Positions 1 through 64,000 of a DNA stretch of 64,000 nucleotides are shown here, one piece after another. The stretch spans positions 1-64,000 of the forward strand of contig CDMY01000497.1 in the NCBI GenBank assembly GCA_001179505.1, in the 5' to 3' direction. The DNA is from Vitrella brassicaformis CCMP3155. Taxonomy: Eukaryota; Protista; Chromerida. The position numbers and the translations under genes were made by a program. The notes under the pieces are model-generated. The model made no database searches. It saw only the letters and a list, made by a program, of their open reading frames with translations, and was not told where the DNA came from. Each line of letters opens with the position of its first letter. Positions within the stretch are counted from its first letter, which is position 1.

Positions 1-641
1 ACAGAGAGGACAGATGGCACTGTGGTGCTGCGGCCAAGCCAGACCAGAAGGAAGGTCAAGAGAGAGACAGAGAATGCCGTCAAGAGAGAGGAGGAGGAGG
101 AGGAGGATGTTGTTGTCGTCAAACAAGAGGAGGAGGAATAAGTACACACACGCACACACAGACTCACACAGAGGGGCAGAGAGAGAGGCCGTGTCCAGTT
201 CTGGCCATTCTTTCTCTTGCGTGTACGCCTTTTTCGTGCGCTGACACGCATACACTACAAAGCCAGGCAGGCGACTCTACACATCCACCGCTTCATGTGA
301 AGGAGAGTGTCCGTGTGGCTGTCTGCCATCGATTGCATGTTACCTGTACATGTTCGTGTGCATGGCCATGGGTGAGACCCCCCTGTTTGCATGAATGCAT
401 GTACGCATCCTTGGTGGGATGAATGGCCTTTCTCCCGCCGCCGCTGCCGCACTCATGCATATAAGTATCTGGGTGTGTCTTGTGCGCCTTCAATGAATGG
501 GAAAAAGCGTCACGTCGATCAACCAACAAACATGCACACCCATACGTATGTATGTATGAGTGTATGTATACGTACACATCGATCGATCTCCACATATATA
601 CACATGCACTCACATATATATGCGCATTGCATTGATCGGCC

Positions 642-706
642 CAAATCAAATCAAATCAAATCAAATCAAATCAAATCAAATCAAATCAAATCAAATCAAA
701 TCAAAT
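642..706 (+). repeat. (AAATC)n pentanucleotide microsatellite just upstream of the first gene
   Basis: Perfect tandem caaatcaaatc... run read directly from the sequence. Confidence 0.95.
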
Positions 707-735
707 CACACACACAATCACCCGGTCGCCGCACC

Positions 736-3487
736 ATGTTTCGCCTTCTGTCTGCCGTTGCCCTGCTCGTGCTGCTGTGTGCCACACATCCACACGCAGA
801 CAGAGACAGCATAGGTGAGGTGGCCCAAAGATGACAGACAAAGAGCTGACAGACAAAGAGCACGCCAGCGGCCGGCAAAGAGGGGCAAATCAATTGATTC
901 AAATTGCCTCTGCCTGCAATGCCGTTGCCTTGTTCTTTCTCCATGCCTTGTAGTGGGCCAGCTTTGAGCAGATTCTGCCGCTCAGGCAGCTCACACCTCT
1001 TAACCTCATTCTCTGCTGGTGGTGAGCACTTGAGCCAGTTTCTCATCGATTCAATCCTGCCGCGATCCATCTGCGAGCTAAGCTCGGGAGGGAAGGAGAT
1101 GTCCGCGAATTTGGTGGCAAAGATGGCGTCAGCCATCTGTTGGCGTCACCCTTGTGAGATTCTCGTGCAGTACTGCTCGCAAGAGCCCATTCTCCTGCAA
1201 GCATTTGCCGAGTCGCACATCCGAGCGGTCTATGCGGTGCTCCAGGAGGCGTACCCGCAACTACCGCCCCGTACGCACAATAACAACACCCATCCCTCCG
1301 CTGGAGGTGGCCCTGATGTGCTGCTTGCCTTCCGCTTGTGTGTCGGTGTGTATCTGCAGAGTCTGATGCAACGGTCCTACAGATGGCGCAGTCCATCAGC
1401 CAGTACTTCCGCTCTCAGCCACTGATGGCCGGCTCCCACCTGCCACAGCCCTCCCCATCGCCACCTGCCCCTCTCCCGCAACACCCACGCCCCTCGCAGT
1501 CGCCAGAGGGCCATCACGGCAGGCCAATGCCGTCCGGCCACCACCCACCAGACATGACATCCGAGCAGCAGGACCTGGATCGTCTGAGCGACGAGTACTA
1601 TCGTCAGCTGCTGGCCGGTGGCGAGTTCCCGAGGCGGCAGCAGCCCTTCGAAGAGCCGGTGCAGCACATGCAGATCTTCAAGGTCACCCTGCCGCGGCCT
1701 GAGGAAGTGCCCCAGGCCGCCCAGCACTTTCGTGTGTGTACGGTCCGCTGGTGGGTGGACGGGGCGCTGCTGAGCTATGTGAAGGGGAGCGGCCAGCAGA
1801 ACAATCGTCCCTTTGACTTTTGTGTGCGGCTGGTGAACCAGCACGGCATCGACATCCGATGGCTACAGAGCAAGTGGTACCTCCAGCCGAGCGGCAAAGA
1901 GGGCGAAATGGCCAGTAAGCGAACGAATGAATGCGTGTGGGAAGACAGAGGGACCGAAGGAAACGGAATAGCACATTGACTGACACCGCCGGCAGGGTGA
2001 CTGTGTCTGTCTGTCTGTCTGTCTGTTTGCATGGCCCATGTGCGTGCAGGTGGTGCCTTCCGGGACCGTGCACGTTGGTGCAAGGATGAGCACAGGCAGC
2101 TGTGCTCCTATGGCGAGTCGATACCCATCACCGACTGCCTGCACGGCGACGGTATGTCACTCCGTCTGTCAGAGTCACCCACTTGGTCTGTGTAAGCGAC
2201 ACGCCTTCAAATTGCCTGTTGTTAAGTGCAGCGTTGAACGAGTTCACTCTCGTTGCGTCCAAGCAGTGCCTGGCATTCAAGACCACCTACCTGCCACAAG
2301 AGACCGGCAAGGTCACACGGAAACCACACCTGCCGTCCGCATGTATTCTTCTTCTCTGTCTGGCTGTCTGTCTGTCTGTTTCCGTGGGCGTGGTGTGTGC
2401 AGGTCGACGATTCCCGTGAGGCGTTCCTGGTGCTGCAGCTGGTGAGGTATCGGCATCTGCGGGAGCTCGAGGAGGTGCTGAGCTCGCGCATCGAGCGCAG
2501 GCCCTTCGGCAACCGCAATGGTGTGGAGGAGGCCGACGGGGCGGGGCGTGTGGTGGTGTCACTCAAGGACGTCTTCTCGAGGACGGACCGAATCAAGATA
2601 CCCGCAAAGGCGAGCCAACCATACAGTGGATGGATGGATGGCTGGCTGGCTGTGTATTCCATGCGTCGCGTGTGTGCATTGCAGGGGCGGCGTTGTCGTC
2701 ACGAGCAGTGCTATGAGCTGTCGTGTTTCCTCTATCCCAGGGTAAGGCGTGAATGACAGACAGACGTGGGCCGGCACTCTGATATGTCTGTCTTACTGCC
2801 TGGTCGGTCCCACACAGCGGCGGGCGTACATATGGCACTGTCCCATCTGCAAATCCCCACTCCCCTTCTCAGACCGTGAGTGAGCCGGATGGGCTAACGC
2901 CAGCCACTGCTGGTTGCTCCATGGGTAGGTACCTTTGGGATTGTGTGTGTCTGTGCTGATGGACAAATGAATGCAGTTATGGTCGACGAGGCGATGCATG
3001 ACGTCCTCCTGCAGACCAGCCAAGACACAGAGGAGGTACATACCAGCCACAAACATGACCGTCCCCTCGATGTCTGCCCCCTCTCTGTCTGTCGTGTGTC
3101 CAGATATGCGTCAATCCCGATGGCAGCTGGGAGGCCGTCAGAGCTCAGCCCACCACCAGTGGACGCCCCCAGTCCGTCAGCGGCGACGGGGGCACGCCAA
3201 CCGCGGACCAACAGACGGTATCAGCTGCTGATGACATCAATACCGACGCGGGGCGGCCTCACAAGAGACAGCGGGCTGACCGCCATATGACCATCGCTGT
3301 GCCGGACGGACCCACCGACGACGCTCTATTCGGTAGGCGGCGGGCGGGCGGGCAAGCCACCCAAACATGGCCAAACACGCAGTGGCAATTTTCTATATGT
3401 GGTGCGTTTGTGTCGGTGTCTGCTGGCAGCTCCCCCGCCCCCTCGCACCGTTGTCAAGATGGAAGACACCGGAGACTGACTGACTGA
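736..3487 (+). CDS. SP-RING (MIZ zinc finger) protein, PIAS/SIZ1-like SUMO E3 ligase; multi-exon
   Basis: Spliced exons give VVVSLKDVFSRTDRIKIPAK..GRRCRHEQCYELSCFL..WHCPICKSPLPFSD..VMVDEAMHDVL..ICVNPDGSW. This matches the SP-RING pattern (RI.IP.RG..C.H.QC.D/E..FL...W.CPIC) and the downstream 'PDGSW' of PIAS/SIZ proteins. Exon phases 736-814, 986-1270 and 1360- are mutually compatible. Confidence 0.85.
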
Positions 3488-4373
3488 CTGAAGCAAGCGA
3501 CGAGCGAGGACCAGACAGACAGACAGACAGAGAGAGGCGGCCAAAGGGCGTCTCGTCTTGAGGGCTGGATGAGTATTTGTCTGCCCGTAGACAGACGAAT
3601 CAATAAGGGAGGGCGGCATCTGTCAGACCCCGGCTCACTTTTGTGTGGGTCTGTCTGTCTGTCCGTACGTGAGTCGATCGAGTGCACATAGCCTTAATTA
3701 ATTGTCGTATGTATCTACACCCAGCTGTACGTACGTCTGTCAATCTGTGTGTGACTAAACTGTGTAAGCACACCTCTGGCCGTTGTGCTTTTTTTTTCCA
3801 GAGGCAAGGAATTGGATGTCTCACATTGAATTGGGATGGAATTAGGAGGCGTGTCTGTGAGACATCCATCCATCCATCCATTCATCCATCCATCCATGTG
3901 TCTGTCTGAGCTGCACTCATGCCTACCCTTTGGCCGCCTCCTGGAGCAGCTTGTCATGCCACTGCCTCTGAATGGATGGATGGTCGTGTGAGAACGAACT
4001 TATCAACTGACTACCACACACTCACACACAAGCCTTCATAAACCCTTCCCTCCCTCTCTGCGCGTGGACCCCGGTGGACATGAGCCTGTGTGTAAGTGTG
4101 TCTGTCTGTCTGCCACGCACTCCTGTACGTACACCAACCGCATTCACGAAATTCGCAAACCCTGCAGAGCATAATTAGGGCTTAGGGTGCGGGGTTCCAA
4201 ACCCTGCGAGCTTAGAAGTGCTTGGGGGAAAGGACAGACCGCACAAACACAACGGAGCGCGGCAGATCAGATCTCCGGAGAGAGGCTCACAGGAAGGCCA
4301 TACACGCAGTCAGGAGCAGCCAGAAGATCAAAAAGGCTGACATCTCTCTCTCTGTCTGTGTGCGCAGGTCGAG

Positions 4374-5181
4374 ATGGGCGTGTTAGATGCGGCAAGACCC
4401 CGAGGCGTGGCACAGCAAATGACAAGTGAGAGCCCATCAACAGTAGACACGCCAGCCAGGTGGGGCAGGCAGGCAGGCAGACAGGCAGGCAGCCCTCGCT
4501 GCAGCCGGCTGTTCCTCTCCGTGCGCATGTATGTTCTCAATCAGCTCGCCGACACCCTGTCGGTCTCGGGAGCAGTCGGTGTCGCCCGAGCCGCCGCCCA
4601 GCTGCGGAAGATGCTCCAGGCCCTCAAGGTCGACACAAAACAGTAACTGAACCATGCTGTGGCGGCTCCGTTGCCCACTGGATGGGACTGTCACTCACTT
4701 TTGGGTCTTTTGGGTCAGGTTGGAGCTGGGCATTGCGGCGTTGCGGACCAATTGCGACAAGACGACAGCATCCCTGCGGCCTCTCGAGCCAGTGGCACGA
4801 CAAGCTGCTCCAGGAGGCGGCCAAAGGGTACGCACCAATACAACTGACAGACAGACAGACAGACAGACAGATGGATGGATGGATGGATGGGCGTATGATC
4901 ATTGGCCTCCCAGGTTGACAAGGGAGCGTTTGGGTGCCGTCAACGACCCCAAGGCCGTCCATGAGTTCAAGCGGCAGATCAAGGAGAGGCAACAGCAGCT
5001 GCTGGCCCTCTTTGCCGTGGCCAGCATGCTGCATGCCTTGGTCGCCATCAAGTGGGGGTCCCTCCGGTACTTCGACAAGCCCCCGACGATCGTGTGTTTC
5101 CCCTGCAAGCATCCGAGTCTCTGTGCGGCGTGCTACGGAGGGCTTCTGCGCTGTCATGAGGCGGCCAAGAGAGAGAAGTAG
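4374..5181 (+). CDS. Hypothetical helical protein ending in a degenerate C3HC4-type RING remnant; multi-exon
   Basis: Last exon ends ...GSLRYFDKPPTIVCFPCKHPSLCAACYGGLLRCHEAAKREK*, which resembles the core of IAP/XBAT-type RINGs (P..V..PC.H..LC..C). Exons are bounded by GT-AG introns with CAGA/GGAT repeats. Confidence 0.55.
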
Positions 5182-6316
5182 CGGCTCGAGAGAGCCCACA
5201 GGCGGCTGCCGGACGACGTGCGGCGTGATGCCGTCCTCAGGTACCCCTACTGCAGGGCGACAGCTGAGTCTCCACATAACGACTTAGATACAGCTGGGGG
5301 GGGGATGGCGGGAGTTGTACAGTCCTGGTTGTAAGAAAGGTCGACTGCCTGTCTGTTCTGACCGTTCTTGCTGCTTGCATAACTGCGTCAGCTGCGCAGG
5401 GTAGCGGCCATTAGCCTCCATTCTGGTGTACAGTGTGTTCTGATTGGTGCCGACTGCGGCGTGTGTGTGTGTGTGTGATGGACTGACTTGATCAAGAGAA
5501 TCGACTGCAGGATGCCGAGCGCCCACTTTGACCAACTCGGTCTGTCAGCCACCCATGCAGCCAGCCAACATCCAAACGCAGCCAGCCGTTCATTCCATCT
5601 CGTGCACCCCTGTCAGTCTGCTCGATCCGGGCATATGATGTCACCCGACATGGCAAAGGCAGATAGGGATGTTGTCGTGCGTCAGCCTCTGCCACATTAG
5701 CAGCACTAGAGTTCAACACGTCAGTCTACACCGTCACGCTGTTCAACTCACTCAGACATGCAGGCCGCCTCAATGGTCCTTGCCCTCTCCCTCACCGTCA
5801 CTCAACCACCGGCCCACCGACACACGAGTGTCTCGACGGATGGGCGTATTGCTACCGCCGGTGGCTCGGTCGGTCGAGAGAGGGTGGGGGTGAAGGTACG
5901 GTAGGACAGCTGGATGAGCCATCGAGACATCGAGAGAGAGGCAAACGCGGCATGAAGAATGCCGAAGAGAGCCAACAAAAGTGCCCATTCCCTGGCCTGA
6001 CGCGCTCATTCACACGCCAGCATCAATCAGCCCCCATCCGTCAAGTCTGCACAGCTACCTGGTCACTCGTCCACAGACACACACACATACTACGTCACAC
6101 ACACACATCGCAGCTATGCTATGCACCACATAAGTGTCGTCAGCTAAGAATGGCCCCGCTGCCCCTCCGCTGTGAATGATCCACCACACACAAGAGCCGG
6201 CCTGACAGACACCACCACCAACACACACGCACACACAGAGAGAAAAAGAGCAGACACGAACGTGGTCATATCTGATCACGGAGGTCTTCGCGTGAATGAG
6301 TGCCATTTCCCCACCT

Positions 6317-8381
6317 TCAGGCGTTGCGAACTGCAGTCACGACGACGAAGTCTGGCCTACGGTGCTCGTGTCTGATTGTGAAGCCCTCGATGACATTGTT
6401 GGCGCCGTCAGGGAGGGAGGCTTCGATGGAAGCAATGCCATGCTGCTCAGCTGTCGCGTCGTCGACCTCCAGCCGCACAGACCGCAGGCCCCTGATGCAC
6501 GAAATCATCGACGAGAGGCTGGTGCGGACGAAGCTGCCGGCATCCTGCACACCATCGGGCACTGAAGGGGAGGGAACACACAGACAAGGCAACAATGAGG
6601 ACGCACCGACACACTTCTCTCAGCGTACGGGTCAGCTCGAAGCTTAGTTCCCTGATCGTCGGCAACTCGTTGGCCGCCCCCACCAGCTGGTCGACACCGA
6701 TGCCCCACACCGACACCGTACCCACCTCTCTCTCCCTCCCCAGCCCCGTCAACACGCCCACCTTCTCCTCGGCACCCGACATCCTCGGATCAAAGCCCAC
6801 CCTCGTCAGCTCCTTGGGCATCTTGTCGGCCAGCAGCCGCCCCGCAGCACCGCCTAGTCCCAAGTCGCTCCAGACACCCAGCACTGTGGCCTGGGTTGAG
6901 AAGGGCTGTAGGAAGGTGATGATGGCGGGGTGGGGCGATGGGGTGTTGCCCGGGGGGACGAAATCAGGGGCATCCTGGACGACCACCATGGTGGCCTTGT
7001 CGAATGAGAGGCTGGAGGCGACGTCGATGGCTGACGGGCTGGGGCTGTCGAGGTTGTCGGTGAGGTCCTGCTGAGAGAGGATGTACTTGACCTTTGTGGC
7101 CCTCTCTGCCAGCTGCTGGATCATGGTCTTGAATGAGGGCGAGGGGTGGTCGGGGAACTCGCCGTGGTAGAAGATGTCCAAGCCGAAATAGAAGGGGCCG
7201 GCGGGGGTGAGTGTCAGTGGGGCGTCCTGTCGGCAGCATGTGGTGACCAGTCGGTTCACGGCCTGCAGGACGGGAATGCTGGGGCGGTCGATGTAGAAGT
7301 GCTCTTCAAAGACCACGTGCAGCTGCTTGAGTGACCGTCGGCAGCCGCGGGCGATGAGGACTTCCTGAAGGCGACAACACACACACATACGGGAAGGACA
7401 TCATGGACCAACCAACCCACAGACGCTGCCTTCCTGTCCTTTGTGTTCACCTGAAGCCGATCTATGCCCGCTCGATGGTCACCGTCATCGATATTGATAG
7501 TGCCGATGCCCTCTAGCTGGGCGAGTGGCCCCTGCTGCCCAACAGGTGCCGCAGGGATGCGCTCGAACACATCCGCCCACTCCTCACCCTTAAAGCTGCC
7601 GTCAACGCACCGCAGGGAGCGGGACGAGCTGATGAGTCGGCCCAATCTGTCAGCGTCCCAACCCTCCTGCCCCACGACGGCGAATGAGGGCACCAGCCAA
7701 TGTCGGTCGGCCACCACCTCATGTTGGTGGGTCAGGCCGGCAATGGTGGTGAGTGCGTCGAGGGTCGGGAGCGGGTCGAGAGGAGCGGGGAGGAGAGGGT
7801 CTGTCCTTGCGCGTCTCGCCGTGCCGGTCCGCTGAAGGCCTTCGATGGCGATGGTCTCCAGCGTCTCGCCGCCCAGGTTGGCTTCACGTCGGCCGGCAAT
7901 GTGGCCCTCGATGATGGCCACAAAGACGTCGAAACACCAGCTGGGAAAGCCGAGTGGGTAGCAGAGGACCACACACGTCAGCTGCCTGAGGTATGTCGCC
8001 CATTCCTTGACGAGGTCGATGGTGGTCCTCTGCCAGAACGACCGCTCGTCTTCGTCTGCTGCGCTGACGGTGAGGTGGTGCTGTTTGCGGGCGGTGAGCT
8101 GCCACGTCAGGGGCGGCAACTGCAGCTGCATGAGCAGATGGATGGGGAGGAAGGCGATGACGATGCTAAGGAGACCGGGCTGCACACAGCCACACAGCCC
8201 ACGGGACGGCAAGAGATGTGAATATCCACCAGAGTACGGATGGCCTCAGTGCGAGTGGCTGGCTCACAGGTGCATTCCCCCAGAAGCTTCTTTCCCTCTC
8301 AGCTCGACGCTGCCGCTCCTCATCGCTCTCACCACCTGCACCACCACCACCAGGCTGAGCATCAGAGGAAGAGGCTGCCAT
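6317..8381 (-). CDS. Lineage-specific expanded-family protein (F-box-like N-terminus, LRR-like body); multi-exon
   Basis: Long exon ORFs 7256-8212, 6447-7388 and 6317-6595 have coding-like composition. First exon is MAASSSDAQPGGGG... (ATG 8381). Motifs such as 'LLSIVIAFLPIHLLMQL', 'WCFDVFVAIIEGH' and 'LQEVLIARGCRRSLKQL' resemble genes A/A' in this window. Confidence 0.75.
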
Positions 8382-8910
8382 AGTGTGATGGGTGAAGCAA
8401 CCTGCAACCAGCAACACATACACACATACATTCATACGAACGAATCCATCATCAGCCAACACATTGAATGAGTGACGCCACCTCACCGGCAGCTGATGCG
8501 CCCTCTGTGTCGTTCTGGTCGGCCTCGGTTAGCTACGCTCTCCGCCAGTCAGCCCACCACGTGTGGTCTGGGCGTGTCTATTGGCCTTCCTCCAAGAAAG
8601 GCAATGCGAGCTCAAATGCAGAGTTCAATTCGCCGCTCATTTCTCTGTTTTTGCCTGCCTGTTTCACTGAAGGTGTGTGTGGTCTCACTGAGGAGGCAGG
8701 GGGGGAAAAAAGAGAAAAAAGAATTTGCCACAGCGGAGAAAAATGGGAATTCGATCCTCACTCGATCCCGAGAAGGGGGAGAGATTTGGCAGCCCCGAGT
8801 GCTTCAGAGGCCTCAGCGATGAGTCTGGGTGACGTCTGTGCTGCCCAAAATCGTCTTCCGGCTCTTCTCCTTTTGCGAGCTTTTCGGCGATGTTCAAGGC
8901 TGCTCCCCAA

Positions 8911-9009
8911 GAAATCGTTTGCGGTCCAAGGGAAGACGGCCTGCCTGAGATGGAATCGCCACACTCATTGCTTGTCCAGATCCAACAATCGGAGATGACG
9001 TCGACGTCG
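8911..9009. repeat. 99-bp dispersed repeat, copy 1 (copy 2 at 23359-23457)
   Basis: Direct alignment gives 96/99 identity, same orientation. Confidence 0.9.
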
Positions 9010-9392
9010 CCTCTTGTGCGTTGCCGTCCTTCTGACATCGCCGACTCTTCTGTCCGCAGACAAAACCGACATGTACGTGGCTGGTCGGGGAACCTAATCG
9101 TCCTCGCACTCATCAATTTCTGCTTTTCCATCGCCAGCACCCGGGGCGATTCGCCGTGGTACTAGCCAGGTGAGCGCGTGGCGCGGGAGGGCAGAGAAAA
9201 CACACGAGCACAGAAGAGAAAATTCAGCCGACAGGTTCGCCCATCTGGCCTGTGAATATACTCACCTACACATGTGCTTTCACCTTGCTGTCGACCGCTC
9301 TGATTCGGTTCTGTGTTTTGGGATGGTTGCAGGCTTGTTGAGCCGTTCATGCGGACCAGACCGTTGATAGCGGCATATGAATCGCCGGCGCC

Positions 9393-9737
9393 GTGGATGT
9401 AGCTCAGGTGGGTGGCGGTCTGACGAACAAGAGAAGCCAGCAGCTGTCGTTCAAATGGCGGGTGTGTCATGTTGTGTGTTGTGTTGTGTGTTGTGTGTTT
9501 TGTGTTGTGTGTTGTGTTCAGTTGAAGGAGGAGGCGGCGCGTGTGGAGCAGGGTCTGGACCAGCTGCGGCAGCTCCACTCGAGGGTAAGATGTGATTGAT
9601 GCCCCTGACAGACCCAACGCCACACTCTCTCTCGCTGTGTTGATGGTTCTTTCCCTTGATCTCTCGGCGGCTACATCAGGTTGGTGCTCGTCTATCGGAG
9701 ATCAATCAGCTGGACCCTGCCAATCACCCTGTCGAGG
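9393..9737 (+). CDS. Possible small coiled-coil exons (LKEEAARVEQGLDQLRQLHSR / VGARLSEINQLDPANHPVE); gene assignment unclear
   Basis: Short open stretches flanked by AG/GT sites and TG-repeat introns; no recognisable domain. Confidence 0.25.
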
Positions 9738-9905
9738 TACACGCACAGTCCGCACTAGGCAGCAGGTCACGGCACATGGTTTGGTGCGCTTCGGTGGTCA
9801 TCCAGGGCATCGTCCAATGAGTCGCTGCTGATGCCTGGAGTCTTATGTCAACGCCGCCGTTTCCATTGTCAATTCTTTGCTGCAGCCCAACACGTTGCTA
9901 TTGGA

Positions 9906-12900
9906 ATGAGCAGCAGTTCACCCGTCGCTGACAGGATGCTGACCCGCGCGAAGGTGAGGAGACGGGGAAACGACCCCACGGGTGGTTGGGGCGCTGTCTC
10001 GTCCTTTGTCACCATATGAAGAGCACATCCACGGGACCATTTCATGCCTGCCTGTAGCCATATCGAGGCTGCCTGCATGACCTCATTGTCGCTTTATTCT
10101 CTGTGTGTGTGTGCCGATTATTGGTGCAGGCCGCCGCCAAGGAAATGGAGAGAGGCCCAGGAGGCCTCACTTGCTGCAGCGGCCGCATCCACCGGGGCCA
10201 TCCGCCTCGATGACCTCCACCCCTTCGGCAGTGGCAAAGACGACGAACGCCTCAACAAGGCCGCTCCGAGGCGACACAAAAAGAAGACCTCCGCCCTCAA
10301 GAAAGACCAAAGGGATGGGAAGACGGAGGCTGACCACCACAGAAGACCTCCGCCCTCAAGGAGGGGCCGGGCGAGGGGCAAGGGGAGTCGACAGATGGGG
10401 GATGTTCAGATGGCCGATGGGGAGGGCAAGGATGTCGAGATGATGGCTGAGGAAGAGAACGGCATGCTGTCAACGAAGGCCAAGATGCCTACCCGCCAAG
10501 CCGCCGTCCAGCCGCGTCGGCCTGCCAAGGCCGAGGTGGAGGAGGCTGACATCCACGAGGCCGCCCTCATCTACCGTGACGAGGACGAGGAGCCCCTTCA
10601 CAAGAGAAAGAAGAACAAAAAGTCCGTCGCCCGCGCCGCCAGCCGTGATGCGTACGGAGACGTGGACATGGACGTCGGGAAGGGGATGGCCACGACGCAC
10701 AGCCCGGGCGAGCGCAGACGCACTGAGGTGGCCGCCAAGGTACGTCCACCCAGCCCCCTTCCCACCCACACGCAACACACCTACCTGTGTGTATGTCTGC
10801 AGGTGCCTTGGTTTCTGGAGATGAGTGACGACGAGACGGCAGCGGCACTGCAGCTGGTGGACGAGGGACACGAGAAGGGCGAGAGCCTCACAGTGGCCAA
10901 AGTCAGCGGAGCTCTTGTTCTCGGGTACGCCACGCCACGTGTGTGGTGCCAGCAGTCATGTGAGAAATGTGACATACATGGCTGGATGGGATATCACATC
11001 TCGTGTCGTGTCTGCCTATAGATGCGACATAGTGTGTTTGGAGGATCTCGCGTGGCTCAATGACGAGATCGTCGACATCGTATTCGCCCTCGCCGAGATG
11101 TGGCTCAGGGCACAGGCCGCCGAAGGCAAAGGGTACGCTCCCCCCACCCCCACCCCCACCCCCACCCCCACCTACGCACACACAACACATTACACCCTTC
11201 ATCCACGCGCTGCTTTGCTGTGTGTGTGTGTGTGTTGCCTCCATCCATGCCATGGATGGCTTGGCTTGGCCAGTGTTCCGAAGGTGTGGATCCCGAACTC
11301 GTTCTTCTGGCAGTTTCTGTCCAACCCCAGAGCGACAGGCTTCAACTACGACTACCAGAAGGTCCGCCGCTCGTCGACCAAAAGAAGGTATGTGGGTGTG
11401 CTTGCTGAACGTGTGTACGTGTATCTGGGTGTTTCTGTACAAGTGTGGTCAGGCCGTCACCCTTGTCTGTACGTACCGGACACACATGCTGAAGTCGCAA
11501 CCTAATTATTACATGCTCGCCTTAAGCCTGACCACATACCGTAGACAGACCTAAGGCCGCACATTCCATGCTCCCTCCCCTCCACACACGCACCATGCAC
11601 TCCACTCCCCACTCTGACTGACAGACAGACGGCCAGACGGACAGGCGGACACACAGACACACCGCCACACATACTCATCCGCCAGGCACCAACCACCACC
11701 GCACCACCTGATTGATCAACACGCAGCATGCATATTCTCTGTTGGGTGTGTGGATGTGTTGTTGACACGAATGCAATCGATGTCAGGTCAATGTGTTTGA
11801 GTTGGACTACCTGCTGGTGCCCATCAACGAGGGCTACGCCACCACGGGGGCCGGCTACCAGGGCACTCACTGGGCACTCGGCGTGGTCGACGTCAAGTAC
11901 TTACCTCACATACACACAGCACACACGAATGCCATCCACTCTGTAGGGCCAAGCGCATCCGTGTGCTGGACTCGCTGGGTGGCGGGGGCACCAACTGGCG
12001 CAAAAAGGAAAACTCCAAGTGAGAAAACGAAAGACGGAGGGAGGGAGGAAGGGAGGGAGGGAGGGAGAGGCATGACAGACGAACATACAGGTCGCACACC
12101 CATGTGTGTGTCTCCATGTGTGTGTCTATGTGTGTGCGCGTAGACCAACTTGCCGCAGCAGACCAATGGGTATGACTGCGGCGTCTTCGTGTTGCTCTAC
12201 GGAATCTCAATCATCTGCAACTCGTAGGACTCACAGACTGATACCCACCCAGTCACCCACACGCTAATCGACCCACGGCTAATCGACCCACGGCGTGTTG
12301 TCTGTCCGTTGGTTGATGTGTGTAGGAGTTTCAGCGACATCGACGCTCACCGGTGCGCCGCCTACGCGCCCCGCCTGACGGGCGACCACACCACCGACCA
12401 GAACAACCTCATCTCTATCGTACGGCAGAAACTGGTGCGTGCGGACGGACGCACCCACGGCATGTCACGACAGACACAGTCTTCATGTCTCTGTTTATGT
12501 GTGTGTGCAGATAGTGAGCATCAGGGACCAGTCTCTGCCACTCGAGTGGGGCAGCCAACGGGGACAGCCGCAGGGGCAGAGTGCCAGTGCGCAGCCGATG
12601 GACACTGCGGCGAAGGCCACCAGGTCCGACAGAGGCACGCAGACACACACACACACACATCCATCCATCCATGCAATGGTGTCAACTTATTGTGGTGTGT
12701 CTCCCCCCCTCCACTTGCGTGCAGCCCGGAACCGTCACCCGGCCTCCGGTCCCGGACAGCGTGCTACTCGTGCCTCCCAGGATGATCGGCATCGTCTGTC
12801 TTCACCTCCCAATCCACAGTAGCAGCCGGACTTCTTCGCACTCCACACCACCAGCGGCCCCAGTGGACACGACATGGGGCTGCGGCAGAACTGCAAGAAG

Positions 12901-13348
12901 CGCGCCTGCAGCCCCCTCCCATCAGCCAGCCCCACAGAGAGCGATCTCCAGCCCCTTCCCAAGGCCAAGCGCCGCCCGACACCTTATGAGAAGGATGAGG
13001 CGCAGCCGTCTTCTGTGCGTCGGGGAGAGGTGCTGTGGGACCCGTTGAACAAGGCGCGGGAGGGCGAGATCGTCAAGGCAGCAGAGACAGCGGACGACCA
13101 GACCGGCCTGACCATGGGGAAGAGGGCGCCTCGCGGCGAGGGGCGACCAGCGTGTGCTGGGCCGCCGTGCTTCGGATTGGCACTGCCGGGTGGACCTGGC
13201 GCGGTGCCCCCTAGCCGCAGAGGATGGTGGTGATGATGACAAGATGGATATCGATGAGGGTGCGGGTGCCGCTGGTGGCGATGGTACGCTGGAGAGCCTG
13301 GCGGAGTGGCTGGGCAAGGGGTTTGATTGGATGGGATGGTTCATGTGA
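9906..13348 (+). CDS. Ulp1/SENP-family SUMO (C48) protease with long basic/acidic N-terminal and low-complexity C-terminal regions; start and last exons uncertain
   Basis: Exons encode CLEDLAWLNDEIVD, VWIPNSFFWQFL, FELDYLLVPIN..GTHWALGVVDV, IRVLDSLGG and LPQQTNGYDCGVFVL. The His (HW), Asp (DS), oxyanion Gln and Cys (DCG) of the C48 family are all present. Confidence 0.9.
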
Positions 13349-13818
13349 GTCGTGGCTGCGTTGTCTGCATGATCGTTGAGAGAGAGACACACGCCAGTTC
13401 ATGAGTGGATGCATGGTGTCTATCTGATCTGTTGTTTGGCGGGAGATCGATGCATTCGTATGTCTGATATATTGTCCTCTCCTGTGTGTGACGGAGTTCG
13501 TTCCTTTTCCACTTCTGCCTGCTGTTGTGTCATACACACACACACGTGTGCATGAACCTGGCGCGAATGACCGTATTTCACTACCCCCAAGCAGCCCAAC
13601 CCCACCCACCCTATCACACACTCACATACACACACTCTCCCAAACCCCACACTCGTGCACTGCCAGTCGCCAGTCGGTGTGAAAGGGACACAGCCCAAAA
13701 GCACACACACGACTAAAACCGATCAGTCAGTCAGTCAGACAGACAGGCCCTCCCCACTAGCACACTAGGCAAAGAAAGCCAGCCGTAGAACACACGAGAC
13801 AGACAAAGGAAGGAGGAT

Positions 13819-16800
13819 CTACTTGCTGCCCTTGGTTTGCAGCCGACGGGCAGTGGCCTTGACCTCGTAGTGGTCAACCCAGCTGTGCGTTTGGAGGAAG
13901 AACCAAGAAAAACACAAAGACAGTATTATCTTGATTGATCCGTGTCTCTTGAGGACATCTGTGTGTGAGTGTGTATGTGTATTGGTTCGTACCGGCCTGT
14001 GGGCGTGACGAACTTGGTGGGGTCGTCGTCCTTGGTCGATCGGATCATCTTGCAGGAGGCGGAAAGCTGTTCAAAGTCGAAGGACTTGCAGATGGTCTCC
14101 TCCAGACACTTGCGGGCGCATGTGGCGGCATTCTGGACGGTGAAGACGGGGAAGTCGCCCGACACCAACAACTCCTTCTCCGAGTACCTGCATGCAGCCA
14201 ACACACACAGCAGAAAGGATGCGATTGATGTATCGGGAAGGGGCATGACAGCACACATGTATCTGTGTGGCGGTTCGCGTACCTGTCGAACTGCAGCAGG
14301 GGGTTTTCGCCATCTATGGAGGTCAGGTCGACGCCCTCGGCGGTGATCTCGGCTCCCTCAGTTTCCATGAGGGGGGAGAACTCGAGTGGCAGTCTCATGA
14401 AGGTGTCGTTGGTCTTGAGGTACAGGACGCCTTGGCCGCCAGACCACAAAGTGCGCGACAGGTCGCACGCGTCGGGGTCCGTGTAGCACACTGTCCGGAT
14501 AAGGAATGCAATGCAGCACACACAGACAGAAAGCGAGACAGAGAGGGAGAGGCTTGATGGATGGATGTTGGCCGTGTATATGTATGTGTGTGTGTTGGCG
14601 AGGTGCGTACCCTGGAGTCCGTCGGTTTCCTTGAGGAAGTGTGCGACGTTGATTCTGAGTTCGGTCTGTCCCTTGGGCGGGATGATTCCGTGTGGCGTGC
14701 CGGCCATGGTCATCCAGTGGTGTGCTGAGATGGGCATGTAGTGGATAGCGGTGCCCGTGGTGGGGTACGCCGACGTGGCCGAAACCTTCTTGTGTGTGGT
14801 GCCGCTCTTGAGCCCGATCTTGATGTGCTTGTCGCTCTGCGGGTTGAAGGCGTCGGCGTGCGTGATGCCATGGACGTTCTCGTACAAGAAGTGGATGGGG
14901 CCGCTCTCCTCGAGCACCACCTGGAAGTTGATGGTCCCCGCCCCGGCGTACTTGAAGCCGCTCCAGTGGACCGTCACGTCGTGCTCATCGACCGTGACGT
15001 ACACCCCATCCGCCGTCGACAACTCGGACGAGGCGTACCCGTTGATGACCTGACCAAACAAGTCAATGCGATGCGGCCACACACACAGAGGATGGATGGA
15101 CGCCAAGGGGATAGATGAGTGCGCGTCTACAGCTGACCCCGTCGTAGCCGAGTAGGATTGAGCCGTCGAGTGAAACCTTCATGGTCGAGTATATGCCACC
15201 GAAGTACGGGACAGGGAAGGGCAGAGCCACCTCCGTCTCCCTCTCGCCAGATTCAAACGTGACCTTGTTCTCAACCGTCTTGTTCTCGAACCAGAAGAAG
15301 TCACCTGAATGGACAAGACAGCAAGTACCCTTCCTGGATGATTTCCCTCGCTCACTCACTCACTCACTCACTGACTCATTCACTCAGCTTCTACCTACCG
15401 GTGGTCATGACGTAGTCGGGGGCGGTGGGGATCTGGGTGTCCATCCCCAGCTGCGCGCAGTACATGAGGCCCTTGACCGCATCCTCGTTAGTTATCTGAT
15501 GACCAATTAAAGGATCGACACGCACGCATTGAATAAAGCACACGCCACGCCAGCAAGGGAAACAACCGAGAAGTGGATGATCGCTGCTGCCAATTCTCGC
15601 GTCGCTGACTGACCTTGATTTTGTAGGTGTTGGCTGTGTTGGATGGGATGCGCTCCCGGATGCTTGGGGGGGAAACGCCGAAGGAGGCGCCCTCACATGT
15701 GAGTGTGAGTGTCTTGCTAGTGGTGATATCCCGGCCGGCGGGAGAGCCTTCATTGGTGGCCAGGTGCAGGGTGGCGGTGCGGGTGCCGCTCTTGGACGGG
15801 ATGCAACGGACCTGAGGAAACCAGAGAGGGAAAGAGAGACAGAGAGACAGACAGACAGACGTTCAGCGAGCCATGTGTGTAGGTAGGGCTGCTTGTCGGT
15901 GAGTGTGGGCTGGCTGACCTTGACAAGGTGGGATTCCTGGTTGGGCGAGACGGTGACTATCATGCCCTTGGGCGGCAGCACTTCAAAGTCGTTGGCGTGG
16001 TCTCCCGTCACGTCCTGCACTTGCACGGCCAGGACACCGGTGCCGCCGTTGGCTATGGGCACCTCAACGGCAGGACTGGGCACGTGGACAGCACTCTTGC
16101 CCACGGACAGACTCGCAGGCAAAGCCGGCGACAGGCTCGACCCGCCCAACGCCAGCAGCCGCAGGGAAGACTCCACACTGCTGCCGCCGCTGTGGATGTC
16201 CAAAGTGGCCCTGCGTAGATGCAAACAGACACACACCGTCGAACGGCACGGTACGGCCAGGTGGAAAAGAGTGCGTCTCCCAGGCATCCCTACCCGTATT
16301 GGCCGGCAGTGACGGCGTCGACCTCGACTGTCACATTGACTGTGGCGCCCGCTGCCACTGTGGCCGTCGCAGGGTACGACACGGCGTTGGTCAAGCTCGC
16401 CGTCATCTGCACTCATCACACGTCATGAACACCCACTTCCTCTGCACTACTCCGTTTGGACAGACAGACAGGCAGACCGTCATGTGTGGTGGGTGGCTGG
16501 GCTACCTGGAGGGCCTTGCTGACGTTGAGTCTCTTCTCGGTGACGGTCAGGAACGTGTCGTTTTCAGAGAGGGGCGTGCCGCTCTGCAGCAGGACCTCCT
16601 TCTGCTGGGCCCACGTCAGGTCCGGGTTGACCGCCAGCATGAGCGCCACAGCACCCGTCACGTGCGGCACGGCCATCGATGTGCCGTTGGCCGTGTACAG
16701 CCTACAAGGCCAGACAGACACACAGACAGACCGTCCATCCGCCCATCGACAGAGGGGTCCTCTTTGTCTGCGTCATGCACGTCGCCTACGATTCATTGAA

Positions 16801-19800
16801 GAGGCTGGCTGGCACAGTCGAGACGATGTTAGCACCGGGCGCCGCGAGGTGGATGGTCTCATTGCCGTAGGACGCCCAGTAGGGGATGTGGCCGTCTTCG
16901 TCATGCGCCGTGACCGTCACCATGTTGGGAATACCGAAGGTCGCCGGGAAGTCGGGCATGGCGTCGTTGTCGAATCCCTCATTGCCTGACATCGTATGCA
17001 TCCATCCATCAGGCTATGTACGAATGTATGTATGCATGGGTGCCCTGTCTTGTCTTGTCCTGTGGCCTGCCTGCGGCACAGATGAACAGCTGGTTGGCCT
17101 TCATGTTGGCGACAATGGCGTTGTAGAGTGCGGAGCTGAATCGGACTCCGCCCCACGAGTTGCTCGTCACGTGCGCCCCGTGGTCCACCGCATACTCGAG
17201 GGCCTCGATGGCATCCGACATTAGACCTGATCACATTCCAGACACACAACAAACACACACACACACACACAGACACAGATGGGCCACAAGGAGACATGTA
17301 GCCCATTCACAGAGAGTATCAGTGGGTCAGTAACGTACCACTGCCATCAGCTGCGAGGAATTTGAGTGCCATGATTTGGGCCTTCCACGCAACGCCGCTA
17401 ACTTCGGCTCCGTTGTTGCCCTTGGCGGCAATGACACCAGCAACTAAACAAATGCACACAGGCAGACAGACAGACAGACAGGCGTGGTGTCAGTCGATTG
17501 GTATATCGGCCGATCGGTAGGTCTGTCTGTCTGTCTGTGTGTGTGTGTGTCTGTCTGTGTGTGTGTGTGTCTGTCTGTGTGTGTCGGTATGGTAGCGAGT
17601 GCTGTGTCTGCAGTGCTGCATACCATGTGTTCCGTGCCCGGCGTCATCCATGGGGTCGCCATCCTTGTTGCGGAAGTCATAGCCGTAGATGTCGTCTATG
17701 TAGCCGTTCTCTGCCAACACAAACACACACACGCAACCATGTACCTACCTACCCGCCCATCCCATACATGCATACCGTCGTCATCAACGCCTGCTTGTCC
17801 GTTGAGTTCGGCCTGGTTGACCCAGAGGTTGTCCTTGAGGTCGTTATGCGTGTAATCGACGCCCGTATCGAGCACAGCCACCACAGGGCCCTTGGGCAGC
17901 TTGGTGGACGAGCCAGTGGTCACAGACCACGCATCGGGGGCGCCGATGGACAGCATGCCCCACTGGTTGCCGAAGGAAGGGTCATTGGGGACTGTGCCTG
18001 TGGCCTTGACCACCTGGTCCTCCTCGCACGCCGCCACACTCTCGTCGCTGCAGATCTCGTCCACATTCTTCTGGAACTCGGTGATGTTGGCAGGGTTCTG
18101 GGGGTCCACGTACAGCTCCAGGATGTCCACGTGGCTGCGACGCATCTTGCGGTGCTCCTTGATGGCTGAACACACCAACACACCACACCACAACACAGCA
18201 CAACATGAGATAGCGACGCAAGGATACCTCTGCCTGTCTGCCCTTTGTGCAGCCATCCATATCACAGATGCATACGTACAGTACCGTCTTTGAGTCTATC
18301 GACGATGTCTGAGAGCCAGCCGAGTCGTCTGCGTCCTGCCTCTGCAGCGGTAGCGTTGTGGTAGACGACGAGGATGCGGGGAGGCGAGCCCAGGGCTGTC
18401 GTGCTGCCGCTCGGGGGAGTGCCACTCAGCTTCCGCCCCGCAGCCTTGTCAGCCTCATCCGCAGACGTGCTGAATGAAGCAACAAGCCAGCGAAACACAC
18501 AAGACGGAGGTAGGTCAAAGCACTCACTTCACAATCTCTTGCTGACATGTGTTCCTTGGCCTTGGCCTGGAGTGCTCGTCTGGCGGTCTGTGTGGCGTTG
18601 GTGACGTTGTTGAGGTCGAGTGATTCCTGTATGTCGGCCTCGATGGCAGCGTGTGCACTCGACAGCTTGGCGAAGTCATCGGCCGTGAGGAACAGTGGCA
18701 GCGGCATGGGCAGCCAGGGGACCGTGCCAGTGGTGTCGCTCAGGTGGAACAGACCCAGGCTGTACAGCATCGATATGTCCGCACTGACAGACACCAACAC
18801 ACATACATACACAAAGAGACAGACAGACCCATTCACACGTGGCTGGCCGTGGTGTTGTGTTGGTTGGAAGCCTGCTGCTTACTTGAAGAGTTCTGTGTTG
18901 ATGACGTCTCTGTTTCTGGAGATCATCCAGAGGTCGAGGTCGGTGAATATGGGCGAGAAGGCGGCGGCGGTGGACTCCTGTGTGTTGGCTGGGGACGTCG
19001 TGAAGAAACCCATCTTGACCATCTCGCTGAAGAGCGCAGACCCTGCCGTTGCATTCAGCTCGCCAAACAATGACGCACTCGACTGCACACGCCGACAGAG
19101 GCAGGCGGAAACACAATGCATCGGGCTTGCTGGTGGCTGGCTGGCTGACCGTGTCGAATGTGACGGCGAGTATTTTGTTGTCGTCGTCCACTTTGACAGA
19201 GCGAACGAGGTATTCATTGGCCTGTGTCTCCGTGTAGTTCCAGTCGCCAGACCCACGGAAGAGTGTGCTGGCCGGGAAGTCCGCGTACGCCAGCCGACGG
19301 GAGCCTCCACCGCCCTGCTTGGCCTTGAGCTGACGAGCCTGCAAGACAGAGAGGGGGAGAGGGATCAATGGATCAATGGATGGATGGACGGATGCGTGGA
19401 TGGATGAGGGAAAAGGCCCGCCAGGCACACGACACGTGTGCTGCTCGCTATCGGTAGTGCTGGTCTGAAGGTTGGTGTTGTACAGTATCTACCTACCGCT
19501 GGGGGTGAGATGTTCTTCCAGTAGAAGTCGGGGTTGGCGGCGTTGACGGCAGTGGCGTCGAATGACGAGAGGAGCACCATGTTCCACTTGTGCAGCACGT
19601 GGTCCTTGGCCGTGCCCACCAACGACTCCCACGTCGTACCCGCCTTCATGCCCAGGTCACGAGGCGTCACCTCACTGAAAGACATACATACACAACACAC
19701 GACACGGCAAGACGCATGTACAGCCATGTTGCACACTGCCTGTGGTGGTGTAGTGTCCCTCTCTGTTTGGCCGCCTGGCTGGCTGGTTGACTGACTTTTT

Positions 19801-22800
19801 GCGCCAGGCGGATGTTTCCAAAAGGCTGAGGTCGAAATTGGAGAGGTGTGCCGATGCAGGGAACTCACCGATGGCGCAGTCGTGGAAGTTGGGGTGCCAG
19901 TTGGACGACCTGAGCGAGGTTTCAATCAATGAAGGAAGGCACCCATGTTGATGATTGCATGTGTGTGTGGTGCCCTACTTGAAGAATCCGATGGGTTCTG
20001 CGTGTCCCTCATAGACGGCCCAGAAGCGGGCGCCGCCATAGGTGGATGCGGTGGGTGTAGTGAGGTTCTGGTACTCGAAGCCCCATGGCTTGATGGCCCC
20101 GTCGCGGGAGCGGATGAAGCCCCACGGGTGCCACACGCCATCCTGGCTCTTGTAGACGCCCCATGGGTAGAAGGTGTTGTCGTAGCTGCCACACGAGACA
20201 CAACACACGCAAGTGCATAAGTATTCCATCGTCTATCTATCTGGATTGATGCCTCGGTTCGCTGCTCGCTGGCTCTTTCGTATGTGACATCCATCTGTGT
20301 GTTTACCTGAAGTATCCGATAGGGACGATTTTCCAGGAGACGTCCCTCCAGGTGCTGGCCGTCGGTGACATTTCCATCGTAGGGTCGGCTGGGCTATAGG
20401 ACCCAGCGTCGATGGGTGGTGGAGCTGCAGCAGCCTCCAGACGCCGCCCCGCTACTTCGGTCTCTTCCGGCGGCTGGTAGAACAGGCCGCACGAGACGCA
20501 CCGCTGGATGCCTATGGCGCCCCAGCGCTGGAAACCTGGGGAGCCCCAGCGCTGGATGCCACCGGACATCCATCGGGAGAAGCCAGGAGGCATCAGCATG
20601 CCGTCCTCGCTACCGGCGATCGACCGCTGAATGCCGGGTGACATCCACCGCTGAATGCCGGGTGACATCCACCGCTGAATGCCGGGGGCACCCCAGTCTC
20701 CCCAGGAGCGCTGGATGCCTCCAGAGCCCCAGTTACTCCACCGCTGCAGGCCGGGAGAGCCCCAAAAGCTGCGCTGGATGCCGGGAGAATTCCACCCCCA
20801 GGTGCGATGGATGCCGACCGGCATCCAGATGCGCTGAATACCGGGCGACCCCCAGCCCCACCGTTGAAAGCCCGGGGACATCCAGCCCCATCGCTGAATG
20901 CCGGGGGGCGCCCATCCCCACCGCTGAATACCGGGCGACATCCAGCCCCACCGGGCGATGCCCTGCAGACATACCACACAAACACACATATGTGACGGCG
21001 GGGCATCATGTCACGTATCTGTGCCTGGATTGACTTACGATAGGCATCCAGTTGTTCCAGCGACCGAGCCCCACGTGGTTCAGGACCCCGAAGTAGCTGT
21101 CGAGCCAGCGGGCGATGCCCGTCCAGCCCCAGCCGTAGGCAGCAGGATGCCATCTCGCGATGCCGAACCAGCCCCTGGTCCATTCATATGCCGCCAGACA
21201 GACAGACGGCAAGAAAATGCGCAAAGCAGAGACATACCTTCTCTTTCCCTTTCTTATCTGGATTGGCTCACCAGCCGTGGTAGGCAGGACTCACCCAGCG
21301 TCCCTTGGCCACCCATCCCTGACATACAAGCGACGTATCCGTGAGATCCACTCATTCACCCAAATAGCGCATTCATCCCTCTCGCTCTTCAGCACACTCA
21401 CCCATCCCCAGTAGTCGTTGAAGGACCAGCGGCCGTTGCCGACCCACCTGAATGCCAAGACCGTCAAGAAGGCGTCTGTACATCCATCTGTGCGGTGCGC
21501 CTTCGTTACCCGAATCCAGTGTATTCGTAGGGGTTGTATCCTCGCGCAATGCCAGTCCATCCCCTGAACGACAATCGAGACGCCCTCAACACTCGTTCGT
21601 ATTTGATGCAACATGTCAAGTTTACCAGCCAGGGTTCCAGCGGGAGATGTCTGAAGGAGAGCAGAGCACGGACACAGAAGAGCAGGTGCTGTGATTGCAT
21701 GGCCGGGCTAGCTGCCTTTCACCCGGCCCACCCACCTTCCATGGTCCGATTCTCCTCTGCTCTAGCAATGCCGGTCCAGCCCCAGTCGGGATTCCAGCGG
21801 GCAATGCCAACGTAGCCCCTGAAGGAATCCACGGCAAAAAGGGAAAGGTCTGCCTTATTGAATCTTCTGTGTGCTTATGCACCGTACCATGAGCGTTGGA
21901 TACCCACATTTCCACTAGGTGACACGGTTACAGGCATAAGCAAGTCATCGTAGCCGTGTGTGTCGTGTGTGTGCGTATGTCAGTACTAATAAGGGTTCCA
22001 ACGCTCGTGGCCTGAAATGGCGCCTCTGTGCAAATAAGGAAATCGAGAGATCCCACACGGTGGGTGTGAGGTATTGGTATGTGGTAGGTCGTCGCGGCTT
22101 ACCCTTCGTAGTACCACGGGGTCCAGCGGGCCATGCCAAACCACCCCCTAGACAGACAGAGAAGAAGGCAGAAGCCAGGACATGAACAAACAGGTGTTAC
22201 ACAATCACGGGCAGCTTCACATGTGTATTTGGTCCCTGTGCGCACCAGCTGAAGTATGCGGGATTGAACCAGCGGGCAGTGCCCACCCAGCCCTACAACA
22301 TCAATGAAGCACAGGCATTTATTCCATCTTGGCTATGTATCTGTTTCCTTTGGCCTCCCCTTGTGTGTAGTGCAGTGCAGTGTAGCATACCCATCCCCAG
22401 ATGTCGCTCCATCTCCAGTTCGCCCCGCCGACCCAGTTCCACCCGAGGAATGTGCCGAAGAAGCGAGACACGTCGGATATGACGAAGAAGGGCAGAGTCT
22501 TCATGCCGCTTTCGCCGAAGGGCCCGCCCTCGGACCACGACAGGGCCGGCGCAAAGGCGAGTTCGTCCCATGGGGATGCTTTCGAGTGGTCCACGAAGTC
22601 GGCCGAGCCGCCAGGCAGGAAGTACCGGGCTGAGAAGAGCCCCGGGCTCTCGCGAAACCCGAAGCTGTGGATCTGTCCACCACCGGGCAGCCACGCCTCT
22701 GCAGCACACACAGCAGGGCGGATGAACCGTCAGATTCACGCCCTTAATGCATTGTCTGGCACAGATCTCTAGATCTCACACAGATGTCGCCCTTCCCGCC

Positions 22801-23172
22801 CCCGACCTTTGTCTTCGGACCAGACGCCCTTGTCGCTTTCATTTGTGGCATACCACCAGCTCCAGTAGCTGTTGTAGTCGTCCGCGGTCCAGATGCTGTC
22901 TTTGGGCCAGAAGAGGGGCGCATTCCGCAGGTTCTTCACGGAAGCGACCACACCATATGGATGGATGCCTTGTTATGCGGTGCTATTCGATGCCTCACCT
23001 TGATGGAGATATCGAGGGTGGCCTCGCTGCCGCCATCGTTGGTCACTTTGATGGTGACGGGTGTTTTCTGCCCTGCTGTGATGTTCTGCTTGAGGAGCGT
23101 GTGGTCCACGGTGAGCTGGTGGCTACTGCCCACCAAGGAAAGGATTGCGAGCAAAAAGACCCCAAGCGACAT
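13819..23172 (-). CDS. Giant secreted S8 subtilisin-like protease (~2,000 aa, >30 exons). Architecture: signal peptide - Ig-like - Trp-rich GxxR repeat array - unknown region - prodomain - S8 catalytic domain - Ig/ASH-like domains - NIDO-like - PAN/apple
   Basis: I checked exon phases by hand from ATG 23172 to TAG 13819; a phase-compatible donor/acceptor pair exists at every junction, a few with weak sites. Catalytic triad is VAVLDTG, GHGTHVAG and [10 protein letters not shown]; oxyanion Asn is in AAGNEG. '[29 protein letters not shown]' is typical of bacterial-type subtilases. PAN: [33 protein letters not shown]-like: [22 protein letters not shown]-terminal [17 protein letters not shown] looks like a signal peptide. 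Confidence 0.85.
20511..22410 (-). repeat. Coding peptide-repeat array: ~29 units of G-[I/F/L/M/other]-[A/Q/other]-R followed by a Trp/Gly/Pro/Tyr-rich core
   Basis: 16 units lie in exon 20307-20962 ([24 protein letters not shown]...) and 13 more lie in ten upstream small exons (e.g. [37 protein letters not shown]). Confidence 0.9.
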
Positions 23173-23358
23173 CTTCGGGGCTTGTGAAAGGAGGGTGGAG
23201 GCAACGTTTTCGGCCGGAGGGGCTTGCGAGCTATGGGGGCAGGACGGCAAACGCGAAGGGAGAGATGAAATTCACAGAAAAAATCAAGGGATTGTAGGTA
23301 TACGTGTGATGGTGACGGGTGTTTTCTGCCCTGCAGTGATGTTGGTTGGTTCTCCGAC

Positions 23359-23457
23359 GAAATCGTTTGCGGTTCAAGGGAAGACGGCCTGCCTGAGATA
23401 GAATCGCCACACTCATTGCTTGTCCAGATCCAACCATCGGAGATGACGTCGACGTCG
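23359..23457. repeat. 99-bp dispersed repeat, copy 2, preceded by a 37-bp copy (23307-23343) of exon-1 sequence 23049-23085
   Basis: Direct alignments: 96/99 to 8911-9009 and 36/37 to 23049-23085. Confidence 0.9.
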
Positions 23458-23617
23458 TGGCCGTCCTTCTCTTCCCGCTGCCTCTTCTGTCGCATGATGG
23501 CCTCTGCTATCGCAACGTCCAGCTAGGGTTCGCTGCTGATGCCCATGACTTTTCGGGGTTCGTCAACATCTCGGTCTACAGCGGCAGTTGGGGCTTGTTC
23601 CGTCGACGGTGGTTCAG

Positions 23618-24100
23618 ATGAGCGACTTGGGCGAGCTGTTGTGTGCAGTGGTCCTGCAGAACGTCACCATGGTGCGCTCGCTGCTCAAGAAGTACCGCGC
23701 AGACCCCATCAAGATGCGCGGGACGACGGACGGAGTCACGGCTCTCCACTTGGCGGCATCGCGAGGCAGCCTCGATGTGGCAACGGCGCTGATTGATCGT
23801 CGTGCTGACGTCGACCGGCTGTCAGATCACCAACTATCGCCCTTGTCCGTGGCCGTCATGGTCAGCGACGGCGCTATGGCCGCACTGCTCTCGAGAGCTG
23901 GCGCTGACGCGGAGCTGCCGTGCCTGAATCCCGAGGAAGGCTTAGAGGATTCGAGTTAGGATGTCCTCTACATCAAGACACCGCTCCTCATTGCAGCAAA
24001 GTACGGCAAGCACAAGGCCATCGGGACGCTCTGGCTCCTCTCGGCAGCCCCGGTCAGCCTCCCCGGCCCTCGACGATATCGATGCCATTCGTCCAGCGGC
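23618..24100 (+). pseudogene. Ankyrin-repeat gene with in-frame stop, probably decayed
   Basis: GVTALHLAASRGSLDVATALIDRRADVD and LSPLSVAVM..ALLSRAGAD are followed by TAG (23957-23959). The same frame then resumes with another ankyrin repeat (KTPLLIAAKYGKHKAIGTL) before losing coding character. Confidence 0.6.
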
Positions 24101-25466
24101 ATCAGCAACAGCAGCTGTGCCATCGAGATCTGTCATTATTCATCTGCTCAACTTGGCCACACGCAGCAGCAACGGTGTGGATTCAAGCAGCGCCATCGAC
24201 GGCTGCGTGTGTTCTTCCGAGCATTTGCCGACATGTCGAGTGTGTGTCGCTGTGGGCGACTAAGATTTCCAGCCCCGAGACGATGGGTGTGGCAAAGAGG
24301 GCCATTACACAGCTCCCTGGCAGCTACCTGGTGATGGATGCCGTGGCGTCAGGTGAGATTTTATCTCCCTGATGTGCCCGCGAAAATGCGCTTCTGCTGG
24401 GCACTGCTGTTACTCAATGGGAGAGCTTGCAAGCAGACAGAGAAACGATGTTTGTTTGGTTCCCTGTGTTTGTCCGTCAGTGTTGGCTGGGTCATGGTTG
24501 GATGGTGGCCTTTGCGAGTGAGCGAGGTCAAATGGGCCGGCATCGTCGCCATGAGCCGCCATCTCCTGCACACACGCAGCTATGCCGTCAGTCAGTCAGT
24601 CAGTCGGTGTGCTGTGCATACCATCGTATCAGTCAGTTTTTGCTCATACGGTCGTCTTCCCCTTTGTCGCGCAATGGATGCGATCGGGCAGTATTCATGT
24701 GTGAGTCGTGGGCGTGTTGTGTCGCGCAAAGAGTGCATGAGAGCCTTTATGTGCACTGCTCAATCGTAGCGGGGGAGGGAGGGGTGGGCCTGTCATGCGT
24801 CTGTGTGCCTCTGCCTGTGATGGCATGTAGAGGAGCGTCCAGGTTGCGTGCGTGTCGGGGTTCGTGTGTCTGTCCGATGACCACGGCATGGGTGCATTTG
24901 CCTAAGTGATTCACGTGCAATCGGTGGATGCCAACTTCGCTTCAAAAAAAAGAGGCACACATACACATGCGCACACAGACACACAGACACACACACTCAC
25001 AGCTACACACGTGAAGCCGTCCACCATGTCATGGGAACTGACCTAGGCACGTCACCCGATGGCCATCTGCACGTCACCCGATTGATTAGCACCCACTCGC
25101 TCACTCACCGACACACACAAGGGGTGAATGCCATTCAAACACATGAACGAACAGGAAAGCGGAGCTCGTCGCGTTGCCGTTCATCTGTCTCTGTCCCTGT
25201 CTCAAGGCCGGCCATCGACACCAAAAAAAAAGTGGAGAGAGAGAGGGCAGCCAGCCAGAAGCACACGGGAAGAGAGAAGAGGTCAGCCAGAGGGACGACG
25301 GCGCAACACACACACACACTCGCAGGTGATGATATGTACAGGCGCGCGTGTGTATGTATGTGTGTGTATTGCTGGGTGTATGGGTGGGGAGATGGCTGTC
25401 AGCAGAATCGCCGCTACGCCCCATTTCTGTGAGAGTGGATGTGTGACGCACATCCACTCTGCGCCC

Positions 25467-26283
25467 TCATTCCTCCTCCTCCTCCGATGAGGGCGGTGGT
25501 GCTTCCCAACCCGCCAGATGTGGTTCTTCTGGCTGTGGCTGTGGTTGTGGTGGTGGTGGTTGGACCATGTTGGCGGCGGCCTCTGCATTCTTCTTAGCCT
25601 TGGCCTTAGACCTGCACACACACCACAGCAGAAGGCACCGATTTGTGTGCGTCGTCTCCTCAGCCCATGAATCTCCCTGTGTGTGGTGTGAGGTGCGACC
25701 AGTGTGTGCCCTTACTTCTTGGGCAGCAGGACGGAGTGGATCTTGGGCAGTACGCCGCCCTGAGAGATGGTCACGTCCTTCGTGTACTTGGCGAGCTCCT
25801 CGTCGTTCTTGATGGCCAACATCAGGTGGCGGGGCGTGATGCGAATCTGTCGCACACCACACACAAACCACACCTCACACCCCTCCCTCCCTCCCTCCCT
25901 GACCTTCTTGTGGGCCTTGGCAGCATTGCTGGCCAGCTCCAGCACCTCAGCATACAGATACTCGAGCACAGCCGCCAGGTAGACGGGCGCCGTGCTGCCG
26001 ACGCGCTTGGCATAGCGGCCCTTCTTGAGGTAGCGGGCGATGCGCGCCACGGGGAACTGCAGACCAGCACGCACCGACTGACTCACCTGCAGAACCAACC
26101 ACACCACACCGCACCACACCGCATAACGAACCAAGAAAGGGCGCCAACACACCACACCACATATCACACAGATCCATGGTGCCCATCCATGCTCCATCTA
26201 TGTATCCATCCATCCATCTGCGTGCTGACCTTCTTGGTCTTCTCGGCGGTCTTGCCGCGGCCGCCCTTGCCTTTGCCCGACAT
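25467..26283 (-). CDS. H2A: Histone H2A variant, 4 exons, with Pro/Glu-rich C-terminal extension
   Basis: [93 protein letters not shown]. Exons 26283-~26230, 26085-25904, 25846-25716 and 25610-25467 are in phase. Confidence 0.95.
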
Positions 26284-26484
26284 CACCGCACACACAGCAC
26301 AGATGCCTTCGCGAGGTGCACACGTGCAGAGAGGAGTGGTGGACAAGATGCGCCGTCGGGTGGCTGTGGTCAGCTGCAGATGGCCTTGGAAAGTGGCCGC
26401 TAAGATCCTGTCCGCTCCGCGACGTAAATTGCGCTTGCGGCCAGGATATCCTCTGTCAGATCTGGGATCCTCCTATCAACAGGT

Positions 26485-28290
26485 TCAAAGCAGGTGCTGA
26501 TGAATGATGTTTGCTGACGGACTTGCCTCAAGAAGGAGGAGAGAGAAAGCCGAGAGCAGCAGCACATACGTTAGCGTGAAAACAGCTGCTGCCGAGAACA
26601 GCTGAGCTGGCCATGCCATCGCATTTGCCCCTCCCTCCCTCCCTCCCTCCCTCCATCCATCCATCCCTCCCTCCATCCATCCATCCCTCCATCCATCCCT
26701 CCATCCATCCCTCCCTCCCTCCATCCATCCCTCCATCCAGAGGACAGATCTCGAGAGATCTCCTTGTCTGTGTGTGTGTGATTGAATGGCTAAGGGTAGG
26801 GGCTTTGCTCATTTATGGCCATCGACATCCCATCATACATCTCACTCAAGGTGAGGATGACGCCGCGGTCAAGGTGAGCACAGACAAACGAGGCAGTGCA
26901 GGCAGGCAGGCAGGCAGGCAGAGAAGGAACAGAAGGGATCGAAGAGAATGGAGGGACCACGGCACACATCCACAACCGCGTGGATGTGTGTGGTGGTGTG
27001 TGTACCTGTGTGGATAGTGAGAGCTTTGTTGTCGTCGCCTCACCTCTTGATGACCGCCCTTCGGCCGATCAAACAGCCCACACAGCAGCAGCAGCCATGG
27101 ATGGCTGTCGACTCGCCGTCGTGGTGTCGCCGTGTGTCGACACGGACGGGTTGGGTTCTCTCAAAGGTGAGCCTGACAATAACACGGGCAGATGTGCAAG
27201 CACCTCGACCGACACTGTGGCGTGTAGGTGGGTGGATGGATGAATGGATGAATGGATGGATGGTCTGTCTGTCTGTCTGTCTGTCAGCACCGTGTCATCG
27301 TGTCCTTCTCGCCCATTTGGATTCTCTGTCTTTGTCTTGCTTTGACGTACTTCAGAAGTCCTCATGTGAGGAGCAAGGCGTGGCTGGTTGAGCGTCAGAG
27401 TGACCAAAGGCGGCGGGCATGAGTACACCAGCGTTGGCTGCGACGCTGACACACAGATAGCCATACGGGCAGTATACTCCCTGTATGTGTGCCAACATTT
27501 GTGCATATGTGTGTGTAAGTGTGGATCGTGATGGTTCCAATCGATTGGATTCAGTCAATACACTCAGCGTCTCAAGCACGGCACGTTCCATCCATCCATC
27601 CACACGACACACAAACACAGAAAGAGAGACGGAGAGAGTGAGACACTCACTGTGCACACCTTCCCGCCTCACCCCACCCGACCTCATACTGAAGAGCCAG
27701 CAGCATGGCGCGGTGCAGCGAGTAGAGGCAGACCCCCGCCCACACCGTGAGGGTGCGCTGCAGCAGCACGCACACATAAGACACGGAATCTTATGTCTGT
27801 CTTATGTGTGCGTGCGTGTGTGTGTAAGTGAGAAGGCAAATGGACTGTGTGGACAATACAAACGAGTGTTCTCCAGTTCGATGTATGAAGGGCATTGGTT
27901 TGTGAGAGAAGAACATGGCAGGAAGCTGTGATTCAAATTGTGTGTTCACAGACATGCAACTCAAACTTCTAAGTTTCTCCCCCTTTTTTCGGCGGCTTCT
28001 GAAATGTGTTCTTTGTTCGAATTCTCTAGAGTTTCTCCTGAATCCTTTATTCATTTTTCTGCGTTGCCGAAAATTGTTTTTTTACGATCACGAGTATCCC
28101 CCAACCAGCGATACTGGCCGGGCTAGTCGCGGTCTGTCTGATTCGGATGCGATGTGCCACCCCAGTAGTCCAATCATGGTTCCCCAGGCCAAGCACGTGC
28201 ACGCAGTCCGTGCAGCCCGTCGATCTCGCCCGTGTGTTGCAGCCACAGTGAGTGAACGCCTTAAAGCCATCGTGAGCCAGCATTCTATGC
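26485..28290 (-). CDS. Possible small multi-exon membrane protein (hydrophobic exon fragments)
   Basis: Hydrophobic stretches [23 protein letters not shown] and [27 protein letters not shown] lie between intron-like repeats; I could not build a full model. Confidence 0.2.
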
Positions 28291-29517
28291 GGATAGAGAA
28301 ACACCATCCGGACACCAAACCAGACACCCACACTCACCCACCCATCCAGAAATTGACCTGATCCCTGCTATCATCCCCCATCCATGCATCCATCGCATCC
28401 ATCGATTCAAGGCATACACACGTGCATTCACACATTCATACGTTCGTTACCTGTGGGATCGAAGACCCATGGCATGGCATGGCATGCGCTCATTCATGCC
28501 ATGCTTGTGTGCGTGACACACCAGACAGACAGGCATCACTTCATGGTATTGGGATGACAACCATCACAGACTTCGCTGAGAGAGACACACAGCAATGGCC
28601 ACACCGGACGGATTCCCACACTCAGTGGGCAAAAATAGATAGACAGACAGACACAGCCACTGACTCACCGACTGACTCTTGTGGTACTCCCCCACTATAA
28701 CGGTATGACTGACTAACTTCCTCGCTCACGCGCGGCCTCCGGCGCACTGAGCAGAAGTCTCTCTCTCTCTCTCCATCTTTCCCCGGACACAGTTGCATCT
28801 CATGAGCATGCGACATTCAGTATATTGACGGACAGCGGGACAAATAAACGACACAGCACGCATCCAACCAATCAACCACAGGCCAAGTAGGGAATACGAC
28901 GACCCCATCACACATACATACATCCGGGAAATGAAGTCATCAGTCAAGCCAAGCCCACAAACCATCCATCCATCCTTGTGGGCAGCACACCCAACCCACC
29001 CCACCAGAGGAACGGACGCAGTGGAGGGCACTCATCTGCAGCAAACATACACGCATACATCCAGACACACATGCACACACAATATGAGCACAGGGACACA
29101 TACACATGTATCTGTCTGTCTGCCTGGCCTGATCTGGTCTGATCTGGTCTGGACTGGCCGTCGGCCGCTTACTACACCCATCGTTATACGGTATTGATCA
29201 AGAGAGACATGTTGGCCCGCCTGAGGCTGCCGACAATCACGTACGCACATACATGGAACATACACACGTACGAAAGAGGAGAGGGAAAGGCCACAGAACC
29301 GCCTCCCACGTGCGAATGTGGCGAGCCAGCAGTGAGTAGGTGGCGCATGATGCAGTAGTTAGTGCAGAACGCCATGCATATGAATACGAACGATGTGTGC
29401 ACACATGCGCAGCGCACATAGACACATCGATGGACCTGACTTGCCACCCATCTATGTGGAATCTGGGTGTTCATTCCGTCTCTCGTGCATGTCCCTCTCT
29501 GTGTCAGTGTGCGTCAC

Positions 29518-31820
29518 CTACCCTCCCAGCCATGAGTCCGACACCGCGCCGACGGAGGTCTCCCCAACACCGGCATCAACATCCATGCCCCGCTCTGAAA
29601 CAACGTCCGCCGCCCAAAAGGGCACCAGAAGGACCAAAGGATTGACCACATTCAGTTTCGCCAAGTGCCCCGCACCCCATCGGCTGACCTCTTTCCATAT
29701 CATAGCTCGGCGGCTTCTCCATGTACTTGGGCGGGGGGTCCTCCGGAACATCATCCCGGCTAAAGCCGAAGAACAATCTGGCGTTCCGGTCGCCATCCGA
29801 CTGGTACGGCAGACAGGCGAGCCTAAGCGGGGGCCGCTGGAGGTACCCCTCCCTCTCAGGCGGGAGCACCGGCAGGCCAAGCAGGAAAGACCCCGCTCTG
29901 CAGCCTGTCGTGCTCGCCGCCGAGGGAGCCCGTCCCTGTCCCCGCCCCAGCCCCGAACTGGCCGAGAAGACACTCGTCCGTGCACTGCTGCTGCTTTGGC
30001 TGGGGAGGGATGGCATCCGTTGCCGATGCTCGGGCTCCCTCTCGTAGTAGGGCCGCACACCCCTCTGTCGCTGCTGTGAGGCGAGGTAATCGGCCGGGCC
30101 AAACTGGTGCACAGGCGTGCCAGAGAAGGGCTCTGACGGCCGAGGCGGGAGGGGCCACGGACGCGGCGGGGGCTGCGGGGGCTGGGGGTCGGGTAGCGAA
30201 GGGGGCAGGCGGGACGAGAAGGGGATATCGAGAGCCAATCCTGGCTTCTCACGCGCCGAGACCCCACCTGGCTCGTACAGGTCCATGGGCATGCCTCCTT
30301 GGCCCCGCGGAAGAGAGCCAAAGAAGCCCGCCGGACGGGGCTGCTCTTGCTGATAGGGATAGGGGACGTGTAGCCCATATGGGCTCTCTGACGGCGGGGG
30401 GCTCGGCTGCGGCCTGCTGCACAAGCTGGAGCTTGAGGATTGCGAGCGTGGGTAGCTGGCCTGCCGCATTCTATCGCCCTTGCTTGTCGCCAGACGGACC
30501 TCTATCGGACGACGGCCGTTTGGCATGATCAGCTTTTTGTCCAGCTGCACAATGGCTGACGCTGCCTCCTCCCTGTCTGGCATTGTCACGAACGCAGCAC
30601 CTGATGATAAACACACAACAACAGAGGGCGAGTGTTTGTGGTCCGCGTATATTGCTTGCTTGGGCCCTTTTACATTTGCTTTCGCCTTGGGAGTCCCTCC
30701 TGCATGCGTACGAGGACAACCAGCGATGATTCTCCGGAAGGTATCCGTCAGTGTCTCAGCGAGGGCGAGCTTACATGATCCAGACTTCATCAACGGCGCC
30801 AAACTGCTCGAAGACGGCGCCCAGCTGTCGGTCCGTGACACTCTTGGGCAGTGACCCGACGAAGATCTTAGCTGCCTCACCGCCAGGCTGCATCTGAGGC
30901 GGGATGCCCAAACGCTCCATCTGACACGCGCACACCACACACCGACAAACAGACAGACACACACGTTGTTGAGGGTGGGGCGGATGTGGTGTGCACCACC
31001 TACCTCTCCTTCGGCGAATCTGACTTGGATGGCCCCAGCACTCTGGTTCAAGACGCATTTGCCGTGCAGCTGCTCCATGGCAGCAAGGGCATGCTGCACC
31101 GTCTGGAACCGCACGAACGCACATGCTGAATGCATCGCAACAGGACACCGGATCGATTTGTGTCCATCCACTTGTCTGCCTGTCTGCTCCTTGCGCGTAC
31201 TTCTTGAGTTTGGCCCTCTGGTAGTTGGTCTGTTGGGTGAGTTGGTTAAGATGTGCACGTCCAGAACGACGCCGCTGAAGGCAGACAGACAGACCACACA
31301 GACAGACATTATCTAGCCATCCTTAGCAAAGTACTGTGCAGTATGAAGGTGCACTCTCCTACCACCGGTTGAAGACATCGAACAGCTGCCGTTCAGATAT
31401 GCCTGCCATGGGAGTGGAGCAACGCACAACACAGACGCCCACACACACACACTCACATCCACACAATCTCTACTAGCGGCGGCATCTTTCGCAGCAGATG
31501 CGCATCCGTCTATCTTTGTACCTACCGACGGGCAGCCTGTTGACGAACGTCTTGACGGGTGACGACGTCAGCACATTATCCGGGAGGGGGCGGGGGGCAG
31601 GAGGGGCTGAGTGGCCGTGGGGTGGTGTCGCTGCCAAAGCTGGTGCTGGTGCTGGTGCTTGAGAGAATGATGGAGTGGGGTGACTGTACTGCGGTGGCGG
31701 CGGCCGGGGACGTGGGTGGTGTGGCAGAGCTGGCGAAGGGGCGGGCAGCCGTGGCGGCTGTTGGAATGACGGCGGGGAGTCATGGGATGACGCGTAGGGC
31801 GGAGGAGGCTCTCGATGCAT
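29518..31820 (-). CDS. CELF/Bruno/FCA-like protein with two RRMs and Pro-rich flanks; multi-exon
   Basis: RRM1: VKTFVNRLP..QLFDVF..CAFVRFQTVQHALAAMEQLHGKCVL..IQVRFAEGE. RRM2: AKIFVGSLPKSVTDRQLGAVFEQFGAVDEVWIM..GAAFVTMPDREEAASAIVQLD..PIEVRLA. The tandem arrangement and 'VRFAEGE' linker are typical of CELF/FCA. Confidence 0.85.
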
Positions 31821-32222
31821 CTCAACCCACCTGCACAGATAGACAGATAGACACAGCCACATCATTATCATGGGTCAGTCAGATGAGTGCTTGTGCTGAT
31901 CTCTTGCGCTGTACCGCTACTTCTCTCCATCGAGATCTATGCCTCTCCCTTCTCAAGACGGCTCGAAAAACTGCACGCTCACCTCACAGCTCGCACGTGG
32001 CGCAACCAACACGCCGTGCACATCGCCTTTGCTGCAGCCCCTGGGTGTGTTGCAGATCTGAGCCTGCACCTGACGGAGCGTTGAGAAGTGGCTACTGGCT
32101 CATCTGGTGTGTGAGTGGCTCACCGCGAGGAGTGAGTTGGTTTAGCACATCGTCATGGATTCGACGCAGGTCGGTGAATGACGAGCAGTGCATTTCAAAC
32201 AAAACGGACCTGCACAGAACTC

Positions 32223-35035
32223 ATGGATCCCTCCGATGTGTATGTGTCTTTGGTGCAGCTTGTCGCGAATGCCCAGTCTTTGAAGGCGGGCTGTCTTAAG
32301 CTGCGGGACGAGGTAGATCAGGTAGGTACGATGACCTTACACAGATCAATCACACGAAGGCCTTCATCAGTGAAGCAAGCGCCGCGCGCTGTGTGTTTCC
32401 CGTCCGTCCGTCCGTCTGGCTTTTGCAGATCATCGCACAGGTGTCTCACGTCGAGCAGCACCAGGACTACATCGCCACACAGGTAACTAACCGACACACA
32501 CGTGGCCTGGCCACGACCTTGGAATCGCTCTTGTCGGCTGTCTTTTGTGTGGCATCACGTAGGCGGCTTCCCCGTCGGCATCGCTGTTGAGTGATCAGCT
32601 GGGCTCGATGGCATCTGTGGTGCGGGAGGCCACTGCCCAGCTGCAGCAGGGGCATCCTAGCCTCGCCACGGCAGTGGCGGCACTCACACCGACCAGTGAG
32701 GCGGCGGCGGCGAGTGAGGACACCAACGCACAGCAGGTGAGGGGCAGACCAAAAGACACTCACCATCAACGACGCTGACATTTTGTATGTGTGCTGTACG
32801 TACGTCACTGTGGCACTGCAGGTGTCCGTAGCCACCGGACCATCATACCGTCAGATCCACTGGAGCGGCCAGACTCCACCCATCGATGAGAAACCGGTAG
32901 GAGTCACAAACGATGAGTCTCACATATCAAACCATCACCTGTGCGTCTTCTCGCTGTCTGCCTGTCACTCTATAGGCCCGTCCTCTGTCCCGCGAGGAGT
33001 TGGCCAACGTCTTCGGCCACCTGCAGCCATGGGAGCTGGCCCGCCTCCGACGGCACCTTGGCAAGGCCCTCTTCCACCTGTCGGCCGCCAGGTACACCCA
33101 CCTGACCATCAGCTGTGAGGACGCTGAGGAGCGACGGCTGTGGGCGGCCATGCCACTGGCCACCGCACACAAGTGGGGCCGGCGGATGACGCATTTGAAG
33201 CGTCTGAGGGTCCGCGCTCCATTCGACCGGCCTGGCTGGTGTCTGGGTAAGTATGCGCACCCACCAGTGCAGCATAAGTGCAGGTCTCACTCACCTTTCT
33301 GTGCTATCGTGGATGCGTTCTGTCAGGACATGTGGTCTCCATAACTGAAGGCCATGCCGACGGGCGGGCGGCGCTGGCGGCGAAGCAGCAGCAGCAGCAT
33401 CAGTCGGCGGAGAGGGAGGCGAGCGGCGGCGTGGCCATCTCGACACAGACCGGTGACGACGGCACGCTAGAGGAGCTGTCATTCGAGAGCGTGCTGATCC
33501 CGACCCCTCCCCCCACCCCTGCCCCCCTCCCGGCCCCCTCGCCCATCAAGACCATCACTCTCCCCGTTCTCACGACCGTCACTGCCGTCCCGCAGGATGT
33601 CGCCCGCATCCGCACGGACCGCTCGTGGCTGACGCCCAATGTCGCCACCCTCACCTTTGAGCGGCAGGTGGACACAGAGGCAGCCAAGGAGTGGGTCAAG
33701 GGCTGCAAGGGGCTTAAGGCGATGGGGGTTCTGTCGGTGGGGGCGACTGAGGAGGTGCTGCGCGGCCTGCCCGAGGACGGCAAGTCCCTCTCGCGGCTGC
33801 GGTCCCTCGGAGGCATCGAGCTGTGGTCGGCCGACGCTGACGCCATCGGCCGGCTGCGCGAGACACTGGTGGCGCGAGGGGCCAAGGGCACGCTCGACTT
33901 CAGCTCACTGGACATCATTCCGCCGCGACAGCCGAGTGTGGACGATTATCGCCGGATGAACGACGAGTATCGCCGGATGACCGGAGACCGCGATAGGATC
34001 GAGGAACTGGCAAAGCTCACGTAAGCACGGCAACGGGGGGATCAGAGAGGACAGTAAGACTGGCGGATGTGTCTGTCTGGTGCTGTGTGTGGCATTCATT
34101 CAGGGCCGACGTGGTGGATGCTGATGCCCTGGAGCAGCCCATTCGCCGCTGCCGTGGCGGCATCGGTCGCATCGCTGCCGGGCTGGTGACCTGGGCACAC
34201 ATGCACCGCTGCCCCTGGGTGCGCTACATCGTCAACTACCTGGCCAGCGTGGCGTCGAGAGTGGTGGTATCGGGGGATGAGGGGACGGCAGCGACCATCA
34301 CCAGCGACACATTCCCGACGACCTTCGCCATCGAGGTCGCAGCGGGCGCCCTCACGACGGCAGAGAAGCGCGCGGCAGCCGCCAGCATCGCCTCCGTCAT
34401 GCCGAAATTGGGATGGGCGGTGGTGGGCAGTGATTCATCGCCGTTGACATCCGCTGTCGGTGTGGTGGACTTCCTGACCACCCTTAAGTCGACCATGAAC
34501 ATCACCGAGGGTGCACCAGGGGAGATATCGCTCCAGCTGCACGTGTCGTCGGCAGCGGTGTCGAGTGCTGCGGAGCTCAGTGGGTGGCAGCTGGGGCGGC
34601 GTGCGGCCGATATGCCATCCACGAGGAACGTTCAATTCACTGTTCACGGTAGGCCTCAGTCAGTCGTGTGACTCGATAGGTGTATGTATGTATATATGGC
34701 GGGATCTGTGTGTGTGTCACGTTCAGGTGACGTGGATGACGGCGAGTGTGGCGCGCTCCTCTGCAATGCCATCGCCATCCTCACGTCGTGCACACGACTC
34801 AAGGTACGTCAGCCGAGCAGCAGATCCGAGGGACGCTCTCATGTGCCACTCTGTCCGTTTGGTTCGTTCGTTGCAGGACGTCGATGATGTGACCATGTGT
34901 TTCCAGAGCGTCAGTCTCGCCAGCAAGATGAGCCAGTGGTGGGAGCGTTTCCGACCCGAAGCGCCTGAGGGGTTCGACACGGAGTTTAGTTGGCCGTCTC
35001 TGACTTTCCGCCGCCGCAGCCCATCAACAAAGTGA
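32223..35035 (+). CDS. Gene A: lineage-specific expanded-family protein (N-terminal coiled coil, F-box-like segment, LRR-like body)
   Basis: Phase-compatible exons MDPSDVYVSLVQL.., ELANVFGHLQPWELARLRRHLG.., GTLEELSFES.. and WVRYIVNYLAS... A paralogue lies at 44326-46550. Confidence 0.8.
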
Positions 35036-35268
35036 ACACAGGTACGCACCGAAGAGCACTGACAGACAGACAGACAGACACATGGCCGGCCCCAACAGCA
35101 TGTCTGCTGTGCTGTGCTGTGGTGTGTCCCTGTTGCTATATCGATGTCAGCGATGAGCGGCCGGCCTGCGGTTGGTAGTGTAGATGCCCGTTGATTGGCT
35201 CTCTCTCTCTCTCGCTCGCTCTCTCTCCCTCCCCCTCTCTCTCTCTCTCCCCCCCCTCTCTCTCCCCC

Positions 35269-35305
<37 letters not shown>

Positions 35306-38300
35306 TGCTGCATATATGTACGTGTGTACGTTTGGTTTGGTGGGCAGTGACTGGCTGGCGGGCACTCACATGAGTGAGATACTCACACCATCCACCACCC
35401 ACGCATCTCATGAGAGGAGGGAGGGAGGGACGGAGGGAGGGAGGGAGGGGTCTGTGTGCTGACTGACACATTGACTGACTCGGTGGGTAGCTCACACAGG
35501 GGGGGCGGGCGGGGCTGTATATAACCACTGCGTATCTTATGTTGCCATTCGGTGCGTGCACGTATACCGTATGTATTTGTCGCCCAGGCTGAGCTGCCTG
35601 TGCATCGGGCGGCCGCCAGGGGTCGGTGCGTGGGTTCATATGCATCTGTCGATAGCAGTGAGGGCGGCTGGGCGGGGGAAACGTGTTCCTGGCTGTTTGC
35701 CATTTATTTGACTCGACGGACGGACGGGTTGATGGAATGCGAGCAGACAGACAGACCATTGCAATTTTGAGCTGGCATGCAAGCGGCCTGCAGTCACCGT
35801 ACTCACGAGCTCGCCTCTTTTCGTCTCATCTTTTTTGTCTCTCTCTCTCATTTTTGTGCGTGTAAGTGGTCGTCATGTCGAGCGGCCGGACACCCATCTG
35901 TCTGTCGGCATGATGAACCATCCGGTGCGTTTTAAGTCGTGCAGAGGGAGGCTGGGTGGCGACGGATAAATGACATGCATTGACTCTGCGTAGCTGCCAC
36001 ATTGCATTGTATGTATGCGCGTGTTGGCCTGTTCCTGTCGGCCAAGCACACGGATGGCCGGCAGTGAGCACACAGCACTGCTCCGCACCACGTGTCTGTA
36101 CGGGCAGGTCTGTGGTGTCTGTCTGTCTGTCTGTCTGTGTGTCCACGGCTTTTCGCTATCGGCCACGAATGGGGCCGTCCGTCCGTCTCACGACAGACCA
36201 ACAAGCTTGGTTGGATGCACTGCACCAGCGGCAGGCCGTTTGTGTGCATTCAGGTATGTAATCTACGCACGAGTTTTGGGCAAGAAGGGATAAAGGAGGC
36301 CTGTCGGTCGGTCATTCTTGAGTGTGGGGAAAAAGAACAGGGGTCTCTCGCTTTGCCCTCGTTTGTCCCTTCACAGCTTGTCTGCTTGTCTGTCTGGCTG
36401 CCTGCGGTTTCCCCACCAGCCGTGTCGTGTGTTGGTCGATGCTGGCTGATGGGTCATGAGGTCGATGGATGAATGGATGGATGGATGCGTTTCGACATCA
36501 CGCATACGTACATCTAGAGACGATGATCTGCGCGTGTCGTTGCATCTGCCTCCCTGCCTATATGTGCGTGTTTCCTGCTCGTACTCTGACACGACGGCTG
36601 AGTGTGAGGACACGGATGCATTGAAACAGGCGCATCAACGACAGATGTCAACACCCCGTCTGTCCATCCGTCGCGAACGTACACAGACAGCCATCAGCAG
36701 CCACCCGTCCATCCATATGCACCCGTGCGTACATCAATCACAGCTTCGAGAAGGCCGTCGGCTGTGTCTTGCCCCTCCCACCCATGTGTGCAGCAGCGGC
36801 GGCTGCAATGTCGACGTCCTCACTCTGCAGCGCTGCCATGTTCCAAATCCGCCGCATCACCAGACCCTCCTGCAGGCACACGCACACACAGGTACAAAGA
36901 CATAGACAGACACACAAACACACAATCACACCCGTACAGTACCTCAACAGCGCCTGGCTGTCCCAATGGTTCGGTGTCCTGTAAGCAGTGAGTGGTGTTC
37001 GTTCTTGCTAGAGAGACAGGCCGTCTCGTGTTTGTTCGTCTCCGTATGTGTGTGTGTGTGTATGTGTGTATGTAATTATCGGACTTTGAATGAATGAGGC
37101 TTTTGGCCGTTTGCTTCCTTCACTGAATTGATTGACCCTTAACAACTGCATGCCACCCGCACTTCATGTGGTCCCACTCACCGTAAGAAGCGCGTTAGCT
37201 GCTGCTGACTCAGAGCAGATGTCTTAGTCAGTCCACATGTACGTACGTGCAGCCACGCGACGGCCAAACCATCGACTAACACATGCACCGATGCAGCTGC
37301 CTCTCACATTCAATACAGCCTCTCCCTTTAGGACACGAGCGGTGATCTCTGCAGCCGAAACCTGAAAGAAAGCGCACACAGGACAAGAGAGGAGAGGTGA
37401 CTTAATTTTGCAATGGCCGCTGCAGTCACAGTGCAGTGCAGTGTTGCGAAGCTGACCCACGGAACAAGCACAGATCTCTTCGGCAAAAAGACCGCTGGAT
37501 GTGCCAGTGGGGCTGGCGGCTCCTCTCTGACTCCTCTCTGACGGCTCCTCTCTGACGACTCCGGCCGATGGCGCACTCTTACACACTCTGCGGATAAGGG
37601 AAGCGCCGCACCACAGCCACAGATGCGTGTGCACGCGTGTGCGGGCGGCTCACGAGGCAGACAGACACTCCCACCGTACCGTACCAATACCTCCTCAGAG
37701 TGGTCTCGTGAGTAGCTGTGCTGTGGTGGGCTAAGCTTGGACGCTATCGACCACAGCTGCCAACCAACTTGAGCGCGCCATCTCAAGCAGCGGACGGCCA
37801 CACACACTGTCTTTTCTTGCGGGTCGTCACCCAGAGAGGTCTGTATGCAATTAACGTCCGTCGGCCTTGGCGCTGACTGACCAGCCCATTTCACTCACTC
37901 ATGCACCGGACCTCGTTCCCTGCCTGCCTGCCTGCCTCGCCGGAACCTGACGACAAACAGGCAGGCGGACAGACAGACAGACAGACAGACAGACATGCAC
38001 ACACAATAAATCAGACTGACGTGCAAATCCATCCATCCTTTCTTGCTGCAGCCTATCTTCTCGCCCATCCCTCCCCTCCAGTGCGTGACCTGACCTGCTC
38101 TCCTTGCCGCACACACACGGGCATCTACACATCTGTTCACTCTGCTGATAACAAGGAAGGGAAGCCACGGACGCTGTGCTGCTCACTGACTGACTGATGG
38201 GAACTCCACCTTACCGAAAGGGAAAGAGCCTTACAGCCTTGAAAGCCGTGCAAATCAACAAAGCGCCAGATCACCGCTCCCCGTTTCAGATCGCCACACC

Positions 38301-39485
38301 CACGCCAATTCCTGAACTCCCCGTTGAACACAAACAACACAAAAGGTCTCGAAATCCTTTCCATTCGTTTGCGAGCTAAGCTTGCACACGCAAAGATCTC
38401 GCTCCCCTCCACAATCGCCGGACACATTCAGACACCGAGGACGCCGTGAGATGTGATGTGATGCTGTGGATTGCTGGCTCACCTTGTCACCTGACCACCT
38501 GACGGTGCCCATTGTATATATGCTCCGCTCATCCCTCCCTCTCAGACGTCTGGTGACCCACACGGCGCGGCGTCCCGTTGGCCTCTCAGACACCGCCCGC
38601 TCATTACGTACTGCAGAACCGCCCTTGCCGGTCTCTCCTTCCGAGTCAACTGACTGAAGACGTCGATGGACAGCGGCCGTATGAGAGGGTCCCCGAGGTC
38701 TTGCTCTTCTGATGCAGTGGCGGGCAGCTGCGGTGGCCGCCAAGGCACTTCGCCGATGGCATCCCATGGACAGCAGCCGCACAGCCGCATAATGCTCTCT
38801 CATGCGGTGTCTGGCCCGCTAACCGAAATCTCTCAGTTGCCCACGTCGTTGATCAGGGCTTGTTGGTCATCTGCTGCTTGTCGTCTCCAGTGGACTCACG
38901 GCGCGCGTGGCCTCCCCTCCGCTGCACACACAGCGTCGCGAGATCAGGTGCGCCGTGTGTCTGTCGGTGCGGTTGTGCTTGACCAAATGCGCCTTCTTGC
39001 CAACGTTGTCGGTGTGCAGTGCTGATCAGATTGACGTCCCTGCCAGGGAGATAACAAAGAATATTTGCGCGCTTCACTGGCTGAAGATCCGTCCCCCTTT
39101 CGTGAGCGTCTTAGCGTCGGCGCAGTGACAGAGGTGCGGTGCTCTGCCACATCGCCCACGTAGAGCGAGGTGAGTGGGGCACTCCCTCATAAAGAGCTGC
39201 CAGATCTGCCGAGGAAGGAAAGCAGACAGGCAGAGAGCCTCCATCCGCCCACAGCATCGCACCGCATCATCCCTCCCCTCCCCTCCCTCTCTGTCTGACA
39301 GTTCCGACTCCATCGGCGCACGAGATCTCGTGTCGATCTCCGCTCCGTCAGGGCTCCAAATGTTGCCGCCCAAGGTACACACCGAGGGCAAGAGGGCAAC
39401 AAGTGATTGCCCACATGTCTCAACATCCACACACGTGCAGTGCTTCCATCTCTCTGTGCCTCCCTGTCTGTGTGCCGTCAGGTTT
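32857..39485 (+). repeat. Segmental duplication, copy 1 (paralogous to 44326-50740)
   Basis: Colinear alignment by eye through exons, introns and intergenic blocks. Confidence 0.85.
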
Positions 39486-39632
39486 GTGCGTTGCCGCTCG
39501 TTGCCCATCAGGTAAGCAAGGCAACAAGGATGAAGGCACGAACCCCACTAGCACGAGCCAAGCAAGCTGCTCTGTGACGCCTGTGGGTGTGGGACGCACG
39601 CAGGAGGCACCAGTGGTAGCAGCTAGAACACC

Positions 39633-40427
39633 ATGCAGATCTTCATGAAGACTTTCAATGGTACGACCCGCTGATGTCCGGTGCTCTCTCTGTTTTACCA
39701 TGCGCTGCCATGCAGGCGGGTGGTGCACACTGGATGTGGAACCGTTTACCACCGTCGAGGAGCTCAAGGTCGAGATTGAGGACAAGGTGGGCGTCCGGCC
39801 CTCCCAGGTCGACCAGTTCTGGGAGGGGTGCCTATTGCTCGGGCCCCGCCAGATCCCCATAGGCGGGAACAAACGCACACTGGCGGACTACAACATCGGT
39901 CCGGAGTCCTCACTGAACTTGATTGCGTGGGTCAGAGCGGACATGTTCCACAAGACCAGGTGAGGGCGACACACACTGGCGGCAGAAAGGCGCCCAGGGA
40001 TTGGTTGACACATGCCGTGTTTGTGTGTGTGTGTATGTATGTGTGGTTGATGCAGGGGTCGTCATGGGTTCGGCCTTGACCTCGTTGTGCAGCGGGACGA
40101 CACTGAAGAGGAAATCAACAACAAGGAGGACGAAAACCAGCAGGTGGAATGAGTGGACCATTAGCAAGGCATCTGTGGAAGTGTTCCTCTCTGTCGGTGC
40201 AGGTGAAGGCCGCCGACGGAGTGGTGCCCGTTCAGCCAGCCGATGACGATGACGCTTTGCAAGATATTCGGAACACTTTCGAGATGATAAAGGACGCCTT
40301 CAATGTGCTGGAGGCCAAGAACAGTCAGCTGCAGGGCGAGAACAATAAGCTAAAGGCCGAGAACAAGAAATTGAAGGCCGAGAACAAGCAGCTGCAGGGA
40401 CAGCTGAATGCCGCCAAGCAGCAGTAG
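39633..40427 (+). CDS. Ubiquitin-like domain protein with acidic linker and C-terminal coiled coil; 4 coding exons
   Basis: MQIFMKTFNGGWCTLDVEPFTTVEELKVEIEDKVGVRPSQ..RTLADYNIGPESSLNLI aligns to ubiquitin (MQIFVKTLTG..TLSDYNIQKESTLHL). There is no di-Gly. The tail has the heptads LQGENNKLKAENKKLKAENKQLQG. Confidence 0.85.
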
Positions 40428-40781
40428 CCACCCAGCAGCAGTAGCAGCAGTCGTCAATTTTCATTGTGTCGTGTGGTGCCGTGTGGGCGTTTCGGCTGTG
40501 TTTCTGTCTGTGAGCCCGTGCGGATTGACTCATCGTGGTACTTCCGTTGATGACATGCACTGGTTTCGTAGCCACCTGACTGCCTGCCTGACTGCCTGCC
40601 GTCAACCGGCCTTTTCTTATCACAGAGAGGCAGTGGCTGAGGGAGAGAGGGAGGGGAGGGGATGGGATGCTCGTGTGTCGTTCCCTCACCCATGAGTGGC
40701 GGACGGATATCTATCGATGGACCGGTCTGTCTGTCTGTATTGTGTTGATGCAGTCAGTGGTGCTTTGCTTTGTGTACTGGG

Positions 40782-40998
40782 CATCGGACTGACTGCATGG
40801 GCAGGGAGGCGTTACATGCATAGACAATACCCGGTAGCTGATGTCATTGGATTGAATCTTTTTATCCCTAACATACAAAGTCAACTCACCATCCCGATCT
40901 ACCTGCCTAGCCAATGTACTGCCTACTGATGCGTTCCCATTACGAGAAACAGACAAGACACACGCATGGGAATCAGTCAAACAATCATCGGCTACCGC
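40782..40998. repeat. ~215-bp non-coding block, near-identical to 62889-63103
   Basis: Direct alignment from gcatcggactgactgcatggg to caatcatcggctacc. Confidence 0.85.
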
Positions 40999-41371
40999 CA
41001 CGGCTAATGGCTCAAGGCATCTAGATAGTGATCATGAATGTATTTTTATGTCGTCTCTGTGTTTCTGTGTGTCTGTGTGTTTGTGTGTCTGTGCGCCTGT
41101 CCCTTTCCCTCCCTTCCATCGCAACACAAACCCTTGACCCTAGAGGAGTCAAAACCCTTGGTTTTGTCGGCGGCGGACTGACGGGAGGGACCACCTCCTC
41201 TCCCGATCTTTCCCAATCGAAGCGAACACACGGCCGCCGGAGGCAGCCGACCACGCGATCTTGTCAGGAACATTCACGGGAAGAACGAAGAGGTGACACA
41301 CAACACATCCATCCATCCATCCATTTCGTCATGCACCACGGTCCGGTCCTCTTCCCTCCATCAGATCATAG

Positions 41372-44024
41372 ATGTCGGGCGTTGAGGCCGAGGCCGAGAA
41401 GGATATCGACATGGCAAACGAATCGGTTAGCGAACGATGATTCAACAAACGACACCCGGGCATCTTCCGTGTGGGATTGGATGCATTTGCCAGGATGAGG
41501 TCGTTGGCGTTGGTTTGGCTCAGCTCGAGTCCGAGTGTGTGTATGAAGTCGGCGACTTCCTCACCACCATCGAGCGCAAGCCGCTCTCACTCGTGTGCCA
41601 CCAGCTGCACCATAAGACCACCGACGCGTCATACGGCATCCTTTACCGTGACCTCACCATCTCCATGCTCGAACACAACTACTGGAAGAAGATCAACCTC
41701 ACAGGCACACTCAAAACACGACTGGTGGGTGGGCGGATGGGCGGGAGGAGGGAAAGGCATGGATGTCGAGTGGATGGATGGTTTTCTGTATGTGTGTGTG
41801 GGGGGGTCAGAGCAAGATCAACACGGCATTCATCGAGACCGACAACGACAAGGATGTGCTGCCGTCTGTAGTGGAGGGCATCGAGGCGTCCAACGCCACA
41901 CTCAGCTACATCGGTGTGGACGACCCGGAGCGTTGGTGCCAGTGCCACAACAACCGATACGGCAACAGGGAGGGGGCGGGGGAGGGAGAGGGGGCGGGGG
42001 AGGGGGGTAGGGAGCCAGTGGTGTTTGAGAAGACCCAGCAGCTACACCTGACGGATACACGATACCTAGACCTAGCCGAGTAAGGGGAAGAGGGGCGGGA
42101 GGGGCTGCAGAGATGCAAATCTTTTGGTTTGTGGTGTGTGTTGGTGTGTCGTCTTAGGGATCGCAAGTGGGCGTTTCCGAGTCTGGAGGTGCTGAGTGTG
42201 GGCAGGGTGTGCCAGGAGTTTGTCGACAAGTGCAACCACCTGCCGGCCGTCACCCACATCGTGTCAGCTTCGCCGAAGATCACCTCCATCACGGCCGACG
42301 TCATCGAAGTCACGGACGGGGACGAGTGGCAGGCGTTCACAAGGTACATGGAAGACTGACACGCATCCTTATGCTGTTCGGTCACACATACATCTTTTCT
42401 TGCCTCTGTGTGTCTGTATGCGCGTATGCGCGCGTGTGTGTCAGTTCGCTGAGCGGCTGCCCCAAGCTCACGAGCATCAGCGGCCTCCACCTCGTCCCGC
42501 CCAAAAAGGACTTTTGGGCGGACTACAGTGAACCTGAGTGAGCAGGGCGGAAAGATAGATGGGAGGGAGGTAGAAACACACCATGTCGTATGCGTCTGTG
42601 GTGGTCCGTGTCAGTCCCGTTGAGTACATCTACGATCCGCTGGGCCGCCTCACCACGGCACTCGACACCAACTGGCGCACCGATGACATGAAAGGTAGGT
42701 GGGTGGGTGGGGGTGGGCAGATTAAGACCACACACAGGGAGGGACTCTTTGCTACATGTGTCATCTGTGCTGTGCAGGTGTGGACAAGACCATCACCATT
42801 CACCATCGCTTCTCGTTTGGCGCCGACTTCAGCCGCCAGCTGACCGACCGCAGCGGCCCCAACCACTTCGTGCTCCAGGACCTGCTCAACTGGGCCGAGG
42901 AGACCAAATGCCAAATCGTGTGGATGCCACGGTCGGTGAGATGCAGGGGGGAACGAACCGCAGACAGAGACGGGCACATGCTCCGTGTGTGTGTGTGTGT
43001 GTGTGTGTTTTGTGCAGTGAGGACGACCGTTTCAACTTTTTCGAGTCTTCCATCCTGGACAAGTTCAGCCCGCCGCAGTGTGACGACATCGTCATTGACT
43101 GCGGCAAGGAGGCCCGGGACACAACACCTCCGGCCCCGCACGGACCTGTAGGCCAACTCATCGCCAATCTGACGAAAAATGCGACGCGGTGAGAGAGGGG
43201 TGTATAGGGGAGGGAGGTGCAGCACACGGCCTGAAGCAAAATGTCTGCCCTGCTCCTTTTTCCGTTCCTTCTCTCGCAGGTGAAGTTTGTGTACGGCGGT
43301 GCCCCTCTGCACGACACGTGGGGGCAGCTGCTCACATTTCCCTCCGCCACCAAGCTCTCCATCCACCCCCGCGACGACACCACCGCCGTCCGCCAGGTGG
43401 TGAGCAGCATCCCCAATTGGCTCGTGGCCAAGGACCAGAACGGCAACAGCACCCATCTGCCGGCCATCCAGCACCTCTACATCGACATCAGTCCTCGGCA
43501 TGGCAACAGCGTCATGCCGACCGGTGCTGAGGCTGCCAGGCTGGAGCAGCTGCTGGGCAACCTGGCGGCGGTGCGTGAGGTGTGGCTGGGGGCAAAGAGC
43601 CTCCGCGCCGTGGCGCAGTGTGTGTCGTATCTGCATGCCCGTGAGTTAGATGAGCTGCACATCAGCCTGGGGCCGGAGCTGTTGTCAGATGCGCTGCCCG
43701 ACTCATCACACGTGCCCGTGCCTAGCCTAGCCTACCCTTCCGTCAAGTCGCTGCGTGTGTCGAATGACTTTAGTAAGATCAGCAAGGGGTGCGCGCGGTC
43801 TGTCTTGTCTCTGCTCATGTCCATCAAGCCAGCCAAAGCCAGCATCGATCTGAAGCTCAGCACAGAGTCACTCGCACCAGGCCAGGGCCAAGACAACGGC
43901 TTCGACGAGTATGTCTCTGCTTCCCTCAAGGATTTGCGGCTGGAAGCAGAGAGGAGGGTGGGGTCGGCCTACGATGTGGTGTCGTCTGTGTGTAATGAGG
44001 GTAGCATCTCGTTGCGCATGTGGC
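41372..44024 (+). CDS. Gene B: lineage-specific F-box-like/LRR-like protein; 3' end in gap; one apparent frameshift (43175-43179)
   Basis: MSGVEAEAEKDIDMANES / DEVVGVGLAQLESECVYEVGDFLTTIERKPLSLVCHQL.. and later exons are colinear with B' (59907-62622). Confidence 0.7.
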
Positions 44025-44325
44025 NNNNNNNNNNNNNNNNNNNNNNNNNNNNNNNNNNNNNNNNNNNNNNNNNNNNNNNNNNNNNNNNNNNNNNNNNNNN
44101 NNNNNNNNNNNNNNNNNNNNNNNNNNNNNNNNNNNNNNNNNNNNNNNNNNNNNNNNNNNNNNNNNNNNNNNNNNNNNNNNNNNNNNNNNNNNNNNNNNNN
44201 NNNNNNNNNNNNNNNNNNNNNNNNNNNNNNNNNNNNNNNNNNNNNNNNNNNNNNNNNNNNNNNNNNNNNNNNNNNNNNNNNNNNNNNNNNNNNNNNNNNN
44301 NNNNNNNNNNNNNNNNNNNNNNNNC
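44025..44325. other. Assembly gap (N run)
   Basis: Run of n characters. Confidence 1.
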
Positions 44326-46550
44326 CACTGGAGCGGCGAGCCTCCACCCATCGATGAGAAACCGGTAGGAGTCACAAACGATGAGTCTCACATATCAAAC
44401 CATCACCTGTGCGTCTTCTCGCTGTCTGCCTGTCACTCTATAGGCCCGTCGTCTGCCTCCGACATCCTCGCCAACGTCCTCGGCCACCTGCAGCCATGGG
44501 AGCTGGCCCGCCACCGACGGCACCTTGGCAAGGCCCTCTTCCAGCAGTCGGCCGCCAACTACACAGAGCTGGTCATCAGCTGTGAGGACGCTGAGGAGCG
44601 ACGGCTGTGGGCGGCCATGCCACTGGCCACCGCACACAAGTGGGGCCGGCGGATGACGCATTTGAAGCGTCTGAGGGTCCGCGCCCCATTCGACCGGCCT
44701 GGCTGGTGTCTGGGTAAGTATGCGCACCCACCAGTGCAGCAGAAGTGCAGGTCTCACTCACCCTCGTGTGCTATCGTGGATGCGTTCTGTCAGGACATTT
44801 GGTCGCCGTCACTGAGGGCCATGCCGACGGGCGGGCGGCGCTCGCGGCGAAACAGCAGCAGCAGCAGCAGCACTCGGCGGAGAGCGAGGCGAGCGGCGGC
44901 GTGGCCATCTCAATGCAGAGCGGTGACGACGGCACGCTAGAAGAGCTGTCATTCGAGAGTGTGCCGATCCCGGCCCCTCCCCCCACACCTGGGCCCCTCC
45001 CGGCCCCCTCGCCCATCAAGACCATCAACCTCCCCGCTCTCACGACCGTCACTGCCGTCCCGCAGGAGGTCGCCCGCATCCGCACGGACCGCTCGTGGCT
45101 GACGCCCAACCTCTCCACCCTCACCTTTGAGAGAGAGGTGGACCCAGAGGCTGTCAAGGAGTGGGTCAAGGGATGCAAGGGGTTCCACGAGCTGGGGATT
45201 GGGGGTCTGTCGGTGGAGGCGACTCAGGAGGTTCTGCGCGTCCTGCCGGAGGACGGCAAGCCCCCCTCGCAGCTGCGGTCACTCGGAGGCATCGAGGTGT
45301 GGTTGGCCGATGCTGACGCCATCCGCCGGCTGCGCGAGACACTGGTGGCGCGGGGGGCCAAGGGCACGCTCGACTTCAGCTCCCTGCACATCTTCCCGCC
45401 GCGAGAGCCGAGCTGGGACGAGTATCGCCAGATGACCGGAGACCGCGATCGGATCAAGGAACTGGCAAAGCTCACGTAAGCACGACAGCGGGGGGATCAG
45501 AGAGGACAGTAAGTACTGGCGAATGTGTCTGTCTGGTGCTGTGTCTGGCATTCATCCAGGGCCGACGTGGTGGATGCTGATCCCCTGAAGCAGCCCATTC
45601 GCCGCTGCCGTGGCGGTGGGGGTGACATCGCTGCCGGGCTGGTGACCTGGGCCCACCGTCACCGCTGCCCCTGGGTGCGCAAGATCGTCGACTACCTGGC
45701 CGGCGGGGCGTTGAGAGTGGTGGTATCGGGAGACGAGAGGACGGCAGCGACCATCACCAACGACACATTCCCCATCGCCGTGCAGGTGCAGGTCGAAGCG
45801 GGCGCCCTCACGACGGCAGAGAAGCGTGCGCCAGCCGCCAGCATCGCCTCCGTCATCGCGATGGGGAGTGTATGGAGCGCGATGGGGGCTGGACGGATGA
45901 CCCTCACCGTGGGCAGTTTGTCATCGCCATTGACATCCGCTGTCGGTGTGGTGGACTTCCTGACTGCCCTCAAGTCGACCATGAACATCACCGAGGGTGC
46001 ACCGGACCTCCAGCTGCACGTGTCGTCGGCCGCGGTGTCGGGTGCTGGAGGGACCAGTGGGTGGGAGCTCGGGGGCCGTGCGGCCGATATGTTGAGGAAG
46101 GTCCAATTCACTGTTTACGGTAGGCCTCAGACAGTCGTGTGACTCGATGGGTGTATGTATGTGTGTATGGCGGGATCTGTGTGTGTGTCACGTTCAGGTG
46201 AGGTGGATGACGGCGAGTGTGGCCCGCTTTTTTGCAATGCCATCGACGTACTCGCGTCGTGCACACAACTCAAGGTCGTCAGCCGAGCAGCAGATCCAAG
46301 GGACGCTCTCATGTGCCACTCTGTCCGTTTGGTTCGTTCCTTGCAGGGCGTCGATGACGTGACCATTTGTTTCCAGAGCGGCAGTCTCGCCAGCAAGATG
46401 CGGCAGTGGTGGCAGCGTTTGCCTATCGAAGCGCCTGAGGGATTCCACAGGGATTTCAGTAGGGGGTCTCTGAATTTCCAGCGCGGCAGCCCAAAGTCGA
46501 CGTGGCCACAGGTACTCAGCAATGTGTTGCTATATCGATGTCAGCGATGA
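44326..46550 (+). CDS. Gene A': paralogue of gene A; 5' exons missing or in the gap
   Basis: Exon-for-exon similarity to 32857-35035 (HWSG.PPIDEKP, NVLGHLQPWELAR, GTLEELSFES..). Confidence 0.8.
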
Positions 46551-49500
46551 GCGGCCGGCCTGTGGTTGGTAGTGTAGATGCCCGTCGATCGTCTCTCTCT
46601 CTCTCTCTCTCTTTATCTCCGTGTGCTGCATATGTGTATGTGTTTGTTTTATGTTTGGTGGGCAGTGACTGGCTGACGGGCACTCACTTGAGTGAGATTT
46701 CCGTCATGCTGGTGACGGCTCGTCACCCGCATCCATCTCGCGAGTGACATACTCACACCAGACACCACACACACATACATCCACGCATGTCAAGAGAGGG
46801 GGGGAGGGAGGGAGGGCTGTGTGTGCTGACTGACTCGGTGGGTCCTGGCGCCTGGCGCCTGGCGCCTGGATGGATGGATGGATGGAGGTATGTATGCATG
46901 TTGGTCTCCCTCTCCCTCTCCCTCTCCCTCTTCCTCTTGGCTGTCTGCCCACCTCACTCCCTGGTTTAAGAAATCAAACCGCGACCTTTTTCGGCTCTCT
47001 CTCGCCTCGACAACGGACATACATACGTATGGCGGCCCCTGTGTCCACACATTGACGGGCTGACTGACTGACTGACCGACTGGCGTCCGTCCATCCATCC
47101 GTGAGCCTGTCAGTCAGTGTGTCGGTGGCTCGCTCTCTGCCATGATCACAAATTCACCCAGGCAGTGAGTTTTGGGTGGATGCACGACACATGCAGATAT
47201 ACAGACGAACGGACGAGTCGTTGTTTGATGGATGACGGCTCCAAGGTGCCTAGGTATCTACTGGCTGCATCCATACAACACGTAAATGATGGGCCGGGAC
47301 AGAGCAGCATCCCCCCCTCACTTGTCCGTGTGCATATACTCACTGGTCCATACTGCCTGGCAGAGAGAAGAGGCAGAGGTGCGGCTGCTCACACAGGGGG
47401 GGCGGGGCTATATATATATAAACGAACCACTGCGACCCGTCAGGCCGATATCTTTATTTATCTTGCCATTCGGTGCGTACACGTATACCGTATGTATTTG
47501 TTGCCCAGCTGCCTGTGCATCGGGCGGCCGCCAAGGGTCGGTGCGTGGGTGGGTTTATATGCATGTGTCGATAGCAGTGAGGGTGGCTGGACGGTGGAAA
47601 CGTGTTCCTGGCTGTTTGCCATTTATTTGACTCGACGGACAAACACACGAACGGGCGGATGGAATGCGAGCAGACAGGCAGGCCATTGCAATTTTGAGCT
47701 GGCATGTAAGCGGCCTGCCTATGCACATCCAGTCACCGTACTCACGCGCTCGCCTCTTTTCGTCCCCTCTGAGCGTTCCTCTCTCTCTCATTTTTGTGCG
47801 TGTAATTAAGTGGTCGTCATGCATTCGAGCGGCCTGACACCCATCTGTCTGTCTGTCTGTCGTCATGATGAACCATTCCGGTGCGTTTTAAGTCGTGCAG
47901 TGGGAGGCTGGGTGGCCATGGATGGATGACATTAAGTCCGTCGCTCGACAGGCGCCAACATCACGATCACGTGTGTGTGTGTGTGGATGGCATTGAATGG
48001 ATGGAAAGCTGCCTCGCTCTTTTTTTCCACACACATGAGACGATGGATGGACGCTGTGCGTGTGGTATACTGCTCGTACTCTCACACGTCGACGTAGTGC
48101 AAGGACGGACACAGATTCATTGGAACAGAGACACGGCCGCGTCATAAATCACAGGCACACACTCAGAATGCAGAGTTCCACGACACCAACACTGCGACTG
48201 TCCATCCATCCATCCATCACGACCGTACACAGACAGCGATTTGCTACCGAGTGCAAGACCATCAGCTCTCCACACACGAACCGTCATGCTGAGTGGTGAT
48301 CACACACAAACAATCATCAATCACCTTTCCCCACACATCCAGCCATCTTCGCAGGTCTGCCTGCTCGTCACTTAGTATCACAGCCTCTAGAAGGAGTCGG
48401 TTGTGTCTTGCGCCTCTCTCTCCTCCAGTGTGCAGCAGCGGCGGCAGCAATGCCGACGTCCTACTCTGCAAAGGCGGCCATGTTCCAAACCCGCTCGCTG
48501 CACCACCAGACCATCCTGCACGTTCACACATACAGACAAAGACACAGACACACAAACACACCCGTATCTCAACAGAGTGGTCACGTGAAAAGTTGAGGGC
48601 CGCCTGCTCTTATCAATATGTCTCACCGGCAGTGGCCCAACTACCCTTCATCCACATCACACAGCACGTTGTCTGTCCTATCTCGCTTTCTTTCTCCCTC
48701 TCGCCATCAGATTTGCAGACTTCTCCCTCCCCGTCTGTCTGCATCTTCTGCCGAATCCGTATGGCCTCAGCCCTCACCTGCGGGGTCCATCGCACCAAAC
48801 CACACAATGCATACACGCTCTGTCTGTATCCGTGTGCCTGCGTCACCTGAGGGGTGATGTATGCATACCGTGGCGCGTTGAAGGCTTCTTCCTTTGCGCC
48901 AGAGCCGGGCGCTTATACTGTAGCTTTACACCGCGCCGCAGACAGCCACAGGGCTCTTGGACGCTATCACAGATGCCAACTTGAGCGCACCATCTGAATG
49001 AATAAACGTCCACTCAAAGTGTCTTCTGCCAGCGGGGCCGGTTGTCAATTACGCACCTCTCATGGCTTCGGCAGTCGGCTCTGTCGCGCTGACCAGCCCG
49101 CGGTCATACGCCTTTACTCAACCATGACGACCCACCCACACCCACATTCCTCCCTCCGTGCCGACCTCTCGTGTGCGTCAAGCCGGGGGGAAGTGTAGGC
49201 AAGCCCACGAACCTGACAGACAGACAGACATGCACACACAATGAATAGATCAGACTGACGTGCAAACCCATCCATCCTTTCTTCCTGCAGCCTATCTTCT
49301 CGCCCATCCCTCCCCTCCAGTGCGTGACCTGACCTGCTCTCCTTGCCGCACACACACGGGCATCTAATCATCTGTTCACTCTGCTGATAACAAGGAAGGG
49401 AAGCCACGGACGCACCACAGCCACAGCTGCACACGTGTGTATGCGGCTCTCACTGACTGATGGTCTCCACCACTACTCCCGGGAGGGAAAGAGCCTTAGA

Positions 49501-50740
49501 GCCTCAAAGCCGTGCAAATCAACAAAGCGCCAGATCACCGCTCCCCGTTTCAGATCGCCACACCCACGCCAATTCCTAAACTCCCCGTAAACACAAACAT
49601 CACGTAAAGGTCTCGAAATCTCTTCCATCCGTTTGCGAGCTAGGCTCGCACACGCGAAGATCTCCGCTCCCCATCCAGACCTACCGGACACATTCAGGCA
49701 CTGAGGACGTGTGAGATGTGATGCTGTGGATTGCTGACTCAGCTTCTCACCTGACCACCTGACGGTGCGCATTTTATATATGCTCCGCTCATCCCTCCCT
49801 CTCAGACGTCTGGTGACCCACACGGCGCGGCGTCCCGTTGGCCTCTCAGACACCGCCCGCTCATTACGTACTGCAGAACCGCCCTTGCCGGTCTCTCCTT
49901 CCGAGTCAACTGACTGAAGACGTCGATGGACAGCGGCCGTATGAGAGGGTCCCTGAGGTCTTGCTCCTCTGATGCAGTGGCGGGCAGCTGCGGTGGCCGC
50001 CAAGGCACTTCGCCGATGGCATCCCATGGACAGCAGCCGCATAGCCGCATAATGCTGTCTCATGCGGCGTCTGGCGCACTCGACAGAATCTCTCAGTTGC
50101 CCGCGTCGTTGATCAGGACTTGTTGGTCCTCTGCTGCTTCCCTCCGCTGCACACACAGCGTCGCGAGATCATGTGCGCCGTGTGTTTGTCGGTGCGGTTG
50201 TGCTTGACCAAATGCGTCTTCTTGCCGCCGTTGTCGGTGTGCAGGTGCCGATCAGATTGACGTCCCTGTCGGGGAGATGACCAGGAATATTTGCGCGCTT
50301 CACTGGCTGAAGATCCGTCCCCCTTTCGTGAGCGTCTTAGCGTCGGCGCAGTGACAGAGATGCGGTGCTCTGCCACATCGCCCACGTAGAGCGAGATGAT
50401 TGGGGCACTTCCTCAGAAAGAGCTGCCAGATCTGCCGAGGAAGGCAGACAGACAGGCAGACAGACAGAGAAGGAAGCCTCCATCCGCCCACAGCATCGCA
50501 CCGCATCATCCAGCCTTTCCCCTCCCCTCCCCTCCCCTCCCTCTCTCTGTGTGTCTGACAGTTCCGACTCCATCAGCGCAGGAGATCTCTGCCGATCTCC
50601 TCTCCGTCAGGGCTCCGAGTGCTGCCGCCCAAGGTACACACCGAGGACAAGAGGGAAACAACTGATTGCGCACATGTCTCACCATCCACACACGTGCATT
50701 TTCTCCCTCTACTGTGCCTGCCTGTCATTTCAGGTTTCGT
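44326..50740 (+). repeat. Segmental duplication, copy 2 (paralogous to 32857-39485)
   Basis: Colinear alignment by eye; similarity ends at the acceptor 'cag|gttt' (39481 vs ~50733). Confidence 0.85.
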
Positions 50741-50816
50741 CGCATCTTGTGCCGCTTTCGAGGTCGAGAGCATCCCCCGCGACGAGACCAGGCAGGCCAG
50801 GAGGGCGCGGCTGGGC

Positions 50817-53262
50817 ATGGAGGGCCTCGGCGTGCATTCCCATGGTACCATGGACAAATCCAAGGCAGCCGACGCCAAGTCACGGGGCAACGCGGCCTTT
50901 CAGAGGCAGGACTACACATTGGCCGCCGAGTGCTACACCGAGGCCATCAGCCACGACCCCACCGACAGCGTCCTGTACTCAAACCGCAGCGCCGCCTATG
51001 CCTCGCTCAACGAATTCACAAAGGCGCTGCAAGACGCCGACAAGTGCGTGCAACTCAAGGGCGACTGGGCCAAGGTGAATCGATCAACAGGGTGGGGATG
51101 CACACACGCACACACGCAGACAGACACATAGAAGAGATCTGCATAGAAAGGCATGCAATGCGTTTTGGTGACAGGGCCATGGCCGGAGGGGCTTTGCCCT
51201 GTTTCATTTGGGTCGACTGCTGGAGGCTCACCTCGCATACAATAAGGGTACGTGAGGCACATCTGGACTATGTATGTGTGTGAATATGCGTTTGATGTCT
51301 TTCTTCTGTCAGCTCTGCAAATCGAACCCGGCAACGCCAGTCTGCAGGAACGGCTCCACAGTGTCATGTGTGCCGGATCACTGACCCAGTGCTTTTCCTC
51401 CCCCCGTGAGTTCCTTCGGTACGCCCAGATGGCCTGCGAGTCCGGATCCGTCGAGAACATTGGTTCGACGATCCGCCGATCGGCCGATTTACGGGACCGC
51501 ATAACCAACGTAAGACGTTAATCCATCCACCCACCCATCCACCCACCCATCCATCCATCCATACATCCAAGCATCCATCTATCCATCCATCCACTCACCC
51601 AGCCATGCACCTATCTCCCTCTGTGTGGTGTGGTGTATTCGTGGCAGAGCCTCGGGGGCAGCATCTTCCAGGCCGCCCACGCCGACTATCTCAAGCTACG
51701 ATGTGTGGCGTGCGGCAAGATCGCCCACAAGATGGCCGTCTGTAACGGCTGCAACCTCGCCCGCTACTGCTCGTCAGAGTGTCAGCGTACCGACTGGCGT
51801 GCTCGCCACAAGGACGACTGCAAGACGGCCACCGAGTATCTGACGGCAGACTGGTCCCAGGTGCAGCACAGCCCGGCGGGGGTCATGTATGTCATGGGGT
51901 GGATGGGCAGACCGACGTTTGAGGAGACGGTGGTGTTGTCGCAGAAGGCGATAATTAAGGAGATGGTCAAGGCAGGGGAACGCATCATCTTCACGAGCAT
52001 TTGGGTCAGAGACCTGAACCAGGTGGGGGTCCAAGTGCACACACACATCGCATCACCATCTCTCTCTCTGTCTTCCTCTCCGTGTATGTGTGGAAACCAC
52101 ACCCATGTATGTAGACCCGTTATTGCACGATGTATGTCACCTGCTCTACCGCCGCCCCGTCCCGCCCTCTATGTGCGTCTGAATTCACCCCGCATCCGGA
52201 CGGGAAGTCTGTGGCCTCCTACAAGTACTTCAGCCTGACCCCTGTCGGCCCACGCGGCGCCGCCCCGCGGTGGCGTGCCACCACCGCCCCCGTCAGTGAG
52301 TCGCTGGCTGCCATGGAAGTCATGTGCCGCACCCTCAACGAGGCTTTCAAGACCATCCTGGTGGAGTCTGATTTCACGCTGGTGCCGGAAGTCTCCATCG
52401 GGTGCCGCATTGAACTTCCGGCGGGTGCCCGATTCTGGCGCAAGATCACCTGTGAGGCGAGCGGCTTCAACGGCGCCGCCCACTGCTGGTGGCACTTCAA
52501 TCCGATCATCATCAGTGTCAGCAAGGAGGCCCTGGTCAGTCACTCAGTCGTCGACCCATGCTTTGCCTACCCATCTATGTATGCGTGGCCAATCTCTCTC
52601 TCTCTCTCTTTTCTCTCTCTCTCTCTCTGTGTGTATGTGTGTGTGTGTGTGTGTCTTGTCGGGTCAGATGCGTGCGTCGAGGGCTGTGTGTGGGCGTCGA
52701 CTGGAGCAGCTCAAGGTGGCGGCCGATGTGTTTGAGCGCACATTTCTGGACCGTCGCGGCTCCAACTACCTCTCGCGTGATATGTGGGGGCGCCACTTCA
52801 AGGCCGTCATGGACACGCAGGTCGCCAAGGCTGCCATCGCTGGCTACTGCCAGGCCAACGTACGCGGCATGACGTGCAGACACACACAAACAAAGGCAGG
52901 CAAGGCACAGCAAGAAATGTGTTGCCTTCTTCGATGTGTAGAAAGGTGTGCGGGACCGTCATGTGAAGTCTCAGCTCGTCAAAGAGGCACTCGCCTTCAC
53001 CGACGTGTTCCGCATGCACTCCATCGAGTATGCTGAAGACGTCCAGCGGAGGGCACGCGGTGCTGTGACGCAGTCAGAAGTGCTGGATGACTACACACAG
53101 GCCGAGGTCGATGGCGCCAAGGCTGAGCTGGCCGCCCTCGAGCCGCAGTACCCGCCAGACATAAAGGCCATCATCGATGCACCCGCGCCACAGGTCAGTG
53201 TTCAAGGAAGGAACAGGCAGACAGGGACCTGCGTGATCGTGTGGTTCGTTCAGGCCAGCTGA
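50817..53262 (+). CDS. TPR (STI1/HOP-like) plus MYND zinc-finger protein; multi-exon
   Basis: TPRs: [74 protein letters not shown]: [33 protein letters not shown]. Confidence 0.9.
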
Positions 53263-54479
53263 ATGAAGGGACGGCAAGGCAACGCCTGGCTGTGCGCCGA
53301 GCGTTTTTCCTTTTTTCTCTGGCGAACCCTTCACCATTTATCCATCCATCCATCCATGCGGATCCATCCTTGTGCGTGTGAGTGCGTGTGAGTTTGGTGG
53401 CAAGGAAAGGCTGACAGGCATACAGGCCCACACGTGTAGGATAGATATGGACAAGTAGGTGTATGTATGTGTACATGGATTGACAGACAGGTGTCTGTCT
53501 GTCACTGCAGGAACCCTCAGCTAGCAGTGAGTGAATGGGTCACAAGAATATTAATATGCACACTGGATGTCGTGTTGAAGCGTGCGTGCGCCGAGGGATG
53601 GGCGGCAGGCGGGCTGCTGTATGGCTGTCACCTTTTTGGTATCCATGTGCATGAGGCTGTCTCTCTCTCTCTCTCTCTCTCTCGGCGTGCGTCTTGGGGT
53701 GTGTGTGTGTGTGTGTGAGACTGTTTATGTTGACCTCCCCTCTGAGTGAATTCTGCCTCGTGTGAACGTCTCAATTGGTTAATCAGTAGTCAGTCACGGC
53801 ACCATGCACATACACACCATCCACATAACATCATTCTCTCTCTCCATCCACCATGCTGCCTGCAAGTCGCTTTCTTTCCAATCGGACGGACTTCTTCTCA
53901 TCTTGAAACGGACTCTTGCATGCCAACGAACTCATGACTGACGTGTGCACAACGCGTTATTTCACGCAAGGAAGGAACATGAATGCGATGATGAGTCAGT
54001 CAGTCAGTCAGGAGGGCCTCACACAACACACTAGGTACCTACACCTCTGCTGCTGCTGCTCCTCCGCGTGATGCCGCTGTCGCTGCCGCACCCCTGCCTC
54101 TCCCCTTGGTAGTGCCGCCCTCTCCCCTGCCTGGGATTTGTGTTGCCCTTCCGCTGGGCGCCTCGCGGTTTGGCTGCGGCGGCCTTGTGCGCTGCGCGCC
54201 CCACCCGTGTCGTCCATCTCCTCGTCTCGTCCATTTGCCTTGCCCACCGTCGTACAGTACTGCACCTGAATGGCCGACCGCTTGAGCGACGAAAGGTCAG
54301 AAATGCTCAGCTGACTGACACACAAATCCCTGCGCACACACACATGCACACATCCATCTACGCCGTGCACCCGCCCACCTCTCCCTGGGCTCCTTCCTTC
54401 CTGCATATATTGCGTTTCGGCTCCTTGGGCTTTTGCTTGGCGATTGAGTGCCTCGAGGCACCCTTTCTTCAGCAGCACT

Positions 54480-55499
54480 GACTGACTCGGAGGGAGGCTC
54501 GTCCATCTGTTACCTTGTTGGTCTTGAACCCCAGCTTGACATCCGCCCGCCGGAAACACCTACCTGTGGCGGCCTCGCCTCCACCATCCACCCCCTCGCC
54601 GCTCATCACACGTCCCCAACACGCAGGTACAGTACAGGTCATAGGGGCTCCCTGATGATGGGTTGGAAGTCGTTGGGAACATTATCACACTGTTGGTGTC
54701 GTAACGGCCATAAGGATTCCGTGCGTAATCGCGCGAGACCCCGTGTCGAAGGAGAGCACTTTGCTGTCCGGGTGCAGCGAGCGCCAGACTCGCCAGCCAG
54801 CGGACCTCTGTTATTAGCAGCATCGTGAGCTGAGTACTGTACCCTTCATGGGCCCCTCCACTGCACAGGTCACCATCTGCACCGCAGCCAGCTGCTCTCA
54901 GCTGAGCTGACGATCGGTCGTACATCATGTATCTGCAATGTACATATCACATCAGACACTGGGCTGGGCGGCTGGGATTTCGTCCCCCTTCGCTGACTGA
55001 CCAGGTTGTTCTGGAAGAGCCGGCCGGAAGCGCCCATCTCATCTCGCTCCCGTCGAGTCGACTGCCTCCAGAGCAAAGGCGACACCCGTGGCCACCAGCG
55101 GGCAATGCGTCACTGCAAATCGCGTCCCATTAGACGACCTGTCATTGACGATCTCGTGCCAGTTGAGGATGCGCAGCGGGTAGGCCTTTGGCTCGCCATC
55201 GACCGTCACGCCAAGCACCCAGTCGTCGTCACTCACGGCCGCCTCGCCAGCTGGAGAGAATTCTGGGCTGTAATTGAGGGCCTGTCAAGGTCAAGCACAC
55301 AGGCAAGATGCCAACATGGCAGTGAGTGTGATCTTGTGATTACAGTGCTTGTGTGCTTCAATCTATCGCTTCATTGCTGACCGCCCCTGACGATGCCCTG
55401 CAGGTCGATTTGGCAGCCGCCAGATGAGATCTGCGCCTCAACCGGGCTGCAGAGAAGCAGCAGAGGAAGCGCCAAGGCTCTAACGAGAGATCTCGTCAC
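54480..55499 (-). pseudogene. DUF3179-family (bacterial/archaeal-type) gene with introns, multiple frameshifts and no ATG start
   Basis: Motifs DDDWVLGVTVDGEPKAYPLRILNWHEIVND..AVTHCPLVATGVAF, GASGRLFQNNL, MYDR, AVEGPMKG, WRSLHPDSKVLSFDTG and RDYARNPYGRY..IMFP are all present but split across reading frames. A signal-peptide-like exon starts at GTG 55499. Confidence 0.75.
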
Positions 55500-55567
55500 T
55501 TTGCTGTCGGTCGCCCTCCTCCTCCTTCCTGTTTGAGCTCGCCTGCGCAGAAGGAAAAAGGAGGCGA

Positions 55568-56923
55568 ATGGGGAATCAGGTGATCGTCAGCAGCAGCCAG
55601 GCTGTCTCGCCAGCAATTGGCAACGAACAAATCGATTTCATCCACAGCCTGGGCCGGGATGCGCTTCACACCCTCGAGGACACCGGCAGCATCAGATCCT
55701 CGGCCCTCTTCCTCGCACAGATAGACTTCTCACCCGCCGTCCTCCGGAGTCGCCTGGGGCGGTCACTCGCAGCAAAGGGGCTGGAGGGTGTGATTCAATT
55801 TGACCAACAGCTGGACGCGAAGCTGCTGCTGAAGGCCATCTGGCTGGTGGACACGCAGCGGTGGACGGAAGTGGCCAATGCGCTCCGGCTGGCGGCGCAG
55901 AGGCGCTTCTGTCAGCTGCCGGTCAACCTCACGGTGCAAGACATGGAGAGGCACCCGACCAAGCAGGTACGTACGTACATGACTCAAGAAGACGGGCAGA
56001 GGGAAGATGCAAGGGTGTGTGCGTGTTGTGTGCGTGTTGTGTGGTGCTCATGTAGGGGTTTGCTTAGCCGATGTGCGCGTGATTGCGTTGTGGAAGCTGG
56101 TCGGCAGACACGTCAACTTCGGCGGCAACTCCGGCCGTTTTGAGCTGTTCGACCAGCCGGGCGGCGGTGTGCGTGCCATCAAGGACAAGCCCGGCTACGA
56201 GCTGGACATCAACCCCCCCCCTCCCCCCCGCCCACCCATACCACACACACGCCATCAACGACAACCCCCCCGTCAGATCCTCACAAACGGCCGGTAGTGA
56301 CATGGCCACTCATGCATCGATGTCGGCATTCATCATAAGGGTGATCCTGGACGTCCGTCCAGTGGCGAATTGGCCCCCGGGCAATACTCCTATGGTCTTC
56401 GTAGACCGGTACGCAGGACACACCACACTCAGGCAGACCCAAATCTATCCATCCATCCATCACGGCCTCTTCCCTCTGTTACCTGTTGGTCTCCTCAGGC
56501 ATGCCCACGGCGGTGTGCTGGACGGCCTCCTCAACCACTCGCCCCACCAGCCCCCCGACCGATGCACCGCCATTATGGCGGTGCGGGTGGACGACGACGA
56601 TCCCCGCGCTGAGGTCCGGCGGCTGCTGCTGACGCCGTTCGACAGCCCATTCGTCGCGGAGATCTTTCTCGTCACCCCATTCGTCGACACGAACGAAGGT
56701 GAGGGAGGGGTCATGCATCCTCTGTTGACTGGGCCATCCTCCGATATGTGTTGTTTCGCTGAATGCAGTGGGTGTGTTCGTTAGCACCAACGAGGCGCCC
56801 GTAGGTGATGCATCGGATGCCTTCATGGACCGCCGGCCCGCCACCGCCCCCCTGGTGGGCGGCCTGCTGACCAACGCCATCGCAGACATGTTCATCTACC
56901 AGAAAGAGAGAGCTCAGCAATAA
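55568..56923 (+). CDS. Lineage-specific family protein; apparent +1 frameshift in poly-C tract 56213-56229
   Basis: Coding-like exons (RLGRSLAAKGLEGVIQFDQQLD.., RVIALWKLVGRHVNFGG..VRAIKDKPGYELDINPP). The frame switches at the C run (NPPLPPAHPYHTH.. continues in ORF 56083-56784). Confidence 0.7.
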
Positions 56924-57289
56924 AGGCTGGTCAGGCGAGCTGTGTGGTGGAAATAGAGTAGTGAATGGGGGCTGGGACCAATGAACGATATGGGCGTGTG
57001 CAGTGTTGCCGATACTGATGGATGGATGGATGGCAGTATGGCAGTCAATGGACAGTTCATATGTGTGGACAGTGCAGTGCAGATCAGCCATTGCATGGTG
57101 GTTGATACACAACTACCACTTGACCCACACATGAGAGAAATGCATGGATCCACACACATGAAATGGTCAGTCAGAGGAAGCGTCCCTCGATGCACCATTT
57201 ACACAGACAGACATCCACTGTACAAGCATCCGTCGACACCATACTCATAGCACCAAAAACACCACAGACACAATCACACGAGTGCCCCC

Positions 57290-59460
57290 CCCACCGTGGT
57301 TGTCGTCGTGGTCAGGTCACTCGGCTGGGGCTTGATCTCATAGCTAGGGGTACGCCAACGGGGCGTAGTTGAGAGAGCAGCGCACCCAGCCGGGAGATGA
57401 GATGCCCTGACAAGACAAGACAAGACAACCCAGCCCACACACGCATCGCATCCATCGCAACGATGGTCAGTCATCGCTGTCTGCCTGCGTGTGTGCTCTC
57501 GGACCGACCTGGCGCAGCCAGTTGTGCGTTGGTCTGAGAGAGGACCGGTATTGTACGGTGAGGAGCTCGTCGCAGTGGCGGAGAAAGCGGTAGAGCTGAC
57601 TGCCTGGCCTTCCCTGACGCCCTCCCTGCTCACCTTTTGCAGTAGAGCCAGTTTTTTGTTGCGAGGCGCCGGATGCGTGTGCCGTGTCGCTGGCTGACCA
57701 CGGGGAGATTGCTCATGAGGAGAGAGAGGATCGACTGACACACTTGGCTTCGCGAGTGTGTGACCGCCCGATGCACACGTTATTGGGGAAGAAAGACATA
57801 CCAATCGTTCTGACTGAAACCAAACACACAGACAGATAGACAGATAGACAGACAGACAGACGAATGAATGATATATCGGTCCATTTTGCCAGTCAGTCTG
57901 TCCATTTTGGCATGCAGACGAATGATCATTTGCTCTGCGCGTGTCGTGTGTCGTGTCGTGCCTTACTTAGACACAATGAGGACTTACTGCGTCTTTCTGT
58001 TTGTCTGAGTTGAGTTGCCCTGTATGTATGTTTCTCGAGCGGATACGTACTTGCGCCCATAAGCAAACAACACGGTCACTGGTGCACTGCACCTCGTGAC
58101 TGACATTGCGGCTCTTGCCTGCCTGCACTCAAGAACAAGGGACACACAAATCCATCTACGGATGTGTGAGTCGACTTTGTGTGAGTGAGTGCATCCCCTC
58201 CCTCTCAGCCATGACCTCCGCCGCCAGTGGAAGACACCTCCCTACCTTCGTTCTTGTCGCTGGGGGTGTTCTTGCCGCCGCAGAGCGTCTCGCTGGTCTG
58301 CATTGCCTTGGGCTGACTCAGTCAGGACCCACTTAATTGCCGAAGTTGGTCATTCATTCATGTGCGGCTCGCCGGCATCTTGCCGCTGGTGTGTGTCGTT
58401 GTCCACCACTCCTTTCCTTCCCGGTGAGGTGAGCTGAGCTGCTTCTTCCACAGAGACTTCTGCCTGCTGCAGGGCGGTCCTGTGAAAGCATCTTATTCTC
58501 GGATGCGATGCGCACAACCGACCGACCTGAACGAAGGGCGGACACAACCAACAAGCAACGACAATGAATGCAATAAATCAATGAACAGATGGCTGGCCTG
58601 AGGTGGGGTGGTGTTTGCCTCTCTGATGCCGCTGCGTGCTGGCTGTGCATTCATTCATTCGTTGACTCATCGACCAGCACATACAGATGACCCAGCGGCA
58701 AACCAAGGGCATGAGGTATATATATATCGTCTGTCTGTCTGTCTGTCTGCCAGGCCGGTACGCAGCGGTCGAGGTGGCCCCCCGTCTGACCTTCGTTGAA
58801 GAGCTCTGCCTCGTCCTTGCTCCGCAGTGGTCGGATGTCGATGAGGAGGCCCTCCCTGCTTGTAGAAGATATTGACTGACTGGGACGGGGAGAGGGATGT
58901 CGTGTCGTAGATGAGTAGCGGTACAAAATCACCACCAACGCGACGACACGATGTGCGCCATCCCATCAGCTGGATGGCGTCGGCCACCCACCTCGCCCCT
59001 CCAGCCGACATACGAGGGCCTCTGTCTGTGACCCAGTGCCGACCACCGAAGTTGACCTCGTTCTTGACATCTCCAATCACCAACCTACAAACGAACACAC
59101 CGACGCACCACCGAGGGATGGATGAGCTAGCTAGCCGCACAGACCCATCATTGTGCGCATACCCTCTCAAATACGATGTCCCTTGTCCCCTGGCTGGGAT
59201 TGATCCAGTAGCAGGATGGATGGAGCTCTTGGAGCTCTCCTGGTACGGTGACCTACTTGCGGAAGGAAGGTGCCCTCTCCCTCCCATAGGCAGGCAGCGC
59301 TGTGACCATCTTGTCTTGATGGCCTTGTCCCTGTCCTGCTGCCAGAGGCGCTGCACTGCACGTCGGCAAAGCTGTGGATGTCATTCTCATGTATGGTCAT
59401 GTGCGAGTGGAGATCATCATCGTCCTCAGCGTACGTCCAAGTCACCAGTAGTAGTACTGT
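57290..59460 (-). CDS. Possible fragmented hypothetical gene (exon-like segments); model not resolved
   Basis: Several GC-rich segments between AG/GT sites (e.g. QLYRFLRHCDELLTVQYR, LLIDIRPLRSKDEAELFNEG); no recognisable domain. Confidence 0.2.
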
Positions 59461-59906
59461 AGAGTGAGTGATTTGTTACTGCTGCCTTGGGCGAGGTCTG
59501 TGGTTGTATTGTCTTCGATCAACACGCCCAACATGCCGTCTGCACAGACAGACAGACAGAGAGATTTTGCTCATTTGACTTTCTGGCTGCTCCTTCCTGG
59601 CTGCGCTATGGCCTTCCTGTGCGCCTCTCTCCAACTGATCTGGGGATCTGTGCCGTTGTTGGTTGGTTGGTTGTGCTTTTCCTTCACACTTCTAAGCTCG
59701 CAGGGTTTGCCAACCGATCGGTGTGCTGGGGGTGTTTTCTCCCCTCATGTACTTGGCCATTCTTCTCGCTTGACGAATTCGACAGGAACAGGTGACACAC
59801 ACAACACACACACCCATCCATCCATATCATCCATCCATCCCCTGGATCCATCCATCCATTTCGCCATGCACCACGGTCCGGTCCTCTTCCCTCGATCAGA
59901 TCATAG

Positions 59907-62622
59907 ATGTCGGGTGTTGAGGCCGAGGCCGAGAAGGATATCGACATGGCAAACGAATCGGTCAGCGAACGATGATTCAACAAACGACAGCCGGGCATCT
60001 TCCGTGTGGGATTGGATACATTTGCCAGGATGAGGTCGTTGGCGTTGGTTTGGCTCAGCTCGAGTCCGAGTGTGTGTATGAAGTCGGCGACTTCCTCACC
60101 ACCATCGAGCGCAAGCCGCTCTCACTCGTGTGCCACCAGCTGCACCAGAAGACCACCGACGCGTCATACGGCATCCTTTACCGTGACCTCACCATCTCCA
60201 TCCTCGAACACAACTACTGGAAGAAGATCACCAACCTCACAGGCACACTCAAAACACGACTGGTGGGTGGGCGGATGGGCGGATGGGCGGGAGGAGGGAA
60301 AGGCATGGATGTCGAGTGGATGAATGGTTTTCTGTATGTGTGTGTGGGGGGGGGTCAGAGCAAGATCAACACGGCATTTATCGAGACCGACGCTGACGAG
60401 GATGTGCTGCCGTCTGTAGTGGAGGCATCGAGGCGTCCAACGCCACACTCAGCTACATCGGTGTGGACGACCCGGAGCGAGAGTGCTTCTTCAACGTGTT
60501 CGGCAACAGGGAGGGGGCGGGGGAGGGAGAGGGGATGGGGGAGGGGGGTAGGGAGCCAGTGGTGTTTGAGAAGACCCAGCAGCTACACCTCACGGATACA
60601 CGATACCTAGACCTAGCCGAGTAAGGGGAAGAGGGGCGGGAGGGGCTGCAGAGGTGCAAATCTTTTGGTTTGTGGTGTGTGTTGGTGTGTCGTGTTAGGG
60701 ATCGCAAGTGGGCGTTTCCGAGTCTGGAGGTGCTGAGTGTGGGCAAGGTGGACCAGGAGTGTGTCGACAAGTGCAACCACCTTCCGGCCGTCACCCACAT
60801 CGTGTCAGCTTCGCCGAAGATCACCTCCATCACGGCCGATGTCATCGTCGTCAAGGAGGGGGACGAGTGGCAGGCGTTCACAAGGTAGATGGAAGACTGG
60901 CGCGCCTCTGCTTTCGGTCTCACACACATCTTTCCTTCCCTCTTTATGTGTGCGTGTGTGTCGATGTCAGTTCGCTGAGTGGTTGTCCCAAGCTCACCAG
61001 CATCAGCGGCCTCTATCTCGTCCCGCCCGAGAATTACTACAGTGAACCTGAGTGAGCGGGGCCAGAAACTAGATGGGAGGGAGGTATGCACCATGTCATA
61101 TGTCCCTCTTCCTCCTGTCGTGTGTCAGTCCCGTTGAGTACATCTACGATCCGCTGGGCCGCCTCACCACGGCACTCGACACCAACTGGCGCACCGATGA
61201 CATGAAAGGTAGGGGAGTGGGTGGGGGTGGGCAGATTAAGACCACACACAGGGAGGGACTCTTTGCTACATGTGTCATCTGTGCTGTGCAGGTGTGGACA
61301 AGACCATCACCATTCACCATCGCTTCTCGTTTGGCGCCGACTTCAGCCGCCAGCTGACAGACCGCAGCGGCCCCAACCACTTCGTGCTGCAGGACCTGCT
61401 CAACTGGGCGGACGAGACCAAATGCCAAATCGTGTGGATGCCACGGTCGCCACGGTCGGTGAGACCTGCAGGGGGAAACGAACCGCAGACAGAGACGGGC
61501 ACATGCTCCGTGTCTATGTGTGTGTGTGTGTGTGTGTGTTGTGCAGTGCGGCCGACACTTTCGAGCCTTGCATCTTCGACAAGTTCGGCCCGCCGCAGTA
61601 TGACGACGTCGTCATTGACTGCAGCAAGGAGGCCCCGGACACAAAACCCCCGGCCCCGCACGGACCTGTAGGCCAACTCATCGCCAATCTGACGAAAAAA
61701 TGCGACGCGGTGAGAGAGGGGTGTATGGGGGAGGGAGGTGCAGCACACGGCCTAGAGCAAAATGTCTGCCCTGCTCCTTTTTCCGTTCCTTCTCTCGCAG
61801 GTCAAGTTTGTGTACGGCGGTGCCCCCCTGCACGACACGTGGGGGCAGCTGCTGACATTTCCCGCCGCCACCAAGCTCTCCATCTACCCCCGCGACGACG
61901 ACACCATGGCCGTCCGCCAGGTGGTGAGCAGCATCCCCGAGTGGCTGGTGGCCAAGGACCAGAACGGCAACAGCACCCATCTGCCGGCCATCCAGGACCT
62001 CTACATCGACATATATGGGTCTTCCAACACCTCTCACACCGACTCCTTGCCGACCGGTGCTGAGGCTGCCAGGCTGGAGCAGCTGTTGGGGGGTCTGGTG
62101 GGGGTGCGTAGGGTGTGGCTCGGGGCAAAGAGCCTCCGCGCCGTGTCGCAGTGTATGTCGTATCTGCATGCCCGTGAGCTGAAGAAGTTGCACATCAGCC
62201 TGGGCGAAAACCCAGCTGCGCTACCCGACTCATCACACGTGCCCGTGCCTAGCCTAGCCTACCCTTCCGTCAAGTCGCTGCGTGTGTCGAATGACTTTAG
62301 TAAGATCAGCAAGGGGTGCGCGCGGTCTGTCTTGTCTCTGCTCATGTCCATCAAGCCAGCCAAAGCCAGCATCGATCTGACGCTCAGCACAGAGTCACTC
62401 GCACCAGGCCAGGGCCAAGACAACGGCTTCGACAAGTATGTCTCTGCTTCCCTCAAGGATTTGCGGCTGGAAGCAGAGAGGAGGGTGGGGTCGGCCTACG
62501 ATGTGGTGTCGTCTGTGTGTAATGAGGGTAGCATCTCGTTGCGCATGTGGCTAGTGCTGAAGGAGGGGGGCAAGGGAGAGAAGGGCAAGGGGGGCAAGGG
62601 GGGAGGCAAGAAGGCCAAGTGA
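59907..62622 (+). CDS. Gene B': paralogue of gene B with Lys/Gly C-terminal tail; one apparent frameshift (~60424)
   Basis: Exon-for-exon match to 41372-44024; ends ..SLRMWLVLKEGGKGEKGKGGKGGGKKAK*. Confidence 0.7.
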
Positions 62623-62888
62623 GTGAGGCGATGTGGGCGGTTGGTGCAGATGGTGGGCAGGTAGGTAGCATGATTTGCCGGAGGAACCGACCGTCTCACT
62701 CACTGGCATCCGTAGAATGGGCACAATCGAATTCGATTCGTGTATGTTTGCATACCTATCCCCACCCCTCTTCTAATTCGCCATCGCGCGTGTGTGAGGA
62801 TGGCCTACCACGGCCATTCAGCACGTCGCCATTCCACTGTCGGTGTGCATGTCTGAGTGTGTGTGTGTGTGTTTGGTGTTGGGTGTGG

Positions 62889-63103
62889 GCATCGGACTGA
62901 CTGCATGGGCAGGGAGGCGTTACATGAATGGACAATAACCGGTAGCTGATGTCATTGGATTGAATCTCTTGGTTCCCTCCCTAACATACAAAGTCAACTC
63001 ACCATCCCGATCTGCCTAGCCAACGTACTGCCTACTGATGCGTTCCCATTACGAGAAACAAACAAGACACGCATGGGAATCAGTCAAGCAATCATCGGCT
63101 ACC
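62889..63103. repeat. ~215-bp non-coding block, copy 2 (see 40782-40998)
   Basis: Direct alignment. Confidence 0.85.
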
Positions 63104-63111
63104 TGTCACCA

Positions 63112-63411
63112 NNNNNNNNNNNNNNNNNNNNNNNNNNNNNNNNNNNNNNNNNNNNNNNNNNNNNNNNNNNNNNNNNNNNNNNNNNNNNNNNNNNNNNNNN
63201 NNNNNNNNNNNNNNNNNNNNNNNNNNNNNNNNNNNNNNNNNNNNNNNNNNNNNNNNNNNNNNNNNNNNNNNNNNNNNNNNNNNNNNNNNNNNNNNNNNNN
63301 NNNNNNNNNNNNNNNNNNNNNNNNNNNNNNNNNNNNNNNNNNNNNNNNNNNNNNNNNNNNNNNNNNNNNNNNNNNNNNNNNNNNNNNNNNNNNNNNNNNN
63401 NNNNNNNNNNN
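63112..63411. other. Assembly gap (N run)
   Basis: Run of n characters. Confidence 1.
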
Positions 63412-64000
63412 GCATCCGTTGCCAGACGAGGCACTCGGGCTGCACGTCCACCAGGGTGTACTCTATCTTGTCGGCGTAGTTGGCCGTCGTGTAGCCGCAC
63501 GACTCGAGAGCACGGCCGAGTGGTGCGCCATCCACACCCCACGGAACTCTGGCAGATAGGTACCTGGGGGGAACGCATTCATCCACAGCCACCAATCCAA
63601 TCAGCCAGCCAATGAATATATCGATGATGCCTGCACGCACCTGAAGTAGTACTGAATGCCGGTCAGCGGCTCGTTCAGAAAACGCGCTTCAAGCTGCACC
63701 GTGTTCCTTCAGCCACCGCACACCACAGCACAGCACTAACCCAAACCTCCACACTGTCAATGCAGCTGCAGTGTTGCCTCATGGGTTGCGCACTTTGCTT
63801 AGATGAGCACAAACGAGTCGACATCCACTCCATCGGCATTGAATTTGCTCGCCATGTTGTGCAGCTGTGCCACGGGGCTAAAGTCGGTCCGGGCGAGTCT
63901 GGCGTCGAGGTGTGGGGCGAGCTCCCGCTGCAGCGGAGGATGAGGGGCACCACCTTGCTGCGCTTGATGGGCCGGCAGGTCACCGCTTTCCAAGGCCGCT
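63412..64000 (-). CDS. Partial hypothetical multi-exon gene running from the window edge into the gap
   Basis: Spliceable segments ..ARFLNEPLTGIQYYF|RYLSARVPWGVDGAPLGRALESCGY..KIEYTLVDVQPECLVWQR; no domain recognised. Confidence 0.4.

What the first reader, a model, noticed from the sequence alone, without database searches (positions are those of the whole stretch)
13819..23172. Candidate self-processing peptide factory: ~29 Trp-rich peptide repeats fused to an S8 protease in one secreted polyprotein
Seen: the ORF track suggests separate genes, but the exons splice in frame, e.g. GYFS|YDN (20307/20185), GFFK|SSNW and WRKN|EVTP. The result is one chain: signal peptide, Ig-like domain, repeat array, linker, then an intact subtilase (D/H/S/N) with Ig/NIDO/PAN tails. 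The array alternates a conserved G-I-[A/Q]-R motif with variable aromatic cores: [99 protein letters not shown]. Known: a conserved recognition motif plus variable cores is the layout of multicore RiPP precursors (cyanobactins, processed by the S8 proteases PatA/PatG; fungal dikaritins and KEX2 repeat proteins); enzyme-core fusion occurs in borosins and plant BURP peptides. Inference: the protease may excise a library of Trp-rich peptides from its own N-terminus. The alternative is a Trp/Arg/Gly-rich adhesive or cyst-wall module. I know of no described equivalent in alveolates but could not search.
Basis: partly seen in the sequence, partly recalled or inferred. Interest (0 to 1): 0.92.

Follow-up and report, generated by a model that had tools for sequence, protein, structure and literature searches.

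The report
Trp-rich repeat array fused to subtilase
A photosynthetic relative of malaria parasites makes one large secreted protein in which about 30 short tryptophan-rich repeats, each ending in arginine, sit ahead of an intact subtilisin-type protease; the fusion is real and has no known relatives, but nobody has yet shown that the protease cuts the repeats into peptides.

Summary
On the minus strand, 23172 to 13819 is one 2008-residue reading frame in 36 exons. Spliced RNA contigs show 27 of the 35 introns directly, including every junction from the repeat exon to the protease.

Residues 195-540 hold 30 Arg. Of these, 27 sit in G-x-x-R and 20 are followed by Trp. The consensus is W-[G/M]-x-x-G-I-[Q/A]-R-W, and Arg is spelled with five different codons, so the motif is kept by selection.

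The protease is an intact S8A subtilase with D1141, H1197, N1289 and S1361. Its nearest solved relatives are deseasin MCP-01 and Plasmodium SUB1. An Asp aligns with subtilisin position 166 at the floor of the S1 pocket, which would suit a basic P1 residue. A PAN domain follows, and a NIDO-like domain is a lead only.

The array has no relatives outside this species in 1.84 billion representative proteins. The only other copy is a decayed, protease-less partial duplicate on a Vitrella brassicaformis scaffold.

Cleavage into peptides is plausible but untested. The RiPP analogy is weak, because the conserved block fills most of each short unit.

The scan's first readers noted this same stretch a second time (s1-235821). 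They also noted a Trp/Gly/Arg repeat on another piece of the genome, probably the duplicate.

Interest is moderate to high.

The parts
13819..23172 (-). Whole coding region: 36 exons, 2008 aa, ATG at 23172, stop ending at 13819
   Evidence: 27 of the 35 introns appear as joints in RNA contigs.
23119..23172 (-). Signal peptide, about residues 1-18 (hydrophobic core [13 protein letters not shown])
   Evidence: Read directly from the sequence. No predictor was run. RNA coverage begins near 23225, and there is no upstream ATG.
22418..23118 (-). N-terminal beta-rich domain, residues 19-194 (exons 1-3); possibly an Ig/CARDB-like fold
   Evidence: Weak DUF11 hit, E 0.0044, on exon 1. Otherwise unassigned.
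20501..22417 (-). Trp/Gly/Arg repeat array, residues 195-540. About 14 longer units lie in the end of exon 3 and micro-exons 4-13; about 16 units of 8-12 residues (one of 17) lie in exon 14.
   Evidence: Consensus W-[GM]-x-x-G-I-[QA]-R-W. Arg spacing is 8-17 residues, apart from 5 and 7 at the two Arg of an acidic insert. No Pfam family. AF2 pLDDT 40.
20307..20962 (-). Exon 14, 656 nt: intron-free half of the array plus an acidic/Pro-rich tail with two Cys
   Evidence: Tandem Repeats Finder reports 24-nt and 30-nt periods here.
18382..20500 (-). Orphan middle region, residues 541-1009, including three 12-residue PWG repeats in exon 15
   Evidence: No Pfam hit. The only relative is the MMETSP transcript P0001. 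The AF2 model is poor.
18002..18381 (-). I9-like propeptide, residues about 1010-1096, ending ...EEDQVVKA just before the catalytic domain
   Evidence: Inferred from its position and its C-terminal motif. There is a weak match to the subtilisin E precursor (E 0.084). Pfam did not detect Inhibitor_I9.
16506..17992 (-). S8A subtilase catalytic domain, exons 22-27. Asp1141 at 17867-17869, His1197 at 17634-17636, Asn1289 at 16981-16983, Ser1361 at 16677-16679. Asp1299 (16951-16953) aligns with BPN' position 166.
   Evidence: Pfam PF00082 on four pieces. PDB matches. Coordinates.
15399..16406 (-). Beta-sandwich (Ig-like) region after the protease, exons 28-31
   Evidence: Sequence character only. 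Weak DUF4232 hit. The atlas neighbours of exon 33 (the NIDO-like exon) include HYDIN/ASH-type Ig clusters.
14611..15304 (-). NIDO-like domain, exons 32-33
   Evidence: Atlas feature search on exon 33: scores 0.90-0.91 to clusters carrying PF06119 NIDO. Pfam found nothing on the split pieces.
13995..14186 (-). PAN/apple domain, exon 35
   Evidence: PF00024 PAN_1, E 1.3e-8, 34.9 bits against a cut-off of 21.4.

Best explanation
This is a secreted subtilase zymogen with a giant N-terminal pro-region of about 1,075 residues. That pro-region carries a lineage-specific, probably disordered Trp/Gly/Arg tandem array.

Proposed course of events:
1. The signal peptide takes the protein into the secretory route.
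2. The S8A domain folds against its I9-like propeptide and cuts itself near residue 1096. This separates the mature protease, with its Ig-like, NIDO-like and PAN adhesive tail, from the array-bearing pro-fragment.
3. The pro-fragment stays docked through the propeptide and is then degraded, as subtilase propeptides normally are.
4. The array offers about 30 regularly spaced, exposed G-I-[Q/A]-R-W sites. It is cut into Trp-rich pieces, mostly 8-17 residues long, by the same protease, whose S1 pocket has acidic residues at the equivalents of BPN' 156 and 166.
5. The pieces most likely serve as extracellular wall or matrix material, or as secreted peptides.

Shown: one transcript and one reading frame, an intact catalytic set, motif regularity and selection on it, and the orphan status of the array.

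Inferred: the I9 assignment and the first cut, the cleavage at the repeat motif and its exact register (after R, or after the following W), and the function of the products.
For: - One ORF, with RNA joints bridging every exon from the array to the catalytic Asp.
- D/H/N/S are present and PF00082 is above cut-off on four exon pieces.
- 27 of 30 array Arg are in G-x-x-R and 20 are followed by W. W is also conserved at position -7.
- Arg is spelled with five codons and Ile with two. Motif blocks average only 57% nucleotide identity, so the motif is held at the protein level.
- There is only one Lys in the array, and almost no Arg outside the motif.
- The best solved match on three separate exon pieces is deseasin MCP-01. 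It has a non-strict preference for Pro or basic residues at P1 (PMC11294657).
- The residue aligned with BPN' 166 is Asp. G166E shifts subtilisin towards P1 Lys/Arg (PMC9126251).
- The array model has pLDDT 40, compatible with disorder.
- The only other copy of the array lacks the protease and is decaying.
- Alveolate precedent: aromatic-rich oocyst-wall precursors in Eimeria are degraded by subtilisin-like proteases before cross-linking (PMC3770453).
Against: - There are no protein-level data of any kind. Cleavage is not shown.
- With P1 = Arg, P4 is Gly and the conserved Ile sits at P3, which normally points to solvent. That is not the pattern expected if a subtilisin cleft had shaped the motif.
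- The likely autoprocessing site (…VVKA/T) has no basic P1.
- Pfam did not confirm the I9 propeptide.
- The position-166 alignment is in a loop and was not checked on a structure.
- Low pLDDT from a single sequence does not prove disorder.
- The predicted peptides carry a net charge of only about +1, so they do not resemble classical Trp/Arg antimicrobial peptides.
- There are no orthologs, so conservation across species cannot be tested.
Confidence: 0.42

Rival explanations
1. The array is not cut into peptides. It works intact as an extracellular structural or adhesive module. It would be an Arg/Trp cation-pi 'sticker' with Gly/Ser/Pro spacers that self-associates or binds wall polymers, either on the released pro-fragment or on unprocessed protein.
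For: - Composition is G 18.6%, W 14.4%, R 8.3%, plus S and P.
- The conserved block covers nearly the whole unit, as in degenerate structural repeats.
- The P4/P3 pattern fits a subtilisin cleft poorly.
- The C-terminal PAN and NIDO-like domains indicate a matrix or wall setting.
- Aromatic-rich repeat domains occur in other protist wall proteins, for example the diatom cingulins CinW and CinY (PMC9650480).
Against: - An exposed, Arg-punctuated, probably disordered stretch next to an active broad-specificity protease would be hard to keep intact.
- It lies in the pro-region, which subtilases normally destroy.
- The unit length varies from 8 to 17 residues, which argues against a regular folded solenoid.
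Confidence: 0.33
2. The giant pro-region, array included, mainly regulates the enzyme. It could act as a multi-site pseudo-substrate or decoy that delays activation, or as a sorting signal to a secretory organelle. Its fragments would have no function of their own.
For: - The array lies upstream of the I9-like segment.
- Apicomplexan SUB1 and SUB2 also have long N-terminal pro-regions. In the PDB chain of Plasmodium vivax SUB1 (4tr2), the catalytic domain starts near residue 294.
Against: - Thirty copies of a motif kept by selection, with synonymous divergence, is a great deal of sequence for a timing device.
- No comparable array is known in other subtilase pro-regions.
Confidence: 0.12
3. 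It is a true RiPP system. The cores are excised and then post-translationally modified or macrocyclised, as in cyanobactins, dikaritins or BURP peptides.
For: It is a repeat array with a constant flanking motif, fused to an S8 protease. This is only a formal resemblance to PatA/PatG processing of multicore precursors.
Against: - No macrocyclase insert or modifying domain was detected (Pfam).
- In half of the units the 'cores' are essentially the conserved motif itself.
- The protein has 2008 residues with adhesive domains.
- The S8 domain groups with the deseasin/SUB1 type of S8A.
Confidence: 0.03
4. The fusion is an artefact. There are two separate genes (array protein and protease), or the apparent continuity comes from paralog transcripts.
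For: - No single long read spans the whole gene.
- A transcribed paralog exists and contributes some contigs.
Against: - Contigs with 0-1 mismatches bridge 20185/20307, and also 18165/18285. The paralog has a 95-nt deletion in exon 15 and ends before exon 22, so it cannot be their source.
- The frame is open throughout.
- No joint or transcript end was seen between 20300 and 19900.
Confidence: 0.03

Closest known systems
Eimeria oocyst-wall precursors GAM56/GAM82 and their subtilisin-like processing (PMC3770453)
   Same: Both are alveolate. Both involve secreted aromatic-rich precursors that are thought to be cut into small peptides by subtilisin-like proteases to make wall material.
   Different: The Eimeria proteins are Tyr-rich, not Trp/Arg repeats. 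They are separate genes from the protease, so processing is in trans. No sequence relationship was found, and there is no regular G-I-Q-R motif.
Fungal KEX2-processed repeat proteins (KEPs; alpha-factor, Ustilago Rep1) (PMC6339444, PMC7329392)
   Same: Both are secreted proteins built of many near-identical short peptides. The peptides are separated by a basic cleavage site used by a subtilase-family protease.
   Different: KEPs use dibasic KR/RR sites and the Golgi S8B kexin in trans. Here there is a single Arg, no Lys, an S8A enzyme, and precursor and protease share one chain.
Deseasin MCP-01 (PDB 3vv3) and Plasmodium SUB1 (4lvn, 4tr2, 8cp0)
   Same: These are the nearest solved relatives of the catalytic domain. 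All are S8A enzymes with the NGY[IV]DD calcium-loop type, and MCP-01 accepts basic P1 residues. All are multidomain secreted zymogens with a pro-region.
   Different: Neither has a Trp-rich repeat array in its pro-region. MCP-01 carries PPC and PKD tails rather than NIDO-like and PAN. MCP-01 has His where this protein has Asp1299.
Cyanobactin-type multicore RiPP precursors with PatA/PatG S8 proteases
   Same: Repeated units have constant flanks and are cut by subtilases.
   Different: Those precursors are small peptides with hypervariable cores. The proteases are separate proteins with a macrocyclase feature. The systems are bacterial gene clusters with modifying enzymes, none of which is seen here.
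Diatom silaffin and cingulin wall proteins (PMC4557024, PMC9650480)
   Same: These are protist extracellular proteins built of short repeats. Silaffin precursors are cut at repeated basic motifs, and cingulins contain Trp- or Tyr-rich domains.
   Different: They come from a different lineage and have a different composition (Lys/Ser-rich, and linked to silica). They are not fused to a protease.

Membership tests
Peptidase S8A (subtilisin-type subtilases) | Match to the Peptidase_S8 profile above the curated cut-off | tested here: met
   PF00082 scored 23.5-37.7 bits (cut-off 21.8) on four separate exon pieces covering profile positions 2-26, 61-90, 97-151 and 236-276.
Peptidase S8A (subtilisin-type subtilases) | Catalytic triad in the order Asp-His-Ser, plus the oxyanion Asn | tested here: met
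   D1141 in VLDTG, H1197 in HGTH, N1289 in AAGNEG and S1361 in GTSMAVPH, all in one frame. The alignments to solved subtilisins agree.
Peptidase S8A (subtilisin-type subtilases) | N-terminal I9-type propeptide directly before the catalytic domain | tested here: inconclusive
   An EEDQVVKA motif lies at the expected place, and there is a weak match to the subtilisin E precursor (E 0.084). Pfam found no Inhibitor_I9 on the split pieces.
Kexin/furin proprotein convertases (S8B) | Kexin-type catalytic domain followed by a P domain, with dibasic substrates | tested here: not met
   Kexin chains match only weakly (E 0.011), far behind the S8A chains. No P-domain hit was found downstream. The array has single Arg residues and one Lys.
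Multicore RiPP precursors (cyanobactin/dikaritin type) | Conserved recognition sequences flanking hypervariable cores | tested here: inconclusive
   The conserved block is 9 residues. In the 8-10-residue units no variable core is left. The longer units have 3-8 variable residues that share a consensus of their own.
Multicore RiPP precursors (cyanobactin/dikaritin type) | Associated modifying or macrocyclising enzyme or domain | tested here: not met
   Pfam scans of the exon pieces and of the paralog products found no such domain. The upstream neighbour is an ankyrin-repeat gene. The rest of the genome was not searched.
KEX2-processed repeat proteins | Secreted protein with repeats separated by KR/RR dibasic sites | tested here: not met
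   A signal peptide and repeats are present, but each unit ends in a single Arg preceded by Q or A. There are no dibasic sites in the array.
   One open frame of 2008 aa. RNA joints link exon 14 through to exon 23 without a gap.
   This needs peptidomics or an in vitro assay. Only indirect support exists: an acidic residue at the position-166 equivalent, and the P1 preference of MCP-01 (PMC11294657).

The most novel reading that the evidence does not exclude
This would be the first subtilase that carries its own multi-copy peptide precursor inside its pro-region. Zymogen activation would release the array, and the same active site would then cut it at about 30 G-I-[Q/A]-R-W sites. The products would be a family of Trp-rich peptides, mostly 8-17 residues long, acting as functional end-products: wall building blocks, adhesives or signals. 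Enzyme and substrate would be encoded in cis in a free-living relative of Apicomplexa.
Probability: 0.27. Interest if true: 0.85.

Novelty: new variant of a known kind. Interest (0 to 1): 0.6.

Why it matters
Subtilases that cut repeat precursors are known: fungal kexin with KEPs, PatA/PatG with cyanobactins, and probably the Eimeria wall-forming proteases. In all of these, enzyme and substrate are separate gene products. A precursor array built into the enzyme's own pro-region would be a new and compact way to couple protease activation to peptide release.

It would also give a tractable model in a culturable chromerid for how alveolates turn aromatic-rich precursors into wall or matrix material. 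That process matters for the environmental resistance of coccidian oocysts.

If the array is instead an uncleaved Arg/Trp 'sticker' module, it is still an orphan extracellular repeat of unusual composition under clear selection.

Tried and rejected
- **Structure prediction.** The array exon alone gave pLDDT 40. The middle region, taken from the paralog transcript P0001:146-536, gave pLDDT 33. Both were too poor for fold searches, so none were run.
- **Full-length protein.** Whole-protein Pfam, homology and structure runs were therefore not possible, and all scans used exon pieces.
- **Homolog searches for the array.**
  - The 1.84-billion-protein representative search returned only same-species fragments (P0001, P0003, P0004) and unrelated low-complexity repeats such as GFDxxG arrays.
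  - The ESM Atlas gave no hit above 0.78.
  - The JGI metagenome contigs gave none.
  - The word-indexed search with P0001 found only itself.
- **Combinatorial splicing of micro-exons (note s1-205675).** The only variant contigs match the paralog L001 exactly. Only exons 5, 6, 7 and 10 are symmetric. There is no evidence for exon shuffling.
- **Paralog as an independent array-only gene.** Rejected. L001 carries large deletions, a frameshift, lost acceptor sites, an in-frame stop and an inverted array piece.
- **I9 propeptide.** Pfam at E up to 10 did not detect it.
- **Known repeat families.** No choline-binding, GW or other repeat family was detected by Pfam.
- **Classical Trp/Arg antimicrobial peptides.** Judged unlikely from the net charge of about +1 per unit.
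Full report
**Organism and setting.** The window is intron-rich eukaryotic DNA of about 58% G+C. The only relatives of the finding's N-terminal half lie on scaffold CDMY01000758.1 of assembly GCA_001179505.1. The CDMY accession series belongs to Vitrella brassicaformis CCMP3155 (PMC4501334). The scan's own notes place a Trp/Gly/Arg micro-exon repeat on 'another piece' of the same genome. The window is therefore most likely from V. brassicaformis, a free-living photosynthetic relative of Apicomplexa.

**Gene model.**
- I laid Logan contigs from four runs that behave as RNA (spliced) on 13300-23400. They gave 27 CT..AC joints, which are minus-strand GT-AG introns.
- The other eight introns were inferred from splice consensus and frame. 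One is GC-AG (17070-16986), seen as a non-canonical joint with a 6-nt ambiguity.
- Joining the 36 exons from ATG 23172 gives an uninterrupted 2008-codon frame ending at 13819.
- The junctions that would refute the fusion if absent are all present:
  - exon 14 (array) to exon 15 on one 443-nt contig with one mismatch (X12 record 10);
  - then 19907/19977, 19674/19796, 19337/19496, 19082/19150, 18783/18883, 18469/18547 and 18165/18285;
  - X12 record 8 has 0 mismatches and links the last pro-region exon to the first protease exon;
  - then 17710/17776.
- No long read covers the whole gene, so single-molecule continuity is still an inference from overlapping pieces.

**Architecture.**

| Residues | Feature |
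|---|---|
| ~1-18 | Signal peptide |
| 19-194 | Beta-rich N-terminal domain (weak DUF11 hit) |
| 195-540 | Trp/Gly/Arg array |
| 541-1009 | Orphan region; no Pfam family and an unusable single-sequence model |
| ~1010-1096 | I9-like segment ending EEDQVVKA |
| ~1099-1417 | S8A catalytic domain: D1141, H1197, N1289, S1361 |
| after 1417 | Ig-like beta-sandwich stretches |
| exons 32-33 | NIDO-like domain (atlas scores 0.90-0.91 to NIDO-bearing clusters; a lead only) |
| exon 35 | PAN_1 domain (E 1.3e-8) |

There is no C-terminal hydrophobic anchor.

**The array.**
- There are 30 Arg in 346 residues. 27 are in G-x-x-R and 20 are followed by Trp. There is one Lys.
- Composition is W 14.4% and G 18.6%.
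- There are two sub-families.
  - Units of 12-17 residues lie in the end of exon 3 and in ten micro-exons of 25-136 nt. Most follow the form R-W-x-P-x-x-Y-x-W-G-W-x-G-I-A-R.
  - Units of 8-12 residues (W-G-W-x-S-P-G-I-Q-R and shorter) lie in the single 656-nt exon 14.
- In the short units the conserved block is essentially the whole unit.
- Arg is encoded by CGC, CGG, CGA, AGA and CGT, and Ile by ATC and ATT in equal numbers. The 27-nt motif blocks average 57% identity. The repeats are therefore old, and the motif is kept by selection on the protein. A few very recent duplications also exist (24-nt period at 97% identity).
- The motif is specific to this place: 21 of 27 six-frame hits in the window fall at 20300-22400.

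**Relatives.**
- A full HMMER pass over 1.84 billion representatives with exon 14 found four proteins below 1e-10. Three of them (P0001, P0003, P0004) are same-species fragments. The fourth (P0002) and every other hit are unrelated low-complexity repeats.
- P0001 is an MMETSP transcript. P0003 and P0004 are gene calls on L001.
- L001 is a partial duplicate covering window 23132 to 18230 at 75-87% nucleotide identity. It breaks off inside the intron before the first protease exon.
- L001 has lost most of exon 3, all of exon 4 and half of exon 5. It also has a 1-nt deletion in exon 12, a 95-nt deletion in exon 15, two altered acceptor sites, an in-frame stop and an inverted array segment. The locus has no subtilase motifs.
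- L001 is still transcribed and spliced at the same micro-exon borders. This explains the 'variant' contigs, including the 35 letters between 21819 and 21996, which match L001 exons 6 and 7 exactly.
- The only intact copy of the array is therefore the one fused to the protease.
- JGI metagenome contigs held no relative. K-mers of the gene do occur in several marine sediment metagenomes.

**The protease.**
- Three exon pieces each have deseasin MCP-01 (3vv3) as their best solved match. E-values are 4.3e-10, 2.4e-5 and 2.9e-11.
- Tk-subtilisin and the Plasmodium SUB1 structures come next on the first catalytic exon. Thermitase, subtilisin BPN' and Carlsberg come next on the other two. Kexin is far behind. 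This is an S8A enzyme, not a proprotein convertase.
- In the HMMER alignment to a BPN' variant carrying Asp at position 166, the query's Asp1299 (in MPDFP) aligns with that position. MCP-01 has His there and thermitase has Asn. Glu1290 matches BPN' Glu156.
- From the literature: G166E moves subtilisin specificity towards P1 Lys/Arg (PMC9126251), and MCP-01 has a non-strict preference for Pro or basic P1 (PMC11294657).
- An Arg at P1 is therefore plausible. The alignment is in a loop, however, and could not be checked on a model, because the spliced domain has no usable reference.

**How it probably works.**
- In subtilases the propeptide is cut off by the enzyme itself and later degraded. This is established knowledge for the I9 family.
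- If the I9-like assignment is right, the first event after folding detaches everything upstream of about residue 1096, array included, from the mature enzyme. The mature enzyme keeps the PAN and NIDO-like adhesive tail.
- The pro-fragment is then held at the active site by the propeptide. Its array, probably unfolded (pLDDT 40), offers about 30 regularly spaced sites.
- I consider fragmentation at these sites the single most likely outcome (about 0.4). I rate the stronger claim, that the resulting peptides are the functional end-product, at about 0.27.
- The register is open.
  - Cleavage after Arg fits the acidic S1 floor, but it puts Gly at P4.
  - Cleavage after the following Trp would give the classical subtilisin pattern of P4 = Ile and P1 = aromatic.
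- The likely autoprocessing site has no basic P1.
- The main rival (0.33) is that the array stays intact as an Arg/Trp cation-pi adhesive or wall module. A regulatory or sorting role for the pro-region (0.12) is also possible.
- A true RiPP pathway is unlikely (0.03), for three reasons:
  - no modifying domain was found;
  - the cores are largely the motif itself;
  - the protein is a large adhesive multidomain enzyme.

**Comparison with known systems.**
- Functionally, the closest precedents are the Eimeria GAM56/GAM82 wall precursors, which are degraded by subtilisin-like proteases (PMC3770453), and the fungal KEX2-processed repeat proteins (PMC6339444, PMC7329392).
- This protein differs from both in four ways: Trp/Arg composition, single-Arg sites, an S8A enzyme, and above all the cis fusion.
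- The protein is a member of the S8A family (criteria met). It is not a kexin, a KEP or a cyanobactin-type precursor (defining features tested and not met).

**Verdict.** This is a new variant of known kinds: a subtilase zymogen plus a repeat precursor. Its defining claim, self-processing, needs protein chemistry. Interest 0.6.

Noticed in passing
L001:9856-13716 (GCA_001179505.1 CDMY01000758.1), matching window 23132-18230: A partial duplicate of exons 1-21 at 75-87% nucleotide identity. It has large deletions, a frameshift, lost acceptor sites, an in-frame stop, an inverted array piece (L001 11699-11933) and no protease. It is still transcribed and spliced (MMETSP transcript P0001; variant contigs in runs X10 and X13).
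   Followed up: yes
window 16986-17070 (minus strand): A GC-AG intron inside the subtilase domain, between ...ICAAG and NEGFDND. All four RNA-type runs show it as a joint.
   Followed up: partly
window 21039-22292: Ten consecutive micro-exons of 25-136 nt, most encoding one or two repeat units, split mostly within or next to the WGW element. Only four (45, 39, 27 and 54 nt) are multiples of three. No alternative splicing was seen.
   Followed up: partly
window 19979-20185 (exon 15): Three tandem units of about 12 residues, each containing P-W-G (FYPWGVY..., VWHPWGFI..., AIKPWGFE...). This is a second, different Trp-containing mini-repeat just after the array, and no family could be assigned.
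   Followed up: no
window 23588-23956 (+): An ankyrin-repeat ORF (Ank_4 E 5e-11) about 400 bp upstream of the subtilase ATG, on the opposite strand. The two genes are divergent neighbours.
   Followed up: partly
window 27787-28017 and L001:20384-20606: A stretch of about 230 nt shared at 81% identity between the window and the paralog scaffold, outside the duplicated gene. It is probably a dispersed repeat.
   Followed up: no
window 17521-17584, 17242-17277, 15347-15386: Introns are full of short GTCT/AC/CTCA microsatellites. When translated these create the misleading 'THTHT/CVCV' ORFs in the ORF list.
   Followed up: no
window 16400-23300: Several marine sediment metagenomes from 2023-2025 hold 6-42% of the gene's 31-mers. 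The organism, or a very close strain, therefore occurs in sediments.
   Followed up: no
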